This document shows positions 1-64,000 of a DNA stretch of 64,000 bases, piece after piece. The DNA is from Candidatus Latescibacterota bacterium (GTDB taxonomy: Bacteria > Latescibacterota > UBA2968 > UBA8231): contig CBDETY010000003.1 in NCBI GenBank assembly GCA_965243025.1, forward strand, positions 1,472,001 to 1,536,000. Reading direction: 5' to 3'. Within the stretch, counting starts at the first letter, position 1; every line of letters starts with the position of its first letter. The notes beneath the pieces were generated by a model. That model was not told where the DNA came from. It made no database searches and saw only the letters and a program-made list of their open reading frames with translations. The position numbers and the translations under genes are program-made.

Positions 1-92
1 TCGTGTTCCGCCTCGACGCCTCGCGCCGCACCGATTTCAAGTCGATCGGCGGCAGCAACCACTGGGACTTTTTCTTCGGATGGGATTTCTGA
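1..92 (+). CDS. 3' end of an outer-membrane beta-barrel protein (Omp85/BamA-TamA-like), partial
   Basis: The frame starting at nt 3 reads VFRLDASRRTDFKSIGGSNHWDFFFGWDF* (TGA 90-92). It has an alternating beta-strand pattern with a terminal Phe (beta-signal) and overlaps the start of a BamB-like gene. Not in the ORF track. Confidence 0.55.
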   Translation, partial: VFRLDASRRTDFKSIGGSNHWDFFFGWDF

Positions 93-1243
93 GAGCGGGA
101 AGAACCGCGGCGGTTGCGCTTCGCCCCGCCGCCCTGGCGGCGCTTCTGACTCTGTCCGGGTGCCAGCCCAAACTGCTTTTCCTGCCCTCGACCAGAGGGG
201 CCGCCGACCAGTGGCTGCAGGAAAGCGGCTCACCGGGGGGTTCCTCGTTTCGCCGGGAAGGAGCCGAGCCGCCCCTGCGGCTGCGCTGGCGGCAGGAAAT
301 CGACAGCCCTCCCCTCGGAGGCGCCCTGCTCTCCGGGGAGCTGATGCTGCAGCTCACCAAGACCTCCAACCTCGCCGTCCTCGACCGCAACAGCGGGTTC
401 CCTCTGTCGCGCAAGGGGTTCGACAACGACATCTGCGGTCCGGCGGCGGTCGCAGGCCCCTCCTCCAGGCTGCTGCTTGTCGGGGAGCTCGGCCGCAAGC
501 CCGCCCTGCGCGCCGTCGACCGGCGCAGCGGCGAACCGGTCTGGAGCCGCCCGGGGAGGTTCTGCAGCGCTCCGGTAGTGCGGGGAGACACCCTGCTGAT
601 CGCGCGGGAGAACGGGCCGCTGCTGTCGCTCTCCCTGGCCGACGGCGGCGAGCTGTGGTCGCGGGAACCTGGGGGGCGATGGGCGGCTTCCCCCTCGCTG
701 GGGGACAGCGCCGCCTACATCTGCGACAGCGACGGGGCGGTCACCGCGCTGCGGCTCGCCGACGGCAGCGAGCGCTGGACCCGCGCCCTGGGCTCGGGAT
801 TCTGCGGGCGGCCCGCGGTTTCCGGGGGTCGGGTTTTCGCCGCATCGGCAACCGGCGACCTCTTCGCCCTTGACGCGGCTTCCGGGGACATCCTCTGGAA
901 AACCGGGCTCGCATCCCTTCCCGCCCCCGGCCTGGTGGCTGGGGAGGGGATGGTGGCGGCGGCCTGCTCCGACCGCAAGCTGTACGGGATCGACGCGGAA
1001 ACAGGGGAGGTCGCCTGGCGATTCGAGACGGGGGCGGCGATTCGCTCCACCCCGGCCGCCTCGGGACGGATCCTGTACGCGGCCGGCAACGACCAGTTCC
1101 TCTACGCCCTCCGCCTCGACAGCGGCCACCTGGAGTGGAAGTTCAGGCTCGACGGGCCGGTCTCCGAGCCGGTGGTCGCAGTGCGCGACGCCGTCGTTCT
1201 GGCGACCGACTCGGGAACCGTCTACCTCTTCGGCAGGAGATAG
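80..1243 (+). CDS. PQQ-like beta-propeller lipoprotein (BamB-like)
   Basis: Lipobox LSGC; repeated AxDxxxGxxxW blades (LRAVDRRSGEPVW, LFALDAASGDILW, LYGIDAETGEVAW). Confidence 0.85.
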   Translation: MGFLRAGRTAAVALRPAALAALLTLSGCQPKLLFLPSTRGAADQWLQESGSPGGSSFRREGAEPPLRLRWRQEIDSPPLGGALLSGELMLQLTKTSNLAVLDRNSGFPLSRKGFDNDICGPAAVAGPSSRLLLVGELGRKPALRAVDRRSGEPVWSRPGRFCSAPVVRGDTLLIARENGPLLSLSLADGGELWSREPGGRWAASPSLGDSAAYICDSDGAVTALRLADGSERWTRALGSGFCGRPAVSGGRVFAASATGDLFALDAASGDILWKTGLASLPAPGLVAGEGMVAAACSDRKLYGIDAETGEVAWRFETGAAIRSTPAASGRILYAAGNDQFLYALRLDSGHLEWKFRLDGPVSEPVVAVRDAVVLATDSGTVYLFGRR

Positions 1244-1244
1244 G

Positions 1245-2012
1245 GTGTCCGGGAATCAGCGCGGTTTGGAATCAGGAGCAGGCCGAAGGCTGCCGCCGAT
1301 GGCGGTGTACTGGCTCGGTTCGGTGCTGGCGGCGATTCAGCCGGGGGCGTTCCCCGGGTACGCCGCCGATGGAACGGTTCACCCGGACGAGTCCCGGCCG
1401 GGCCCTGGGGCGACCCTTTCGAGCAAGGCCTCCTTCCGGCTCGCCCCCTCCATTTTCGATCGAACTCCCCCTTTGTCCCCGGCCGCCGCAGCGCCGATCT
1501 CGAAGAACGGGGTGGGCCGGGAATCCCCGTTCTTCCGCGGTGGTCGGGCTCTCGACAGCCCCTGGTCCAGGGAGCAGGGGCTGGCTTGGCATGACCGGGA
1601 GCAGGGTGGGCGGTCGGGGTCTTCTGAACAGTTGCCTCTCGCCTCCCTCTTCCACGCGCTGGAGAAAGGGAATGAACCCCCGCACTCCCGGGTCCGGGGC
1701 ATGGGGCAGTCCTTCGGGAGCGCGCTTTCCAGGCGGCAGGACAGGGCCGGGGATGACCGGAAGCAGCGGGTCCGGTCCCGTTTTTCGGCTCCCCTGTACC
1801 TCAGCGCCGCGCTGACGGTTTCGGCGGCGGCGGTCGCCCGGTTGAGCAAGGACCGGGCCGACGACGCGTACGAGACCTATCTCAAATCCGCGGGGCGCCA
1901 GCGCCAGCAGAGCCACTTCGAAGAGGCGGAGCGCTACGACCGCATCGCCGGGGCCGCCTTCGCGGTCATGGAAGCGGGACTGGTCTGGTCGGTATACCTG
2001 CTGTTCTTCTGA
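1245..2012 (+). CDS. Hypothetical membrane/exported protein
   Basis: C-terminal part of ORF 870..2012; start GTG 1245 or ATG 1299. Two hydrophobic C-terminal helices flank ADDAYETYL. It fills the gap between co-directional genes. Confidence 0.55.
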   Translation: MSGNQRGLESGAGRRLPPMAVYWLGSVLAAIQPGAFPGYAADGTVHPDESRPGPGATLSSKASFRLAPSIFDRTPPLSPAAAAPISKNGVGRESPFFRGGRALDSPWSREQGLAWHDREQGGRSGSSEQLPLASLFHALEKGNEPPHSRVRGMGQSFGSALSRRQDRAGDDRKQRVRSRFSAPLYLSAALTVSAAAVARLSKDRADDAYETYLKSAGRQRQQSHFEEAERYDRIAGAAFAVMEAGLVWSVYLLFF

Positions 2013-2014
2013 CC

Positions 2015-3310
2015 GTGTCCGGCTTCCTTCCTGCACGCTTTCGCACCGCCGCCGGCCTGACGCTGGCCGGGCTCCTCCTGGCCTGCAGCGACCGGCAGCA
2101 CCGCAATCCTTTCGACCCGATGGTCGAGAATCCCATCGATACGGTCACCGCGCTCGAGGCCACCGCCGGCGACCGGCGGGTCACCCTGAACTGGGATTAC
2201 ACCTACTTCGAAGATCTGGTCGGGCTGCGGCTCTATCGCCGCACTTCCGGGTCGGGGGAAACAGCCCTTGACCTGGCTTCCGGGCAGACTTCCCACGTGG
2301 ACAACGACGTCGAAAACGGCACCGTCTACGAGTACCGGCTCGGCCTCGTGATCGCAGGCGAGGGGGAACGGGATTCCGGGGTGCTCGAGCGCGCAACTCC
2401 CGGGACCGCGGCGGCCTGGGTTGCCGATCCCGGCAGCGGCCTGGTCTGGCGCCTGGCACCGGACGGCCGCAGCTCGGTCTTCGCCCAGGGCCGTTTCGCC
2501 TTTCTCACCTCGATTGCGGTGACCGGCGAGGACCGCGCCTGCTGGGTCGGGGACCGGAGGTTCGGCGGGCTCTACCGGATCGACCAGGAGGGAGAGCTGC
2601 GGGTTGTCCCCGGTGAGCTCGAGGGGGTGGAAGAGCTCGCCGCCGCGGACGGTCTCGGCTGGATGATCGAGGCGGATGGGGACCGCGTCTGGTGGGCGGA
2701 CCTCTCCACGGCCTCTGACTCGCTGCGATTGACGGCGGTGGACGCCCACTTCGAAGAACCGTCGGCGCTCGCCGCGGCCCTCGACGCCTGCTGGATCGTC
2801 GACAGCGCCGAACCGCGGGTGCTGCTCTACCACCGCGACGGCACCAAAATCGATGCCTGGGCCGGGCTGGATTCACCCGCGGCCATAGCCACCTCCCCCG
2901 CTTCCGAGAGCGGGGATGACGATGGGCGGCGCTTCCCCGCCGAGGCCTGGGTGCTGATCGGGGAGGGCAGCCGCCTGGCGAGGCTGGAGGTCGGCTCCGA
3001 GGCGGTGGAGATCGAGCTTCCGTTCGCAGCCGCTGTCGCCCTCGAGATCGACGCGGCCACCGGGGACTGCTGGGTCCTCGGGGAGAACGGCGCCGCCTCC
3101 TTCGGGCGCGACGGCGGCCAACGCGTACATTGGGAGAGTCTCCCGGTGGGGGAGGGTCGGCATCTCGACGTCGACCCCAGTCACCGGCAGCTTTGGATAA
3201 CCGGATCGGAGGGTCTCTGGAAGGTGGGGATGGAGGGAGACGGGGGAACACTGCTCGGAGGCTTTTCCAGACCGATGCGGGTACAGGTGGACCCCGGTTC
3301 GGGACCTTAG
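2015..3310 (+). CDS. Lipoprotein with fibronectin type III domain and beta-propeller
   Basis: Lipobox LLAC; FN3 signature (ATAGDRRVTLNW...YR...DNDVENGTVYEYRL) followed by repeated WV-x-D blades. Confidence 0.7.
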   Translation: MSGFLPARFRTAAGLTLAGLLLACSDRQHRNPFDPMVENPIDTVTALEATAGDRRVTLNWDYTYFEDLVGLRLYRRTSGSGETALDLASGQTSHVDNDVENGTVYEYRLGLVIAGEGERDSGVLERATPGTAAAWVADPGSGLVWRLAPDGRSSVFAQGRFAFLTSIAVTGEDRACWVGDRRFGGLYRIDQEGELRVVPGELEGVEELAAADGLGWMIEADGDRVWWADLSTASDSLRLTAVDAHFEEPSALAAALDACWIVDSAEPRVLLYHRDGTKIDAWAGLDSPAAIATSPASESGDDDGRRFPAEAWVLIGEGSRLARLEVGSEAVEIELPFAAAVALEIDAATGDCWVLGENGAASFGRDGGQRVHWESLPVGEGRHLDVDPSHRQLWITGSEGLWKVGMEGDGGTLLGGFSRPMRVQVDPGSGP

Positions 3311-3358
3311 GGAAGCTGGAGTTCGGCGCGGGTCGCCGATTCCCGCGCGGCCAATGGC

Positions 3359-4252
3359 ATGAGCGGCGGAACGATCATCAGCATGACAGGCTTCGGCAGC
3401 GGCAGGGCCGAAGGGGGCGCGGCCTCGGTGAGAGCGACGGTGCGCTCGCTCAACGGCCGGTTCCTCGACGTCCAGGTCCGCTGCCCCGCTCCGTTGCGGG
3501 AGCTGGAGAGCGCCGTCGGGGAGCGCGTTCAGGAGGTCGTTTCCCGGGGCAAGGTTACCGTGCTCGTCGAGCTCGAGGAAACCGCGGCCCCCGGCGACAC
3601 GGGACCGGTTCTCGACCTGGAGACGGCAAGGCGCTACGTCGCGGGATTGAAAAGGCTGGCCGAGGCCGAGGGATTCCAACCCGCCATCTCCCTCGGGTCG
3701 GTGGCGGCGATGCCGGGTGTCTTTCGCAACGACCCGGTGCCGCTCGATACGGAGAGCGCCGCACCCCTGGTCATGTCCGCCGTCGACGAAGCCCTGCGGG
3801 AGTGCGACGGGATGAGGAGGGCGGAGGGGCAGGCCCTCGCCCGCGATCTGCGGGCCCGGGTCGCTTCCCTGCAGGATTTGCTCAGGGAGATCGAGACCCT
3901 GGCTGCCGGCAGCAGGGAGCAGCACCTCTCGCGCCTGCGTGAAAGGGTGGCCGCCCTGCTCGAGCCGGGGGCCATCGACGAGGACCGTCTGGCCATGGAG
4001 GTGGTGATGGTGGCCGAGCGGAGCGACATAGCCGAAGAGCTCGTGCGCTTCGGCAGCCACACGGAACAGTTCGCCGAAACCCTGGAAACAGGCGGCGACG
4101 TCGGCAAGCGTCTCAACTTCCTCCTTCAGGAGATGCACCGCGAGGCCAACACGATCGGCTCCAAGGCGACCGCAACCGGGATCGTACACGAGGTGCTGGC
4201 GGTCAAGGAGGAGATCGAGCGGATGCGGGAGCAGGTCCAGAACCTCGCGTGA
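3359..4252 (+). CDS. yicC: YicC/YloC family endoribonuclease
   Basis: SMTGFG, RSLNGRFLD, GKRLNFLLQEMHREANTIGSK, REQVQN motifs. Confidence 0.95.
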   Translation: MSGGTIISMTGFGSGRAEGGAASVRATVRSLNGRFLDVQVRCPAPLRELESAVGERVQEVVSRGKVTVLVELEETAAPGDTGPVLDLETARRYVAGLKRLAEAEGFQPAISLGSVAAMPGVFRNDPVPLDTESAAPLVMSAVDEALRECDGMRRAEGQALARDLRARVASLQDLLREIETLAAGSREQHLSRLRERVAALLEPGAIDEDRLAMEVVMVAERSDIAEELVRFGSHTEQFAETLETGGDVGKRLNFLLQEMHREANTIGSKATATGIVHEVLAVKEEIERMREQVQNLA

Positions 4253-4821
4253 CCGCGGCGACGATGGCGGGAAACGAAGGGATGGACGTCGTGACCATAG
4301 GGGGGTTTCCCGGCTCCGGCACCAGCACGGTGTGCGAGCTCCTCGGCAGGCGCACCGGATGGCGGCACCTCGACGCCGGCAGGACGTTCCGGGAGATGGC
4401 CGCCGAGGCCGGGGTTTCCATGGAGGCCTTCTGCCGCCGCGCCGAGTCGGACCCGGGACTCGACCGCGGCCTCGACGCCCGCATGATCGAAGCGGTCCGC
4501 ACCCGCTGCGGCGGCCTGATCCTCGAAGGGCGCCTCACCGGCTGGATGGTCGTGCGGGGGCGGCTTCCGGCGTTGAAGGTATGGATTTTCGCCGACATGA
4601 AAGTGCGCGCCGGCCGCGTCGGCCGGCGCGACGGCCAGACCGTCGAAAAGGCCATGGAGGAGATGGATCGCAGGGAGCAGTCGGAACGGACCCGCTATCG
4701 CGATCACCACGGCATCGACATCGGCGACCTGTCGATCTACGACCTGGTGATCGATTCGGGATCGGAGGAGGCGGGGAGCGTGGCCGACCGGGTCGCCGAG
4801 CGCCTCGCGGGCGGCGGGTGA
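4249..4821 (+). CDS. cmk: Archaeal-type cytidylate kinase (NMP kinase)
   Basis: P-loop TIGGFPGSGTST, AGRTFREMA, ILEGRLTGW, RYRDHHGIDIGDLSIYDLVIDS. GTGA overlap with yicC. Confidence 0.8.
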   Translation: MTAATMAGNEGMDVVTIGGFPGSGTSTVCELLGRRTGWRHLDAGRTFREMAAEAGVSMEAFCRRAESDPGLDRGLDARMIEAVRTRCGGLILEGRLTGWMVVRGRLPALKVWIFADMKVRAGRVGRRDGQTVEKAMEEMDRREQSERTRYRDHHGIDIGDLSIYDLVIDSGSEEAGSVADRVAERLAGGG

Positions 4822-4826
4822 CCGGG

Positions 4827-6053
4827 ATGGGAATCGAGGGACGCAGGATCCTTCTCGGGGTCAGCGGAGGCATCGCCGCCTACAAGACACCCCTGGTCGC
4901 AAGACTGCTGGTCACCGCCGGGGCCGAGGTGCGCGCCGTCATGACCCGGGCCGCAACCCGTTTCGTCACCGCGACCACCCTCGAAGTCGTGACCCGCGGC
5001 CCCGTCCACACCGACCTGTTCGAGCGCAGCGACGAGTTTCCGGTGCTCCACGTCGGCCTCGGAGAGTGGGCGGAGCTGGTGCTGATCGCCCCGGCGACGG
5101 CGAACACGATCGGCAAGATGGCCAACGGCATCGGCGACGACCTGCTTTCCTCCGTGCTGCTGACGGCCGGGGCCCCTGTCCTCCTCGCCCCGGCAATGGA
5201 AGAGGGGATGCTGGAAAACCCGTACGTGCGGCGCAACATCAGCCTCCTGCGGAAGCAGGGGGTCGGCTGGATCGACCCGGAAGCGGGGGAGCTGGCGTCG
5301 GGGGCGCACGGCAAGGGGCGCATGGCGAGTCCCGAAACGATCGTCGCCGCCTTGGGGGGATTTCTTGGGAGAGGTTCGGGACCGGAGCCGGATCTCGCCG
5401 GGCTCACCGTGCTGGTAACCGCCGGACCCACCTGCGAGGACCTCGATCCGGTCCGCTTCATCAGCAACCGCTCGACCGGCAAGATGGGGTACGCCGTTGC
5501 CGCCCGCGCCGTCCGCCGGGGAGCCGCGGTGAAGCTGATCAGCGGGCCGACGGACCTCCGGCCTCCTGCGGGGGCGGAGGTCGCGCAGGTGCGCAGCGCC
5601 GTCGAGATGCTGGAGGCCGCCCGCAAGTGGTTCGGGGAGGCCGACATCGCCGTCATGGCCGCCGCCGTTGCCGATTACCGCGCCGCCGGGTATTCGGAAG
5701 GCAAGATCGAGCGGGGGTCCGGCCGCATCAGCCTGGAGCTGGTCCCCAACCCGGACATCTCCGCGGAGCTGGGGGCGAACAAGAAGAACCGCGTGGTTGT
5801 CTCCTTCGCCATGGAGACCGAGGAGGGCAGCGCCCGCGCGCGCGCCAAGCTCGCCCGCAAGAAGAGCGACCTCATCGCCCTCAACAACCTGCGGGAAGAG
5901 GGAGCCGGGTTCGCCGTCGACACCAACGTGGTCACCCTGATCGACGCCGACGGCGGGGAAGAGGCGCTTCCCAGGATGAGCAAATTGGAGGTGGCCGACC
6001 GGCTGCTCGACCGCGCCCGGGAGCTGCTGGCGCGCCGCCGGAAATCCGGTTGA
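4827..6053 (+). CDS. coaBC: Bifunctional phosphopantothenoylcysteine decarboxylase/ligase
   Basis: ILLGVSGGIAAYK, APATAN, VTAGPT..DPVRFISNRSTGKMG, AAVADY. Start GTG 4818 or ATG 4827; the ORF-track start at 4332 is an over-extension. Confidence 0.97.
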   Translation: MGIEGRRILLGVSGGIAAYKTPLVARLLVTAGAEVRAVMTRAATRFVTATTLEVVTRGPVHTDLFERSDEFPVLHVGLGEWAELVLIAPATANTIGKMANGIGDDLLSSVLLTAGAPVLLAPAMEEGMLENPYVRRNISLLRKQGVGWIDPEAGELASGAHGKGRMASPETIVAALGGFLGRGSGPEPDLAGLTVLVTAGPTCEDLDPVRFISNRSTGKMGYAVAARAVRRGAAVKLISGPTDLRPPAGAEVAQVRSAVEMLEAARKWFGEADIAVMAAAVADYRAAGYSEGKIERGSGRISLELVPNPDISAELGANKKNRVVVSFAMETEEGSARARAKLARKKSDLIALNNLREEGAGFAVDTNVVTLIDADGGEEALPRMSKLEVADRLLDRARELLARRRKSG

Positions 6054-6078
6054 CAGGGCATTGCGCCCCGCTCATCTT
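6050..6078 (+). promoter_or_regulatory. Putative sigma70 promoter for udg-dnaB
   Basis: TTGACA-N17-CATCTT overlapping the coaBC stop codon. Confidence 0.45.
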
Positions 6079-6117
6079 CGGCTCGATACCCCTCCTTCCG
6101 CACCGAGTTTTCTTCAG

Positions 6118-6864
6118 ATGGCAGCGACAGAAGGGCGCCCCGGAAACGGGGGCGATTCCCTCGTTTTCGCGGCGCGATTCCTCGAGCGGTACCTCGCCGA
6201 CCTCGTGGCATTCGAGGGGCCGGACTTCGTCCTCCCTGCCGGCTTGGAAGATGCCGGGCGGTCTCTTCCCGAAGCGGCGGAGGCGGATGCCGGGCAGGCA
6301 GACGCCTCCGGCGAGCTCGAGGCCTTCCGGGCGGAGATCTGCAACTGCACCGCCTGCCCGCTCGGGCACTCGCGGCAGAATTTCGTGTTCGGCTCCGGCA
6401 ATCCCGAGGCCGGCATCATGTTCGTCGGGGAGGCGCCGGGAGCCGAGGAGGACCGCCAGGGACTGCCGTTCGTCGGGGAGGCGGGCAGGCTGCTGACCCG
6501 GATCATCGAGGCGATGGGGCTGCGGCGGGAAGACGTCTACATCTGCAACGTCCTGAAGTGCCGGCCCCCGAACAACCGCGATCCCCTGCCCGAGGAGGTC
6601 GACCAGTGCGAGCCGTACCTGAAGCGGCAGATCGAGATCGTGCAGCCCCGCATCATCTGCGCCCTCGGGCGGGTCGCTTCGCAGGCCCTGCTCAGGACGC
6701 AGTCGCCCCTGGGGTCGCTGCGCCGCACCCTGCACCAGTACGAGGGGATTCCCGTGATCGTCACCTATCACCCGGCTGCCCTGTTGCGCAACGCCGGTTA
6801 CAAGAGGCAGACCTGGGAGGACGTCAAGTGGCTCAGGCGCCAGTACGACGGGGTGGAGCTGTGA
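6118..6864 (+). CDS. udg: Uracil-DNA glycosylase family 4 (Fe-S)
   Basis: [39 protein letters not shown]. Confidence 0.95.
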
Positions 6865-6883
6865 CGGCAGGGAGAGGATCGCC

Positions 6884-8269
6884 GTGAGCCAGGGGAGACC
6901 GGCAAACGGCCGCGGCCTCGAACGCCTGCCGCCGCAGGCCGTCGACGTCGAGCAGGCCGTCATCGGGGCCATGCTGATCGATCAGCGGGCCGTCGGGCGC
7001 GCCATCGAGATTCTCGACGAGGGCTGTTTCTACCACAATCCCCACGCCAGGATCTTTTCCGCCATCATCACCCTCTACGATCGCAGCGAGGCAATCGACC
7101 AGCTCACGGTCAGCGAGGAGCTCAAGAAACGCGGCGAGCTCGAGGAAGTGGGGGGCCTGGTCTACCTCGCGACCCTGGCGGCGGAGGTCGCCACAGCGGC
7201 CAACATCGATCACCACTCTCGAATCGTCCTCGACAGGGGGCTCAGCCGCTCCCTGATCGAAGCCGCGGCGCTGATCAGCGACCGGGCGTTCGAGGGCAGG
7301 ACCGACGTGTACGAGCTCCTCGACTGGGCGGAGCAGCGGATCTTTTCGCTCTCGGAAAGAAGGCTTTCCAGCGGCTTCGAGAGCATCGAGTCGGTCCTGC
7401 ACGGAACCATCGAGCAGATCGAGCAGGCCCACCACCGCGACTCGGCGGTCACCGGCGTCGACACCGGTTTGACCGACCTCAACGACCTGACGTCCGGCCT
7501 GCAGAACGGGGACCTCGTCATCCTCGCGGCGCGTCCGAGCGTCGGCAAGACGGCGCTGGCCCTGAGGATAGCCCGCAACGCCGCGGTCGAGGCCGGGACC
7601 GGGGTGGGGATCTTCAGCCTCGAAATGTCCAAGCAGCAGGTCGCCCAGCGGCTGCTCTGCCTCGAGACCCGGGTCGATCTGCACAAGCTGAGGACCGGCC
7701 GCCTGCGCGACGACGACTGGATTCGCCTGACGCAGCAGGTAGGCGTGCTGGCCCAGGCGCCGATCTTCGTCGACGATACCCCGGGCATCACCATCCTCGA
7801 GACGCGCGCCAAGGCCCGGCGCCTGAAGCGCGAGCACGGGGTCGACCTGATCGTCATAGACTACCTCCAGCTGATGGGAACCCACGTGAACGCCAACAGC
7901 CGCGAGCAGGAGGTTGCGCAGATCTCGCGGGGGTTGAAGGGGCTCGCCAAGGAGCTCGACACACCGGTGCTCGCCCTGTCGCAGCTGTCGCGGGCCCCCG
8001 AGGCGCGCACCGGCGGGCGGCCGCAGCTCTCCGACCTGAGGGAGAGCGGCTCCCTCGAGCAGGACGCCGACGTCGTGATGTTCATCTATCGCCCGGAGAT
8101 GTACGCGAGGCCGGAAGAGGCCGACGGCCAGGAGGGGGTCGCCGAGGTCATCGTCGGCAAGCAGCGCAACGGGCCTACCGGCTCGGTGAAACTGATGTGG
8201 AACGCAGCCTGCGCCTCTTTCGAGGACCTCGCTCCCGAGTACCGCATAGAGCAGGAGGAGGAGTTTTAG
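6884..8269 (+). CDS. dnaB: Replicative DNA helicase
   Basis: PPQ..EQAVIG, ARPSVGKT, FSLEM, IDYLQL, LSQLSR, DLRESGSLEQDAD, KQRNGPTG. No intein. Confidence 0.98.
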   Translation: MSQGRPANGRGLERLPPQAVDVEQAVIGAMLIDQRAVGRAIEILDEGCFYHNPHARIFSAIITLYDRSEAIDQLTVSEELKKRGELEEVGGLVYLATLAAEVATAANIDHHSRIVLDRGLSRSLIEAAALISDRAFEGRTDVYELLDWAEQRIFSLSERRLSSGFESIESVLHGTIEQIEQAHHRDSAVTGVDTGLTDLNDLTSGLQNGDLVILAARPSVGKTALALRIARNAAVEAGTGVGIFSLEMSKQQVAQRLLCLETRVDLHKLRTGRLRDDDWIRLTQQVGVLAQAPIFVDDTPGITILETRAKARRLKREHGVDLIVIDYLQLMGTHVNANSREQEVAQISRGLKGLAKELDTPVLALSQLSRAPEARTGGRPQLSDLRESGSLEQDADVVMFIYRPEMYARPEEADGQEGVAEVIVGKQRNGPTGSVKLMWNAACASFEDLAPEYRIEQEEEF

Positions 8270-8439
8270 CGCCCGGTTCCGGGTGAATCGGGCGGCGGCT
8301 CCCTCGCAGGTTACATTCTGCGCTGCCGTTCGCCGGGGCAGGCCTTCGGGAAAGGGGGATTCCTCCCTCTCCGGGGGTGCCGCCCTCGAGGTCGCTCCTC
8401 GGCGCAGCCGGACTCACCCTTGCCAGCGAAAGTGTTCCC

Positions 8440-9435
8440 ATGCCCGACCGTCCGGAAGTAATCCTCAGCGGTTTCGCCGACGAAGGTCCCGAAGACAAGA
8501 AGGCCGAGGCGCAGCTGGCCATGCTCGCCGCCCTCGGAATGAGCTACTACAGCCTGCGCTGGATCGATGCCGGGCAGGGGGTCAGGAACGTCATGGAGCT
8601 GACCCGCCCCGAGATCGACAGCCTGCGGGAGCTGCACGCGCGTTACGGGGTGCGCGTCTCCTCGATCGGCTCACCGATCGGCAAGGTGAAGCTCCTCGAC
8701 CGCGAGGACGGCTCGACCAACCGCTACGTCCCGTTCGCCCGCTACCTGAGAGAGGAGGTCGCCCGCGCCGTCGATCTGGCCGGGGAGTTCGAGACCAGGC
8801 TGATCCGGGGATTTTCATTCTACCATCCCCGCGGCGAGGACCCTGCGGGGTACGTCGACGCGGCGGCCGACAGGCTGGGGGAGATCGCGGAGCTCTGCCA
8901 GCGCCGCGGCGTCTTCTTCGGACTGGAAGTGGAGGCGAACCTCGTGGGGCAGTCCGGTGACCTGCTGCGCGCCCTGCACCGCAAGGTGAAGAACCCGCAC
9001 CTGCTGCTGATCTTCGACGGCGGCAACCTGTCGAGCCAGAACCTCACAGCCGTCGAGACCTTCGAACAGTACCGCGCGATGCGGGACGGCATCGGCTGGC
9101 TGCACGTGAAGGACTACAGGATCGATCCCGCCCTGGAGTGGAAGGGGTTCGTCGACGAGGAGCGGCTGGAAAACTTCGTCCCGGCCGACCGCGGGGACTC
9201 GGGGCACGAGGCGATCCTGCTCGATTTCAGGAACCGCATCCCCGCTCTCGCCAGAAAGCTCAGGCGCCTCGGAATCCCCGGGGTCTTCCTCGACCTCGAG
9301 CCCCATCTCAGGGGGGGAGGACAGTTCGGCGGCTACAGCGGCGTCGACGGCTTCGGGGTCGCCCTGCGCAGCCTGACGCGGCTTCTCGACTACGTCGGCA
9401 TCGATTACCGGCTGACCGGCTACGAGGATCTGTAA
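8440..9435 (+). CDS. Sugar phosphate isomerase/epimerase (xylose isomerase-like TIM barrel)
   Basis: SGFADE, SSIGSPIGK, LEVE, FDGGN, LHVKD, LEPHL. Confidence 0.85.
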   Translation: MPDRPEVILSGFADEGPEDKKAEAQLAMLAALGMSYYSLRWIDAGQGVRNVMELTRPEIDSLRELHARYGVRVSSIGSPIGKVKLLDREDGSTNRYVPFARYLREEVARAVDLAGEFETRLIRGFSFYHPRGEDPAGYVDAAADRLGEIAELCQRRGVFFGLEVEANLVGQSGDLLRALHRKVKNPHLLLIFDGGNLSSQNLTAVETFEQYRAMRDGIGWLHVKDYRIDPALEWKGFVDEERLENFVPADRGDSGHEAILLDFRNRIPALARKLRRLGIPGVFLDLEPHLRGGGQFGGYSGVDGFGVALRSLTRLLDYVGIDYRLTGYEDL

Positions 9436-9647
9436 CCTGCGGCGGGCGGGGCAGCCCGGCCCGGGCTTCTCGACGGGGTCGCCCCGCTGCCTGCGATTTC
9501 CTGCGACACCCTCTGACCGCGGCCTTCCGGCCGGTCGGAGGGCGCCAGACCGAAGTTTTCGTGACCGCAGGAGGATTTCCTGCCGGTCCGCGCAACCGGG
9601 CCTGCCGGCCCGTGACGACGGACGGACCTGGGCGCCGGCAGTGGAAG

Positions 9648-9889
9648 CCAGTGTCCCGTCGCAGAGACAGATTGACAGAATCGGGATGCCGAGGCGCCCG
9701 GCTCACAAGACGCCTGAGCGAGTCGTACCGAGGGTGTACGGCGAGCGAAGGCAACGCCGTGAGCCGGGATTGAGGGAAAAAATCGCACCGGGTTAGGGTT
9801 TCCTTAAACCGCGGTTTTTCCCCTCGAGGTTTTCCCCTCAAATGGATCGGCGTCTCATTGCCGGCCTGTTTTCTGCGACGGGACGCTGG
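9648..9889. mobile_element. MITE/REP-like rod-hairpin element, copy 1 (with nested insert)
   Basis: TIRs CCAGTGTCCCGTCGCAGA / TCTGCGACGGGACGCTGG. Segment 9648-9770 matches the reverse complement of copy 2 (20979-21146) with 7 mismatches in 123 nt. Lies between convergent genes. Confidence 0.85.
9771..9841. repeat. 71-bp hairpin insert nested in MITE copy 1
   Basis: Absent from copy 2. Ends TGAGGGAAAA...TTTTCCCCTCAA form an imperfect inverted repeat, flanked by an AT/AT 2-bp duplication (9769-70, 9842-43). Confidence 0.75.
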
Positions 9890-9890
9890 G

Positions 9891-11123
9891 TCAGCGCCCC
9901 CCCGCGACCAGCTTCTCGTGCTCCCTGGCAAAGCTCGAGCTGCCGTCGTCCTCGATGACCTCCAGGCCGACGCCGCCCTCGAAGCCGGGGATGCTCCCCT
10001 TGTAGAACTCCTGCTGGTAGTTCGACTCGTGGGTGAAATCCAGGGTGCGCCTGCCGCCTCCCGACCCGGGCCAGCTGATCCGGAGAATGCGCTTCCGCGC
10101 CCGGTACTGGTTCGTCGGAATGGGCGCCCCGGGATCGACCCGGTAGCGCTCAATGGCGCCCTCGTCGACCTCGACCCCCAGGCCGGGGGCGTCCGACACC
10201 GCCGCGTACCCGTCGGCGATTTCGAGCCTCTCGTTCAGCAGGTCGTGTTCCCACAGCTCGCTGCAGGTGATGTAGGGCAGCTGCGCGTGCGACAGGGTCG
10301 AGCCCAGCTGCACGGCGAAGGCGGTAGTCAGTCCGGTTCCGACCAGCTGCAGCCAGAACGGCTTGTTGAAGCTCGCCGCCAGGGCGTTCTGGTCCCGGCA
10401 CCCGGAGATGCCGCCGCCGACGACGAAGCCGTCGCTGCAGTGGGCGTGAAGAACATCTTCGCGGAAATGCTCGACGATCGGTTTGCGCACCCGCTCGCGC
10501 AGAATGCGTGCTCCCGTGAGGTCGGTCCCGAGGTAGAAGGGGCTCTCGTACATGCCGACGTTGGGAACCTCGTCCAGGCGCTGCAGCATCACCTCGGCTC
10601 GGGAAGAATTGAGCAGGAAGCCGTTGAAATCGACGTCGAACTTGTAGTCGGCGGGCACCACCTCGCTCACGGTTTCCACCTGCTCGACGATGTCCCACCA
10701 GGGCCGCGCCTTCATCTTGAAGCAGGTGTATCCCCGGGAGATCGACTCCTTTGCCTCCAGGGCCCAGTCGCCGGGGGACATGTCGATGTCCCACCAGGAA
10801 ACCGGGCAGCGGTCCCTGAGCCTGGTGCCGATCAGGGCGTGCGCGGGGGTCCCGGTGGCGCGGCCGACCGCGTCGACGACCGCCATCTGCAGCCCCTGTC
10901 CCAGGCCGTCGTCCTGCATGACGGCAAGCGGGTTGACCCCGTCCAGGCGCTCGAGGTCCCCCCCGCTGCCTCCGTCTCCGTATCCGACGCTGCCGTCGTC
11001 GAGCTCCACCCGGTAGACGTGCACCCGCTCGTTATGGGTCATGGCCCTCTGCATGGCGCGGGTCACGTGCCCGGCGTAGAATGGGATGTTGAGGACGATT
11101 TCCTCCGCTCGCGCGATTTTCAT
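9891..11123 (-). CDS. Mandelate racemase/muconate lactonizing enzyme (enolase superfamily) protein
   Basis: KMK catalytic motif, DFNG, ESP, PGLGVEVD. ATG at 11123 (MKIARAEE). Confidence 0.85.
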   Translation of the reverse strand: MKIARAEEIVLNIPFYAGHVTRAMQRAMTHNERVHVYRVELDDGSVGYGDGGSGGDLERLDGVNPLAVMQDDGLGQGLQMAVVDAVGRATGTPAHALIGTRLRDRCPVSWWDIDMSPGDWALEAKESISRGYTCFKMKARPWWDIVEQVETVSEVVPADYKFDVDFNGFLLNSSRAEVMLQRLDEVPNVGMYESPFYLGTDLTGARILRERVRKPIVEHFREDVLHAHCSDGFVVGGGISGCRDQNALAASFNKPFWLQLVGTGLTTAFAVQLGSTLSHAQLPYITCSELWEHDLLNERLEIADGYAAVSDAPGLGVEVDEGAIERYRVDPGAPIPTNQYRARKRILRISWPGSGGGRRTLDFTHESNYQQEFYKGSIPGFEGGVGLEVIEDDGSSSFAREHEKLVAGGR

Positions 11124-11147
11124 GGTTCGAAGCCTCTTTCCGGATTG

Positions 11148-12647
11148 GTGTCGCAAGTGAGTTCCAAGTATACGGAGTTTCTTCGCCTCTCCAGAGAACT
11201 GGCCGATCTCGGCCACGCCCGCGCCCTGTTGAGTTGGGACCAGGAGACCTGCATGCCGCGGCGGGGAGCCGATGAGAGAGCCCGCAGCATCGGACTGCTC
11301 GCCGGGCTGTACCACGAGAAGCTGACCTCCGGGGCCCTCGTCGACCTGGTGGGAGAGCTTTCGGCGAACCCCCTCGATGCGGACGCGACAGCCAACCTGC
11401 GCCTGGTCGGGCGCGAGCAGGACCGGGCCCTGAAGATCCCGCAGCAGCTCGTCGTCGAGCTCTCCGAGACGCAGGCCCGCGCTCACGAGGCCTGGGTCGC
11501 CGCCCGGGAAAAGGCGGCGTTCGGCGAGTTCGCCCCCTGGCTGGAACGGATTCTCGAGCTGCAGGGGAAGGTCGCCTCCCTGGTCGGGTACGCGGGCTCG
11601 GCCTACAACGCCTTTCTCGACGAGTACGAGCCGCACGCGCGGGTCGAGGAGGTCGCGCCCCTGCTCGGGGAACTGCGCGACCGGCTGCTGCCCCTTGCCC
11701 AGGCGATCCTGTCAAAGGGGAGGCCAAGGCCTGAACTTCTCGAACGGGAGTTCCCGACCCAAGCCCAGGAGGCGTTCGGACGCGAGGTCCTGGCGGATCT
11801 CGGTTTCGACCTGGAGGCCGGCCGCCTCGACGTCTCCGTTCACCCCTTCTGCTCCGCACTGGCCCCGACCGACGTCCGCCTGACGACGCGCTACAACTCC
11901 CGCCGGATGACGGAGTCCCTGTTCGGGATCATCCACGAATGCGGCCACGGCCTGTACGAGCAGGGCCTGCCCGGAGAGGCGATGGGAACCCCGGTCTGCC
12001 AGGCCGTCTCCCTCGGCATCCACGAGTCGCAGTCGCGCCTGTGGGAGAACATGATCGGGCGCAGCCGCGAGTTCTGGGAGCATTACCTGCCGAAGCTGAA
12101 GAGCCGCTTCCCCGGGCAGCTCGAGGATGTGGGGATCGAGCAGTTCCACGCCGCGGTCAATCACGTCGAGGCCACCCCGGTCCGGGTCGAGGCGGACGAG
12201 GTGACCTACAACCTGCACATCCTGCTCCGCTTCGAGCTGGAGCAGCAGCTGGTCGGCGGGCAGCTCGCCGTCGCCGAGCTGCCGGAGCGCTGGAACGACC
12301 TCATGGAAGACTTCCTCGGAATCCGGCCCGAAAACGACGCCGTCGGCGTGCTTCAGGACATCCACTGGTCTTCCGGTCTGATCGGCTATTTCCCGACCTA
12401 CTCGCTCGGTAACCTGTACGCCGCCCAGTTCTTCGAGTGCGCCCGCGTCCGGATGCCCGGACTGATGCGGGATGTGGGCAGGGGGGAGTTCTCCGGACTG
12501 CTGGGCTGGCTGCGCGACAACGTCCATTCCCGGGGAGCCCGGCCGACCGCAGGGGAGTTGATCGAAGAGGTCACCGGGGCGCCGCTTTCGACCGGTCCCC
12601 TGATGGCATACCTGGAAGGCAAGTACGGGGAGCTGTATTCCCTCTGA
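11148..12647 (+). CDS. Carboxypeptidase M32 (Taq type)
   Basis: LLSWDQET.MP, HPF, DVRLTTR, HECGHGLYEQG, HESQS, QDIHW, GYFPTYSLG. Start GTG 11148 or 11157. Confidence 0.95.
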   Translation: MSQVSSKYTEFLRLSRELADLGHARALLSWDQETCMPRRGADERARSIGLLAGLYHEKLTSGALVDLVGELSANPLDADATANLRLVGREQDRALKIPQQLVVELSETQARAHEAWVAAREKAAFGEFAPWLERILELQGKVASLVGYAGSAYNAFLDEYEPHARVEEVAPLLGELRDRLLPLAQAILSKGRPRPELLEREFPTQAQEAFGREVLADLGFDLEAGRLDVSVHPFCSALAPTDVRLTTRYNSRRMTESLFGIIHECGHGLYEQGLPGEAMGTPVCQAVSLGIHESQSRLWENMIGRSREFWEHYLPKLKSRFPGQLEDVGIEQFHAAVNHVEATPVRVEADEVTYNLHILLRFELEQQLVGGQLAVAELPERWNDLMEDFLGIRPENDAVGVLQDIHWSSGLIGYFPTYSLGNLYAAQFFECARVRMPGLMRDVGRGEFSGLLGWLRDNVHSRGARPTAGELIEEVTGAPLSTGPLMAYLEGKYGELYSL

Positions 12648-12866
12648 TATCCGCCCGTGATCCACCCTCGGCGGCGACCGGGCTTCAGGGCGAGTTGTCC
12701 GACAGGCCGCCGACCGCGTTTCCGAAGGCTGTTCCCGGTGGGCAAGGCCAGGCACCGCCCCCGGATGCCCCGGGCGGGTTTCCCGGGTCTCTCGGTGTTT
12801 CCGCGGTCTTGCCCGCGATTGTCCCGGGAACAACAGGGGGGCAATGAGCCGGCGGCGGCCCCCTTC

Positions 12867-13895
12867 TCACCCGATGACCGCCGCGAGCAGGCGCAGGTGG
12901 TTGCCGCCGAGGATGCCTGTCAGGGCTTCCTCTCCGAACCCGCGCCCCGCGAGCCCGGCGGTGATGCGCGGGAAGTCGGCGGCGCTCTCCAGCAGGGTCC
13001 CGCCCCCGTCGAAGTCCGACCCCAGTCCGACCGCACCGGGGCCGGCCACTGACACCGCGTGCTCGATGTGGTCGAGCAGGTGGGACAGGCCGGGGTTCTC
13101 CCCGGCGAGGAACCGGGGCACGAAGGTCAGGCCGACGACCCCCCCTTTTTCGCCGAGTGCGCGGAGTTGATCGTCGGTGAGGTTGCGCGGGTGCGCGCAC
13201 AGCCGGCGGCAGCAGCTGTGAGAGGCGACCACCGGGCCGCTCGAGAGCTCGAGAACGTCCCGGAACCCGGCGTCGTTCAGGTGGGACACGTCGATCAGCA
13301 TGCCGCGCCGGTTCATCGCGGCGACCACCTCGCGTCCGAACCCGGTGAGGCCGCCGCCGGAGACGACCTCGCAGCCGTCGCCGGCGTGCGAGCGCGTGCT
13401 GTGGGTCAGGGTCATGGTGCGCACCCCGATATCGTACAGGGAGTCGATGATGTTCAGGGTGCGGTGCAGGGCGTCGCTGTTCTCGACGGCGAGGACCGCG
13501 GCGATGCGCCCGCGTTCCCTGGCCGCGGCAATGTCCCCTGCGGAAAGGGCCAGCTCGATGTCGTGGGGGTGCCGGGCGATCTCCCTCTTGAGCCATGCCA
13601 GACCGTCGAGGGCGTAGAGCAGATGGTTTTCCCAGGCGTTGGTGACGTCGACGGCGAAAAAGGCGGCATCGATGCCTCCCTGGCGCATCGAGGGGATATC
13701 GAGCTGCAGCGGGGAGACCTCGGGGTCGATCTGCTCCCGCAGGCGGCTGATCGCCCCGCCCCTGCTGCTGAGGTCCCCGGACCGCTCTCCCGCCAGTCCG
13801 GTGTTGCCGCGGAGGATATGGCCGACGGCGGTGTCGTTGTGCGAATCGAGGACAAGGGCTCTGCGGTGCAACTGGGCGGCATCGATCATCGCCAA
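12867..13895 (-). CDS. Membrane dipeptidase (peptidase M19)
   Basis: DSHND, AVEN, IDVSH, ASHS, HPRN, GLGSDFDG. Confidence 0.93.
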   Translation of the reverse strand: MAMIDAAQLHRRALVLDSHNDTAVGHILRGNTGLAGERSGDLSSRGGAISRLREQIDPEVSPLQLDIPSMRQGGIDAAFFAVDVTNAWENHLLYALDGLAWLKREIARHPHDIELALSAGDIAAARERGRIAAVLAVENSDALHRTLNIIDSLYDIGVRTMTLTHSTRSHAGDGCEVVSGGGLTGFGREVVAAMNRRGMLIDVSHLNDAGFRDVLELSSGPVVASHSCCRRLCAHPRNLTDDQLRALGEKGGVVGLTFVPRFLAGENPGLSHLLDHIEHAVSVAGPGAVGLGSDFDGGGTLLESAADFPRITAGLAGRGFGEEALTGILGGNHLRLLAAVIG

Positions 13896-14116
13896 TCTCC
13901 TGCCCTGACTGGTTTCCCGGTTGGCAGCGGAGTTTCTGTTTCAGTAACCACGAGCGCCGAAGCGATGCTGTCCCGGCTGGCTGCCAGGGCCGGACAGGCA
14001 GCCAGGCGACGCCCGCCCCGGCCTCCACGAAGCGGCGATGCCAACGGCGAGGCAGACAAGCAGCGCAGGCAGAGCGGCCACCGGGAACCTGGCGGGGAGG
14101 ATGCGGGTCGAGGTGT

Positions 14117-14650
14117 TCAGCGGTCCCGGTCCAGGGCGATGCGGCTGCCGGTGGCCTTGCTCTGGAACTGGTACTTGCCGCGGTAGGGGTTGGAAGCGGA
14201 GCGGTCGAGCCGCGCGAACACCAACTGGCAGATGCGCCTGCCTCTGTGCAGGCGGATCGGCAGGCGGTTGGCGTTGAACAGCTCGAGGGTCAGGGTGCCG
14301 GAAAAGCCGGGATCGACCCAACCGGCGTTCTGGATGAAGAGGCCGATGCGGCCGATGGAGCTGCGCCCCTCGACGAAGGCGGTCAGGTTGTCGGGGAGCC
14401 GGATCGACTCGAGGGTCGCGGCCAGCAGGAAGGAGTGGGGGGGGATCACGATTTCCTCCCGGTGCAGCTCCTGGTAGCTGATCTCCTGATCGAGCCGCAT
14501 CGCCTCAAGGCGGTTTTCGTCCACCTTGAGGAAGTGATCGCTCAGGCGCAGGTCGATGGAAGCCGGCTGGATCTGGTCCGGGGTGTGGGGATCGACCCCG
14601 AGCTCTCCGGCGGCGAGCAGGTCGCGAATGGCGCCGTCGGAAAGGATCAT
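14117..14650 (-). CDS. dcd: dCTP deaminase
   Basis: MILSD, QPASIDLRL, EGRSSIGRIGL, AGWVDPGF.G.LTLE, ICQL. Confidence 0.95.
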   Translation of the reverse strand: MILSDGAIRDLLAAGELGVDPHTPDQIQPASIDLRLSDHFLKVDENRLEAMRLDQEISYQELHREEIVIPPHSFLLAATLESIRLPDNLTAFVEGRSSIGRIGLFIQNAGWVDPGFSGTLTLELFNANRLPIRLHRGRRICQLVFARLDRSASNPYRGKYQFQSKATGSRIALDRDR

Positions 14651-14690
14651 CGAACCGGGCAGAAGGAGCCGCGGCAGGCGGTCCTGGCCA

Positions 14691-16190
14691 CTATACCGCT
14701 CTCTTCCAGTCCCTGGCGAGCCGGGTCAGCAAACGGACTCCGAAGCCGACGCCCCCCTTGGGTATGTAGGGTTTTGCCCGTGTGCTCCAGGCGGTGCCCG
14801 CGATATCCAGGTGGACCCACGGGGAGTCGACGAATTCCTCGAGCAAAGAGGCCGCGGTGATGGCGCCCCCGGCTCGCCCGCCGGTGTTCTTCATGTCGGC
14901 GACCGCGCTCTTGATCTGATCGCGGTACTCAGGCCACAGCGGCAGCGGCCAGACGCGCTCCCCGGTCTCGTCCCCGGCCTTGAGAACCTTCGCCTTGAGC
15001 TCCTCGTCGTTGCCGAGCATGCCGGCGGCGTGCGACCCCAGGGCGACGACGCAGGCACCGGTGAGGGTCGCCAGGTCGACGATGGCCGCCGGCTTCAGAC
15101 GGCGTGCGTACCCGAGGGCATCGGCGAGGATCAGCCGCCCCTCGGCGTCGGTGTTGTCGATCTCTATGGTTTTCCCGGTGATCGTCTTCAGGACATCCCC
15201 GGGCTTGACCGCCCTGCCTCCGGGGAGGTTCTCCGTCGCCGGCACCAGGCCGACGATGCGGTGGGGAAGGTCGAGGTCGGAAACCGCCTGCATCGCCCCG
15301 ATGACGGCGGCCGCCCCCGACATGTCGAACTTCATGTCGGCCATGCGGTCGCCCGGTTTCAGCGAGATGCCGCCGCTGTCGAAGGTCACCCCCTTGCCGA
15401 CGAAAACCAGGGGCTTGCCCCCCCTGGACGCGTTGTGTTCCAGCACGATGAACCGCGCCGCTTCGCTGCTGCCGCGGGTCACCCCCAGCAGCGCTCCCAT
15501 GCCGAGCCGGCGCATGCCGGTTTCGTCGATCACCTGGCAGCGCAGGCTGCGGCTGCGGGCGATCCTGCGCGCGGCGCTCGCCAGGTAGGTCGGGGTCGCG
15601 GTGTTGCCGGGGTGGTTGGCGAGGTCGCGGGCGAGGGAAGCGGCTGCGGCAATGGCGCGGCCGGCCCTGGTTCCGCGGCGGGCGGCCGCGAGCCTGGACC
15701 GGTCGAACTCGACGATGGCGAGCGAACGCAGCCGCGAGGCCTTTCTTTTTGCAGAGCGGTACCCGTCGAAGCGGTAACAGGCGAGAATGCTCGCCTCGGC
15801 CACCGCCTGGGCCGCCACCTCGACGTCGAGCCCGGCCTCCCCGGCCCCGTGGAGAATGGTGGCGGCTTTCTCGACCCCCAGGCTCTGGAGCTTTCCCGCT
15901 GCGGTTCCGGCGGCCTGACGCGCCGCCTCCGCGTCGAACGATTCCCTCTTTCCGAGGCCGACGACGAGGACGCGGGGGGATTCGATGAGCCCATGGGTGT
16001 AGAGCAACAGGGTCTCGTTCTTCTTCCCCGCGAAATCCCCGTCGGCAATCGCCCTGCCGATCAGTCCGCCGATCTCCCGGTCGACGGCGCCGGTTGCCCC
16101 GCCGGGTTTTCCGACCTCCTCGAACAGGTTGACGATCAGCGCCTGTTCCCGGCGGTTTTGAATTTCACCACGCGCTACTGTAATATTCAT
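14691..16190 (-). CDS. pepA: Leucyl aminopeptidase (M17)
   Basis: VGKGVTFDSGG, MKFDMSGAA, NTDAEGRL, ATLTGA, HLDIAG. ATG at 16190. Confidence 0.97.
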   Translation of the reverse strand: MNITVARGEIQNRREQALIVNLFEEVGKPGGATGAVDREIGGLIGRAIADGDFAGKKNETLLLYTHGLIESPRVLVVGLGKRESFDAEAARQAAGTAAGKLQSLGVEKAATILHGAGEAGLDVEVAAQAVAEASILACYRFDGYRSAKRKASRLRSLAIVEFDRSRLAAARRGTRAGRAIAAAASLARDLANHPGNTATPTYLASAARRIARSRSLRCQVIDETGMRRLGMGALLGVTRGSSEAARFIVLEHNASRGGKPLVFVGKGVTFDSGGISLKPGDRMADMKFDMSGAAAVIGAMQAVSDLDLPHRIVGLVPATENLPGGRAVKPGDVLKTITGKTIEIDNTDAEGRLILADALGYARRLKPAAIVDLATLTGACVVALGSHAAGMLGNDEELKAKVLKAGDETGERVWPLPLWPEYRDQIKSAVADMKNTGGRAGGAITAASLLEEFVDSPWVHLDIAGTAWSTRAKPYIPKGGVGFGVRLLTRLARDWKRAV

Positions 16191-16242
16191 TTTCGCTCTT
16201 CGAGATGAGAGACCGGCCATTCGCACCCGTGCGAAGCCGGGG

Positions 16243-16271
16243 ATTGTAGAATTGCCCAATCCGGGTGTCAA
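16243..16271 (-). promoter_or_regulatory. sigma70 promoter for pepA-dcd
   Basis: Minus strand TTGACA-N17-TACAAT. Confidence 0.75.
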
Positions 16272-16289
16272 GCATCACACGGCCACGGC

Positions 16290-16976
16290 ATGCAGCTGTT
16301 CCTAATCCGCCACGGACAATCGTTCAACAACGCCCTGAATGACGCCACCGCCCGAGTCGCCGATCCAGAGCTGACGGAACGGGGCGTCGAGCAGGCGCGG
16401 CTCGTCGCCGACCACCTCTCCGCCGGGGGCCACCTGGGGGCTTCCGAGCGCCACCGCGGACCGATGCTCGACGAGCTGTACTGCAGCGCGATGATCAGGG
16501 CCCTGCAGACAACTCAACCGATCGCCGGGGCACTGGGGTTGACCCCCCAGGTCTGGACCGACGTTCACGAAATCGGCGGGATCTACCTCGACAACGGCGA
16601 CGGCACCGCAACAGGTTTCCCAGGATGCACCCGCAATGAGATCGCCGCGCGGTTTGCCGGTTTCGACTGCGACGGAATCGGGGACCGCGGCTGGTGGCAT
16701 GGGGGCAGGGAGACTGCCGGCGAGGGGCGCGGCAGAGCGGTTGCCGCCGCCGAAAGGCTCACGGCGCGCGCCGGGGAGCCGCTGCGGGTCGGCGTCGTGT
16801 CGCACGGCGACTTCATGAGCGCCCTGATAAAGGCACTGGCGGATCACCTGCCGAGCTGGGGCCTGCAGTACCACCACGAGAACACCGCGATCACGAGAAT
16901 CGACTTCGACAGACGAGTCGTGGTCGCATACATGAACCGCGCCGAACACCTGCCGACCCATCTCCTCTCGGATTAG
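16290..16976 (+). CDS. Histidine phosphatase family protein
   Basis: LIRHGQS, S.MIRALQT, VVSHG. Confidence 0.9.
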   Translation: MQLFLIRHGQSFNNALNDATARVADPELTERGVEQARLVADHLSAGGHLGASERHRGPMLDELYCSAMIRALQTTQPIAGALGLTPQVWTDVHEIGGIYLDNGDGTATGFPGCTRNEIAARFAGFDCDGIGDRGWWHGGRETAGEGRGRAVAAAERLTARAGEPLRVGVVSHGDFMSALIKALADHLPSWGLQYHHENTAITRIDFDRRVVVAYMNRAEHLPTHLLSD

Positions 16977-17029
16977 CCGAACGCAACCAGGGCCGGCGGT
17001 CTTTGAAGACCTGAAACGGGAGTCTCGTT

Positions 17030-17374
17030 GTGAAGGTATACGCCCTGACCCTCAATCTCGTCGACGATGCCGAGACCATCGAGAAATACAAGGAGTACCA
17101 CCGCAACCCCTGGCCCGAGCCGCTGCGGGGACTGGGGGAGGTCGGCATCACCGACATGAAAATCTTCCTGCTGGGCCGCCGCATGTTCATGTACATGACG
17201 GCTGCCGACGAGTTCGATCCCGGCGTCGATTTCCCGCGCTACATCGAGCAGAACCCCAGGGCCGTCGAATGGGACGAGCTGATGAGGACCTTCCAGGAGC
17301 GGGTGCCCGAGGCGAGGGAAGGGGAGTGGTGGGCCTTGATGGAGCAGGTCTTCGACCTGCAGGATCACGTGTGA
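17030..17374 (+). CDS. L-rhamnose mutarotase family protein
   Basis: Y..YH...WPE, GITDMKIF, W..LM, MEQVF.L. Confidence 0.85.
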   Translation: MKVYALTLNLVDDAETIEKYKEYHRNPWPEPLRGLGEVGITDMKIFLLGRRMFMYMTAADEFDPGVDFPRYIEQNPRAVEWDELMRTFQERVPEAREGEWWALMEQVFDLQDHV

Positions 17375-18504
17375 CGGCAGCCGGTCGGCCCGTGGCCATG
17401 GGGGTTTGCAGGGCAGGTGGCGGGGAGCCCTTCAGCCGCAACTTCTCTCCCGGTCCGGCGCTGCTGCCCGAACCGGTCAGGGAGCAGATAGGGTACCATT
17501 TCGCCTCCAGCCCCGGGGGCCTGTCGATCGTCGAGATCAGCCACCGCAGCCCCGGGTACGAAGAGATCCATCACAGCGCCCTGGCGCGCTGCCGCGCTCT
17601 CTACGGGATTCCGGACGACATCGAGGTGCTGCTCCTTGGGGGAGGGGCCTCGCAGCAGTTCGCCATGGTGCCGATGAACCTGCTGCGTCCCGGGCGCTCC
17701 GCCGACTACATCGATACCGGCTCCTGGTCGCGGAAGGCCGAGGCCGAGGCGTCGCGGCTCGGCAGGAGGACGCGGGTTGCCGCTTCGAGCGCGGACAGGG
17801 GATACAGCTATATCCCGGGACAGGACTCCCTGCGCCTGGATCCCGGCGCCGAGTACCTCCACCTGACCAGCAACAACACCATCGTCGGCACCCAGTACCG
17901 CGGTTTCCCCGACAGCGGCGAGGTTCCCCTGGCCGTCGACCTCACCTCGGATCTGCTGGCCCGGCCCGTCTCCTGGGACCGGGTCGGAGTCGCCTACGGC
18001 GGCACCCAGAAGAACGCCGGGGTCGCCGGGTGCACCCTCGTTTTCCTGCGCCGCGACCTGCTCTCGAGGGAGGAGGACTCGATACCGGCGATCCTCCGGT
18101 ACTCGACCCATTCCGTGGCGGACTCGCTCTACAACACCCCCCCGGTGTTCGCGGTGTTCGTGCTCGATCTCGTCCTCGGGTGGCTGGAGGATTCAGGCGG
18201 CCTGGAGGCCGCGGAGGAGCGCAACGAACGCAAGGCCGGCATTCTCTACGACGTTATCGACGGCGATCCCGCGTACCGGGGCTTCGCCCAGCCCGCCTCG
18301 CGGTCGTCGATGAACGTGACCTTCGATCTCGCCGACCCGCAGCTGCGGAGCCGCTTTTCCTCCGCCGCGGAAAAGCAGGGATTCGTCGGGCTCCGGGGCC
18401 ACCGTTCGTTGGGGGGACTGCGCGCCTCTCTCTACAACGGCATGACGGAAGAGGGGTGCCTCGCCCTCGCCGATTTCATGCGCGACTTCTCCGCCGGCCT
18501 GTAG
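17371..18504 (+). CDS. serC: Phosphoserine aminotransferase
   Basis: NFSPGPA.LP, EISHRS, GGASQQF, TGSWS, SNNTIVG, QKN (PLP Lys), YNTPP, RSSMNV, GHRSLGGLRASLYN. GTGA overlap with the upstream gene. Confidence 0.93.
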   Translation: MTAAGRPVAMGVCRAGGGEPFSRNFSPGPALLPEPVREQIGYHFASSPGGLSIVEISHRSPGYEEIHHSALARCRALYGIPDDIEVLLLGGGASQQFAMVPMNLLRPGRSADYIDTGSWSRKAEAEASRLGRRTRVAASSADRGYSYIPGQDSLRLDPGAEYLHLTSNNTIVGTQYRGFPDSGEVPLAVDLTSDLLARPVSWDRVGVAYGGTQKNAGVAGCTLVFLRRDLLSREEDSIPAILRYSTHSVADSLYNTPPVFAVFVLDLVLGWLEDSGGLEAAEERNERKAGILYDVIDGDPAYRGFAQPASRSSMNVTFDLADPQLRSRFSSAAEKQGFVGLRGHRSLGGLRASLYNGMTEEGCLALADFMRDFSAGL

Positions 18505-18557
18505 AGACTGTTCCTCAGCGGAACGGCCGCGTTTCGCCGCGGTGGGAGAACGGAGGC

Positions 18558-19958
18558 CTAGCGTTTGCGGCGCTTTCCTGCCTGCAGGCGGTCGGCGGCA
18601 TTGACCGAGCCGATGTGGAGGGTGTCGTAGGCCTGCCGAGAGCTCTCGAAAGGGCCCCGGTGGGCGGTTCCGTGCCATTCGAGGTTGGTGTACATCGGAT
18701 TGGTGCGCCCGGTTTCGCGCTCCCTCCTGGCGACCCAGCCCTCCAGCCTGCCGCGCAGGGTGGCGACGATCTCCGGTTCCCTGTCGGCGAGGTTGTCGAG
18801 CTCCAGGGGGTCGCGCACGAGGTTGTAGAGCTCGAGCTCCGGTTTGAAGTGGAAGTCGGGCTCGAGCGCCTGGATCAGCTTCCACTCAGGGGTGCGCCAG
18901 CCGTGCTTGCGCATCCAGGTGCACTCGGTGATGTAGAAATCCGAGTAGTTCGACGCCTTTTCCCCGGCTATCAGCGGCAGCAGCGAGGTGCCGTCGAACC
19001 GCATCCCCCGCGCCGGGACCCCCAGCAGCTTCAGGATCGTCGGCACGAGGTCCTGGTGCAGGGAGAATCCGGGAACCCTGCGGCCGGCCGGCAGGCGTCC
19101 GGGAAGCCGCATGATCAGCGGCACGTGCAGGGTGTTTTCGTACAGGCCGTGGTGATCGAACCAGCACTCGTGTTCGTAGAGGGTCTCGCCGTGATCGCCG
19201 TTGAGGATCACCAGTGTGTCCTCCCGCAGTCCCAGCTCGTCGAGCCGCGTCAGGAGGCGCTGGATGCAGGCGTCCATGTAGGCGAGGGCCCCGTCGTACT
19301 GGGCGACGGCGTATTCGGCGTCGGTCAGCCCGGGGGGCATCCACTCGGCGAAGAAGTCGCGAAACGGCTTGAAGGCCCATACCGGCTCCATGGACCTGTT
19401 GCCGGGGTCGAGCTCGTCGCCGCTGTAGAACAGGCGCTCGAAGGGGGCGGGAGGCAGGTAGGGAGCGTGCGGGTCCATGTGCCGCAGGAAGAGAAAGAAC
19501 GGCTTCCCGTCGGCGGCCAGACGCTCGAGCTCCGGGACCGCCACCTCGTTGAGGTTTTCCGCCTTGGGGCTGCGCCCCTCGGCCCAACTGCCCCATCCCG
19601 CGTACTCGAGGCAGCTGTCGAAGCCGGGCATGCCGACATTGCCGCCGCAGCCGACGCCGGTGGTGTTGTACCCGTTTTCGGCGAGTATCCGGGGAAGGGT
19701 GAGGACGTCGGACGGCACCTCGTTCCTGTGGCGCAGGGCGACCACCGTGGTCGAGAAGCAGTCGCGTCCGCTGAGCATCGACATGTAGGCCGAGGTGGTG
19801 GGGATATGGGGGGCGTAGTTGCGCTCGAAGAGAACGCCCTGCGAGGCGAGCCGGTCGATGTGAGGGCTCGTCAGACGCTCGTACCCGTAGCAGCTCATGT
19901 GGTCGGCGCGCAGGCTGTCGACGCCGAAGAAAAGCAGGTTGAGCTTTTTTCTGGCCAT
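18558..19958 (-). CDS. Sulfatase-like (alkaline phosphatase superfamily) hydrolase/transferase lacking CxPxR
   Basis: DSLRADH, SPHIDRLA..G..F, DPHAPY, YDG...YMD, GDHGE, HHGLYE..LHVPL. The nucleophile motif reads TTSAY. Confidence 0.85.
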   Translation of the reverse strand: MARKKLNLLFFGVDSLRADHMSCYGYERLTSPHIDRLASQGVLFERNYAPHIPTTSAYMSMLSGRDCFSTTVVALRHRNEVPSDVLTLPRILAENGYNTTGVGCGGNVGMPGFDSCLEYAGWGSWAEGRSPKAENLNEVAVPELERLAADGKPFFLFLRHMDPHAPYLPPAPFERLFYSGDELDPGNRSMEPVWAFKPFRDFFAEWMPPGLTDAEYAVAQYDGALAYMDACIQRLLTRLDELGLREDTLVILNGDHGETLYEHECWFDHHGLYENTLHVPLIMRLPGRLPAGRRVPGFSLHQDLVPTILKLLGVPARGMRFDGTSLLPLIAGEKASNYSDFYITECTWMRKHGWRTPEWKLIQALEPDFHFKPELELYNLVRDPLELDNLADREPEIVATLRGRLEGWVARRERETGRTNPMYTNLEWHGTAHRGPFESSRQAYDTLHIGSVNAADRLQAGKRRKR

Positions 19959-19998
19959 CGTGGGTATCTTCGTGAATGTGTGTGAGAACAAGGGGATT

Positions 19999-20982
19999 GT
20001 GAGCGGAGCCAAGCCTAGGGCCGGCGCAGAGGGCGGTCAAGAAAACGCCGCCCCCGAGGTTCCCTCCCCGAAGCCGGTCGCGGCGCTGCTCCCGATGGCG
20101 CTCCTCGTGGTCTTCTGCGGAGGCTGCACGGGTGAAGAGGAACCAGCTGAAGGGGGAGAGTCCGGGGGCGTTGTCGCCGCGGGAGCGGGAAGCCACGAGG
20201 CCGCCGACAGCGATGGGGAGAAGGGGAAGAAGCCCGGCCCCACCGCAGCGGAATTCCGCCGCCTGTTTCTCAGTTCTTCCTCCTCCGACTCGGTGCGCCA
20301 GCTTCTGGCGCGGCACCTTTTTTCCCGGGATCCGGATTTCCTCGCCCGTGAGTACGGCAATCCTGCCAACAGCGCACCCATCAGGGCGGCGATAAACCGC
20401 GCCGTCGCTACCGGCGACACCGGCGTCATACCGCTGCTTGTCCTACTGTTCCGGCAGCGCGGCGGCGAGGAGCGTATCGACCTGGAGGTGGCCCTTCTCC
20501 GCTTCGGCCGCCGGGCCGAAAAGCCGCTCGCCGCCCTCCTCGGGGACGCCGACCCGTCCGTGGTTCTGCGCGCCCTCGACGCCCTCGGCAAGCTCGAGGC
20601 GAGCGGGGAGATCGGAGCGGTCGCCGAACAGCTGCGCCACCGGGATTCCTGGGTCCGCATCGGAGCGGCGCACGCCCTCGGGGAGATAGGCGACACCACC
20701 GCGGTCGCTTTCCTGCTCGAGGCTCTCGACGACACCAGCTACTCCGTGGTCAACGCCGCCATGGTCGGCCTCGGCAGGCTGCGGGCCTCGAGGGCCTACG
20801 ACAGGCTGATCGAGTTCACCGGAAGCGACAACCCGCACGTCCGCAAGCACGCGGCCATGGCCCTCGGCGAGCTGGGTGACCCGGCGGCGAGGCCGGTCCT
20901 GCGCAAGCTGGCGGTATGGGACGGGGACTCCGGAGTGCGCTTCATGGCCAGCCGGGCGATCAAGGCGCTGGAGGGGGACTAG
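19999..20982 (+). CDS. HEAT/PBS-lyase repeat lipoprotein
   Basis: Hydrophobic segment ending CGGC; repeats VVLRALDALG, VRIGAAHALG, VRKHAAMALG, VRFMASRAI. Start uncertain (GTG 19999 or ATG 20095). Confidence 0.8.
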   Translation: MSGAKPRAGAEGGQENAAPEVPSPKPVAALLPMALLVVFCGGCTGEEEPAEGGESGGVVAAGAGSHEAADSDGEKGKKPGPTAAEFRRLFLSSSSSDSVRQLLARHLFSRDPDFLAREYGNPANSAPIRAAINRAVATGDTGVIPLLVLLFRQRGGEERIDLEVALLRFGRRAEKPLAALLGDADPSVVLRALDALGKLEASGEIGAVAEQLRHRDSWVRIGAAHALGEIGDTTAVAFLLEALDDTSYSVVNAAMVGLGRLRASRAYDRLIEFTGSDNPHVRKHAAMALGELGDPAARPVLRKLAVWDGDSGVRFMASRAIKALEGD

Positions 20983-21146
20983 TGTCCCGTCGCAGAGACA
21001 TGTCGCCATCGGGATGCCGATCCATCCCGGCTCACGGCGTTGCCTTCGCTCGCCGTACACCCTCGGTACGACTCGCTCAGGCGCCTTGTGAGCCGGGCGC
21101 CTCGGCATCCCGATTTTGTCAACCTATCTCTGCGGCGGGACAGTAG
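20979..21146. mobile_element. MITE/REP-like rod-hairpin element, copy 2
   Basis: 168 bp. TIRs CTAGTGTCCCGTCGCAGAGA / TCTCTGCGGCGGGACAGTAG; nested stems ATCGGGATGCCGA/TCGGCATCCCGAT and CCCGGCTCAC/GTGAGCCGGG; apical CGTAC-N7-GTACG. The left end overlaps the TAG stop of the HEAT gene. Confidence 0.88.
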
Positions 21147-21148
21147 GA

Positions 21149-21886
21149 GTGAACCGTACGGCCGTTGCTTGGCTATGCGCCGCAGTTCTTGCCGCGGCGG
21201 CCTGCGACATGGACAGAGGAAGGCTGGTCGAATCGGTGGAGGAGGTGCTTGCCCGCTCCGGGGAGGCCGCCGGTGCGAGCCGCCCCGTGATCGGACCGGC
21301 GGATCCTCCCTACTCGGACCGCGTGATCTTCCCGAGCGGCTTGAGACTCGAAGGTCTTGGGGGCGAACCTTCCCTGACGGAGTCGTACCCCGACGAGGAG
21401 GGGGACCTCTTCCCGTTCGGCAGCGAGCGCAGGGTCCACTACCGGCCGGTCGGGTTCTTCATCGATGTCGAGTCGCTGTCCGAAGCGCTGAGGCAGCAAC
21501 GGGTGAGCGAAAATTTCAAGCTGGCGGAGTACGTCCGGATTCCGGAGCGCAACGGGGATCTCAGCATCTACATCGATCCGGAGATCGCCTTCTACGCCCA
21601 GGAGCTGCGTTACGCATGGGGAGGGCCGCTGGTGCTCTCCTCGACCTTTCGCAGTCCGGAGTACAACGAGGAGATCGGCGGCGCCCTTTTCAGCCGCCAC
21701 ATGTACGGAGACGCTGTCGACATTCGCGCCCCGTCGCAACAGGCGGCCCAGGATCTCTTCAACCTGGCGAAGTTTCTCGACGTCAGCTACCTCGAGCCGG
21801 CGTCGCTGACGATCGAGGGCAGGACACATCCCTGGATCCACATCGACACCCGCGGCTGGTCCCTGAACACCCCGGAAACGAGATGA
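21149..21886 (+). CDS. Peptidase M15A family (D-Ala-D-Ala carboxypeptidase-like) lipoprotein
   Basis: Lipobox AAAC; SENFKLAE, SSTFRSPEYN, SRHMYGDAVD (H-x6-D), WIHID. Confidence 0.85.
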   Translation: MNRTAVAWLCAAVLAAAACDMDRGRLVESVEEVLARSGEAAGASRPVIGPADPPYSDRVIFPSGLRLEGLGGEPSLTESYPDEEGDLFPFGSERRVHYRPVGFFIDVESLSEALRQQRVSENFKLAEYVRIPERNGDLSIYIDPEIAFYAQELRYAWGGPLVLSSTFRSPEYNEEIGGALFSRHMYGDAVDIRAPSQQAAQDLFNLAKFLDVSYLEPASLTIEGRTHPWIHIDTRGWSLNTPETR

Positions 21887-21887
21887 C

Positions 21888-22919
21888 ATGAGGTCGCTGT
21901 TTTTCCTGGCCGCGGCCGCCGCCGGTTTCGCCGCTCCCTCGGGCGCCTTCGACTGGATGACCCTGCGCCGCGACATGGAAATAAGCGCTCCGCGCATCGC
22001 CCTTGCCGACCTCGACGGCGACGGGGATGCCGAGCTCGTAATCGGAGGGCGGACAGGGGGCTTCTCGTCCCGGGAGCGGCAACGGTCGGCCCGCCTCGAG
22101 GTACTTGCGGGGGCGTCGCCGGCGCCTGTGGCCGCCTCGACCTTCGACGCCGTCAGGGACATGGCCGCAGCCGACTTCGACGGCGACGGGAGAGAAGAGC
22201 TGGTCGTTGCCGGCGGCCGCGGGCTTGCGGTCCTCGCGGTGCGGGACGGCAGCCTCTTCAGGGTTCCGCAAACTGGCCTGCCTGCGGTCGCGGGAGCGGC
22301 CGGAGAAAGGGTGAACCGCGTCGACTGCATGGACGTCGACGGCGACGGTGAGGTCGAGGTCGCCTGGGCCGGAAACCGGAGGGAACCCTCATGGGAGGGA
22401 GGCGCAAGCACAGTCCTGCGCGTAGCCTCCGTCTCGGCTGACGGCTTCTGGCAGTTGCTCTCCGAAACCCGGTTTTCCGCCCACGTCGGCGACCTCTGCT
22501 TCGCCGATGTCGACGGAGACGGGCAGGGCGAACTGGTCGTCGAGACCGGGGTGGAGGAGATCGGGGGCCGGCTCGATCTGTTCGCCGTAACAGGGGGCGG
22601 CTCCGAGCTTTTCTACTCCCGCCCGGCCGATGCCGAAGCGCGGCGGCTGCTGAACCTGTCCCCGGTGCGGGAGGGCTCCGGCGACCTGGTGGTCGCGGCC
22701 GCTGTCGACGGCGCAGTGACCGTTTTCACCTGGCGGGGGCGGGAACTCCACGGGGTGAACTGGCGCCTTCCCATGGACCCGGGGGCCAGGGTCACGGGGA
22801 TTGCCGCGCCCGGACCCGGGGCAGCGGCGTCTGGCCGCGGCCTGGACCTCCTCGTCGGATGCGCCGAACCGGACCGGGCAAGCGGCGCCCTGGTCGCGGT
22901 TTCGGGCCTGCACCGATGA
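21888..22919 (+). CDS. Secreted FG-GAP/VCBS repeat protein
   Basis: Signal peptide; four DxDGDG motifs (DLDGDGDAEL, DFDGDGREEL, DVDGDGEVEV, DVDGDGQGEL). Confidence 0.85.
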   Translation: MRSLFFLAAAAAGFAAPSGAFDWMTLRRDMEISAPRIALADLDGDGDAELVIGGRTGGFSSRERQRSARLEVLAGASPAPVAASTFDAVRDMAAADFDGDGREELVVAGGRGLAVLAVRDGSLFRVPQTGLPAVAGAAGERVNRVDCMDVDGDGEVEVAWAGNRREPSWEGGASTVLRVASVSADGFWQLLSETRFSAHVGDLCFADVDGDGQGELVVETGVEEIGGRLDLFAVTGGGSELFYSRPADAEARRLLNLSPVREGSGDLVVAAAVDGAVTVFTWRGRELHGVNWRLPMDPGARVTGIAAPGPGAAASGRGLDLLVGCAEPDRASGALVAVSGLHR

Positions 22920-22964
22920 TCGGCGGCGGTTCGGTCGGACAGCGGATACCGCCACCGGAAGAAA

Positions 22965-24470
22965 ATGGGCTGCATGCTGGTGCGGGCCCTGTTCCTGCGC
23001 CTCCTCGGAGTCGTGTACCTGGTCGCCTTCGTCTCGCTGTGGGTGCAGATACACGGGCTCGTCGGCAGCGGGGGGATCCTGCCGGTGGGGGACTTCCTCC
23101 AGCGCGCCGGGTCGGTGCTCGGCGACGGCGCCTGGCTGCGGGTGCCGACCTTCTGCTGGCTGAACTCCGGCGACGCCGCTCTCGGCGTCCAGTGCGGACT
23201 CGGAGTGGCTCTCGCCCTTGCCCTGCTCGCAGGGGCGGCCCCCGCTGCGGCCTCGGCAGGGTTGTGGGCTCTGTACCTGTCCCTGTTCACCGCCGGTCAG
23301 GAATTCCTGGCGTTTCAGTGGGACCTGCTGCTGCTCGAGACCGGCTTCCTCGCGATTCTCTGGTCCCCTGCGACGTGGCGGCCGGAATGGGTGTGGCCAT
23401 CCCCCTCGCGAGCGGTACTGTGGCTGCTGCGCTGGCTCCAGTTCCGGCTGATGTTTTCCTCCGGGTTCGTCAAGCTCGCCAGCGGCGACCCCGCGTGGAG
23501 GGACCTGCGCGCCCTCGACTTCCACTACGAGACGCAGCCGCTGCCGTCCTGGACGAGCTGGTACGTCCACCACCTCCCGGAGTGGTTTCACAGCGGCGAG
23601 GTGCTGGGGACGTTCGCCATCGAGCTGATCGTCCCTTTCGCGATTTTCGCCGGCCGCCGCGCCCGCCTGGGTGCCGCTTCCGCCTTCGCCCTGCTGCAGG
23701 TCGCCATCGCCGCTACCGGCAACTACGGGTACTTCAACCTCCTCGTCCTCCTTCTCTGCCTGCCGCTGCTCGACGACGGATGTTTCCGGCGTCTCGCGGC
23801 GAGGGCCGCCACGGTTCCTCAAGCCAGGCAACCGGAGCCCGGGCCCGGAGGTCGCTTGGGCCGCCTCTCCTGGAAGCACCCCGTAACCCCTCTGATCCTG
23901 CTTGTGCTGCTTCTGAGCAGCATGCGGCTTGCGGCAACGATCGGGATGCCGGTCTCCCGGCCATCCCTGCTCGCGGAGACGCGGAGAGCGCTCGAGCCGT
24001 TCCGTCTCAGCAGCAGCTACGGGCTGTTCGCGGTCATGACTGCCGAGCGGCCGGAGATCGTCGTCGAGGGCAGCATGGACGGGGAGAATTGGCAGACGTA
24101 CGAATTCAAGTGGAAACCGGGAGACGAAAACAGCGCTCCTGGCTTTGTCGCCCCCCACATGCCGAGGCTCGACTGGCAGATGTGGTTCGCAGCCCTCCGC
24201 TCCTACCGGGGCGCTCCATGGTTCGAACGGCTGCTGGCCCGGTTGCTTCAGGGTTCCCCCGAAGTGGCCGGGCTGATGGCGAGCTGTCCGTTTCCTCGCC
24301 CGAGGTACGTGCGGGCGTTGCTGTACGACTACCGATTCACCAGCCGTCAGGAGCGTGCCGAGAGCGGAAACTGGTGGCGCCGCAGGCTGCTCGGGGCCTA
24401 CAGCCCGACGCTGTTCATGAGGCAACCGCAGACCGGATCCTCGATTGTCGAAAACCAGTCACGACCTTAA
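22965..24470 (+). CDS. Lipase maturation factor (LMF1) family membrane protein
   Basis: LFLRLLG..YL.AF.S, FQWD.LLLETGFL, WL.FRLMF.SG.VK, HYETQPLP, TGNYG.FN, YGLFA.MT, FKWKPG, PHMPRLDWQMWF. Confidence 0.95.
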   Translation: MGCMLVRALFLRLLGVVYLVAFVSLWVQIHGLVGSGGILPVGDFLQRAGSVLGDGAWLRVPTFCWLNSGDAALGVQCGLGVALALALLAGAAPAAASAGLWALYLSLFTAGQEFLAFQWDLLLLETGFLAILWSPATWRPEWVWPSPSRAVLWLLRWLQFRLMFSSGFVKLASGDPAWRDLRALDFHYETQPLPSWTSWYVHHLPEWFHSGEVLGTFAIELIVPFAIFAGRRARLGAASAFALLQVAIAATGNYGYFNLLVLLLCLPLLDDGCFRRLAARAATVPQARQPEPGPGGRLGRLSWKHPVTPLILLVLLLSSMRLAATIGMPVSRPSLLAETRRALEPFRLSSSYGLFAVMTAERPEIVVEGSMDGENWQTYEFKWKPGDENSAPGFVAPHMPRLDWQMWFAALRSYRGAPWFERLLARLLQGSPEVAGLMASCPFPRPRYVRALLYDYRFTSRQERAESGNWWRRRLLGAYSPTLFMRQPQTGSSIVENQSRP

Positions 24471-24575
24471 GTTTGCGGTTTCACTGGGACTTGAAGGGGG
24501 CGGAAGCGGGGAAATGAACCGGCTCGGACCTGAAGGGTTCAGCGCTGGCGAAGTCGTTCGGAGGATCGGTTTGGT

Positions 24576-25522
24576 ATGAAAGCGGTGCGTTTCCAGCAGA
24601 CAGGCGGTGCCGAGGTTCTGCAGTACGCAGATGTCCCCGACCCCGCTCCCGGACAGGGGGAGGCCCTCGTCGAGATCGAAGCGGCGGGGCTGAACTACAT
24701 CGACACCTATCACCGGGAAGGTCTTTACCCCGTCGACCTGCCCTGCATCCCCGGAATGGAAGGCGCCGGCGTGGTGCGGGAAGTGGGTGACGGAGTGGAA
24801 AGCGTCTCGCCCGGGGACCGCGTCGCCTATGCCGGGGTCATGGGCTCGTACGCGGAACTCGCCTGCGTCGAGGCGGAACAACTGGTGCCCCTCCCGGACG
24901 GAGTGGAGGTCGAAACCGGGGCCGCGGCCCTGCTTCAGGGCATGACCGCTCACTACCTCGCCCACGGCACCTACCCCCTGTCCGCAGGGAAGGTCGCTGT
25001 CGTTCACGCCGCCGCCGGGGGCGTCGGCCTGCTGCTGGTACAGATGGCCAGGCGCGCAGGGGCCCGCGTCATCGGCACGGTGTCGACGCCTGAGAAGGAG
25101 CTGCTCGCCCGCGAGGCTGGCGCCGACGACGTCATCCGCTATTCGGAGGTGGAGTACGGAGCAGCGGTGCGCGAGCTGACCGGGGGCGAAGGGGTCGACG
25201 TCATCTACGATTCGGTCGGCAGGACGACCTTCCTCAAGGGACTCGAGCTGCTGCGTCCCCGCGGCTACATGGTCCTTTTCGGGCAGTCGAGCGGTCCGGT
25301 GGAGCCGTTCAACCCGCAGCTTCTCAGCGCCAACGGCAGCCTGTTCGTGACGCGCCCGACCATGACCCACTACCTCCTTACCCGCGACGAGCTCCTGCAG
25401 CGGGCCGGGGATGTCCTGCGGCGGAGGCCCACCGCGCTCGTTATCCGCTCGCCGAGGCGGCGGAGGCCCACCGCGCTCTTCAGGGCAGGCTCACCACGGG
25501 GAAGGTACTCCTTCTCACCTGA
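24576..25522 (+). pseudogene. qor: NADPH:quinone oxidoreductase (zeta-crystallin/Qor), frameshifted near the 3' end
   Basis: GLNYID, GMEGAG, LQGMTAHYL, HAAAGGVG, YDSVG. The true C-terminus YPLAEAAEAHRALQGRLTTGKVLLLT* (TGA 25520-22) lies in another frame after a 22-bp duplication. Confidence 0.8.
25418..25478 (+). repeat. 22-bp direct repeat
   Basis: GCGGCGGAGGCCCACCGCGCTC at 25418-25439 and 25457-25478. Confidence 0.95.
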
Positions 25523-25571
25523 ATCCTGCGGCCTTCCCGCGGCGGACCCGGCAGGAGGAAGCAGCGTCCCG

Positions 25572-26981
25572 ATGAATCAGCGGCCAACAGAAGAACCGGC
25601 AGCCGAAAACAAGGTCCCGGCGGCTCCTCACCCGGCGGGTGAACCCGGAGAGAGTGCACCGGTGGTTCCCGAAGAGGGTGCGGCGGACCCGCCCGCAGTA
25701 CAGTCCTTGCCTGCCGGGGAGGTTTCGCCTCCCGAAGGTGAGGTGCCCCCTTCTGAAAGTTCGAATCGGGGCACCGGCGAGAGCGGCCCTGTGGAAGGGG
25801 ATGGCGGCGAGAATTTTGCGGCCATGCTCGATGCCACTCCCGGCGTCGGCAGCACCCAGGAACTGGTTCTCGGTGAGAAGATCAGCGGAGTGCTTTCACA
25901 GGTGAAAGGGGAGAACGCTTTCGTCGATTTCGGAGGCCGCAGCGAAGGGGTCATCAAGACGGGAGAGCTGATGAACGAGGACGGAGAGATGATCTTCGGC
26001 GCCGGCGATCCCCTCGAGGCCTACGTCGTCAGCACCGACGAGGAGATCATCCTTTCCCGTTTCCTGAGCAAGGATCAGCGGCAGGCGGACATGCTCTACC
26101 GCGCCTTCAAGTCGGGCATGCCCGTGGAGGGAAAGGTGACGGCGGTGAACAAATGGGGCCTCGGTGTGGAAATTGAGGGAACGCGGGCGTTCTGCCCGAA
26201 ATCCCAGATCGACACCCGGCCGGTGAAGTCCGTCGAGGAATACCGCGGACAGACGCTGCAGTTCCGGATCCTGCGCTACCGCGACCACGGACGCAATATC
26301 GTCCTGTCGCGCCGCGCCCTGCTGCAGGCCGAGGTCGACAAGGCGGCAAGTGAGGTCCGGGAAGGGATCGTGAAGGGAGCCCGCCTGCAGGGGAGAGTGA
26401 CCCGTCTGGAGTCGTTCGGGGCGTTCGTCGATCTCGGTTCCGATGTCGAAGGCCTGGTTCACGTCTCGGAAATGCGGCACGAGCGCGTCGAGCACCCCCG
26501 GGAGGTCGTCGAGGAAGGTGCCGAGATCACCGTCTCCGTCCTCAGGACGAAGAACCTGGGAGACCCCAAGAAGGAGCGGATTTCGCTGTCGATCAAAGCG
26601 CTCGAGGAGGATCCCTGGGACCGGGTGCGGAAGCAGTTCCGGCAGGGCAGCGTCGTGCAGGGTACCGTGGACGCTATCGAGGATTACGGAGCCTTTGTCG
26701 AACTCGCGCCGAACGTTCGCGGCATGGTCCACGTTTCCGAGCTCGCCGAGCGCCGGGTCAACCACCCCCGTGACGTCGTCTCCATAGGGGACCAGGTCAA
26801 GGTCGCCGTGCTCGAGGTCGATTCCCGCCGCCGCCGGCTGCGGCTCTCCATGAAGCGGGCGGAGAAAATGGAGGCGGACAGCAATCTCGAGGAGTTCCGC
26901 AAGCGCCAGGCCGAGGAAGTCGACGACCAGGCGGCCGGCAACGCCCTGGCAGACGCCCTGAAGCGGGCCGGCCTCGGCTGA
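25572..26981 (+). CDS. Ribosomal protein S1-like protein (4 S1 domains, acidic Pro/Glu-rich N-terminus)
   Basis: SD AGGAGG at 25553-58; FVDFGGRSEG, AFCPKSQID, FGAFVDLG.DVEGLVHVSE, YGAFVEL...VRGMVHVSE. Confidence 0.9.
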   Translation: MNQRPTEEPAAENKVPAAPHPAGEPGESAPVVPEEGAADPPAVQSLPAGEVSPPEGEVPPSESSNRGTGESGPVEGDGGENFAAMLDATPGVGSTQELVLGEKISGVLSQVKGENAFVDFGGRSEGVIKTGELMNEDGEMIFGAGDPLEAYVVSTDEEIILSRFLSKDQRQADMLYRAFKSGMPVEGKVTAVNKWGLGVEIEGTRAFCPKSQIDTRPVKSVEEYRGQTLQFRILRYRDHGRNIVLSRRALLQAEVDKAASEVREGIVKGARLQGRVTRLESFGAFVDLGSDVEGLVHVSEMRHERVEHPREVVEEGAEITVSVLRTKNLGDPKKERISLSIKALEEDPWDRVRKQFRQGSVVQGTVDAIEDYGAFVELAPNVRGMVHVSELAERRVNHPRDVVSIGDQVKVAVLEVDSRRRRLRLSMKRAEKMEADSNLEEFRKRQAEEVDDQAAGNALADALKRAGLG

Positions 26982-26997
26982 GGTCGATTCCTCTCCA

Positions 26998-28272
26998 GTG
27001 TCCGCACGGCCCAAAGCCGGCAGTATCCTCGAATCCCTGACAGGTCCCGCCAGCCGGGACGGGTACTACGGAGAGTTCGGGGGCGCCTTCGTCCCGGAGA
27101 TTCTGCGCACCACCCTCGACGAGCTCTCCGAAGCCTTCTACGAGGCCGCGGAGGACCCTTCCTTCTGGGAGGAGTTCCACCGGGTGATGAGCACCTACTC
27201 CTGCCGGCCGACCCCGATAACCTTTCTCGAGAACCTCTCGGCGGAACTCGACGGCCCCTCTATCTACCTCAAGCGGGAAGACCTCAACCAGACCGGCGCT
27301 CACAAGATCAACAACGTCATGGGGCAGGGACTCCTCGTCCGCCGCATGGGCAAGAAGCGGGTGATCGCCGAGACAGGGGCTGGCCAGCACGGGGTCGCCA
27401 CCGCCACCATGGCGGCGCGCTTCGGTTTGCGGTGCACCATCTACATGGGAGCCGAGGATGTCGAGCGCCAGCGCCCGAATGTTTTCTGGATGGAGCAGCT
27501 CGGCGCCGAGGTCATCTCCGTCGAGGACGGCACCGCCACCCTCAAGGACGCGATCAACGAGTGCTTCCGCGACTGGGCCTTCTCGATGGGGGACACCCAC
27601 TACGTGCTCGGCACGGCGTGCGGACCTCACCCGTTTCCGGCGATGGTCGCCCGCTTCGTGCACGTGATCGGGCGCGAGTCGCGGGAACAGATGCTGGAGA
27701 AGTGCGGCCGCCTGCCAGACCGCGTGTACGCCTGCGTCGGCGGGGGCTCCAACGCCACCGGCATGTTCCTCGGCTTCGTCGACGATCCGGAGGTCGAGCT
27801 GGTCGGCGTCGAGGCGGGGGGGCTCGGCCTCGATTCCGGGCACCACGCCTCGCGCCTCGCCGGAAAGGACGGATCGGCGGGAGTGGCGCAGGGGTACAAG
27901 ACCTATTTCCTGCAGAACGAAGAGGGGCAGATGCTCGACACGCACTCGGTATCGGCCGGCCTCGACTACATCGGGGTCAGTCCCATCCTCGCCCACCTGC
28001 ACCGGTCCGGACGCGTGCGTTTCGAGGCGGCGACCGACGAGGAGGTGATAGCCGGCCTGCGCAGGCTGATGCGCCGCGAGGGGATAGTCGGCGCCCTCGA
28101 GAGCATGCACGCCGTCGCCGGAGCCCTGCGCGAGGCCGCCCGACTCAGCGGGGACCAGGTTCTCCTGGTCAACCTCTCCGGCCGCGGCGACAAGGACATC
28201 TTCACGATCGGCGACGCCCTCGAGGACCAGAACTGGAAGACATTCCTCAGGAACAAGGCGTCGAGGCTGTAA
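26998..28272 (+). CDS. trpB: Tryptophan synthase beta chain
   Basis: LKREDLNQTGAHKINN, AETGAGQHG, CVGGGSNA, SAGLDY.G, LESMHA, NLSGRGDKD. Confidence 0.97.
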   Translation: MSARPKAGSILESLTGPASRDGYYGEFGGAFVPEILRTTLDELSEAFYEAAEDPSFWEEFHRVMSTYSCRPTPITFLENLSAELDGPSIYLKREDLNQTGAHKINNVMGQGLLVRRMGKKRVIAETGAGQHGVATATMAARFGLRCTIYMGAEDVERQRPNVFWMEQLGAEVISVEDGTATLKDAINECFRDWAFSMGDTHYVLGTACGPHPFPAMVARFVHVIGRESREQMLEKCGRLPDRVYACVGGGSNATGMFLGFVDDPEVELVGVEAGGLGLDSGHHASRLAGKDGSAGVAQGYKTYFLQNEEGQMLDTHSVSAGLDYIGVSPILAHLHRSGRVRFEAATDEEVIAGLRRLMRREGIVGALESMHAVAGALREAARLSGDQVLLVNLSGRGDKDIFTIGDALEDQNWKTFLRNKASRL

Positions 28273-28376
28273 ATCTTGGTCCCGCTGACGGCGTTGCGCT
28301 CCCTCCGGGTTTCACCGAACCGCCGCGGCAAGGCGCCGTTCCAGTCGGGCGCCACGTCCGCCCCATGGTAACTCAT

Positions 28377-29174
28377 ATGCGCCAGGCAAACCTGGAGAAC
28401 CGCCTGCGCGCCGGGCTGGGCCGCGACGACCGGGCAATCCTGTTGACGACCCACCTCGTCGTCGGCTTCCCGTCGCTCGAGGCGAACTGGCGCATGCTCG
28501 AAATCATGCAGGAGGTGGAGGTCGACCTCGTCGAGCTGCAGATGCCGTTCAGCGAACCGGTCGCCGACGGTCCTACCTTCGTGCGCGCCAACCAGCTCGC
28601 CCTCGAGGCCGGGCTCTCGGTCGACGAGTACTTCGATTTCATGTCCCGGGCGACCGCGAGCTTTTCCTTTCCCCACCTGATGATGGGGTACTACAACACC
28701 GCGTACAAGCTGGGGCACGAGGTCTTCTGCGAGCGGCTGCGGGCCGCCGATGCGGCCGGTTTCATCCTCCCCGACCTCCCCTTCGAGGAGTACGGGGACC
28801 TGTTCGACCTCAGCCGCGACAACGGTCTCAGCCCCATTCTGCTGATGACCCCCACCAACAGGAAGGAGCGCCTGGCCGCGATCGGCGAGCGCGCCAGCGG
28901 GTTCGTCTACGCCGTGGCGCGCAAGGGGGTGACCGGGAAGAAGACCGAGCTGGAACAGGGGCTGTACCGGTTCGTCGGGCGCTGCCGGGAAGCGACCCGG
29001 CTGCCGCTGGCGGTCGGGTTCGGTCTGCGCCAGCGGCAGGATGTCGAGCTCCTGCACGGCCGCGTCGACATCGCCATCGTGGGGTCCGCTCTGCTCGATG
29101 CCTGGGAAACGGGCGGCGAGCACGCGTACCGCCGCCTGCTGACCGAGCTCGCCGCCGGCAGGGCCCCGGCCTGA
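28377..29174 (+). CDS. trpA: Tryptophan synthase alpha chain
   Basis: VELQMPFSEPVADGP, MGYYN, PDLP, GVTG, VGFG, IVGSA. Start 28365 or 28377. Confidence 0.93.
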   Translation: MRQANLENRLRAGLGRDDRAILLTTHLVVGFPSLEANWRMLEIMQEVEVDLVELQMPFSEPVADGPTFVRANQLALEAGLSVDEYFDFMSRATASFSFPHLMMGYYNTAYKLGHEVFCERLRAADAAGFILPDLPFEEYGDLFDLSRDNGLSPILLMTPTNRKERLAAIGERASGFVYAVARKGVTGKKTELEQGLYRFVGRCREATRLPLAVGFGLRQRQDVELLHGRVDIAIVGSALLDAWETGGEHAYRRLLTELAAGRAPA

Positions 29175-29254
29175 GGGACCCGGCAGGACGCTGGCCAGTC
29201 CTCCGGCAGCAAGCCGGTCGCCAGGGAGACCGCCGCTCCGGCGGTCCCCCGGAA

Positions 29255-29995
29255 TCAATCCATGAAGAGCCCGCCGTTGACGTCGACGGTTTCACCGGTG
29301 ATGTGGCGGGCGTCGTCGGAGGCGAGGAACAGGGCGCACGCGGCGACGTCCTCGGGCTGCCCTTTCTCCCCGAGCGGGATGGTCCTGGCGAGGTCGGCGT
29401 GGTCGGGGGAGAGGCCGCGCGTCATCGGGGTATCGATGACTCCCGGGGCCATGGCGTTGACGCGGATTCCGTGGGGGGCGGCGTAGCGCGCCAGGGTGAT
29501 GGTCAGCGTGAAGATCGCCCCCTTGGCCGCCGCGTAGGGAGCGCTGGCCGCGAGCCCCCCGTTCTTCGCCGCCAGCGAGCTCATGCTGAGGATCACCCCC
29601 CGGCGGCGCGGCACCATTACGTTCAGCGCCGCCTGCGAGCAGAAGAACATCCCTTTCAGGTTGATGTCGATCTGCTTGTCCCACTCCTCCTCGGTGCAGT
29701 CGTGGACCTTGGTGTGCACCAGGTATCCGGCGTTGTTGACGAGGATGTCGAGGCGGCCGAACTCCGCGGCGACGCGGCCGACTCCTTCGCGCACGTCCCG
29801 GGTCGAGGAGACGTCCATCCGGACCGGCAAGCCGGGAACCGGCAGATCGGCGCCGGTCGCCGCCGCTGTGTCCGCGTCGATATCGGCGACCGCAACGCGC
29901 GCCCCTTCTTCGGCGAAGCGCCGGCAGATCGCCTCGCCGATGCCGCGACCGCCTCCGGTCACGAGCGCTGTTCTGCCTTCCAGTTTTCCTGACAT
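29255..29995 (-). CDS. SDR family oxidoreductase (FabG-like)
   Basis: TGGGRGIG, NNAG, YAAAK, ITGE..VNGG. Confidence 0.92.
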   Translation of the reverse strand: MSGKLEGRTALVTGGGRGIGEAICRRFAEEGARVAVADIDADTAAATGADLPVPGLPVRMDVSSTRDVREGVGRVAAEFGRLDILVNNAGYLVHTKVHDCTEEEWDKQIDINLKGMFFCSQAALNVMVPRRRGVILSMSSLAAKNGGLAASAPYAAAKGAIFTLTITLARYAAPHGIRVNAMAPGVIDTPMTRGLSPDHADLARTIPLGEKGQPEDVAACALFLASDDARHITGETVDVNGGLFMD

Positions 29996-30021
29996 CGCTT
30001 GGCTCCTCTGTAGGGCAGGTG

Positions 30022-30050
30022 AGTCTACGGATCGCCTTTTTTCCCAGCAA
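30022..30050 (-). promoter_or_regulatory. Putative sigma70 promoter for the SDR gene
   Basis: Minus strand TTGCTG-N17-TAGACT. Confidence 0.5.
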
Positions 30051-30078
30051 GCGCCCCTTTCAATGAGTACCGCGGCGC

Positions 30079-30170
30079 TGGACCGGGTGAAGGTGTCACA
30101 CAGATGTTACGGGCTCTTCCTACCTTCGTTGAGACCGGCGAACCCGGTCCATACCGAGGAAGAGAGGAGC
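30079..30170 (+). promoter_or_regulatory. Structured 5' leader of mgtE (candidate cis-regulatory RNA)
   Basis: Perfect 10-bp P1 (TGGACCGGGT/ACCCGGTCCA) and 6-bp P2 (GAAGGT/ACCTTC). Loop CTCTTCCT is complementary to AGGAAGAG next to the SD. Confidence 0.45.
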
Positions 30171-30176
30171 AGAGCC

Positions 30177-31586
30177 ATGTCGCGATCAACCTCCCCGGAA
30201 CAGACGCCGCGGAAAGAGAGGCTGGAGCCGGGAAGCCTTCTGGAACAGCGGCAGACCATTCTGGAAACCTGCTCGGAGCTGCTGCGAACCGGAGACGAAG
30301 CGACCCTGCGGCTGGTGCTCAACAGCCACCACGCCGCGGATCTCGCCGACCTGGTACGCCGCCTCAAGGAGGAGGAGGGGACCCGAATCCTCGGTCTGCT
30401 GAGCCCCGGCCTGGCGGCCCGGACCCTGGCCGCGGCGGACACGGCGACGGCCCTCGTCGCAACAGGGGCAATGAACGAGGGGATGCTGACCGCCATCCTG
30501 TCGCAGATGGCTCCCGACGACGCCGCCGACCTGCTGGCGGAGCTGCCCACCGACCTGGGCGGCCGGGTGCTCGGGCAGATGGAAGCGGAGCTTGCCGTCG
30601 AGATCGAAAAGCTGCTGGCCCACGCGGAAGAGTCCGGCGGGGGCATCATGACCTCGCGCCTGGTCGCCGTCCGCGACTCCATCACCGTCTCCGACGCCGT
30701 TCACTACCTGCGCGAATGGGCGGGGGACGAGGAGATCCTGTCGCTGTTCGTCGTCGACGATGACGGCCGCCTGACCGGCACCTTGTCCCTGAGGCGGATG
30801 CTTCTGGCCGAGCCGGAGACCCTCATTTCCGATCTCGTCGAGCCCGATCCGATATCGGTGCTGGTCGATGTCGATCAGGAGGAGATCGCCCGCATCTTCG
30901 CCGAGTACGACCTGCTGGCGGTGCCGGTGGTCGAAGAGGGGGGGGAGCTGGTCGGGCAGGTCACCGTCGACGACATCGTCGACGTGATCCGCGAAGAAGC
31001 GACCGAGGACATCTACGAGATGGCGGCGATGAGCTCCGAGGAGATAGGGGAGCGCTCGACCCTCGCCGTCATGCGGCGCCGGCTCCCCTGGCTGCTGCTC
31101 TGCCTGGCCGGCACCCTGGCGTGCGGGGCGGTAATCGATCGCTTCGAGGACCTGCTGTCCCGCATCGGGGCGCTGATCCTGTTCGTGCCGGCGATCATGG
31201 CGATGGGGGGGAACTCGGGGATTCAGACATCCACCGTCACCGTACGCAGCCTGGCGACCGGCGACTTCCCGCAGCGCAACCTGCTGCTGGTGGTGTGGCG
31301 GGAGCTGCGCACCGCCGTCGGCATGGGGCTGTTCTTCGGGCTGCTGGTGGGAGGGGTTGCCGGAATGTGGTCGGAGGCGGGAATCGTCGCAGCCTGCGTC
31401 GGCACAGCAATGGCAGCGGCGATCACCCTGTCGGCGCTCCTGGGGGCGGTGGTGCCCCTGGTTTTCCGGGGACTCGGAATCGACCCGGCTGTTTCATCCG
31501 GACCGCTCATAACCACCCTCAACGACATCCTGTCGCTGGCTATCTACTTCGCCATAGCCGCAGCGGTTCTGCAGTCGTGGAATTGA
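30177..31586 (+). CDS. mgtE: Magnesium transporter MgtE
   Basis: H.ADLAD, M.PDDAADL, CBS pair (GGIMT, VTVDDIVD), RRLPWL, MGGNSG.Q, DPAVSSGPLITTLND. Confidence 0.96.
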   Translation: MSRSTSPEQTPRKERLEPGSLLEQRQTILETCSELLRTGDEATLRLVLNSHHAADLADLVRRLKEEEGTRILGLLSPGLAARTLAAADTATALVATGAMNEGMLTAILSQMAPDDAADLLAELPTDLGGRVLGQMEAELAVEIEKLLAHAEESGGGIMTSRLVAVRDSITVSDAVHYLREWAGDEEILSLFVVDDDGRLTGTLSLRRMLLAEPETLISDLVEPDPISVLVDVDQEEIARIFAEYDLLAVPVVEEGGELVGQVTVDDIVDVIREEATEDIYEMAAMSSEEIGERSTLAVMRRRLPWLLLCLAGTLACGAVIDRFEDLLSRIGALILFVPAIMAMGGNSGIQTSTVTVRSLATGDFPQRNLLLVVWRELRTAVGMGLFFGLLVGGVAGMWSEAGIVAACVGTAMAAAITLSALLGAVVPLVFRGLGIDPAVSSGPLITTLNDILSLAIYFAIAAAVLQSWN

Positions 31587-31814
31587 TACCGGCTTCGGCC
31601 GCCGAACCTGACACCCACCCGCGGAATACCATCCCTGGCGCTGCCTCCAGAGCTGGGCGCGCAGTGCGAACAATTATCGTGCGCCGACCTGTCTGGTTGG
31701 AGGCCGGGATCCGGATCAGCGCCCCGACCCGGTTTGCGATCCCTTGGAGACGGGATGAATTTCCCCCTGTGCCGCAGCAGCTTTCCAGGTGCGGCATCAC
31801 CACGGGGTAATTTT

Positions 31815-33077
31815 TTGAACAGGGTCGTAAGCATCGTCCTGGGCGGGGGCCGCGGAACCCGCCTGTTTCCCCTCACAAAGTTCCGCTCGAAGCCCGCCGT
31901 GCCGATCGGAGGCAAGTACCGGTTGATCGACATCCCGATCAGCAACTGCCTGCATTCCGGCGTCGACCGCATCTTCGTCCTCACCCAGTTCAACTCCGCC
32001 TCCCTCCACCGCCACATCAGCGCCACCTACCGCTTCGACAGCTTTTCCGACGGATTCGTCGAAATCCTGGCGGCCGAGCAGACCATGGAAAACGCCGGCT
32101 GGTACCAGGGGACCGCGGACGCGGTGCGCCGGCAGATGCACCGCGTACTGTCGCACAAGGCGACCGAGTGCCTGATTCTCTCGGGGGACCACCTCTACCG
32201 CATGGATTACCGCCCCTTCGTCGAGCAGCACAGGCAGCGGCGGTCCGACGTGACCATCGCCGTCAAGCCGGTTCCCCGCTACGCGGCCCCGGAGCTGGGA
32301 ATCCTGAAGGTCGACGGAGACGGGCGCGTCGTCGACTTCGTGGAAAAGCCGCAGTCCGAGGCGGTTCTCGACGAGCTCAGGCTCCCGGACGGCGGCCGCG
32401 AGGGTGAGGAGATGTTCCTCGCCTCGATGGGAGTCTACCTGTTCGAGTGTTCGGTGCTGACCAGCATGCTGGTAGCAAGCGACGAGGACGACTTCGGCAG
32501 GGACATCATACCCGGGGCCATCGACAAGGTCGCGGTTTTCGCCCACAGGTTCGAAGGGTACTGGCAGGACATCGGCAGCATCCGCTCCTTCTACGATGCC
32601 AACATGATGCTGACGGACCGCGAGCCTGCTTTCGAGTTCTACCGGCCGGACGCGCCGGTCTACACACACCAGCGCTACCTGGCCGGCACCCGGGTGGAGA
32701 ACTGCCGCATCGACCGCAGCATCGTCGCCGAGGGCTGCCGCATCAGCGAGGCGGAGATCGAGCGCTCCGTCATCGGGGTCAGAAGCATCATCGCCGAGGA
32801 GTCCCGGCTGTACAACACCGTTCTGATGGGGGCCGACTACTACGAGTCCCCGCGGGACCACGAGCGGCGCCTGTCGCTCGGTCTGCCGGCCGTCGGCATC
32901 GGCGCCGGGACCGTGATACACCGCGCCATCGTCGACAAGAACGCCCGCATCGGGGAAAAGGTGATCATCGCCAACGAGGGCAACGTCGACCACGCCGACG
33001 GGGAGGGGTACTGCATCCGCGACGGCATCGTCGTGGTGCCCAAGGACGCGGTCATTCCCGACGGCACCCGGGTGTAG
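31815..33077 (+). CDS. glgC: Glucose-1-phosphate adenylyltransferase
   Basis: LGGGRGTRLFPLT..RSKPAVP.GGKYRLIDIP.SN, QGTADAV, LSGDHLYRMDY, ASMG.Y. TTG start at 31815. Confidence 0.97.
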   Translation: MNRVVSIVLGGGRGTRLFPLTKFRSKPAVPIGGKYRLIDIPISNCLHSGVDRIFVLTQFNSASLHRHISATYRFDSFSDGFVEILAAEQTMENAGWYQGTADAVRRQMHRVLSHKATECLILSGDHLYRMDYRPFVEQHRQRRSDVTIAVKPVPRYAAPELGILKVDGDGRVVDFVEKPQSEAVLDELRLPDGGREGEEMFLASMGVYLFECSVLTSMLVASDEDDFGRDIIPGAIDKVAVFAHRFEGYWQDIGSIRSFYDANMMLTDREPAFEFYRPDAPVYTHQRYLAGTRVENCRIDRSIVAEGCRISEAEIERSVIGVRSIIAEESRLYNTVLMGADYYESPRDHERRLSLGLPAVGIGAGTVIHRAIVDKNARIGEKVIIANEGNVDHADGEGYCIRDGIVVVPKDAVIPDGTRV

Positions 33078-33147
33078 CAACGGCGCGCGAGTCAGCGGCC
33101 GGATGCATCCGGGATTGCGCGCAAAGGCACCGCCATCCCGCCCCGGA

Positions 33148-34272
33148 TCAGATGTCGCTCACCGAGCCGTCCCCGGGATCCCGCCGCGCCGGGCGCAGCC
33201 GCCATTCCCGCAGCCTGTGCCGCTCCAACCCGTCCGGGTCGATCTCGATCCCGAGTCCGGGCCCCTGCGGCAGCTCGACGTAACCCCGGTTGAAAACGAG
33301 GGGGGTCTTGAACAGGCCTTCCCCGGCGCCGCCCCCGAACTCGTGGATCAGCAGGTTGGGGATCGCCGCGGCGGCCTGAATGGAGGCGGCCACTCCGACG
33401 GCGTCGGCAGCCGAGTGGGGGGCCATGGCGATGTAGTGGACCTCGGCGCAGGCGGCGATCCTCCTCATCTCGAGGATGCCGCCGCAGTGGCGGATGTCCG
33501 GCTGCAGCACCGCGGCGGCCTTCTTTTCACAGATCTCGCGAAAACCCCACCGGGTCGTGTTGCGCTCCCCGGTGGCGATCGGGATGGTCGTCGACCGCGT
33601 TATCTCCAGCAGGGCGTCGACGTTCTCGGGATGGGTGGGCTCCTCGACGAACATCGGGAAGAGCGGCTCGAGCTCGCGCAGCAGGAGCCGGGCCATCGCC
33701 GGGCTCACGGCGCGGTGGAAGTCGACGGCCACGTCGACCTCGCTGCCGACCGCCTCGCGCACCGCGGCGACGCGGCTCACCGCAGCGGCGATCGCAGCCG
33801 GGGTGTCGATGTAACGGACCGGATCGGGGAAGGGAGTCAGCTTGACGGCGGTGAATCCCCGGCCGACCGCGTCCCGGGCGCTGGCCGCGAACTCCTCCGG
33901 GGTTGTTCCGCCTGCGGCGGCGTAGACCCTGATGCGGTCGCGGCAGCTGCCGCCCAGGAGCCTCCATACCGGAACGTCGAGCGATTTCCCCAGAATGTCG
34001 AGACAGGCCATCTCGACGCCGCTGAGGGCGGAGAGCAGGATCGGCATCTGGCGGCTGTAGCTGGAGCGGAACAGCGCCTGCCAGTGGTCCTCCACCTGGC
34101 GCGGGTCCCTGCCGACCAGGTAATCAGCCATATCGGCGACGGCCCGTGAGACCGTGCGGCCGTGCTCGTAGTTCATCGGCGAGCCCAGTCCAACCAGGCC
34201 CTCGTCGGTCCGCATCTGGAGCAGCAGGCCGCGGCGCTCGATCGGAGTTACATCGAGTCCGGTGATCTTCAC
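33148..34272 (-). CDS. Acid-sugar dehydratase, mandelate racemase subgroup (DgoD-like)
   Basis: SGVEMA.LDI.GK, VDFH, FVEEP, ATGER, QPD..HCGG, APH, PGLGIEID. Confidence 0.88.
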   Translation of the reverse strand: MKITGLDVTPIERRGLLLQMRTDEGLVGLGSPMNYEHGRTVSRAVADMADYLVGRDPRQVEDHWQALFRSSYSRQMPILLSALSGVEMACLDILGKSLDVPVWRLLGGSCRDRIRVYAAAGGTTPEEFAASARDAVGRGFTAVKLTPFPDPVRYIDTPAAIAAAVSRVAAVREAVGSEVDVAVDFHRAVSPAMARLLLRELEPLFPMFVEEPTHPENVDALLEITRSTTIPIATGERNTTRWGFREICEKKAAAVLQPDIRHCGGILEMRRIAACAEVHYIAMAPHSAADAVGVAASIQAAAAIPNLLIHEFGGGAGEGLFKTPLVFNRGYVELPQGPGLGIEIDPDGLERHRLREWRLRPARRDPGDGSVSDI

Positions 34273-34333
34273 CAGTCGACCCGGGGTCGCCGAGGCCGGG
34301 ATCCGGGAACCCTGAGGAAAGAGGGGGAAGGGC

Positions 34334-35080
34334 TCAAGGAGCGACCGCCTCCGCGTAGGCCGCCCGCGCCGCCCCTTCGAGCAGCCTGAAGTCGCTGTTG
34401 AGGTCGATGAAAAGGAATCCCTCCGCGGTCCTGCGCCGCGCCTCGTCCCCGCTTTTCACCGGGATCCCGCACGGCTTGCCGGCGCGTTCGCAGCCCTGGC
34501 GGAACGACTGCAGGGCCGCTTCGTGATCGGGGTGGCCGGCCTCGACCCCCATGGACAGGGCGAGATCCCCGGGGCCGAGGAAGCCGATGTCGACCCCCTC
34601 GACCGCGGCGATCGCCTCGCTGTTCCCGATCCCCTCCATGTCCTCGATCTGGGGAATGCAGAGGATGACGTCGTCGCAGCGGTCCCGGTAATCGGGAGAC
34701 ATGGTGACGCAGCGGCCCGTGCCGGAGGAGCGCAGACCGCGCGGCGGGTAGCGCACCGAAGAGGCGAGCCGTTCCGCCTGCTCCGGGGTGCTGACGTGGG
34801 GGAAGACGATGCCCAGGGCCCCGGCATCGAGAAGGCGCCCGGCGGTGGCCGGCTCGTGATCCCATGCCCGCGCCAGCGGCACCGCTCCGCGGGCCTCGAT
34901 GGCCCGGAAGGTCCGGGTGATGGAATCGAGGTCGAAGGGGCCGTGCTCGGCGTCGACGCACAACCACGGGTACCCGGCAGCGGCCATGACTTCGGCGGCC
35001 AGGGGGGAGGCCAGGTTGAGCCAGGATCCGACCGACGGTCTGCCGGCGGCCAGGGCCTCGCGTATGGGGGACTCTTTCAT
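34334..35080 (-). CDS. HpcH/HpaI class II aldolase
   Basis: VDAEHG, LDAGA.G, RYPPRG.R, QIE, FLGPGDL. Confidence 0.92.
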   Translation of the reverse strand: MKESPIREALAAGRPSVGSWLNLASPLAAEVMAAAGYPWLCVDAEHGPFDLDSITRTFRAIEARGAVPLARAWDHEPATAGRLLDAGALGIVFPHVSTPEQAERLASSVRYPPRGLRSSGTGRCVTMSPDYRDRCDDVILCIPQIEDMEGIGNSEAIAAVEGVDIGFLGPGDLALSMGVEAGHPDHEAALQSFRQGCERAGKPCGIPVKSGDEARRRTAEGFLFIDLNSDFRLLEGAARAAYAEAVAP

Positions 35081-35114
35081 CGCGGATCTTCAGCCTTTCT
35101 CTTTCTGGAAGCTT

Positions 35115-35843
35115 TCAGGAGCAGATCGACTTCATTCTGTCCGCCACCCATTCGATGGCGTAGTCGGAGACCACCCGGCCCTTGTGGGGGGTCGCCAGGT
35201 CGCGGGCGGCCCGGTAGTATATCGGGTCCTTTTCGCGGTAGTTGTCGGCCTGGATGTCGAACTTTTCCCGGTCGTAGTCGACGTCCTCCCAGTGCACGTT
35301 TTCGGGGAACGCCGCCATTGCCATCGAGGTCTCGAACTCGGCGGCGTGGGCGGGGCAGTCCCCCGACTCGAGGTGCTCGGCGACGAACTCCTGCGGATAC
35401 GACTCCCAGTAGGAGCAGAACTCGACGTCGATGCCCAGCTTCCGGCGGAACTCCTCCATGTGCTCTCGAAGGGGGCCGTTTCCGGCGTGTCCGTTGACGA
35501 TCAGGATGTGCTCGATGCCGTGGCGCTGCAGGCTCTCGCAGATGTCGAAGGCGACCGCTGCGAAAGTCTCGCGGCGCAGGCTCAAGGTGCCCTTCCACTC
35601 CATCCAGTGCTCGGAAATGCCGACGGGGATCGGCGTCGCCACGACAACCGACGGGTACAGGGCCAGGGCGGCCTGGTGGGCGACGTACGTGGCGCTGGCG
35701 GTGTCGTGCTCCATGGCGAGGTGCTCGTTGTGCTGCTCGGTGCTTCCCGTCGGCAGCAGGGCTCCCTTCAGTTCGCCGGCGGCGAGACGCTCGCGCACCT
35801 GCTTGCGCGTCAGCTTCCAGAGTCTGACTTCACCTGATTTCAC
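35115..35843 (-). CDS. Creatininase/creatinine amidohydrolase family protein
   Basis: LPTGSTEQH.EHL...D, SEH, NGHAGN, HAAEFETS. GTG 35843 preceded by SD AAGGAG. Confidence 0.9.
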   Translation of the reverse strand: MKSGEVRLWKLTRKQVRERLAAGELKGALLPTGSTEQHNEHLAMEHDTASATYVAHQAALALYPSVVVATPIPVGISEHWMEWKGTLSLRRETFAAVAFDICESLQRHGIEHILIVNGHAGNGPLREHMEEFRRKLGIDVEFCSYWESYPQEFVAEHLESGDCPAHAAEFETSMAMAAFPENVHWEDVDYDREKFDIQADNYREKDPIYYRAARDLATPHKGRVVSDYAIEWVADRMKSICS

Positions 35844-36058
35844 AATCGCTCCTTTCCGGGTTCTCATCCACCGCGGCGGAAATCGCCCCCGGCCGCAGAA
35901 TGCTTCTCATGCCGGGCCGGTCCGGTGAAGGGGGACAAGGTGACCGGCAGGGGGGGTTCCGGCAAGCGCTCCACAGCCTGGAAGACCGCCCGGTGCGCAG
36001 ACTTCCCCCCAAAAGGAGTTGCAGGGTCAGCCCGGGGTGAACGGGGAGGCGGGCGGTG

Positions 36059-37201
36059 TCAGGCTTCCGACTCGATCAGCCTGTCGACCTCGGCGGTGAG
36101 GCGGTCGAGAACTTCGTCGTAGGAGAAGCGTCCGATCAGTTCCGGGCCCCGCTTGAGATTCACGAAGGTCGGGGCGCACCAGAGCCCGAGATCGGCGTCG
36201 TCGGTCTCTCCGGGTCCGTTTACGCGGCACCCCATCACGGCAATGGTGATGGAGTGGCTCGCGGCGTAGGCCGTGACCTCCCGGACCTTGAGGGCGAGAT
36301 CGACGAAGGCGTTGTTTTCGACGCGGGAGCAGGAAGGGCAGGAGATGATGTTCAGCCCTTCGGGCCTGTATTCCGGAACGGACCGGAAGCGGCCGTTGGC
36401 GATGTCGTCGAGAATCTGTCTGCCGACGCGGACCTCCTCCCCCTTGTCGTCGAACGGCAGCGTCAGGGAAACGCGGATCGTGTCCCCTATGCCCTGGGAG
36501 ATCAGCTGCTCGAAAGCAACGCGGGTCTTGATGACGCCGTCCGGGGGCATGCCGGCCTCGGTGACGCCGAGGTGAAGGGGCACGTCGGGGCGCTGCGCGG
36601 CGAACCGCTTGTTGGCTTCGATGACCTTGTTGGGGTCGGAATCCTTCAGCGACACGCAGTAGCGGGTGAAGCCGAGGCCGTCGAGCATCTCGCAGTGCTC
36701 GAAGGCGGAGGCGAGCATCGGCGAGATCGAATCCTCCGGATCGAAGCGGGCGACCTGATCCGGGTCGACGGAACCGCAGTTTACCCCCACTCGAATGGCG
36801 CAGTCGTTCGCCGCGGCGGTGTCGGCGAGGAAGGCGACCTTGTCCCGCACCGGCCGCGCGGTTTCGTGGTGATACAGGTGGCCGGGGTTGTAGCGGATTT
36901 TCTGCAGGTGGGGGGCGACGGCGGTCGCCAGGCGGTAGTTTTCCTGCAGGTCGACGGAAAGGGGAGTGTCGGTCTCACCCGCGATGCGGGTCAGGGCCTC
37001 GGCGTCTTTGCGGCTGTCGATGGCGACTCGAATGATGTCGGCGCCGGCCTCCTCGAGCAGACGGACCTGCCTGGCAGTAGCCTCGACATCCTGGGTCCTC
37101 GTCGCCGCCATGCTCTGAACGGCGATCGGATGGCCCTTGCCGATCGTCGTGCTGCCGATCCGCACCGTTCTCGTCGGGTTGCGCTGGGGCGGGTTGGTCA
37201 T
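36059..37201 (-). CDS. ispG: (E)-4-hydroxy-3-methylbut-2-enyl-diphosphate synthase
   Basis: [54 protein letters not shown]. Confidence 0.96.
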
Positions 37202-37254
37202 TTCCGGACATCCGGTCTTGAAATGGAGCGCCGTGACGCGGTCTGTTCCAAGAG

Positions 37255-37284
37255 ATTATATGGAGGTCGTTTGGAGCCTGTCAA
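37255..37284 (-). promoter_or_regulatory. sigma70 promoter for ispG
   Basis: Minus strand TTGACA-N18-TATAAT. Confidence 0.75.
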
Positions 37285-37392
37285 AGCAGTTTCCCGGTTT
37301 GAAGACCACCGGAATCCGGGGTCCGGGCACCGTCTCCATGCCCCTGGCGTAACCGCCCGGAGGGGTTTGCAACGCAAGCAATCGAGGCGCAT

Positions 37393-38511
37393 TTGACTGA
37401 CCGGATCGACAAGGGCGGCCCCAGCCTGCCGCCCGCCGACATCGACGGCCTCCTCGAGGATTTCGGCGAGATCCTCCGCAGCGGCCGGCTCACACAAGGG
37501 GAGTTCCTCGACCGCTTCGAACGGGAGTTTTCCGAGTACGTGGGGGTCTCCCACGCCGTCGGCATGAGCTCCGGTACGGCACCCCTCGAGACCGCCATGC
37601 GGCATTTCGGCGTCGAGGGGGGCGAAGTGATCGTGCCGACCAACACCTTCGCCGCCACCCCCAACGCCGTGATTCTCGCCGGGGGAACCCCGGTATTCGC
37701 CGACCTCGACCCGTCGACGCTCTGCAGCGGCCGGGCCGAGATCGAAGGACTGCTGACCGCGCGCACCCGGGGCGTTATCGCCGTTCACGTAGCCGGGCTC
37801 GTCGTGCCGGGCATCGACGCCATGGCCGCGTGGTGCCGCGCCCACTCCCTCTTTCTGCTCGAGGACGCCGCCCATGCCCATGGCTCCCGGATCGGGGGCC
37901 GCTGCGCCGGCTCCCTTGCCGATGCGGCATCCTTCAGCTTCTATCCCTCCAAGGTGATGACCAGCGGGGAAGGGGGGATGCTGACGACGGACGATCCCGG
38001 GCTGGCGGCCTTCGCCCGCAGCTTCCGGTCCCACGGGCAGGCCGCCGACAGCCGCAGCATCGTGCGGCTCGGCAGCAACTACCGCCTTCCCGAGTTCAGC
38101 GCCGCCCTCGGCCTGAGCCAGCTGCGCCGGCTCGATGCAATCGTCGCCGGGCGCGCCCGCCTGGCGGATCGCTACCGGCACCGGCTCGGCCGCCGAAGCG
38201 ACATCCGGCTGATCGCCACCCCGGAAAACCAGGTTCACTCCCACTACAAGCTTCCCCTTGTCCTGCCCCCGGGAATGCAGCGGGACCGCATGGCGGCGTC
38301 GCTTTCGGCCCGGGGGATTGCCACGGGAAGCATCTACTGGCCCCCCTGTCACCTCGAGCCCTACTACCTCGGACGGGCCGGGGATTTCCCGGCGCGCTGT
38401 CCGCTGGCCGAGGATGTCCTTGGCAGGACCCTGACCCTGCCCCTGCACGGCGGCATGAGCCTCGAGGACGTGGACCGGGTCTGCGACTCGGTGGTGCGTG
38501 CGCTCGCTTGA
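37393..38511 (+). CDS. DegT/DnrJ/EryC1/StrS sugar aminotransferase
   Basis: SSGT..L, P..TFAAT, EDAAHAHG, FSFYPSK.MT.GEGG, GSNYRL.E, LTLPL. Confidence 0.95.
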   Translation: MTDRIDKGGPSLPPADIDGLLEDFGEILRSGRLTQGEFLDRFEREFSEYVGVSHAVGMSSGTAPLETAMRHFGVEGGEVIVPTNTFAATPNAVILAGGTPVFADLDPSTLCSGRAEIEGLLTARTRGVIAVHVAGLVVPGIDAMAAWCRAHSLFLLEDAAHAHGSRIGGRCAGSLADAASFSFYPSKVMTSGEGGMLTTDDPGLAAFARSFRSHGQAADSRSIVRLGSNYRLPEFSAALGLSQLRRLDAIVAGRARLADRYRHRLGRRSDIRLIATPENQVHSHYKLPLVLPPGMQRDRMAASLSARGIATGSIYWPPCHLEPYYLGRAGDFPARCPLAEDVLGRTLTLPLHGGMSLEDVDRVCDSVVRALA

Positions 38512-38512
38512 A

Positions 38513-38537
38513 TCCGGGGGAACCCGGGGTTTTTTTT
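38513..38537 (+). terminator. Intrinsic terminator after the DegT gene
   Basis: TCCGGG-GGAA-CCCGGG stem (one G-U pair) followed by T8. Confidence 0.65.
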
Positions 38538-38551
38538 GCGCGTTCCAATCA

Positions 38552-38571
38552 GTAAGTCATCGTTTACTTAC
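38552..38571. promoter_or_regulatory. Palindromic operator, likely for the adjacent TetR
   Basis: GTAAGT-N8-ACTTAC, 2 nt upstream of the TetR ATG. AT-rich in a GC-rich context. Confidence 0.65.
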
Positions 38572-38573
38572 CG

Positions 38574-39167
38574 ATGAGACCGAACCGAAGGAACGAAATC
38601 GTCGCCGCCGCCATCCGGGAGGCCTCCCGTCACGGCGTCAGCGGGTCCACTGTCCGCGCTATCGCCGCCGAGGCGGGAGTCACGGAGGGGGCGATATACA
38701 GGCACTTCTCCAGCAAGGAGGAGCTGTGCCAGGCCGCGTACTGCCAGATCGTCGCGGAAATGGCGGAGCAGAAACAGGCCATTGTGCGAAGCCCCGGACC
38801 GATACCGCACAAGTTCCGCTCCTGGATACAGGTGACCTACGAGTATTTCGACCGCTTTCCCGAGGCTTTCGCCTACGTCCTGCTCAAGGATCACGATTTT
38901 CCGCCGGAGATCCGGGAGGTCGCAGGGCGGCAGGGGCGGATGCTGACCGGCATGATCGAGGAGGCGGTCGCCGGGGGGGAGATCGATGAGATCGACCCCA
39001 TTCTGGCCGTCAGCCACTTCACCGGCATCATGCTCAACCTCCCCAGGTTGATCGGCGAATCTTCCATTTCGGGTCCGGCGGTGCGGTACCTCGACGACGT
39101 CGCCGGGGCGGTCTACCGCGTCTTCGGGATTCCCACCGGCAGGGAGGAAATGCATGCCGGAGAATAA
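38574..39167 (+). CDS. TetR/AcrR family transcriptional regulator
   Basis: G.SGSTVRAIAAEAGVTEGAIYRHFSSKEEL helix-turn-helix. Confidence 0.93.
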   Translation: MRPNRRNEIVAAAIREASRHGVSGSTVRAIAAEAGVTEGAIYRHFSSKEELCQAAYCQIVAEMAEQKQAIVRSPGPIPHKFRSWIQVTYEYFDRFPEAFAYVLLKDHDFPPEIREVAGRQGRMLTGMIEEAVAGGEIDEIDPILAVSHFTGIMLNLPRLIGESSISGPAVRYLDDVAGAVYRVFGIPTGREEMHAGE

Positions 39168-39792
39168 CAATCGCGTCCTGGTCCTCGCCCCGCACACCGA
39201 CGACGGCGAATTCGGTTGCGGTGGCACGATCACCCGCCTGATCGAGGAGGGGCGCAAGGTTTACTACGCGGCGTTTTCGACCGCCGAGGAGTCGGTGCCG
39301 GCGGAGTTCCCACCTGACGTTCTGGAGACCGAGGTGAGGGAAGGAACGCGCGCCCTCGGGATCGCCGGCGAAAACCTGCTGATCTACAAGTACCGCGTCC
39401 GCCACCTCCCGCACGTCCGCCAGGAAATCCTCGAAGAGCTGGTGCGCCTGCGGAGGGACCTCAGGCCTTCGACCGTTTTTCTCCCGAGCAGCCACGACCT
39501 GCACCAGGATCACCAGACCGTGTACATGGAGGGGCTGCGCGCCTTCAAGATGGAAACGGTTCTGGCCTACGAGCTTCCCTGGAACAACATCAGCTTCGAC
39601 TGCCGCCATTTCGTCGCCCTCCAGCGCCGCCACGTCGCCACCAAGGTCGAGGCCCTGAAGTGCTACCGGTCCCAGAATTCCCGCCCCTACAGCGAGGAGG
39701 ACTTCATCTGGAGCTGGGCGAGGAGCCGCGGGGTCCAGATCTCGGTCGACTACGCCGAGGCCTTCGACGTCTTGCGGTGGGTCATGCCATGA
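39154..39792 (+). CDS. PIG-L/LmbE family de-N-acetylase
   Basis: VLAPHTDDGEFGCGG, DLHQDH, YAEAF. Confidence 0.93.
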   Translation: MPENNNRVLVLAPHTDDGEFGCGGTITRLIEEGRKVYYAAFSTAEESVPAEFPPDVLETEVREGTRALGIAGENLLIYKYRVRHLPHVRQEILEELVRLRRDLRPSTVFLPSSHDLHQDHQTVYMEGLRAFKMETVLAYELPWNNISFDCRHFVALQRRHVATKVEALKCYRSQNSRPYSEEDFIWSWARSRGVQISVDYAEAFDVLRWVMP

Positions 39793-40526
39793 GCCCTGCA
39801 GGCAGCGGGGTTCGCAAGGGCGGAAACCGCGTTCTCACCGCCCACCAGCCGAACTACCTCCCATGGCTTGGCCTTTTTCACAGGGTTGCCCAGTCAGACG
39901 TCTGGGTGCTGGCCGACGACGTCCCGTTCAGCAAGCACGGGTACACGAACCGGGTTCGAGTGCGCACGGCCGCGGGCTGGCAGTGGCTGACGGTCCCGGT
40001 TCGGACCAGGGGGAGAAGAGGCCAGCAGATCAGGCAGGTGGAAACCTGCGGGGAAAACTGGCAGTCGAAACACTGGAGGACCCTGGAGTGGAACTACCGC
40101 GGCAGCTTTCATTTCGACGATTTCGCGCCGTTCCTCGCGAGCTTCTTCGAGGAGAGACGGTGGGACCTGCTGGTCGACGTCAACGTCGCGCTCTGCGATT
40201 TCCTGCGCCGCCAGCTCGGGATCGAGGTGGAGACGCGGTTGAGCTCGAGCCTGCAGCTGCGCCGTGAACGCAGCGAGCGGCTCGTCGACATGGCGCTCGC
40301 CTGCGGCTGCGACGTCTACCTCGCCGGGGGCGGGGGCTCGCGCCGCTACCTCGAGGAGTCCTGCTTTGCCGAGGCCGGGGTCGAGCTGCGGTTCGTCGAT
40401 TTCGAGCACCCGGAGTATCCCCAGTGCTTTCCGGGCTTCGAGGCCAACATGACCGCCCTCGACCTGCTGTTCAACTGCGGAGCGGAGTACGCGGGAAGGA
40501 TGATGGAGAGTGCCACGGGCTGCTAA
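39789..40526 (+). CDS. WbqC-like protein
   Basis: AHQPNYLPWLGLF, NR.R, WLTVPV, W..KHW.TL..NY, YL.G.G...YL, YPQ....F..N..ALDLLFN.G. ATGA overlap with the upstream gene. Confidence 0.92.
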   Translation: MSPAGSGVRKGGNRVLTAHQPNYLPWLGLFHRVAQSDVWVLADDVPFSKHGYTNRVRVRTAAGWQWLTVPVRTRGRRGQQIRQVETCGENWQSKHWRTLEWNYRGSFHFDDFAPFLASFFEERRWDLLVDVNVALCDFLRRQLGIEVETRLSSSLQLRRERSERLVDMALACGCDVYLAGGGGSRRYLEESCFAEAGVELRFVDFEHPEYPQCFPGFEANMTALDLLFNCGAEYAGRMMESATGC

Positions 40527-41685
40527 GGTCTGCCAGCTGACCAACGTGCACAGTCCGCTCGATCAGCGCATCTACTACAAGGAGGCCTTCAGCCTGGCCG
40601 CGGCCGGGTACGAGGTCTGCGTGGCGGGCCCGGGACCCGGCGACATGGAAGGAGTGCGCGGGGGAGTGCGGGTGGTGACCGTTCCGCGGGGCCGCGGGGT
40701 CTCCGGACGCCTCGTCAACGCACTAGCGCTGTTTCGCAAGGCCGCTTCGATGCGGGCCGACATCTACCACTTTCACGATCCCGAGCTGCTTCCGTTGGGG
40801 TTGCTGTTGCGCCTCACCGGGAGCAAGGTCATCTACGACTGCCACGAGCATTTTCCCCAGACGGTGTACGTTCGCCGCTGGGTCCCCGGAATGCTGCGCC
40901 CCGCATTTTCCGTCGCCCTCGACCGCATCGAACGCATCTTCGCAAGGCATCTCAGCGGTGTGCTCGGGGTAGTCGAAGAGCAGGGGAGCAGATTCGGCCA
41001 CCGTCCGTTCGCCGCGGTAAGGAACTTCCCGCGCCTCGAATGGTTCGAAGCCAACGGCCATCCCGATGGCAGCGGACAACAGGAAGAGTGCGAGCTTCTC
41101 CACCTCGGCTCGCTGTCGCCCGACCGCGGCAGCGAATTTCTCGTCGATGTCATGCAGGAGCTGGGAAAGACGCATCCCGGGGTCCGGCTGCGCGCCGTCG
41201 GCCGTTTCCACACCGGCCAGGACGAGGCGAACTTCCGGCGCCGCCTCGAAACCTGCGGCCTGAAGGACCGCATACTCTGCAGGCAGGAGCTGGTACCCTA
41301 CAACCGTCTGGGACAGGTGATCCGGCGCCACAGGATCGGGCTGATTCCCGGCCAGATTTCCGTGAAGAACCTCGCTCCCTTCGTCCCCACCAAGCTGTTC
41401 GAGTACCTTGCCTGTGGAATTCCGGTGGTCGCCAGCGACCTGCCCTCGATCAGGGCCTTCTACGAGGAGGGGGACTGGGGGGCGATCGCCGACCCGTCCG
41501 ATCCTGCCGCTCACGCGCGGGAGATCTCGCGACTGCTCGAGGACCCGGCCGCCGCGGCGATCAAGGGGAAAAGGGGCCGGGTTCTGGTCGAGGAGCGCTA
41601 CAACTGGGGGCTCGAGTCCCGCAAGCTGATCGCCTTCTACGACCGCATCCGCAATGACGGCATTGATTTTGGGAAGGAGGAATGA
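40510..41685 (+). CDS. Glycosyltransferase family 4
   Basis: H...D.RI, YHFHDPEL, IYDCHE, PTKLFEYLACGIPVVASD, YNW. Confidence 0.92.
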   Translation: MPRAAKVCQLTNVHSPLDQRIYYKEAFSLAAAGYEVCVAGPGPGDMEGVRGGVRVVTVPRGRGVSGRLVNALALFRKAASMRADIYHFHDPELLPLGLLLRLTGSKVIYDCHEHFPQTVYVRRWVPGMLRPAFSVALDRIERIFARHLSGVLGVVEEQGSRFGHRPFAAVRNFPRLEWFEANGHPDGSGQQEECELLHLGSLSPDRGSEFLVDVMQELGKTHPGVRLRAVGRFHTGQDEANFRRRLETCGLKDRILCRQELVPYNRLGQVIRRHRIGLIPGQISVKNLAPFVPTKLFEYLACGIPVVASDLPSIRAFYEEGDWGAIADPSDPAAHAREISRLLEDPAAAAIKGKRGRVLVEERYNWGLESRKLIAFYDRIRNDGIDFGKEE

Positions 41686-42548
41686 TTCGTGCGATGAAGA
41701 AGCCTTCCATTCGCGATTTCGGAGGTTTGCCCGCGGCGCTGGCCTGCCTGGCGCTGACCGTTGCCGCGCCGCCGCTGTTCGCCGGCGCCTGGAGCCAGGA
41801 AAAGGGAAGCCTCTACCTCAAGTTTTCCGGGATATCCTACTCGTCCGACGAGGTCTACAACGACATGGGGAACCGCCAGCCCATGGGGGAGGAGAGCGAC
41901 TCCTTCGCCGGCTCGCAGGGATTCCTCTACGCCGAATACGGGCTTGGGGGCCGCCTGACCGCAATCGCCCAGGCGAACGCCGGGGTCCTCGTGTCGGAGA
42001 ACCGGCTCGTTCACCGGCAGACGACGGGAATCGGCGACGTCGACATCGGCGCCAGATACCAGCTGACGGAGGGCCCGGTCGTCCTTTCTCCGCTGCTGAC
42101 TTTCAAGCTGCCCACGGGGTACAACGCCGACTACGATCCCCCGTTCGGCACCGGGAAGATCGACGCCGAGGTGCGCATCCTCGCCGCCCGCTCGCTGTAT
42201 CCGCTGCCGCTCTACGTCGGACTGGAGGGGGGATACCGCATTCGCGGGGGAGAGTACTCCAACCAGGTACCCTGGTTTGCCGAGGTCGGGGCAACCCCGC
42301 ATCCCAGGGTGTTCGTCAAGGCGTACATCGATGGCAAGGACACACGGGTGAGCGGGGACACCGAAGATCTCGGAGTGGTCGGGGCATCGGTCCAGGTGTC
42401 GGAAGGGGATTTCACCAAGGCAGGCCTCAACGCCGCCTGGAACGTCCGGGGCCCCTTCTGGGTCGACGTTCTGGCGGAACGCACGGTCGCCGGCGAGAAC
42501 ATCGGCGCCGGGGCTTCCCTCGGCATCGGCGTTTCATGCAGCTACTGA
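41682..42548 (+). CDS. Putative outer-membrane beta-barrel protein
   Basis: Signal peptide ending LFA-GAW; YAEYGL, GIGDVDIGARY, KLPTGY, FGTG; alternating strands and terminal Tyr. Confidence 0.7.
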   Translation: MIRAMKKPSIRDFGGLPAALACLALTVAAPPLFAGAWSQEKGSLYLKFSGISYSSDEVYNDMGNRQPMGEESDSFAGSQGFLYAEYGLGGRLTAIAQANAGVLVSENRLVHRQTTGIGDVDIGARYQLTEGPVVLSPLLTFKLPTGYNADYDPPFGTGKIDAEVRILAARSLYPLPLYVGLEGGYRIRGGEYSNQVPWFAEVGATPHPRVFVKAYIDGKDTRVSGDTEDLGVVGASVQVSEGDFTKAGLNAAWNVRGPFWVDVLAERTVAGENIGAGASLGIGVSCSY

Positions 42549-42573
42549 CTCAAACCCGGGAGAGGGAATTGAA

Positions 42574-43713
42574 ATGAACAGGCAACAGAGCCGGCGCCGT
42601 TTCCTGATGTCGAGCGGAGCCGTCGCCATTTCGGCGCTGGTCCCGCAGTGGGGGTGCGACAGCAACAAGGTGACCTTCCGGGAGATGCCCACGGCTCCGC
42701 CCATGGACATGCCGCCGGAAACCCCGATGGAGGAGATGCCGGAAGCCCGGATCACTCCGAACAGCCGTTTCTACCTGCAGTCGATCAAAGGCAAGAACTA
42801 CGATCCCGGGATCGACGCGGCCAACTGGAGCCTGCGGGTCGACGGCCTCGTCGACAACCCGATCGAGTCGCTGGCGTACGAGGCCATCACCGGCATGCCG
42901 ATGGCCCGCCAGACCATGACGATGCAGTGCATCGGCAACTGGATCGGCGGGCCCCTGGTGGGGAACGCCGAATGGGGAGGAACCCCGTTCCGCAACCTGC
43001 TCGACATGGCGGGAATCGGGGAGGGCGCCATCCGCGCGAAATTCTACAGCGTCGACGGGTACACCACCTCCATCCCGCTGGAGCGTGCGCTGCGGGAGGA
43101 GTGTCTGCTGGTATGGGAGATGAACGGCGAGGTGCTGCCCTCGAAGCACGGCTTCCCGGTGCGCCTGATAAACCCGGGTCACTACGGGCAGAAGATGCCG
43201 AAGTGGATCACGCGCATCGAGCTGATCGACGAAGTCTACCTGGGCTACTGGGAGAGCAAGCCGGAGAAAAAGCCGTTCAAATGGTCGGACGACGCCATCG
43301 CGACCGTCAACTCGCGGATCGATTCCCCGCTCTCCCTGTGGGACGACGTCAAGGATCCCGACAACGGGGGCGTTACCGTGCAACTGCAGACCATCCGCGG
43401 CGACGCCGACACGGTGTTCTCCGTACACGGAATCGCCATGGCGGGAGAGCGCAAGGTCGACATCGTCGAGGTGAGCACGGACGGCGGAGCTTCCTGGGAA
43501 GAGGCGCATATACTCAACCACCCGCGTGAAAACGTCTGGGTTGCCTGGCGCTACGAGTGGCCGCTGCCCCCTTCGGGCCGCTACGAGATAGTGGCCCGGG
43601 CAACCGACAACGCCGGGGACGCGCAGCCGGCCGAGGACAAGGGGGAAGATCTCTACGACGGCCGCACCGGCTGGCACCGGGTGCCGGTCAACGTGGTGCG
43701 CAGCGAGGCCTAG
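42574..43713 (+). CDS. Sulfite oxidase-family molybdoenzyme, Tat-exported lipoprotein
   Basis: Tat SRRRFL plus lipobox WGC; MQCIGN (Mo-Cys), GNAEW.G, MNGE.LP..HGFPVRL..PG.YG.K..KW; C-terminal dimerization domain VEVSTDGG.SW. Confidence 0.92.
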   Translation: MNRQQSRRRFLMSSGAVAISALVPQWGCDSNKVTFREMPTAPPMDMPPETPMEEMPEARITPNSRFYLQSIKGKNYDPGIDAANWSLRVDGLVDNPIESLAYEAITGMPMARQTMTMQCIGNWIGGPLVGNAEWGGTPFRNLLDMAGIGEGAIRAKFYSVDGYTTSIPLERALREECLLVWEMNGEVLPSKHGFPVRLINPGHYGQKMPKWITRIELIDEVYLGYWESKPEKKPFKWSDDAIATVNSRIDSPLSLWDDVKDPDNGGVTVQLQTIRGDADTVFSVHGIAMAGERKVDIVEVSTDGGASWEEAHILNHPRENVWVAWRYEWPLPPSGRYEIVARATDNAGDAQPAEDKGEDLYDGRTGWHRVPVNVVRSEA

Positions 43714-43716
43714 GGC

Positions 43717-44004
43717 CTAATCCTCCGGGAACCAGTTCCCGATTTTTTCGCGGATCGCCAGGGCCTGCCGGGGGCTCGAGATCTCGAATTTGCTGCGTGG
43801 AAGGTAGGATCCGTCGCGCTTCTGGTAGCGCCTGATCGACACCTTGTGGGGGCCGTACTCGCCGGATTTGCGGTCGAGATCCTGGTAGAGGAACATGATC
43901 GTCGTCCAGGATCCCTTGCTCAGCACCTCCTTGTCGAGCTGCTTGCGCAGAACCTTCCCGTCTTCTTCGTACTGAATCGTCAGTTCATCTACTGTTTCAG
44001 CCAT
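43717..44004 (-). CDS. Conserved-looking hypothetical protein (95 aa)
   Basis: Balanced composition, unlike shadow ORFs (LSKGSWTTIMFLYQD, IRRYQK..G.Y...SKF). Function unknown. Confidence 0.7.
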   Translation of the reverse strand: MAETVDELTIQYEEDGKVLRKQLDKEVLSKGSWTTIMFLYQDLDRKSGEYGPHKVSIRRYQKRDGSYLPRSKFEISSPRQALAIREKIGNWFPED

Positions 44005-44096
44005 GACTTAGAAATAAACGGCCCTCTCGGGAGCCGGGCAAACCCCGGAGGCTGCATGCCCTCCTCTCCCCCGCCGTGCTGCCCGTTCGCACTTTC

Positions 44097-44125
44097 TTGC
44101 CGCTCCGTACAGGGGGCCATATACT
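44097..44125 (+). promoter_or_regulatory. Putative sigma70 promoter for the IOR gene
   Basis: TTGCCG-N17-TATACT. Confidence 0.55.
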
Positions 44126-44151
44126 GACTGGAAACGAGCGAAAGGATCGGC

Positions 44152-47100
44152 ATCATCCCCGCGAACACGAGGATCGAGGACAAGTACGAGCTCGAGGAAG
44201 GCACTGTCTTCCTCACAGGCATCGAGGCGATCGTTCGCCTGCTGGTGGAGAAGCAGCGCCGCGACGAGCTGCGGTCCGGGGCGGGCACGGTCAACCAGAC
44301 CTATGTCTCCGGGTACGAGGGATCCCCCCTTGGAGGACTCGACCTCGAAATCGCCTCCCAGCTCGAGGTCCTGAACCGCCGCGGCCGCACCGTGCACCAG
44401 TTCGGCATCAACGAGAAGACCGCGGCCTCGGCGATGCTCGGAACCCAGTACGCCCCCTCGGCCGACGTCGACGCCTTCTGGTACGGCAAGGCGCACGGCG
44501 CCATGTGGATCCCGGACGAGGTCTGGCTCGCCAACCTCGCCGGTACCAGCGGCAGCGGATCGATGGTCCTGCTGTGCGGGGAGGATCACCGGTCAAAGAG
44601 CTCGGTTTCACCGGGGAGCAGCGACTGGGTGCTGCGCGGCAGCATGGTCCCGGTCTTCTACCCGGCAAGCGTCGGGGAAATCCTCAGCCTCGGCATGCAC
44701 GCCGTCCACCTGTCCCGTTTCCTGGGAGTGGTGACCGCCCTCAAGCTCGCGACCCCGCTCTGCGACGGGGCGGGAACGGTTCGTCTCCGGGATGCACGCC
44801 CCGACATCCAGCTGCCGCGGACCGGCTTCGAGAAGCGCTTCAGCCCTATCGTCATGGCCCTCGGGGCGCTGCCGATGCAGAAGGAGCTCGTCGAGGAGAA
44901 GCTCCCCCTGGCCGAGGAGTACGTCCGGCTCAACCGGCTCAACCGGATTCACCCCGGAAAAGGCACAGGTCCGGAAGCGGCCGGCATCATCGCCACCGGC
45001 AAGTCCTTCCCCGACGTCAGACAGGCCCTGGAGATCATCGGCGTGGAGGTGCCGGTGCTGCAGCTGTCGGTTACCTACCCGCTCGACCAGGAGATCATCC
45101 GCGAGTTTGCCGGCACCTTCGACCTGCGGACCGTATACCTCGTCGAGGAGCCCGGACCCTTCGTCGAGGAAGGGGTGAAGTCCGCCCTCTGGGGTTCGCG
45201 CGTGGAGGAGGTGTACGGCCAGTACGACGAAGGGGGGAAACCGTTCGTGCCCTCCTGGGGGGAGGTTGACCCGGAGCGGATCGCCCAGCTGCTGGGCCCG
45301 CGTCTCCTTCCTTCTGCGCATGCCCCGGCATCTCCCTTGTACGGCCGCCTGGAGGACATCCTCGGACGAAGCTATCCCGAGGTCCCGAAGGTCGCCCCCA
45401 TGTCTTGCGGGGGATGTCCCTACAACGCTTTTCGCGATCTCAAGGGGGAAAAGCCCGGGGGCGCCATCGGCTGCAGCTCGATCCGGGCGATGGAAGCCTA
45501 CGACTACGGGGTGCTCTACATCCCGACCATGGGGGCGGGCGGTTCGATCTACAGCGGCACCGCTCCCTTCAACGGCAACAGGCACAGCTATCAGTACCTC
45601 GGCGACGGCAGCTACTTCCACAGCGGCAGGGGTGCGGTCCAGAGCTGCGTGCAGGGCGGGGTCAACATCACCTTCCTGCTGCTGTTCAACGGCGCCGTGG
45701 CCCTGACCGGGGGACAGCGCCCCGGGGGGCAGCGCAGCGTTTCGGAGGTAGCCGGAGAGCTGCTCTCGCTCGGGGTGCGCGAGGTGGGGATCGTCAGCGA
45801 AGAGCCCCGGCGCTACCGCTCCCTGAAGGGGGAGAACGTGCGCGTGTTCGGCCTCGACCGGCACGCCGAGGCCCTCGCCCGTTTCAAGGGGGTCGCCGGC
45901 ACCACGGCGCTGATCCTCGACAAGGAGTGCGCCACCGAGAAGGGACGCCGCCGCCGCCGGCTGGGGGAGAAGCCGGAGAGCTACATCCTCGTCGACGAGA
46001 GGCTGTGCGAGGGGTGCGGCGACTGTTACCGGCAGTCGGAGGGCTGCGCCGCGCTCTACGGCACCGAGACGGAGTTCGGCGAGAAGACCCAGATCCGCCA
46101 GGCCAGCTGCGTTCAGGACGGCCTCTGCGTCGACGGGGAGTGCCCCTCGTTCGTCAAGGTGACTCCGCGCTCCGGCTCGGTGGGGCTGCGCCGGGCGACG
46201 CCGGAGCCCCTGCGGGACGTGCCCGAACCACCGTCCCATCCCGACCTGGACTCGGGGGACTACACCATCTTCGCCGTCGGCCGCGGCGGCACCGGGGTGG
46301 TGACGATCTCCCACCTCGTCGCCTACGCCGGCATGCTCGACGGGCTCAACGTGTACCTGTCGAACAACACCGGCCTGGCGCAGAAAGGGGGTCCGGTAGA
46401 AGCGCCGATCGTCTTCAGCCGCCGCCGGCAGCCGGTGTTCAACCGGCTTTTTCCCGGTTCCTCCGATCTGTATCTCGGCTTCGACCTGCTGCGCGCCGCC
46501 GAGCCCGGGAACCTCAGGTTCGCCTCGGCGGACCGCACCGTGGCCCTGGTGAGCACGACGCGCATTCCGACGGCGCAGATGAACCGCAATCCCGGCGGGA
46601 AGTTCCCCGATCCCGATTACCTGGCGGGGCTGATCGACCAGTGCAGCCGCAAGCCGGACAACATCTACATCGACTCCTTCTGGCTCGCCGAGAAGCTGTT
46701 CGGCGACAGCCTGTACGCCAACATGCTGCTGCTGGGAGCGGCGTACCAGGCAGGGCGCCTGCCCCTGAGAGCCGCCTCCATCGAGGCGGCCATTGCGCTC
46801 AACGGCAAGGCCGTCGAGGCCAACGTCCAGGCGTTTCGCTGGGGCCGCCTGGCCGTGGCGGACCCGGCGCGGCTGCAGGCCCATGTCGGTCCGGTCGTTC
46901 CCGACGGCGCCGACCTCGTTCGCGAAAACCGCGGCAAGCTCGGCAGCGGCAGCCAGCGATCGCTCCACGACGAGGCCTTGCAGTCGCTCGACCTGCCGGC
47001 CGAACTGGCCGCCCGCTTCAGCGTCCGCATCGCCGATCTGATTTCCTACCAGGACGAGTCATACGCGAGGGAGTACGTCGACCTCGTGCGAACCGTCGCC

Positions 47101-47664
47101 GCCGCCGAAACCGGGACCCGCGGCGACGGGCCGCGGCCGCTGACCCGGGCGGTGATCCTCAACCTGCACAAACTGATGGCCTACAAGGACGAGTACGAGG
47201 TGGCGCGGCTGGCACTCGACCGGGAATCGCGGGAGCGGCTGGCAGGGATGTTCGACGGGGAGGTGAGGATCTCCCATTACCTGAATCCCCCCACCTTGAG
47301 GCGCTTCCGTGTCGGCAAGGTCGCCGCCGGCCCCTGGTTCCGGCCGCTGTTCTCCTGCCTGCGGGCCCTGCGCGGCCTGCGCACCACGCCCTGGGATCCC
47401 TTCGGCCGCACTCCATGCCGGAAGCTCGAGCGCGAGCTGGTGGCCTGGTACAGGAACCTGGTGCAGGAGGTGGCGGAGCTGTTGTCGCGGCCCGGAACCA
47501 CGGCCGCTGACCGCACCCGGGCGGTGGAGATCGCCGAGGCTCCCGACTCGATCCGCGGGTACGAGCAGGTCAAGATCGAATCCGCGGCGAAGGCGAGGGC
47601 TCAGGCCGAGACCCGGTTGCGGGACCTGCGAGGACGAACGGACCCCGATAGCGTTTCCAGGTAG
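44152..47664 (+). CDS. Indolepyruvate:ferredoxin oxidoreductase family protein (fused alpha-beta)
   Basis: DKY.L..G.VFLTG..A..RL, SGY.GSPLG, WYGK, CGGCPYN, GDGSYFHSG, CEGCGDC, GLAQKGG, KLMAYKDEYEVARL, IRGY..VK. The N-terminal motif lies upstream of GTG 44245, so an ATC start is proposed. Confidence 0.92.
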   Translation: MIPANTRIEDKYELEEGTVFLTGIEAIVRLLVEKQRRDELRSGAGTVNQTYVSGYEGSPLGGLDLEIASQLEVLNRRGRTVHQFGINEKTAASAMLGTQYAPSADVDAFWYGKAHGAMWIPDEVWLANLAGTSGSGSMVLLCGEDHRSKSSVSPGSSDWVLRGSMVPVFYPASVGEILSLGMHAVHLSRFLGVVTALKLATPLCDGAGTVRLRDARPDIQLPRTGFEKRFSPIVMALGALPMQKELVEEKLPLAEEYVRLNRLNRIHPGKGTGPEAAGIIATGKSFPDVRQALEIIGVEVPVLQLSVTYPLDQEIIREFAGTFDLRTVYLVEEPGPFVEEGVKSALWGSRVEEVYGQYDEGGKPFVPSWGEVDPERIAQLLGPRLLPSAHAPASPLYGRLEDILGRSYPEVPKVAPMSCGGCPYNAFRDLKGEKPGGAIGCSSIRAMEAYDYGVLYIPTMGAGGSIYSGTAPFNGNRHSYQYLGDGSYFHSGRGAVQSCVQGGVNITFLLLFNGAVALTGGQRPGGQRSVSEVAGELLSLGVREVGIVSEEPRRYRSLKGENVRVFGLDRHAEALARFKGVAGTTALILDKECATEKGRRRRRLGEKPESYILVDERLCEGCGDCYRQSEGCAALYGTETEFGEKTQIRQASCVQDGLCVDGECPSFVKVTPRSGSVGLRRATPEPLRDVPEPPSHPDLDSGDYTIFAVGRGGTGVVTISHLVAYAGMLDGLNVYLSNNTGLAQKGGPVEAPIVFSRRRQPVFNRLFPGSSDLYLGFDLLRAAEPGNLRFASADRTVALVSTTRIPTAQMNRNPGGKFPDPDYLAGLIDQCSRKPDNIYIDSFWLAEKLFGDSLYANMLLLGAAYQAGRLPLRAASIEAAIALNGKAVEANVQAFRWGRLAVADPARLQAHVGPVVPDGADLVRENRGKLGSGSQRSLHDEALQSLDLPAELAARFSVRIADLISYQDESYAREYVDLVRTVAAAETGTRGDGPRPLTRAVILNLHKLMAYKDEYEVARLALDRESRERLAGMFDGEVRISHYLNPPTLRRFRVGKVAAGPWFRPLFSCLRALRGLRTTPWDPFGRTPCRKLERELVAWYRNLVQEVAELLSRPGTTAADRTRAVEIAEAPDSIRGYEQVKIESAAKARAQAETRLRDLRGRTDPDSVSR

Positions 47665-47674
47665 ACGGCGTTGC

Positions 47675-48571
47675 TCAGCGCAAGGGGACTTCCGCAACTC
47701 CGCCCGAGCGCCGGGCTTTGCGCATCGACCTGAGAAGGGCGAAGTCCCGGGCTGTTTCTTCCCCGGGAGGCCCTCCCGCGTCACCTTCGGCGACCGCCCG
47801 GCAGAAGGCCTGGAGCCAGGCCGGTTCGGGGCGCAGGCCGGGAGGTTGACGCACTTCCTCGCCCCCCGGTCCGAAGGCGACGACCCGGTTGGACCCGGCG
47901 GCGTAGGTCAACATCCCCCCGCTTCCGAGAAACAGGAAATCCCCTTCCGGAGCGCCGGCCCGGATCGCGGCGAGCTGGGCGGTGGCGCGATTGGCGAAAG
48001 AGACGGTGGCGGTCGCGTGCACCCCCCGTCCAGCCGCGGCCGCGGTGACGTGAAGGCGCGACGGCCCGGAGCGAACAAGCGCCGCCGCCTGGGAGCAGGC
48101 GTCGGCCAGGGCCCACCAGGTCGCCGTCATGCTTCCCCCTCCCGCCTCGACCGCGGCGCGCAGGAAGACCGGCCGGCCGAAGTCGTTTTCGCCGCTCGCT
48201 TTCAGCAGCCGCGCATGTGCGCTGCCAAACCCGTACGACCCGGCCCAGCTCAAGGCAACGCCGCACTCGCGGGCAGTACTGCGGAGCTCCTCGAGACGGT
48301 CCGCAGAGGTCGCCGGAATGCCGCGGCAGAGCACGTGAAAGCCGGCCCTGAGGGCGGCGCCTGCGTCGCGCTCGAGGTTCGGGCGGGGCGCCAGGAAACA
48401 GGCGATTCTGCTGTCGCCCTCAGTGGCGGACAGGGCGGTGCCCAGCGTAGCGAACGAGGGGATCCCAGGGAGCCGCACCGGACCGGCGGCGGAGGCGATC
48501 TCCAGGCTCGCCGCAAGCTCCTCGACGAGGGGCCGCTGGCCCCTTCCGGCGACCAGGCAGACGGCGCTCAC
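47675..48571 (-). CDS. Degenerate Gfo/Idh/MocA-like protein
   Basis: AALRAGFHVLC, DFGRPVFLR, ATVSFANRATA resemble the family scaffold. GTGA overlap with the upstream gene. Confidence 0.55.
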   Translation of the reverse strand: MSAVCLVAGRGQRPLVEELAASLEIASAAGPVRLPGIPSFATLGTALSATEGDSRIACFLAPRPNLERDAGAALRAGFHVLCRGIPATSADRLEELRSTARECGVALSWAGSYGFGSAHARLLKASGENDFGRPVFLRAAVEAGGGSMTATWWALADACSQAAALVRSGPSRLHVTAAAAGRGVHATATVSFANRATAQLAAIRAGAPEGDFLFLGSGGMLTYAAGSNRVVAFGPGGEEVRQPPGLRPEPAWLQAFCRAVAEGDAGGPPGEETARDFALLRSMRKARRSGGVAEVPLR

Positions 48572-49698
48572 GAGCCATCCCTTTCCGGCAGGCGCACCGG
48601 CCCGTTCTCGACGATGGAGCGGTACCCGGCGAGCAGGATTTCCATGTGGTCCCGCGCCTCGGCGGCGGAGTAGAGCGGCTGCCGGTCCTCGTCGATCGCC
48701 GCCACGAGATCTTCCAGCCCGTTGCCGAGGCAGGCGTCGTCGACCAGCGGCGAGGCCGTGGTCGGCGAGGGGGTGTGCCACTGCATCGGATCTTCGGCCG
48801 GGGGGTGGTAGTTCGTTGCCGTCACGGTCCGGCTGAGCGTGGTTTCGAGCAGCGGGCGCCTGGCGTCGACCAGGGCGCTGCGCTCGCTGCCGACGAGCCA
48901 GGCGCGCAACGGCCCTCCCCCGGCATGGGTGGCCACGCCGACGCGTCCGGCGCACAGCGTCGCCAGGCGGCCTTCCGCATCGACCAGGGTCATGGTGGCG
49001 AAATCCTCGGCGCGGCGGGCGGCGTGCTGTGAGAAGAAATGAGCCCCGCCGTGGGCGAGCACCTCCCTGACCGGCCCCAGGCAGCGCTGCACGAGTCCCA
49101 CGGAATAGGCGCCGACCGTCAGCAGCTCCCGCTTGATGTCGGGGAACTTCCAGCGCCCGGCGGGCAGGAAATCCCCGGGGACGGACAGATCCGGCTCGGG
49201 CCAGCCCTTGCAGAAAAGGATGTCGGAGTGGACGGCCATCAGCTCCCCGAGCCCGCCGTTGTCGATCAGATCGCGGCACCGGCTCACCAGGGTCCCGTAG
49301 GTGTAGCTCGGCACGATCGCGCGAACCCCGGAACGGGCAACGGCGTCGACGACGGCGTCGCACTCCTCGAGGCTGCCCCCCATGAACTTGTCGATCCAGA
49401 GGTGCTTTCCCGCGCCCGCGGCGCGCACCGCGAGGTCGGCCCGGCGCTCGATCTCGTGGCCGATGCTGACGATGTCGACTCCTTCGATGGCCAGGGCGTC
49501 GTCCACCCCCTCGATGCAGGGAACGCCGATCTCCCGGGCCCGCTGGCGGTTCAATTCCCGCAGGCGGGGCTCGACGTCGGGTTCGTCGGCGACGGCGACG
49601 ATGCGCACGCGCGGATGGTTCCGGTACAGGGGGACGAAGGAGTCCTGGTGACTGTGGCGGCTGAAGCTTACCAGCAGCACGCCGTAGGTTGCGGGCAT
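48568..49698 (-). CDS. Gfo/Idh/MocA family oxidoreductase
   Basis: IVAVAD, VDIVSI, AGKHLWIDKF, GGLGEL, EDFATM. ATG at 49698. Confidence 0.85.
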   Translation of the reverse strand: MPATYGVLLVSFSRHSHQDSFVPLYRNHPRVRIVAVADEPDVEPRLRELNRQRAREIGVPCIEGVDDALAIEGVDIVSIGHEIERRADLAVRAAGAGKHLWIDKFMGGSLEECDAVVDAVARSGVRAIVPSYTYGTLVSRCRDLIDNGGLGELMAVHSDILFCKGWPEPDLSVPGDFLPAGRWKFPDIKRELLTVGAYSVGLVQRCLGPVREVLAHGGAHFFSQHAARRAEDFATMTLVDAEGRLATLCAGRVGVATHAGGGPLRAWLVGSERSALVDARRPLLETTLSRTVTATNYHPPAEDPMQWHTPSPTTASPLVDDACLGNGLEDLVAAIDEDRQPLYSAAEARDHMEILLAGYRSIVENGPVRLPERDGS

Positions 49699-49768
49699 TC
49701 CGTTCCAGGAGGTTGGGAGTGGGCCCGCGCGGGGACGTCGGTCCGGGCGGGGTGGCGAACGAGCCGGC

Positions 49769-49797
49769 AAGATAGGGAGGGGGAATACCCCTGTAAA
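49769..49797 (-). promoter_or_regulatory. Putative sigma70 promoter for the Gfo/Idh/MocA pair
   Basis: Minus strand TTTACA-N17-TATCTT. Confidence 0.5.
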
Positions 49798-49861
49798 CCG
49801 GATCGCCCCGGCCTTCTGCAGGGGTTCCGCAACCGGGGATTGCCGAACCCGGTCGGTCCCG

Positions 49862-50548
49862 TCAGGTGCCCCGGGTGTTGCCCCACAGGTCGATGTGCAG
49901 ACGGCCGCTGAAGCTGAACCCTTCCTGCTTGCAGATTTCCGCCACCCAGCGGCCGCGCTCTCTCAGCTGCTTCCCTTCGACCCCCTCGGGCATGAGAAAT
50001 ACCTGGTGCCGCGGGATCGACAGCTCCTCGACGAGGCGCACCACCTCGGCCGTATCCTCCGCAGCCTGGAGCACGAACTTGAACTGGAGGTCGATTCCCG
50101 ACTCGAGGAATCGCGGCAGCGGCTCGAAGCTGTTGTTGCGGAGGTGAAGGGCCCGCTGGGCCGCGTGGACCGGGTCGGGGGTGCTGTTGGCGAGCTTGGG
50201 GGAAAGGCTGAACAAGTCGGGCCGCACCCCGGGCTGGAAGACCGTCCCCGCGGTCTCGATGGTGGTGTGGTGTCCGCGTTCTCTCAGCGCATCCACGAGG
50301 GGGGCGAGGTCCTTCTGCAGCAGCGGCTCGCCGCCGGTGATCACCGCGTGGGGAACGGCGCTCCAGGCCGCGGTCTCCTCCATGATCGCGGCCACGCTCA
50401 TCTGCCTGCCCTCGGGGTTCCAGGAGGTGTAGGGGGTGTCGCACCAGGAGCATCTCAGGTTGCATCCCGAGGTGCGGATGAAGATGCAGGGCGCCCCGGT
50501 GTAGCGGCCCTCCCCCTGGAGGGTGTGGAAGATCTCCGATATCAGCAT
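49862..50548 (-). CDS. queE: 7-carboxy-7-deazaguanine synthase (radical SAM)
   Basis: EIF.TLQGEG, FIRTSGCNLRCSWCDT, ITGGEP, IETAG, SPK, RLH. Confidence 0.93.
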   Translation of the reverse strand: MLISEIFHTLQGEGRYTGAPCIFIRTSGCNLRCSWCDTPYTSWNPEGRQMSVAAIMEETAAWSAVPHAVITGGEPLLQKDLAPLVDALRERGHHTTIETAGTVFQPGVRPDLFSLSPKLANSTPDPVHAAQRALHLRNNSFEPLPRFLESGIDLQFKFVLQAAEDTAEVVRLVEELSIPRHQVFLMPEGVEGKQLRERGRWVAEICKQEGFSFSGRLHIDLWGNTRGT

Positions 50549-50577
50549 CTGCCCGCAGCCTTTGTCAACAGACAGGG

Positions 50578-50907
50578 TCATGCGCCGAGCAGCCGGTCGA
50601 CCTTGGCGGCGCAGATGAAGTCGTTCTCCGAGAGGCCGTCGATCGCGTGGGTGCGGTACTTCACCTTGCAGGCCCTGTACCCGACCTCGAGGTCGGGGTG
50701 GTGGTTCTCCCTGTTGGCGACCCAGGCCACGGCGTTCACGAAGGAAATGGTTTCGGAGTAGTTCCTGAAACGGAACCTCTTCTGTATGCAGCCGGCTGCC
50801 GCCGTCCAGCCCGGGACCGATGCGAGGTGGGTCTCGATTTCCGCCTCGGTCATCGGGGGCACGCCGGCTTCGCACGGCTTGCAGGATCTGGCTGCCAGGT
50901 CGCTCAT
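50578..50907 (-). CDS. Pterin-4-alpha-carbinolamine dehydratase
   Basis: [26 protein letters not shown]. Confidence 0.93.
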
Positions 50908-51071
50908 GGGAATGCGGATCTCCCGGTCGTGGGTGGGCTGAAATGCAACGGGTTCGACGAAAGGTACCTCTGCGCGGGGGGGCCTTCAAACGTACATTTT
51001 CCTGGGTCCGCCGGGTCGCTCCGGCCGCCGGGCCGCGGGACTCCGGAGACCGCCGCAATGGTGAATGGGGA

Positions 51072-51614
51072 ATGGAAAACACCTACAGAAAGCTGATCGA
51101 ACAGATCGGGGAGAACCCCGACCGCGAAGGACTGGCGTACACCCCCGAACGGGCCGCCAGGGCCATGGAGTACCTCACCCAGGGGTACCGGTCCTCCCCG
51201 GCCGAGGCGGTCGGGGATGCCATCTACGATTCCTGCTCCGACGAAATGGTGGTGGTCAAGAACATCGAGCTGTACTCGCTGTGCGAGCACCACATCCTGC
51301 CGTTCTTCGGCAAGTGCCACGTCGCCTATCTGCCAAGGGGCAGGGTGATCGGGCTGTCGAAGGTGGCGCGCATCGTCGACGTGTTCGCCCGCCGTCTGCA
51401 GATCCAGGAAAACCTCACCATGGAGATCGCCGACTCCCTGATGGATCTGCTCAATCCCCTCGGAGTGGGAGTCGTAATCCAGGCGCGCCACCTGTGCATG
51501 ATGATGCGCGGCGTGGAGAAGCAGAACTCCGAGATGGTGACTTCCCGCATGCTGGGAAGCTTCCGGGAAAACGGCCAGACGAGGTCCGAGTTCCTATCCC
51601 TGATCGCGGACTGA
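51072..51614 (+). CDS. folE: GTP cyclohydrolase I (type IA)
   Basis: [41 protein letters not shown]. Confidence 0.97.
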
Positions 51615-54600
51615 GCCCGGCAGTCCGGGCAGGCGCGGCGATCGCCTGCGCCGCGGCGCTGTTTTCCGCCGGAACCGGGGCAGCGGAGAATCCCCCGTAC
51701 GCGCCGGGGGAGGTCCTGGTCCGGTGGTCGCAGGGGACCGCGGCCAAGATCGCCGCAGGATGGCCGTCGCTTCTCGACCGGTTGCCCCCGGAGTACGGCT
51801 GGGTCGAGGAGACCCCCGTCGTTTCCCGAGGGACGCGTGCGGCTGCCAAGGCGAGCGCCGGCGCTTCCGGCATGGCTGCCTGGAGCCTGTTGCGCTACAG
51901 CGCCGGTACCGATCCGGCCGCGGTCGCCTCGGACCTGCGCGGCCGCCCCGTGGTGGCCCGCGCCCAACCCAACTACCTCCGCACCTTCGCCTCCCCTCCG
52001 GACGACCCGCTGTTCGCCGAGCAGAACAACCTCGCCGCCATCGGCTGGGACCAGTCGCTGGCAAGCGGCGGCGGAGTGGTCGTCGCCATCATCGATTCCG
52101 GCATCGACCGGGAGCACCCCGACCTCGCCTCCCAGCTGTGGCGCAACCCGGAGGAGGCGGCCGGGCGGGCCGGGGTGGACGACGACGGCAACGGCTACGT
52201 CGACGACGTGACCGGCTGGGACTTCACCGACGCCCCGGGGCTGCCCGGGGACGGGGATTTCCGGGTCCGCGACCCCGACCCGGATGACGAGTCCGGGCAC
52301 GGAACGCACGTGGCCGGTATCGTCGCCGCGGCGGCCGGCAACGGCATCGGCGTCGCCGGGGTCGCGCCCGGGGTGAGACTGATGGCCCTGCGCGCCGGTT
52401 TCACGGTCTCCGGCTCCGGTTTCCTCGAGGACGACGACATCGCCGCGGCCGCGGTGTACGCCGTCGACCACGGCGCCGACATCCTCAACATGAGCTTCGG
52501 AGATCCGGTCTCTTCCCCCGTAATCAGGGACGTCGTCCGTTACGCGCAGTCCGCCGGCTGCCTCGTGGTGGCCGCCGTCGGCAACGAGGGGAGCGACGAG
52601 GTCTTCTACCCGGCCCGCATGGAGGAGGTCGTGGCCGTGGCCGCCGCCGACGACGAGGGCAGGCCGCTCGCCTTCTCCAACCGGGGGTACAGCGTCGACA
52701 TCGCCGCCCCCGGGTTCCTCGTCCACGGACCTGTGCCCGGCGGGGAGTACGCGCAGCGCTCCGGGACGTCGATGGCGACAGCCCATGTCTCGGGCGTCGC
52801 CGCGGTCGCCTGGTCGCGACAGCCGCAGCTCACCGCCGGGCAGGTGCGCGGCGCCCTGGCCAACGGCGCCGCGGATGTCGGCGCCCCGGGATGGGACCGC
52901 TGGTCGGGAGCGGGCCTGGTCCAGATGGCCGCGGCCCGCATCGGCGATCCGGCCGCGGTAGCCCTCACCGAGCCGGCTTCCGGGGTTGTCCGCGCCGGGG
53001 AGGTGACCGTGCGCGGCCGCGTCTGGGGGGAAGGGGTGGAGTACGACCTCACCTGGGGGCGCGGATCTTTTCCGGAGTCCCGCGAGCTCCTTCTCAGCGG
53101 GAGAACCAGTGGGGCTGCCAATCGGTTCGAGGCCACCTGGCCGGCAGCGGATCTCCCTCCCGGTCCGTATCTGCTGCGGCTGCTTGCTGTCGCGGGGGCG
53201 CACAGGCATTCGCAGCGGATCCTGCTCGATCTCCGGCCCGCCGCGGCCGAGGTGTCGGACCTGCGCCTGGCGCGCGCCCTGGACGGAGCGGGGTGGACAG
53301 ATATCCTGCGGTGGGAAACGAGCGCCCCCGAGGCGGGGACTGTGACCCTGCTCGAGGCGGCATCGGGCGACACGGTGTTTCAGATCCCCCTGGGCTCGGA
53401 TCGCCTCGAGCACTCCGTTCCCCTGCCGGCAGATCTCGTACCCGGAGAGTACACGGCCATCGTTCTGCCTGCCGCCGGCGCAGCGGAAAGCGCAGGAAGG
53501 CTGGACATCGCCATCGGCGGTACCGGCATCCACCGCTGGACCCTCAGGCAATCCGGCACGATCCCCGACGGGTACCTGCTGCCGCAGCCGACCGATTTCG
53601 ACGGCGACGGAATCCCGGAGATCGTCGCCATGGGGTACGGCGGCCCCGGGTACAACCCCGCCGGCTTCTTCGAGCTTCCCTCCGGTTCCCGCCCCGTTCA
53701 CCTCTCCTCGAGGCCGTTCATCCCGTGGAACGCCCACGACCTCGACGGCGACGGCAGGGGGGAGATCATGGCGGTCGATGCCGAGCGGGTGCGCCTGGTC
53801 GAGACCGCGGAGCACGGATCCTTTCCGACCGAGGTGGTCTTCGAGATCACGGAGGTCTGGGGGGGCGAGGTGGGGGACGGGGACGGCGACGGCCGCATGG
53901 AGATGTTCCTGCGCTCCAGCCGTTCCGAGCAGTTCCGGGTCTTCGAGAACAGCGGCGGCGATTCCTTCGAGGGGACCGGGACCCTGCCGAACCCCTCCGA
54001 AGGCCTGGACGGGCTGGGGGACCGCCAGGTCGCCGGTGACCTCGACGGCGACGGCAGCCTCGAGCTGCTCGCCGGAGACGAGGACGGGGACATCTTCATC
54101 TACGAGAGCATCGCCGACGACACCTGGCGCAACACCTGGCTCGAGCGCCTGGAAGCGGGAGACAGCCGCGTGCTGGGGGGGCCGTTCGACACCGACGCCG
54201 ACGGCCGGCTCGAGTTCGCGGTGGCCAGCCTGGCGGCGAACCTGTTCGACCCTGGGGAGACGATATGGACGCTGGCAGTTCTCGAAGCCGCCGGGGACAA
54301 CCGCTACGAAACGCGCTGGAGCTTCGAGGTCATCGGGGGAGCGAGCGCGGGCAACGGAATCAGCTCCGGGGATTTCGACGCCGACGGTGTTCCGGAGATC
54401 GCCGTCGCCCTGGTGCCCGACCTCTACCTGCTGAGAGCGGATCCTGCCGGGGCCTTGGAGCCTGTCTGGCACATGGAGGTCTCGAGGGTGAACCGGCCCC
54501 TGGTCGCCGACGTCGACGCCGACGGGGTCGTCGATCTCGTCGCCAACTCGGAGGATGCCCTGCAGGTGCATTCGCTGCCTTTTGCCGACAACCAGGGGCT

Positions 54601-55753
54601 TCGTCTCGATGCCCCGGCCAGCTTCTCGGCGCACGCCGGGGGAGAGGGGTCGGTCCTGCTCTCCTGGACCGCCGCAGCGGGCGCGCGCAGCTACCGCATT
54701 TTCCGCGCGGACGGGAACGAGGGGGAGCTGCCGGTGCTGGTGGAGTCGCTGCGCGAAACCGGTTACGAAGACCGGGATGTCCTGGCCGGCAGTCCATACA
54801 GATACGCGGTTGCCGCCCTGGATTCGCTCTCGGGAGAACCCGGCCACCGGTCGCCGGAAGTCACGGTCACTCCGGAGCCGAACCCCCGGATCGAAGCGGT
54901 CCTGCGGGCGGCGGAAAATCAGCTTTCGGTGCGGTTCGACACGGAAATGGGCGGCGAGATCGGCGAGCACTTCCGCTACCGGGTCGAGGGATTCGGCATT
55001 GCCGGATCCGCCGCGGTGCACGCAGGGGCCAGGCGGGTGCTTCTCACCTTCTCCGCTCTGCCGGCCGAGGGGGAGCTGGCCCTGGTGACCAGGGGTCTTC
55101 GCAACAGCAGGGGGACCCCCCTCGATGCGGACCGGTTCCTTTTCGCCCTGTCCCCCCGGGCTGCGGCGATACGCCTTGTGAGGGCCGAGCCCGAATCGCC
55201 GACCCGCCTCGTCCTGCACTTCAGCGAGCCGGTGGTGCTGGATGCGCAGGGAGCGCCGGGGGACAGGACGGGGATCGCCCGCCGCCACTTCGAGATCGAC
55301 GGAGGCCGCGTGCGCGTCGAGGACCTGATCCTCGATGACGGCCGGGTCATCCTGCTGTTGTCGGAAGAGACGCCCCTGCGGGCGGCGGGACGGCGCTACG
55401 AGGTCGCCCTTGTCGATCTCGCCGACGGCACCGGCCGCCCTGTCGAGGGTGCGGTCCTGGTCCAGCTGTCCCCGTCTTCACTCTCGGAGGTGTCGGTGTT
55501 TCCCAATCCCTTCGACCCCGCCCTCGGCGAGGTCACCGTTGCCGGCCTGCCGGTCGCCTCCGAGGTCACGGTGGCGACGATTTCCGGAGAGGTGGTCTGG
55601 ACGCAGTCGGAAGAGGACGGGGACGGGGGATTGCGCTGGAACGGCCGCAACGCCTACGGGAGACCGGTCGATTCCGGGCTGTACCTGGTGCGGGTCGGCC
55701 ACCGGGGCGTTACGAGGCTGCGCAAGCTCGCGGTAATCCGGGGCGCTGAGTGA
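51611..55753 (+). CDS. Secreted S8 (subtilisin) protease with FG-GAP repeats, FN3/Ig-like domains and FlgD-Ig-like C-terminal tag
   Basis: [18 protein letters not shown] triad; about seven DxDxDG motifs; FN3 (VLLSW...YRI.R...YRYAV); VFPNPF...WNGRN..G..V.SGLYL. The signal peptide begins at CTG 51611. Confidence 0.9.
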
Positions 55754-55761
55754 AAGAGAAA

Positions 55762-55789
55762 CGGGCGGGAGCTCGAAAGCCCCCGCCCG
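55762..55789. terminator. Hairpin between the convergent S8 and groEL genes
   Basis: CGGGCGGG-A-GCT-CGAA-AGC-C-CCCGCCCG. The A-rich 5' flank gives a U tract on the minus strand. Confidence 0.6.
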
Positions 55790-55819
55790 CCTTTGCCGGG
55801 AAACGCTGCCTGCCCGCCG

Positions 55820-57761
<1,942 letters not shown>

Positions 57762-57827
57762 GTGTGGGTCTCCTCGGTTTGGTGTGGGGAAGGCCGCGTC
57801 GGCCTTCCATGTGGCGGATGGTAGGGA

Positions 57828-57843
57828 TGCAATGATTGTGCCA
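57828..57843 (-). promoter_or_regulatory. sigma54 (-24/-12) promoter of groESL
   Basis: Minus strand TGGCAC-AATCA-TTGCA with exact GG-N10-GC spacing, about 66 nt upstream of the groS ATG. Confidence 0.8.
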
Positions 57844-57874
57844 GTTCATTGTCAATGGCAGAAAAGGCCAGTAA

Positions 57875-57887
57875 AATCAATAGGTTG
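57875..57887 (+). promoter_or_regulatory. IHF binding site
   Basis: AATCAA-TAGG-TTG matches WATCAAN4TTR, just upstream of the -24 box. A second IHF-like site (AATCAG-TAAG-TTA) lies on the minus strand at 57973-57985. Confidence 0.6.
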
Positions 57888-58172
57888 AGAAAAAATCCCC
57901 GGATCCTTTCGGAGATGGACATTTTCCAATAATGAGAATAAAATCGCCTTCTCCAATATGTGTAGTATATGATAACTTACTGATTAGAAACAGGTTATTC
58001 GGTTATTTCCAAATTCAGGAAAATAAGCAGTGAAATTTCCCGATATGAGAACAATGCGAGCTGAATCGAGTGTCGGATGGGAGTCCGGAGCCAGGGCTTT
58101 CGCGCCTTCGGGAAAGAAGGGGCAGGGGGTCGGGTCAGGCCCCCGGCGAACGCTGTCTTGGGGAGATGAGGC

Positions 58173-58979
58173 TTGAGTTCTTCTTTCCGCGACAGCCGCA
58201 TGGTCGTTACCGGGGCGAGCTCGGGAATCGGCTGGCACCTGTCCCTTCAGCTCGCCCGGGAGGGAGCGCGCCTCGCTGTCGTCGCCAGGCGGGGGGAGCG
58301 GCTCCGCGGTCTCGCCGGGGAGATTGTGAAGGCCGGGGGACCGCAGCCGCTCGAGTGCATCTGCGACGTCGGAAGCTGGGAGGAGGTGCAGGAGGTGGAG
58401 GAACGGGTAGCGGCCGAGTTCGGCCATGTCGACGTACTCGTCAACAACGCGGGGCGCGGCGCCTGGGGGCCTCTGGCGCAGGCCGACCCGGCCGAGCTCG
58501 CAGCCGTTGTCCGCACCAACCTGACCGGGGTGGTCTACATGACCCGCGCCTTCCTTCCCGCAATGGTGGCGCGGGGTTCGGGGCACCTCGTTTTCGTCTC
58601 CAGCGTGCTCGGGGAACTCCCGGCTCCGCGCCACGCCGTGTACGGGAGCACCAAGTTCGCCGTCACCGCCCTCGCCGAGAGTCTTCGCCACGAGCTTGCG
58701 GCCGACAACATCGACGTGACTGCCGTCGAGCCCGGCCTGGTGCGGTCGGGTTTCGCCTCCGTAAGCGGGACCCCCGCGGTGCGCTTCGAGCAGCTGCCTT
58801 CGAAGAGCGCCGTCCGCACCGCGGAGGTGATTGCGTCCGCCATCCGCCGCAGGAGCAGACTGGCCGTCACCGATCCCTTGTCGGCGCAGGCCATCAGGGT
58901 GCGGCGGCATGCCCCGAGGCTGTTCTCCCGGCTGTTCGGCATCGCCTGCAGGCGCGCCTTCCGCAAGGATCCTTCCTGA
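58173..58979 (+). CDS. SDR family oxidoreductase
   Basis: TGASSGIG, NNAG, YGSTK. Confidence 0.92.
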   Translation: MSSSFRDSRMVVTGASSGIGWHLSLQLAREGARLAVVARRGERLRGLAGEIVKAGGPQPLECICDVGSWEEVQEVEERVAAEFGHVDVLVNNAGRGAWGPLAQADPAELAAVVRTNLTGVVYMTRAFLPAMVARGSGHLVFVSSVLGELPAPRHAVYGSTKFAVTALAESLRHELAADNIDVTAVEPGLVRSGFASVSGTPAVRFEQLPSKSAVRTAEVIASAIRRRSRLAVTDPLSAQAIRVRRHAPRLFSRLFGIACRRAFRKDPS

Positions 58980-59085
58980 GGGAGCGGGACAAGGCTGAAA
59001 GGGACTGGGATCCCCTCGTCGATCCCCTCGCGGAGAACTCGGGAGATGTGCTGGAGAGAGGGAGGGCTCGACGTCTGGTTCGAGC

Positions 59086-59901
59086 CTATACCGAACGGGG
59101 TCCGGCAAACGGCCGTTGCCCGGGCTCGTCGAGCTGCAGGCGGTAGACGGCGCCGGAGGCCTCGCTGACGAAGAGCTGGTCGAAGTCGATGCCGCCGAAG
59201 GTCATCCCGGCCGGGTTTCCGCCTGGGATCTCCAGGTTGTCGGAGACCGCCCCGTCGGGATCGACGACACAGATTCCGGCTCCTTCCTGGCCCACCAGCA
59301 GCATGCCGTGCGAATCGAGCAGCAGGGAGCCGGGACTGCCTCCGCTCAGTTCGACGAACACCTCGCGGTTGCCGGCGCTTCCGTCCTCCTCCAGCTCGAA
59401 GCTGAGGATCCTTCCCGCCCCCTGTTCAGCGACGAACAGGGTCATGGCATCGTCGAGCAGTACCAACCCCGAAGGAGAGGCCAGGTCTCCCGCCAGCTGT
59501 TCCACCTCGCCGTTGAGGTCGCAGTGGAAAAGCGACCCCCGGTCGGGGCCGGGGCCGGTGTCGCAGAAAAGCACTCCGCCTTCATGGGTGAAGCAGAGGT
59601 CCCGGGGCCCTGAGAAGCGGCGGCCGTGGCACTGGCTGGCGTACACCTCCACCGCCTCGTCGGGGGAGACCAGCAGCAGGTGATGCCTGCCGCTCTCGGC
59701 CACGAAGAGGTCCCCCGAGTCGTCGAAGGCGATTCCCATCGGACGCCCGCCCGTTTCGGCGAAGGGAATCAGCCTTCCCCCTTCCGATATCCTCGAAACG
59801 CGGCCGGCCCCCGACTCGGCGACGAAAAGCTGATCGTCGGCGTCGAACGCCAGGCCCTGGGGGGACGCCAGGTTCTCCGCTATCGGTTCCGCCGTGGGCA
59901 T
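59086..59901 (-). CDS. SMP-30/gluconolactonase family beta-propeller
   Basis: PQGLAFD, PMGIAFD, PRDL, PSGL, MTFGG blades. Confidence 0.85.
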   Translation of the reverse strand: MPTAEPIAENLASPQGLAFDADDQLFVAESGAGRVSRISEGGRLIPFAETGGRPMGIAFDDSGDLFVAESGRHHLLLVSPDEAVEVYASQCHGRRFSGPRDLCFTHEGGVLFCDTGPGPDRGSLFHCDLNGEVEQLAGDLASPSGLVLLDDAMTLFVAEQGAGRILSFELEEDGSAGNREVFVELSGGSPGSLLLDSHGMLLVGQEGAGICVVDPDGAVSDNLEIPGGNPAGMTFGGIDFDQLFVSEASGAVYRLQLDEPGQRPFAGPRSV

Positions 59902-59910
59902 GGGTTCCGT

Positions 59911-60693
59911 TTACCAGCTGACGTATCCGCCGTCGACCAGCAGGGTCGAACCTGTGGTGAAACTGGAAGCGGGGGAGGCGAAGTACAGCACCGCGGTGGC
60001 CAGCTCCTCGGGGTCGCCCCAGCGTTCCATCGGAACCTTCGACTTCATCTGGCGGGAGGCTTCCGCGTCCTCGAGCAGGATATCGTTTATCGGCGTCGAA
60101 AACGGCCCCGGACAGATGGCGTTGACAGTGACCCCCGAAAGGGCCCATTCCAGCGCCAGGGTGCGCGTCAGCTGCACGATCCCCCCCTTGCTGGAAGCGT
60201 ACGGGGTGCGGCCCGCTATCGAGATGGAGGAGAGGGTGGAGCCGAGGTTGATGACGCGCCCGAACCCGCGTTCGACCATCACCGCTCCGGCGGCCCTGCA
60301 GTAGTAAAAGGGGCCGCTGAGGTTGATGTCGAGCACGGTCTGCCACTGCTCGTCGCCGAGCTCGAGGATCGGGGCGCGTATGTTGATGCCGGCGTTGTTG
60401 ACGAGGATGTCGATGGTTCCGAAACGATCGCACACCGCCGCGACCGAGGCGTCGACCTTGGCGCGGTCGCGGGCGTCCGCCTCGATGGCGAGCACCGGGT
60501 TGCCGGTGTGGGCTTCGATCGCCTGGGCGGCTGTTTGCAGCTCCTCGAGGTTGCGGCTGGTGACGGCGACCTGGGCACCAGCCCCGGACAGGGCGGCGGC
60601 CATCACCTCTCCGAGGCCCTTGCTGCCTCCGGTGACGAGAGCGGTCCTGCCGTCGAGGCGGAACAGCTCGGTCGAGCATTTCGGCAGTTTCAT
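59911..60693 (-). CDS. SDR oxidoreductase (gluconate 5-dehydrogenase/KduD-like)
   Basis: F.L.GRTALVTGGSKGLG, NNAG, YASSK, RWG.PEEL, VDGG. Confidence 0.9.
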   Translation of the reverse strand: MKLPKCSTELFRLDGRTALVTGGSKGLGEVMAAALSGAGAQVAVTSRNLEELQTAAQAIEAHTGNPVLAIEADARDRAKVDASVAAVCDRFGTIDILVNNAGINIRAPILELGDEQWQTVLDINLSGPFYYCRAAGAVMVERGFGRVINLGSTLSSISIAGRTPYASSKGGIVQLTRTLALEWALSGVTVNAICPGPFSTPINDILLEDAEASRQMKSKVPMERWGDPEELATAVLYFASPASSFTTGSTLLVDGGYVSW

Positions 60694-60829
60694 CGGGGAG
60701 GTTTCCGGTGAGGTGCTGGGTGGAACGAAGCGAGGGAGTTAAGCGCTTGTCTCGGTTGAAGCGGGGAAGCTGCTTTCGCGGGGGCGCCGTTGCTGGCTCA
60801 GGCGGCGGCCGGCTCGCCTCCGGAAGGGG

Positions 60830-61066
60830 TTACCATTGCTCGGCCTGGACCATCTCCTTGGCGAGCTCGCCGAGCTCCTCGACGAGGTCTTCCTTGTCCT
60901 GTGCGCGCGCCTTGCTGGTGATCTGCATGGTCAGGGCGATCAACCCGAGGCCGAAGATCCGCTGCAGGGATTCGGGCGCGTCCGGGTTGAGGTCGGGAAT
61001 CAGCTCGCTGAGCTTGTTGAGCAGATGGCGGTGCTTGTCCGACAGGTCGATGACTTCGAAAGACAT
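60830..61066 (-). CDS. Small helical hypothetical protein (78 aa)
   Basis: MSFEVIDLSDKHRHLL...EMVQAEQW; protein-like composition; co-directional with its neighbours. Confidence 0.55.
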   Translation of the reverse strand: MSFEVIDLSDKHRHLLNKLSELIPDLNPDAPESLQRIFGLGLIALTMQITSKARAQDKEDLVEELGELAKEMVQAEQW

Positions 61067-61146
61067 GGCATTGGCGGCGAACTGCGGTCGCCTGTGGCGC
61101 GGAAGTATAGGGCATGCACCAGCCAGGCACAATGCGCCCGCATCCC

Positions 61147-61992
61147 TCAGGAAGCGGCCTCCGGGACTACCCGCTTTCCATCCCGTTTCAGGGTACTCCA
61201 GGGAGATTCGGGATCGTGATCCCAGGCGACGATCCAGCCCCCGGAGCAGGCGGCATCGATCCAGCGCTTCTTCTCGCGCAGGGTGTCGTGGGGGTACATG
61301 TCGTAGGCCATGATCCAGTAGGGGGACAGGTGGTGGCGCGTCGGGATAAGGTCCCCGGGGTAGAGCAGGGTCCGGCCCGCGTTTTCGACGATGACCGCCT
61401 GGTGCGCCGCGGTGTGCCCCCCGGTGAGGCGGGTGCGGACGCCCGCGGTGATGTCGGAGTCGCCGTCGAGGAAGCGCAGCCGGCCGCTGTCGGCGAGCTG
61501 CTGCAGGTCGGCGGCGGCGTAGCTGGTGCGCATGATGCTGCGGCCCGCCACGGCGTCCTCGAACTCCCTTCTCTGGACCCAGTACACGGCATTGGCGAAC
61601 GCCGGGCGCATGGAGCCGTCCTCTTCCGGGGCAAGGCTGCCCGCGGCGTGGTCGAAATGCAGGTGGGTCAGGACGACATGGGATATTTCGTCGCTCTCCA
61701 CCCCTGCGGCCTTCAGGTTGCCGACGAGGCCGGGGCCCGGGCCGATGGCGAAGATGTCCCGCTCCTTTTCGCTGAAGCGGTCTCCGCACCCGGTTTCCAC
61801 CAGCAGGTACTCCCCGGCGCTGCGCAGCAGCAGGCAGTTGCAGGCCATCGGGATCCGGTTGCGGTCGTCGGTGGGGCAGAGGGGCTCCCAGACGGGCCGG
61901 GGCACGACCCCGAACATGGCGCCCCCGTCGAGGCGGAAGCGTCCGCCGTCGATATGGGTGACGGAGATATCGCCGATTGTCAGGGTGCTCAT
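61147..61992 (-). CDS. MBL-fold metallohydrolase (YtnP-like)
   Basis: LDGGAMFGVVP, THLHFDH, GHT..H, GDL.P, MAYD. Confidence 0.92.
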   Translation of the reverse strand: MSTLTIGDISVTHIDGGRFRLDGGAMFGVVPRPVWEPLCPTDDRNRIPMACNCLLLRSAGEYLLVETGCGDRFSEKERDIFAIGPGPGLVGNLKAAGVESDEISHVVLTHLHFDHAAGSLAPEEDGSMRPAFANAVYWVQRREFEDAVAGRSIMRTSYAAADLQQLADSGRLRFLDGDSDITAGVRTRLTGGHTAAHQAVIVENAGRTLLYPGDLIPTRHHLSPYWIMAYDMYPHDTLREKKRWIDAACSGGWIVAWDHDPESPWSTLKRDGKRVVPEAAS

Positions 61993-62023
61993 GGAAACCG
62001 CGCCGGGGTTTGCCCCGCAAAGG

Positions 62024-62689
62024 TCAGGACAGGCCGCCTTTGCGTCGGGCCTGGTCCCATGCCTCCTTGAACTCCCGGATCGTCTCGACCGTACGGGGGT
62101 GGTGGACCATTTCCGGCAGGAACTTGAACGGAGTGGTGACTATGTGGGCCCCGGCGAGGAAGGCGCGGGGAATATCCCCGACCTGGCGCATGCTTCCGGC
62201 GATGATGCGGGCCTTGAATCCGCCCCGTTCGATGAATTCGGCGGTCTCGCCGATGGCGTGGCCGGAATCGGCCCCGAGGTCGTTGATGCGGCCCACGAAG
62301 AGACTCACGTAGGTCGCCCCGGCCATCATCGCCATCAGCGCCTGGCTCGAGTTCATCATGCAGGTGACGTTGACGCGGATGTCCCGCTCCCGTTCGAGCT
62401 CGTGGATGACTTCGACTCCCTCCAGGGACATCGGGATCTTGACGACGATGCGCGCATCCCAGGAGGCGTACTCGGCCGCTTCGGCCAGCATCTCCCCGAC
62501 CTCCTCGGCCACCACCTCGACGCTTACCGGCCCCGGGCAGCAGGCGAGGATCTCGCGGACCCGGGACTCGAAGCTGCCCGGCTCGGCCGCGGCGGCGAGC
62601 TTGGGGTTGGTGGTAACCCCCGAGATCACCCCGAGGGCGGCGGCCCGGCGGGCCTCTTCGATGTCGGCGGTATCGATGAAAAGTTCCAT
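62024..62689 (-). CDS. tal: Transaldolase (short TalC/FSA fold)
   Basis: FIDTA, GVTTNP, SVEV (Glu), VKIP (Schiff-base Lys), YVSLFVGR (Phe, transaldolase type). Confidence 0.85.
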   Translation of the reverse strand: MELFIDTADIEEARRAAALGVISGVTTNPKLAAAAEPGSFESRVREILACCPGPVSVEVVAEEVGEMLAEAAEYASWDARIVVKIPMSLEGVEVIHELERERDIRVNVTCMMNSSQALMAMMAGATYVSLFVGRINDLGADSGHAIGETAEFIERGGFKARIIAGSMRQVGDIPRAFLAGAHIVTTPFKFLPEMVHHPRTVETIREFKEAWDQARRKGGLS

Positions 62690-62701
62690 GAATGGCTTCC
62701 T

Positions 62702-63301
62702 TCAGGCTTCCGAGATGCGCTCCCGCAAGCGGTCGCAGATGAGGTGCTCGATGGCCAGGTGGAAGGATTCGACCTGCGGCGTCGAGTCGACGGGGACGAC
62801 GATGCAGACGTCGGACATCTGTTTCAGGGCGCCGCCGTCGAAGCCGCTGAGGCCTATGGTGCGGGCCCCGCGTTCCCTGGCCAGCCCCAGGGCGCGCAGC
62901 AGGTTCTGCGACCAGGCGCCGGCGTTCCCTTCCCCGGAACCGCCGTGAACGCTGATGAGGATGAGCACGTCCCCCGGGGAGACGAACGGCGCCAGCTGCT
63001 CGGCGTACACCGAGGCCGGGCCCTCGTCGTTCATCAGGGCGCTGTAGATCGGCATGTTGTCGGTCAGAGCCATGACCCGGAACCGCTTCTTTCCCGCCGC
63101 CGCCGTCCACTTGGCGAGGTCGCAGGCGAAGTGCGAGGCGGTCGAGGAGGACCCCCCGTTGCCGGCGATGTACACCGTCGCCGAGTTCTGCCAGGCCTCG
63201 AAAAGAAGGTCGATCGCCGCGGATATCTCCTGCCGCGGCAGGTCGTCGATTACCGAGGCCATCGTCCCGAGGTAGTCCTCGATGTAGCCGTGATTGTCCA
63301 T
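62702..63301 (-). CDS. gmhA: Sedoheptulose-7-phosphate isomerase (SIS domain)
   Basis: GNGGS.S.ASH, ND, GFDGG.L, VES.HL...H.IC. Confidence 0.85.
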   Translation of the reverse strand: MDNHGYIEDYLGTMASVIDDLPRQEISAAIDLLFEAWQNSATVYIAGNGGSSSTASHFACDLAKWTAAAGKKRFRVMALTDNMPIYSALMNDEGPASVYAEQLAPFVSPGDVLILISVHGGSGEGNAGAWSQNLLRALGLARERGARTIGLSGFDGGALKQMSDVCIVVPVDSTPQVESFHLAIEHLICDRLRERISEA

Positions 63302-63324
63302 TTTCGCTTTTCCCGACGCCGTTC

Positions 63325-64000
63325 TCAGGCGTTCATCAGAACCTTGGCGCCGTCCCTGTCGAACTGGAAGCGCATTTCCCTGAGCCCTTCGCCCTCCATC
63401 CTCCGGCGCAGCTCGGCCCGGTGATCGGCCGGGCAGTAGAACATCAGGAAACCGCCGCCGCCGGCTCCCAGCAGCTTTCCCCCCAGGGCTCCGGCGCGCC
63501 GCCCCGAATCGTACCAGCTGTCGATGACGCCGCTCGACATGTTGCCGGAACGCAGCTTCTTCGTCTCCCAGTGGCTGTGGAGGAGGTCCCCGAAGCGGTC
63601 GAGCTCGCCGCCCTCGAGGGCCCGCCGGATCTCGAGGCCGATCCGCTTGACCTCGTGAAGGCTGTCGATGACCTGCGCGTTCCCCCTGCGGGTGTCGGTC
63701 TCCTGCTGCTTGAGCAGGTCGAAACTCTCGCGCTCGATCCCGGTGTAGAACAGAAGCATGCTGTTGCGCAGCTCCTCCCGCGTGTGCAGATCGAGCTCGA
63801 GGGTCGAGACCGCAACCTTCCCTTCGGTATCGATTTCGAGAAGGGTAACTCCGCCGAAAGCGGCGAGATAGTGGTCCTGCTTGCCGGCCGGCTGCCCGGC
63901 GCGCACCGCCTCGACGTGATGGGCCTGTTCGGCCAGCTCCTGGCGCGGCACGCGCTCGAGCTTGTGCTCGTAGAGCGCCTCGAGCAGGGCCACGGTGAAG
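63325..64000 (-). CDS. hddA: GHMP kinase, D-glycero-alpha-D-manno-heptose-7-phosphate kinase-like (5' partial)
   Basis: GKQD.Y.AAFGG, LFYTG..R, W..KK, GALGGKLLGAGGGGFL. Confidence 0.85.
   Translation of the reverse strand, partial: FTVALLEALYEHKLERVPRQELAEQAHHVEAVRAGQPAGKQDHYLAAFGGVTLLEIDTEGKVAVSTLELDLHTREELRNSMLLFYTGIERESFDLLKQQETDTRRGNAQVIDSLHEVKRIGLEIRRALEGGELDRFGDLLHSHWETKKLRSGNMSSGVIDSWYDSGRRAGALGGKLLGAGGGGFLMFYCPADHRAELRRRMEGEGLREMRFQFDRDGAKVLMNA

Follow-up and report, generated by a model that had tools for sequence, protein, structure and literature searches.

Introduction

In Porphyromonas gingivalis and Tannerella forsythia, the Wbp/Vim system is proposed to deacetylate and then aminoacylate a surface sugar, with support from mutants and mass spectrometry (PMC7468200). 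WbqC proteins are encoded in O-antigen clusters; Shewanella wbqC is annotated there as a putative glycine transferase (PMC7253198), and N-acetylglycine has been reported in E. coli O121 (PMC7685785). We found no WbqC biochemistry in the WbqC literature that we examined. For BshC of bacillithiol synthesis, a 2018 review recorded no reconstitution of the reaction (PMC5790435). A search of titles and abstracts returned nothing on the unit described here or on a link between WbqC and BshC.

Results

Gene order and conservation of the unit

The window is a 64,000-nt stretch of a Candidatus Latescibacterota genome, hereafter G000. Its initial annotation described six co-directional genes, the first five in an overlapping chain. 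All six ORFs were recovered at the positions it gave, with no internal stops, and both the overlaps (14, 4, 17 and 4 nt from tetR on) and the 25-nt gap between the barrel and molybdoenzyme (Moco) genes were as described. Its remark that flippase and polymerase genes are missing from the unit also held: by Pfam and synteny we found neither of these nor an initiating transferase there, and the unit does not have the make-up of a Wzx/Wzy cluster. The features, including degT upstream, are as follows.

37393..38511, + strand: degT, DegT-family sugar aminotransferase (Pfam PF01041, E 7.5e-106)
38513..38537, + strand: hairpin and T-run in the degT/tetR gap, terminator-like call (-10.7 kcal/mol)
38551..38572, + strand: predicted TetR autoregulatory operator, ending immediately 5' of the tetR start codon
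38574..39167, + strand: tetR, TetR-family regulator (PF00440, TetR_N), optional in the unit
39154..39792, + strand: pigL, PIG-L/LmbE-family de-N-acetylase (PF02585)
39789..40526, + strand: wbqC, WbqC protein, predicted aminoacyl transferase (PF08889, E 2.5e-65)
40510..41685, + strand: gt4, GT4 glycosyltransferase (Pfam)
41682..42548, + strand: barrel, outer-membrane beta-barrel by structure model, with an N-terminal hydrophobic signal-like segment
42574..43713, + strand: Moco, sulfite-oxidase-family molybdoenzyme, predicted Tat-exported lipoprotein (PF00174, Oxidored_molyb; PF03404, Mo-co_dimer)
43726..43751, + strand: weak terminator-like hairpin at the unit end (-6.8 kcal/mol)

The conserved order is degT-(tetR)-(pigL)-wbqC-gt4-barrel-Moco, which starts one gene before the span first annotated. 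Conservation of the neighbourhood, proposed initially as a check, was borne out by the run from wbqC to Moco, which forms a contiguous block in 36 genomes; these belong to 8 genera, all within one Latescibacterota-like family. The unit GT4 has an orthologue in 41 of 76 family genomes; because 24 of these 41 carriers belong to one genus, the carrier counts are not independent. Linkage of the barrel and Moco genes to the sugar genes is likewise conserved: among 40 loci, the gt4/barrel junction was kept in 37 and the barrel/Moco junction in 36, compared with 30 for ispG/degT and 28 for Moco/small gene at the flanks. In genera g6, g11 and g13 the block stands intact at new chromosomal positions. 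That the barrel and Moco junctions outlast the flanks, and that the block stays whole after relocation, suggests a shared function. With a GC content of 0.64-0.70, the unit bears no mark of having been transferred recently. Contigs of metatranscriptome run X1, which derive from related strains and come without a silent control, match 38498-38813, 40273-41017, 41826-42364 and 43100-43490; such contigs cannot reveal a single transcript, and no inference was drawn from X1 coverage.

The hairpins at 38513-38528 and 43726-43741 belong to a regional total of 8 terminator-like calls, which are not commoner here than in shuffles (mean 6.8). A comparable call at the unit end was found in 1 of 38 other loci, and nothing comparable to the degT/tetR hairpin occurred in 36 other degT junctions, including those of both same-genus genomes (best -3.6); this terminator is private to G000. 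The initial annotation placed a terminator and then an operator before tetR; a terminator-like hairpin and a predicted operator are present there, the hairpin in G000 only. We rejected the idea that the unit truly begins at this hairpin; degT lies within the conserved unit.

Sugar enzymes and the predicted aminoacyl transferase

The earlier suggestion that the upstream DegT may supply the amino sugar is supported to the extent that DegT is the likely source of the amine. At 33 of 35 contiguous loci degT is an immediate neighbour of the other genes, and across the 76 genomes orthologues of DegT and GT4 are both present in 39, DegT only in 1, GT4 only in 2 and neither in 34; in genus g3, degT is located elsewhere, yet DegT still co-occurs with GT4. 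Its best PDB match is perosamine synthetase, with the PLP-motif lysine aligned (205 bits versus 126 bits for WbpE). An SDR gene precedes degT in five genomes (G012, G020, G021, G080 and G082), and at C3:191.4-193.7 kb G000 carries a WbpA-like and a WbpB-like gene, the 3-dehydrogenase model scoring below cut-off. A WbpB-like orthologue is present in 30 of the 40 genomes with DegT and in 11 of the 36 without; complementarity between WbpB and the SDR is a lead only, with neither present in 6 of 40 carriers and 28 to 32 candidates scored per genome.

In an alignment with 1UAN, the HTDD and HQDH motifs of the PIG-L protein fall on HPDD and HPDH, and unit copies are 73-93% identical. A need for an in-unit deacetylase is not supported, the gene being missing from the unit of genus g18. 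The nearest outside relatives (55-58%) lie in glycan loci and in a bcp-recA-GNAT-deacetylase-PIG-L-GT locus of Parabacteroides. In a quick tree the unit GT4s form one clade, within a subfamily that also holds an Azospirillum WbqC-locus GT4 and the sole full-length GT4 paralogue of G000, which is located in a Wza/Wzz/Wzy/Wzx capsule locus. Elsewhere, G000 encodes four Wzx-family and two Wzy_C genes.

WbqC matched PF08889 with 220.8 bits (cut-off 21.3) and has the expected residues at the near-invariant positions of an alignment of 147 sequences. The proposed Foldseek comparison of its model (pLDDT 96.9) with BshC and class I synthetase folds returned BshC (4WBD) as top match (E 2e-3, TM 0.47); re-alignment of Foldseek's top 1000 chains, to which the Z-scores refer, gave Z 14.7 and rmsd 3.1 with 221 of 233 residues aligned, followed by class I LysRS at Z 12.1. 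Profile-profile comparison with 14 BshC sequences was not significant (E 0.037, probability 1.4%). Based on the model, WbqC is predicted to be an aminoacyl transferase whose Rossmann core resembles that of BshC, and we infer that this fold is general to the WbqC family rather than peculiar to this locus. Four WbqC loci of named organisms were opened and all contain a DegT-type gene; one of them (Streptomyces) resembles a small-molecule cluster. In the same family as G000, a second WbqC/PIG-L/DegT cassette occurs in Wzc/Wzy capsule-type loci. Together, the 233-residue WbqC with its BshC core and its likely amine-making and sugar-accepting partners make a compact test system for amino-acid activation and transfer.

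A proposed pathway to an aminoacylated envelope sugar

Among outside proteins, most of those nearest to the sugar enzymes are encoded in surface-glycan loci, and this makes a glycan a better candidate than a small thiol or a product of detoxification. By analogy with Wbp/Vim, we lean towards the view that the four cytoplasmic enzymes produce an aminoacylated amino sugar destined for a glycan of the envelope, whose assembly would use machinery encoded elsewhere. A keto nucleotide-sugar would come from the in-unit SDR in some genera, or from enzymes encoded elsewhere, and DegT would make the amine. The PIG-L enzyme would remove an N-acetyl group to give a second free amine. WbqC would attach an amino acid taken from a pre-activated donor, for example aminoacyl-tRNA; this residue is probably glycine or some other small one. 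GT4 would then transfer the sugar to a lipid-linked glycan for export by Wzx/Wzy machinery encoded elsewhere. The barrel and Moco genes are likely co-transcribed with the sugar genes, and the predicted channel and the enzyme probably act outside the sugar chemistry.

The genes, their synteny, the folds and the conservation of the operator are the demonstrated part of this envelope-glycan reading. It is favoured by the tracking of GT4 by DegT, by the SDR gene ahead of degT in five genomes, by the DegT-type gene in all four WbqC loci, by the Wzx-family and Wzy_C genes elsewhere in G000 and by the location of the relatives, the second cassette and the GT4 paralogue in glycan or capsule loci; survival of the Moco gene apart from the sugar genes also fits. 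Counting against it are the close linkage of the barrel and Moco genes to the block, the lack of flippase, polymerase and initiating transferase genes in the unit, the small-molecule-like Streptomyces locus, the non-significant profile match between WbqC and BshC and the weight of one genus among the carriers. An aminoacylated amino-sugar conjugate had been proposed initially, and this product class agrees with the reading favoured here; its assignment as a low-molecular-weight metabolite or to xenobiotic detoxification is disfavoured by the relatives in glycan loci. The block may reflect a modification of the envelope that is particular to this lineage, an uncultured family.

The barrel and the molybdoenzyme

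The outer-membrane barrel of the initial annotation was confirmed by its model (pLDDT 86.3), which predicts a COG4313/FapF fold: 4RL8 was the top match (E 7.5e-11, TM 0.70) and FapF came next. No Pfam match was obtained at E 0.01, PF13557 included. The protein falls in one Atlas cluster, 19% of whose members carry PF13557. Three of 56 barrel homologues bear the name XagA; xagA is tied to an exopolysaccharide operon (PMC3609779).

In the Moco protein, the twin arginine, Cys28 and the Mo-ligand Cys119 show no variation across the 10 orthologues aligned. Gln69 aligns with the active-site arginine of SorA, a residue with a catalytic role. The protein scored 136.9 bits against SorA (cut-off 600) and 53.8 against MsrP (cut-off 207), and no MsrQ-like or cytochrome gene was found beside it in the window. 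Its earlier placement as an MsrP/sulfite-oxidase-type enzyme holds for the family domains and the Mo-ligand cysteine, but not at the level of MsrP or SorA, whose cut-offs were missed and whose arginine (SorA) is replaced.

The envelope-glycan reading does not account for the shared function suggested by the barrel and Moco junctions. All genes would act together if an aminoacyl-amino-sugar glycolipid or amphipathic conjugate crossed the outer membrane through the COG4313-type barrel and were oxidised or reduced by the Moco lipoprotein. We consider such an integrated pathway possible but unlikely. These junctions are the best kept in the unit and survive relocation, and Moco and GT4 orthologues occur together in 39 of the 76 genomes (Moco only in 6, GT4 only in 2). 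Channels of the COG4313 type are believed to transport hydrophobic compounds (PMC4493636), and Pseudomonas GlcN-PG is made by a glycosyltransferase and a deacetylase (PMC12713373). Yet the GlcN-PG synthase model scored 31 bits (cut-off 480), and the unit has no inner-membrane transporter or flippase gene. Furthermore, the Moco gene persists without adjoining sugar genes (G088, G086 and G007; second copies in G010 and G023), and barrel paralogues pair elsewhere with other partners, e.g. in G000 and G016 with an MsrP-like gene and in G010 and G023 with an amine oxidase. That the unit stays tied to a channel gene and to the gene for an exported molybdoenzyme is the feature likeliest to conceal something new.

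Comparison with low-molecular-weight thiol pathways

The initial annotation drew on the logic of mycothiol and bacillithiol synthesis. In a pathway of this kind, GT4 would glycosylate a small acceptor, PIG-L deacetylate it and WbqC ligate cysteine to yield the low-molecular-weight thiol of the cell. Besides BshC being the solved structure nearest to WbqC, BshC itself (PF10079) was not found in G000 or 63 other family genomes, while the controls B. subtilis, T. thermophilus and D. radiodurans were positive; in five of five genomes GshB was lacking and MshC never exceeded its cut-off. In contrast, membership of the unit enzymes in the BshA/B/C or MshA/B families was not supported, with scores far below the cut-offs: GT4 gave 20.2 bits with BshA (TIGR03999; cut-off 273.7) and 23.3 with MshA (cut-off 462.5), and PIG-L gave 63.7 with BshB1 (cut-off 182.5) and 31.4 with BshB2 (cut-off 195.25), indicating a shared superfamily only. 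The BshC-like fold appears general to WbqC, whose members occupy glycan loci; two genes of the GCS2 family provide an alternative route to a thiol; and no orthologue of the unit GT4 was detected in 35 of the 76 genomes. DegT, nearly always present, has no role in the scheme. Given the co-occurrence of DegT with GT4, the deacetylase-free unit of genus g18 and the surface-glycan relatives, a bacillithiol-type thiol is very unlikely.

TetR and its predicted operator

The palindrome GTAAGT-N8-ACTTAC, noted initially upstream of tetR, occurs once in the genome and is modest by itself, a 6-bp inverted repeat arising by chance in 3.2% of shuffles of the 44-nt stretch. Its conservation supports a predicted operator: it precedes 17 of 18 tetR orthologues (score at least 20, with a model trained on those same sites), and when genus g1 was excluded from training it was the top site in the 6.78-Mb contig (35.7; next 22.7). 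When 5 genomes were searched for the operator, 4 of them had a single site. The site accompanies tetR at whatever location the gene has, and was not found in unit loci without TetR (best score at most 12.3). Judged from this arrangement, TetR in G000 likely represses its own promoter and hence the five downstream genes.

TetR control, put forward initially as a defining trait, is not supported as one: tetR lies inside 7 of 36 contiguous units, in genera g1, g9, g12 and g13 only, and its orthologue occurs in 17 of 76 family genomes (9 of 41 GT4 carriers plus 8 genomes without GT4). TetR as a master switch was therefore rejected for the family, being absent from most units, and retained for this genome only. 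Also very improbable is a TetR-inducible detoxification, in which a hydrophobic compound would enter via the barrel, undergo a redox change by the Moco enzyme and receive an amino-sugar tag: the conserved predicted operator ahead of the five genes in G000 and a tetR-barrel-Moco triad in G016 (barrel and Moco genes paralogous to those of the unit) are consistent with it, but tetR and operator are missing from 29 of 36 contiguous units, tetR still adjoins ispG where the unit is lost (G083, G085, G047 and G009), and the unit lacks an efflux pump gene.

Discussion

The closest analogy for the envelope-glycan reading is Wbp/Vim, in which the WbpE aminotransferase, VimE deacetylase, VimA amino-acid transferase and VimF glycosyltransferase are proposed to yield an aminoacylated surface amino sugar (PMC7468200). 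Elsewhere in G000 lie the WbpA- and WbpB-like genes, and the genome encodes three large C25 peptidases; large peptidases of this family occur in five of five carriers, and one also in the non-carrier G016. The systems differ in the deacetylase (PIG-L here, carbohydrate esterase 4 in VimE), in the transferase (WbqC here, a GNAT/FemAB protein in VimA) and in the barrel and Moco genes attached here. VimE (CE4) and VimA (GNAT) homologues were not found in the unit in a comparison that used Parabacteroides proteins; the Parabacteroides polysaccharide deacetylase (CE4-type) and the GT of that locus had no match in G000, and the GNAT matches elsewhere in G000 at 24%. By analogy, the unit could be a non-homologous counterpart of Bacteroidota Wbp/Vim, in which C25 peptidases would attach secreted surface proteins to the aminoacyl linking sugar and the barrel and Moco enzyme would serve the same envelope process. 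We regard this extension as improbable; if true, PIG-L and the BshC-like WbqC would stand in for VimE and VimA.

With WbqC-encoding clusters for O-antigen or capsule (Shewanella, PMC7253198; E. coli O121, PMC7685785), the unit shares the WbqC family, the pairing with DegT and an often adjoining PIG-L gene, but it is a stable block outside Wzx/Wzy clusters, kept in 8 genera and joined to barrel, Moco and sometimes tetR. It resembles bacillithiol (4WBD; PMC5790435) and mycothiol synthesis in combining a GT4, a PIG-L-type deacetylase and an enzyme with the BshC Rossmann core, but misses all cut-offs, includes DegT and has a WbqC of ∼233 residues against 540 in BshC. The best fold matches of the barrel, the COG4313 channel Pput2725 (4RL8) and FapF (5O65/5O67), reach TM 0.60-0.71 at 11-16% identity, with no Pfam match. 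The molybdoenzyme has the Moco domain, Mo-ligand cysteine and twin-arginine motif of SorA (2BLF/2C9X) and MsrP/YedY, and a dimer domain as in SorA, but differs in its glutamine at the SorA arginine site, its lipobox, the missed cut-offs and the lack of an adjoining cytochrome or MsrQ-like gene.

Conservation of the unit within the family

The six genes from tetR to the gene for the molybdenum-cofactor (Moco) enzyme, with overlaps of 14, 4, 17 and 4 nt and then a 25-nt gap, were all re-found as initially annotated. The unit in the window reads:

37393..38511, plus strand, degT
38551..38572, stretch containing the palindrome GTAAGT-N8-ACTTAC
38574..39167, plus strand, tetR
39154..39792, plus strand, pigL
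39789..40526, plus strand, wbqC
40510..41685, plus strand, gt4
41682..42548, plus strand, barrel
42574..43713, plus strand, Moco

GT4 orthologues (at least 49% identity) occur in 41 of 76 family genomes, 24 of the carriers coming from one genus. We compared the loci of all 40 carriers other than the genome of the window (G000). wbqC-gt4-barrel-Moco is contiguous in 35, and the remaining five stop at a contig edge; degT adjoins the run in 33 of these 35 (the two exceptions, genus g3, have a degT orthologue elsewhere). pigL is present in 31 of the 35; the units of four g18 genomes lack it, and these genomes encode a PIG-L paralogue (51-53%) elsewhere, with an epimerase gene beside it in the annotated copy. 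An SDR epimerase/dehydratase gene precedes degT in five carriers and was not found in G000. A search of 16 relatives from other families found no PIG-L orthologue.

The unit is a real block conserved within the lineage. The barrel and Moco genes are conserved alongside the sugar genes: with G000 added, the run is contiguous in 36 genomes of eight genera, and the internal junctions (retained in 34-38 of 40 loci) outlast those of the flanks (ispG/degT 30/40, Moco/small gene 28/40, small gene/IOR 24/40). In genera g6, g11 and g13 the block is intact at new chromosomal sites.

Apparent partial losses were also seen: L117 (G009) keeps only tetR and pigL remnants, L116 (G007) a truncated barrel and Moco, and L202 (G088) a lone Moco gene adjoining ispG, while at L204 (G085) an inserted ORF shortens the barrel and the Moco gene is broken. 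Downstream of the unit lies:

43717..44004, minus strand, 95-aa protein without Pfam match, 71-98% identical family-wide, mostly divergent from the IOR gene

An aminoacylated amino sugar as the likely product

Profile searches assigned TetR_N, PIG-L, WbqC, GT4 and Moco domains to the unit proteins. DegT is nearest to perosamine synthetase, and the PIG-L deacetylase retains its family motifs. Its closest outside relatives (four loci, 55-58% identity, one metagenome scan) have flippase-type, epimerase, acyltransferase and amidotransferase genes adjacent; in a plasmid collection its top match was a Parabacteroides bcp-recA-GNAT-deacetylase-PIG-L-GT locus and its second a haloarchaeal Wbp-like locus. 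The top GT4 match was in an Azospirillum locus that also encodes a flippase, WbqC, DegT, Gfo and a sugar dehydrogenase. Three of 48 WbqC plasmid loci were inspected: a pseudaminic-acid cluster including PIG-L, a DegT/radical SAM cluster, and a Streptomyces cluster resembling a small-molecule pathway. In this last cluster (L221, on plasmid pSVL1 of Streptomyces vietnamensis), the genes next to WbqC and DegT encode radical SAM/SPASM proteins and a transferase resembling MurG, neighbours which suggest that WbqC also serves small-molecule clusters. Several family members carry a second WbqC/PIG-L/DegT cassette within a Wzc/Wzy locus. G000 (6.8 Mb) has a single WbqC and a single close PIG-L; its one full-length GT4 paralogue sits in a Wza/Wzz/Wzy/Wzx locus, and the genome encodes additional flippases as well as two sugar transferases of the initiating type.

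The WbqC model (147 sequences, pLDDT 96.9) best matched BshC (Foldseek E 2e-3, TM 0.47), with nothing reaching E 0.001. On re-alignment BshC scored Z 14.7 (rmsd 3.1, 221/233 residues), followed by class I LysRS (Z 12.1), then PPAT and TyrRS (about 10). The resemblance to BshC and class I synthetases anticipated at the outset thus appears in the predicted fold; a WbqC-BshC profile comparison was not significant. Class I synthetases bear a HIGH motif. Because HQPNYLPWLG replaces it in WbqC, the donor would be pre-activated, e.g. aminoacyl-tRNA, rather than formed by ATP-dependent adenylation. The BshC reaction itself has been described as unknown and not reconstituted (PMC5790435). The WbqC family is large, with 10,748 representatives at E 0.001. 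In a quick tree the unit copies formed a separate clade.

The modelled BshC-like fold would favour a bacillithiol- or mycothiol-like thiol as the product, as does the failure to find BshC in G000 and 63 other family genomes, or GshB or an MshC over cut-off in five of five genomes each. Such a product is nevertheless very improbable: the unit enzymes miss the BshA, BshB1 and MshA profile cut-offs, DegT is constantly present, one genus (g18) lacks the deacetylase in its unit, relatives have glycan-type neighbourhoods, presence is patchy across the family, and G000 has two GCS2 genes. Most likely, and with slightly better than even confidence, the product of the unit is an aminoacylated amino sugar destined for the envelope.

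TetR and its operator

TetR control, initially taken to define the unit, does not: tetR lies inside the unit in only 6 of 35 contiguous loci (one only a 44% match) and G000, and also in the split locus of G013, while of 17/76 genomes with a tetR orthologue nine carry GT4 and eight do not. The palindromic operator found better support, belonging to a 22-nt site kept ahead of 17 of 18 tetR orthologues. Even when genus g1 was excluded from the training set, the site was still top of the main contig (35.7 versus 22.7). Because it follows tetR with or without the unit, and a matrix scan found it missing from TetR-less units, we infer an autoregulatory operator of TetR, which in G000 probably controls the genes that follow as well. 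Promoter prediction gave no sigma-70 site ahead of tetR. The terminator hairpin noted between degT and tetR is present in G000 but private to it, hence not a general unit boundary. Two further sites were recorded:

57960..57981, minus strand, runner-up operator-matrix match in G000 (22.7 against 35.7), with a groES-like gene starting ~200 nt downstream
37255..37284, minus strand, 12/12 sigma-70 promoter match upstream of ispG

The former also fits the IHF consensus, so that its link to TetR is doubtful.

The predicted channel and redox pair

The barrel had no Pfam match, and the two homologues returned (88% and 65% identical) are both in Candidatus Latescibacterota records. Its model (pLDDT 86.3) matches COG4313 Pput2725 first, proposed to import hydrophobic molecules (PMC4493636), and FapF next. 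Aligned orthologues of the Moco protein share an invariant twin arginine and two invariant cysteines, one of them lipobox-like and the other Cys119; a glutamine stands at the position of the SorA active-site arginine. Its close homologues are 58-90% identical, dropping then to about 40%. Orthologues occur in 45/76 genomes, 39 of them also carrying GT4; Moco lacks adjoining sugar genes in G088, G086 and G007 and occurs as a second copy in G010 and G023, several genomes with a stand-alone Moco being fragmented assemblies. These features point to an S- or N-oxide-type oxidoreductase able to work alone.

G000 encodes three barrel paralogues and four additional Moco matches. Related pairs were seen at:

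G000, main contig 3748258..3750213, barrel paralogue, then MsrP-like Moco gene
L107:9058..11517, barrel paralogue, then MsrP-like Moco gene

In G016 a pair of this kind is headed by the TetR orthologue with its operator.

Comparison with the Wbp/Vim pathway

The linking sugar of the Wbp/Vim pathway is reported to be seryl or glycyl, with VimA setting amino-acid specificity and a VimE deacetylation step proposed (PMC7468200). G000 has a WbpA/WbpB-like pair consisting of a nucleotide-sugar dehydrogenase and a UDP-GlcNAc 3-dehydrogenase-like gene (L210:7401-9727, main contig 191.4-193.7 kb), with no aminotransferase next to it; the pair is a possible keto-sugar source for the window DegT. Large C25 peptidases were present in five of five carriers checked. 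One further gene might encode a VimA-like rival in the linking-sugar role:

G000, main contig 6749648..6750370, GNAT-like gene, 24% identity to the Parabacteroides GNAT

As an envelope-sugar unit, the block would follow an established logic, using a pair of enzymes that has been studied less.
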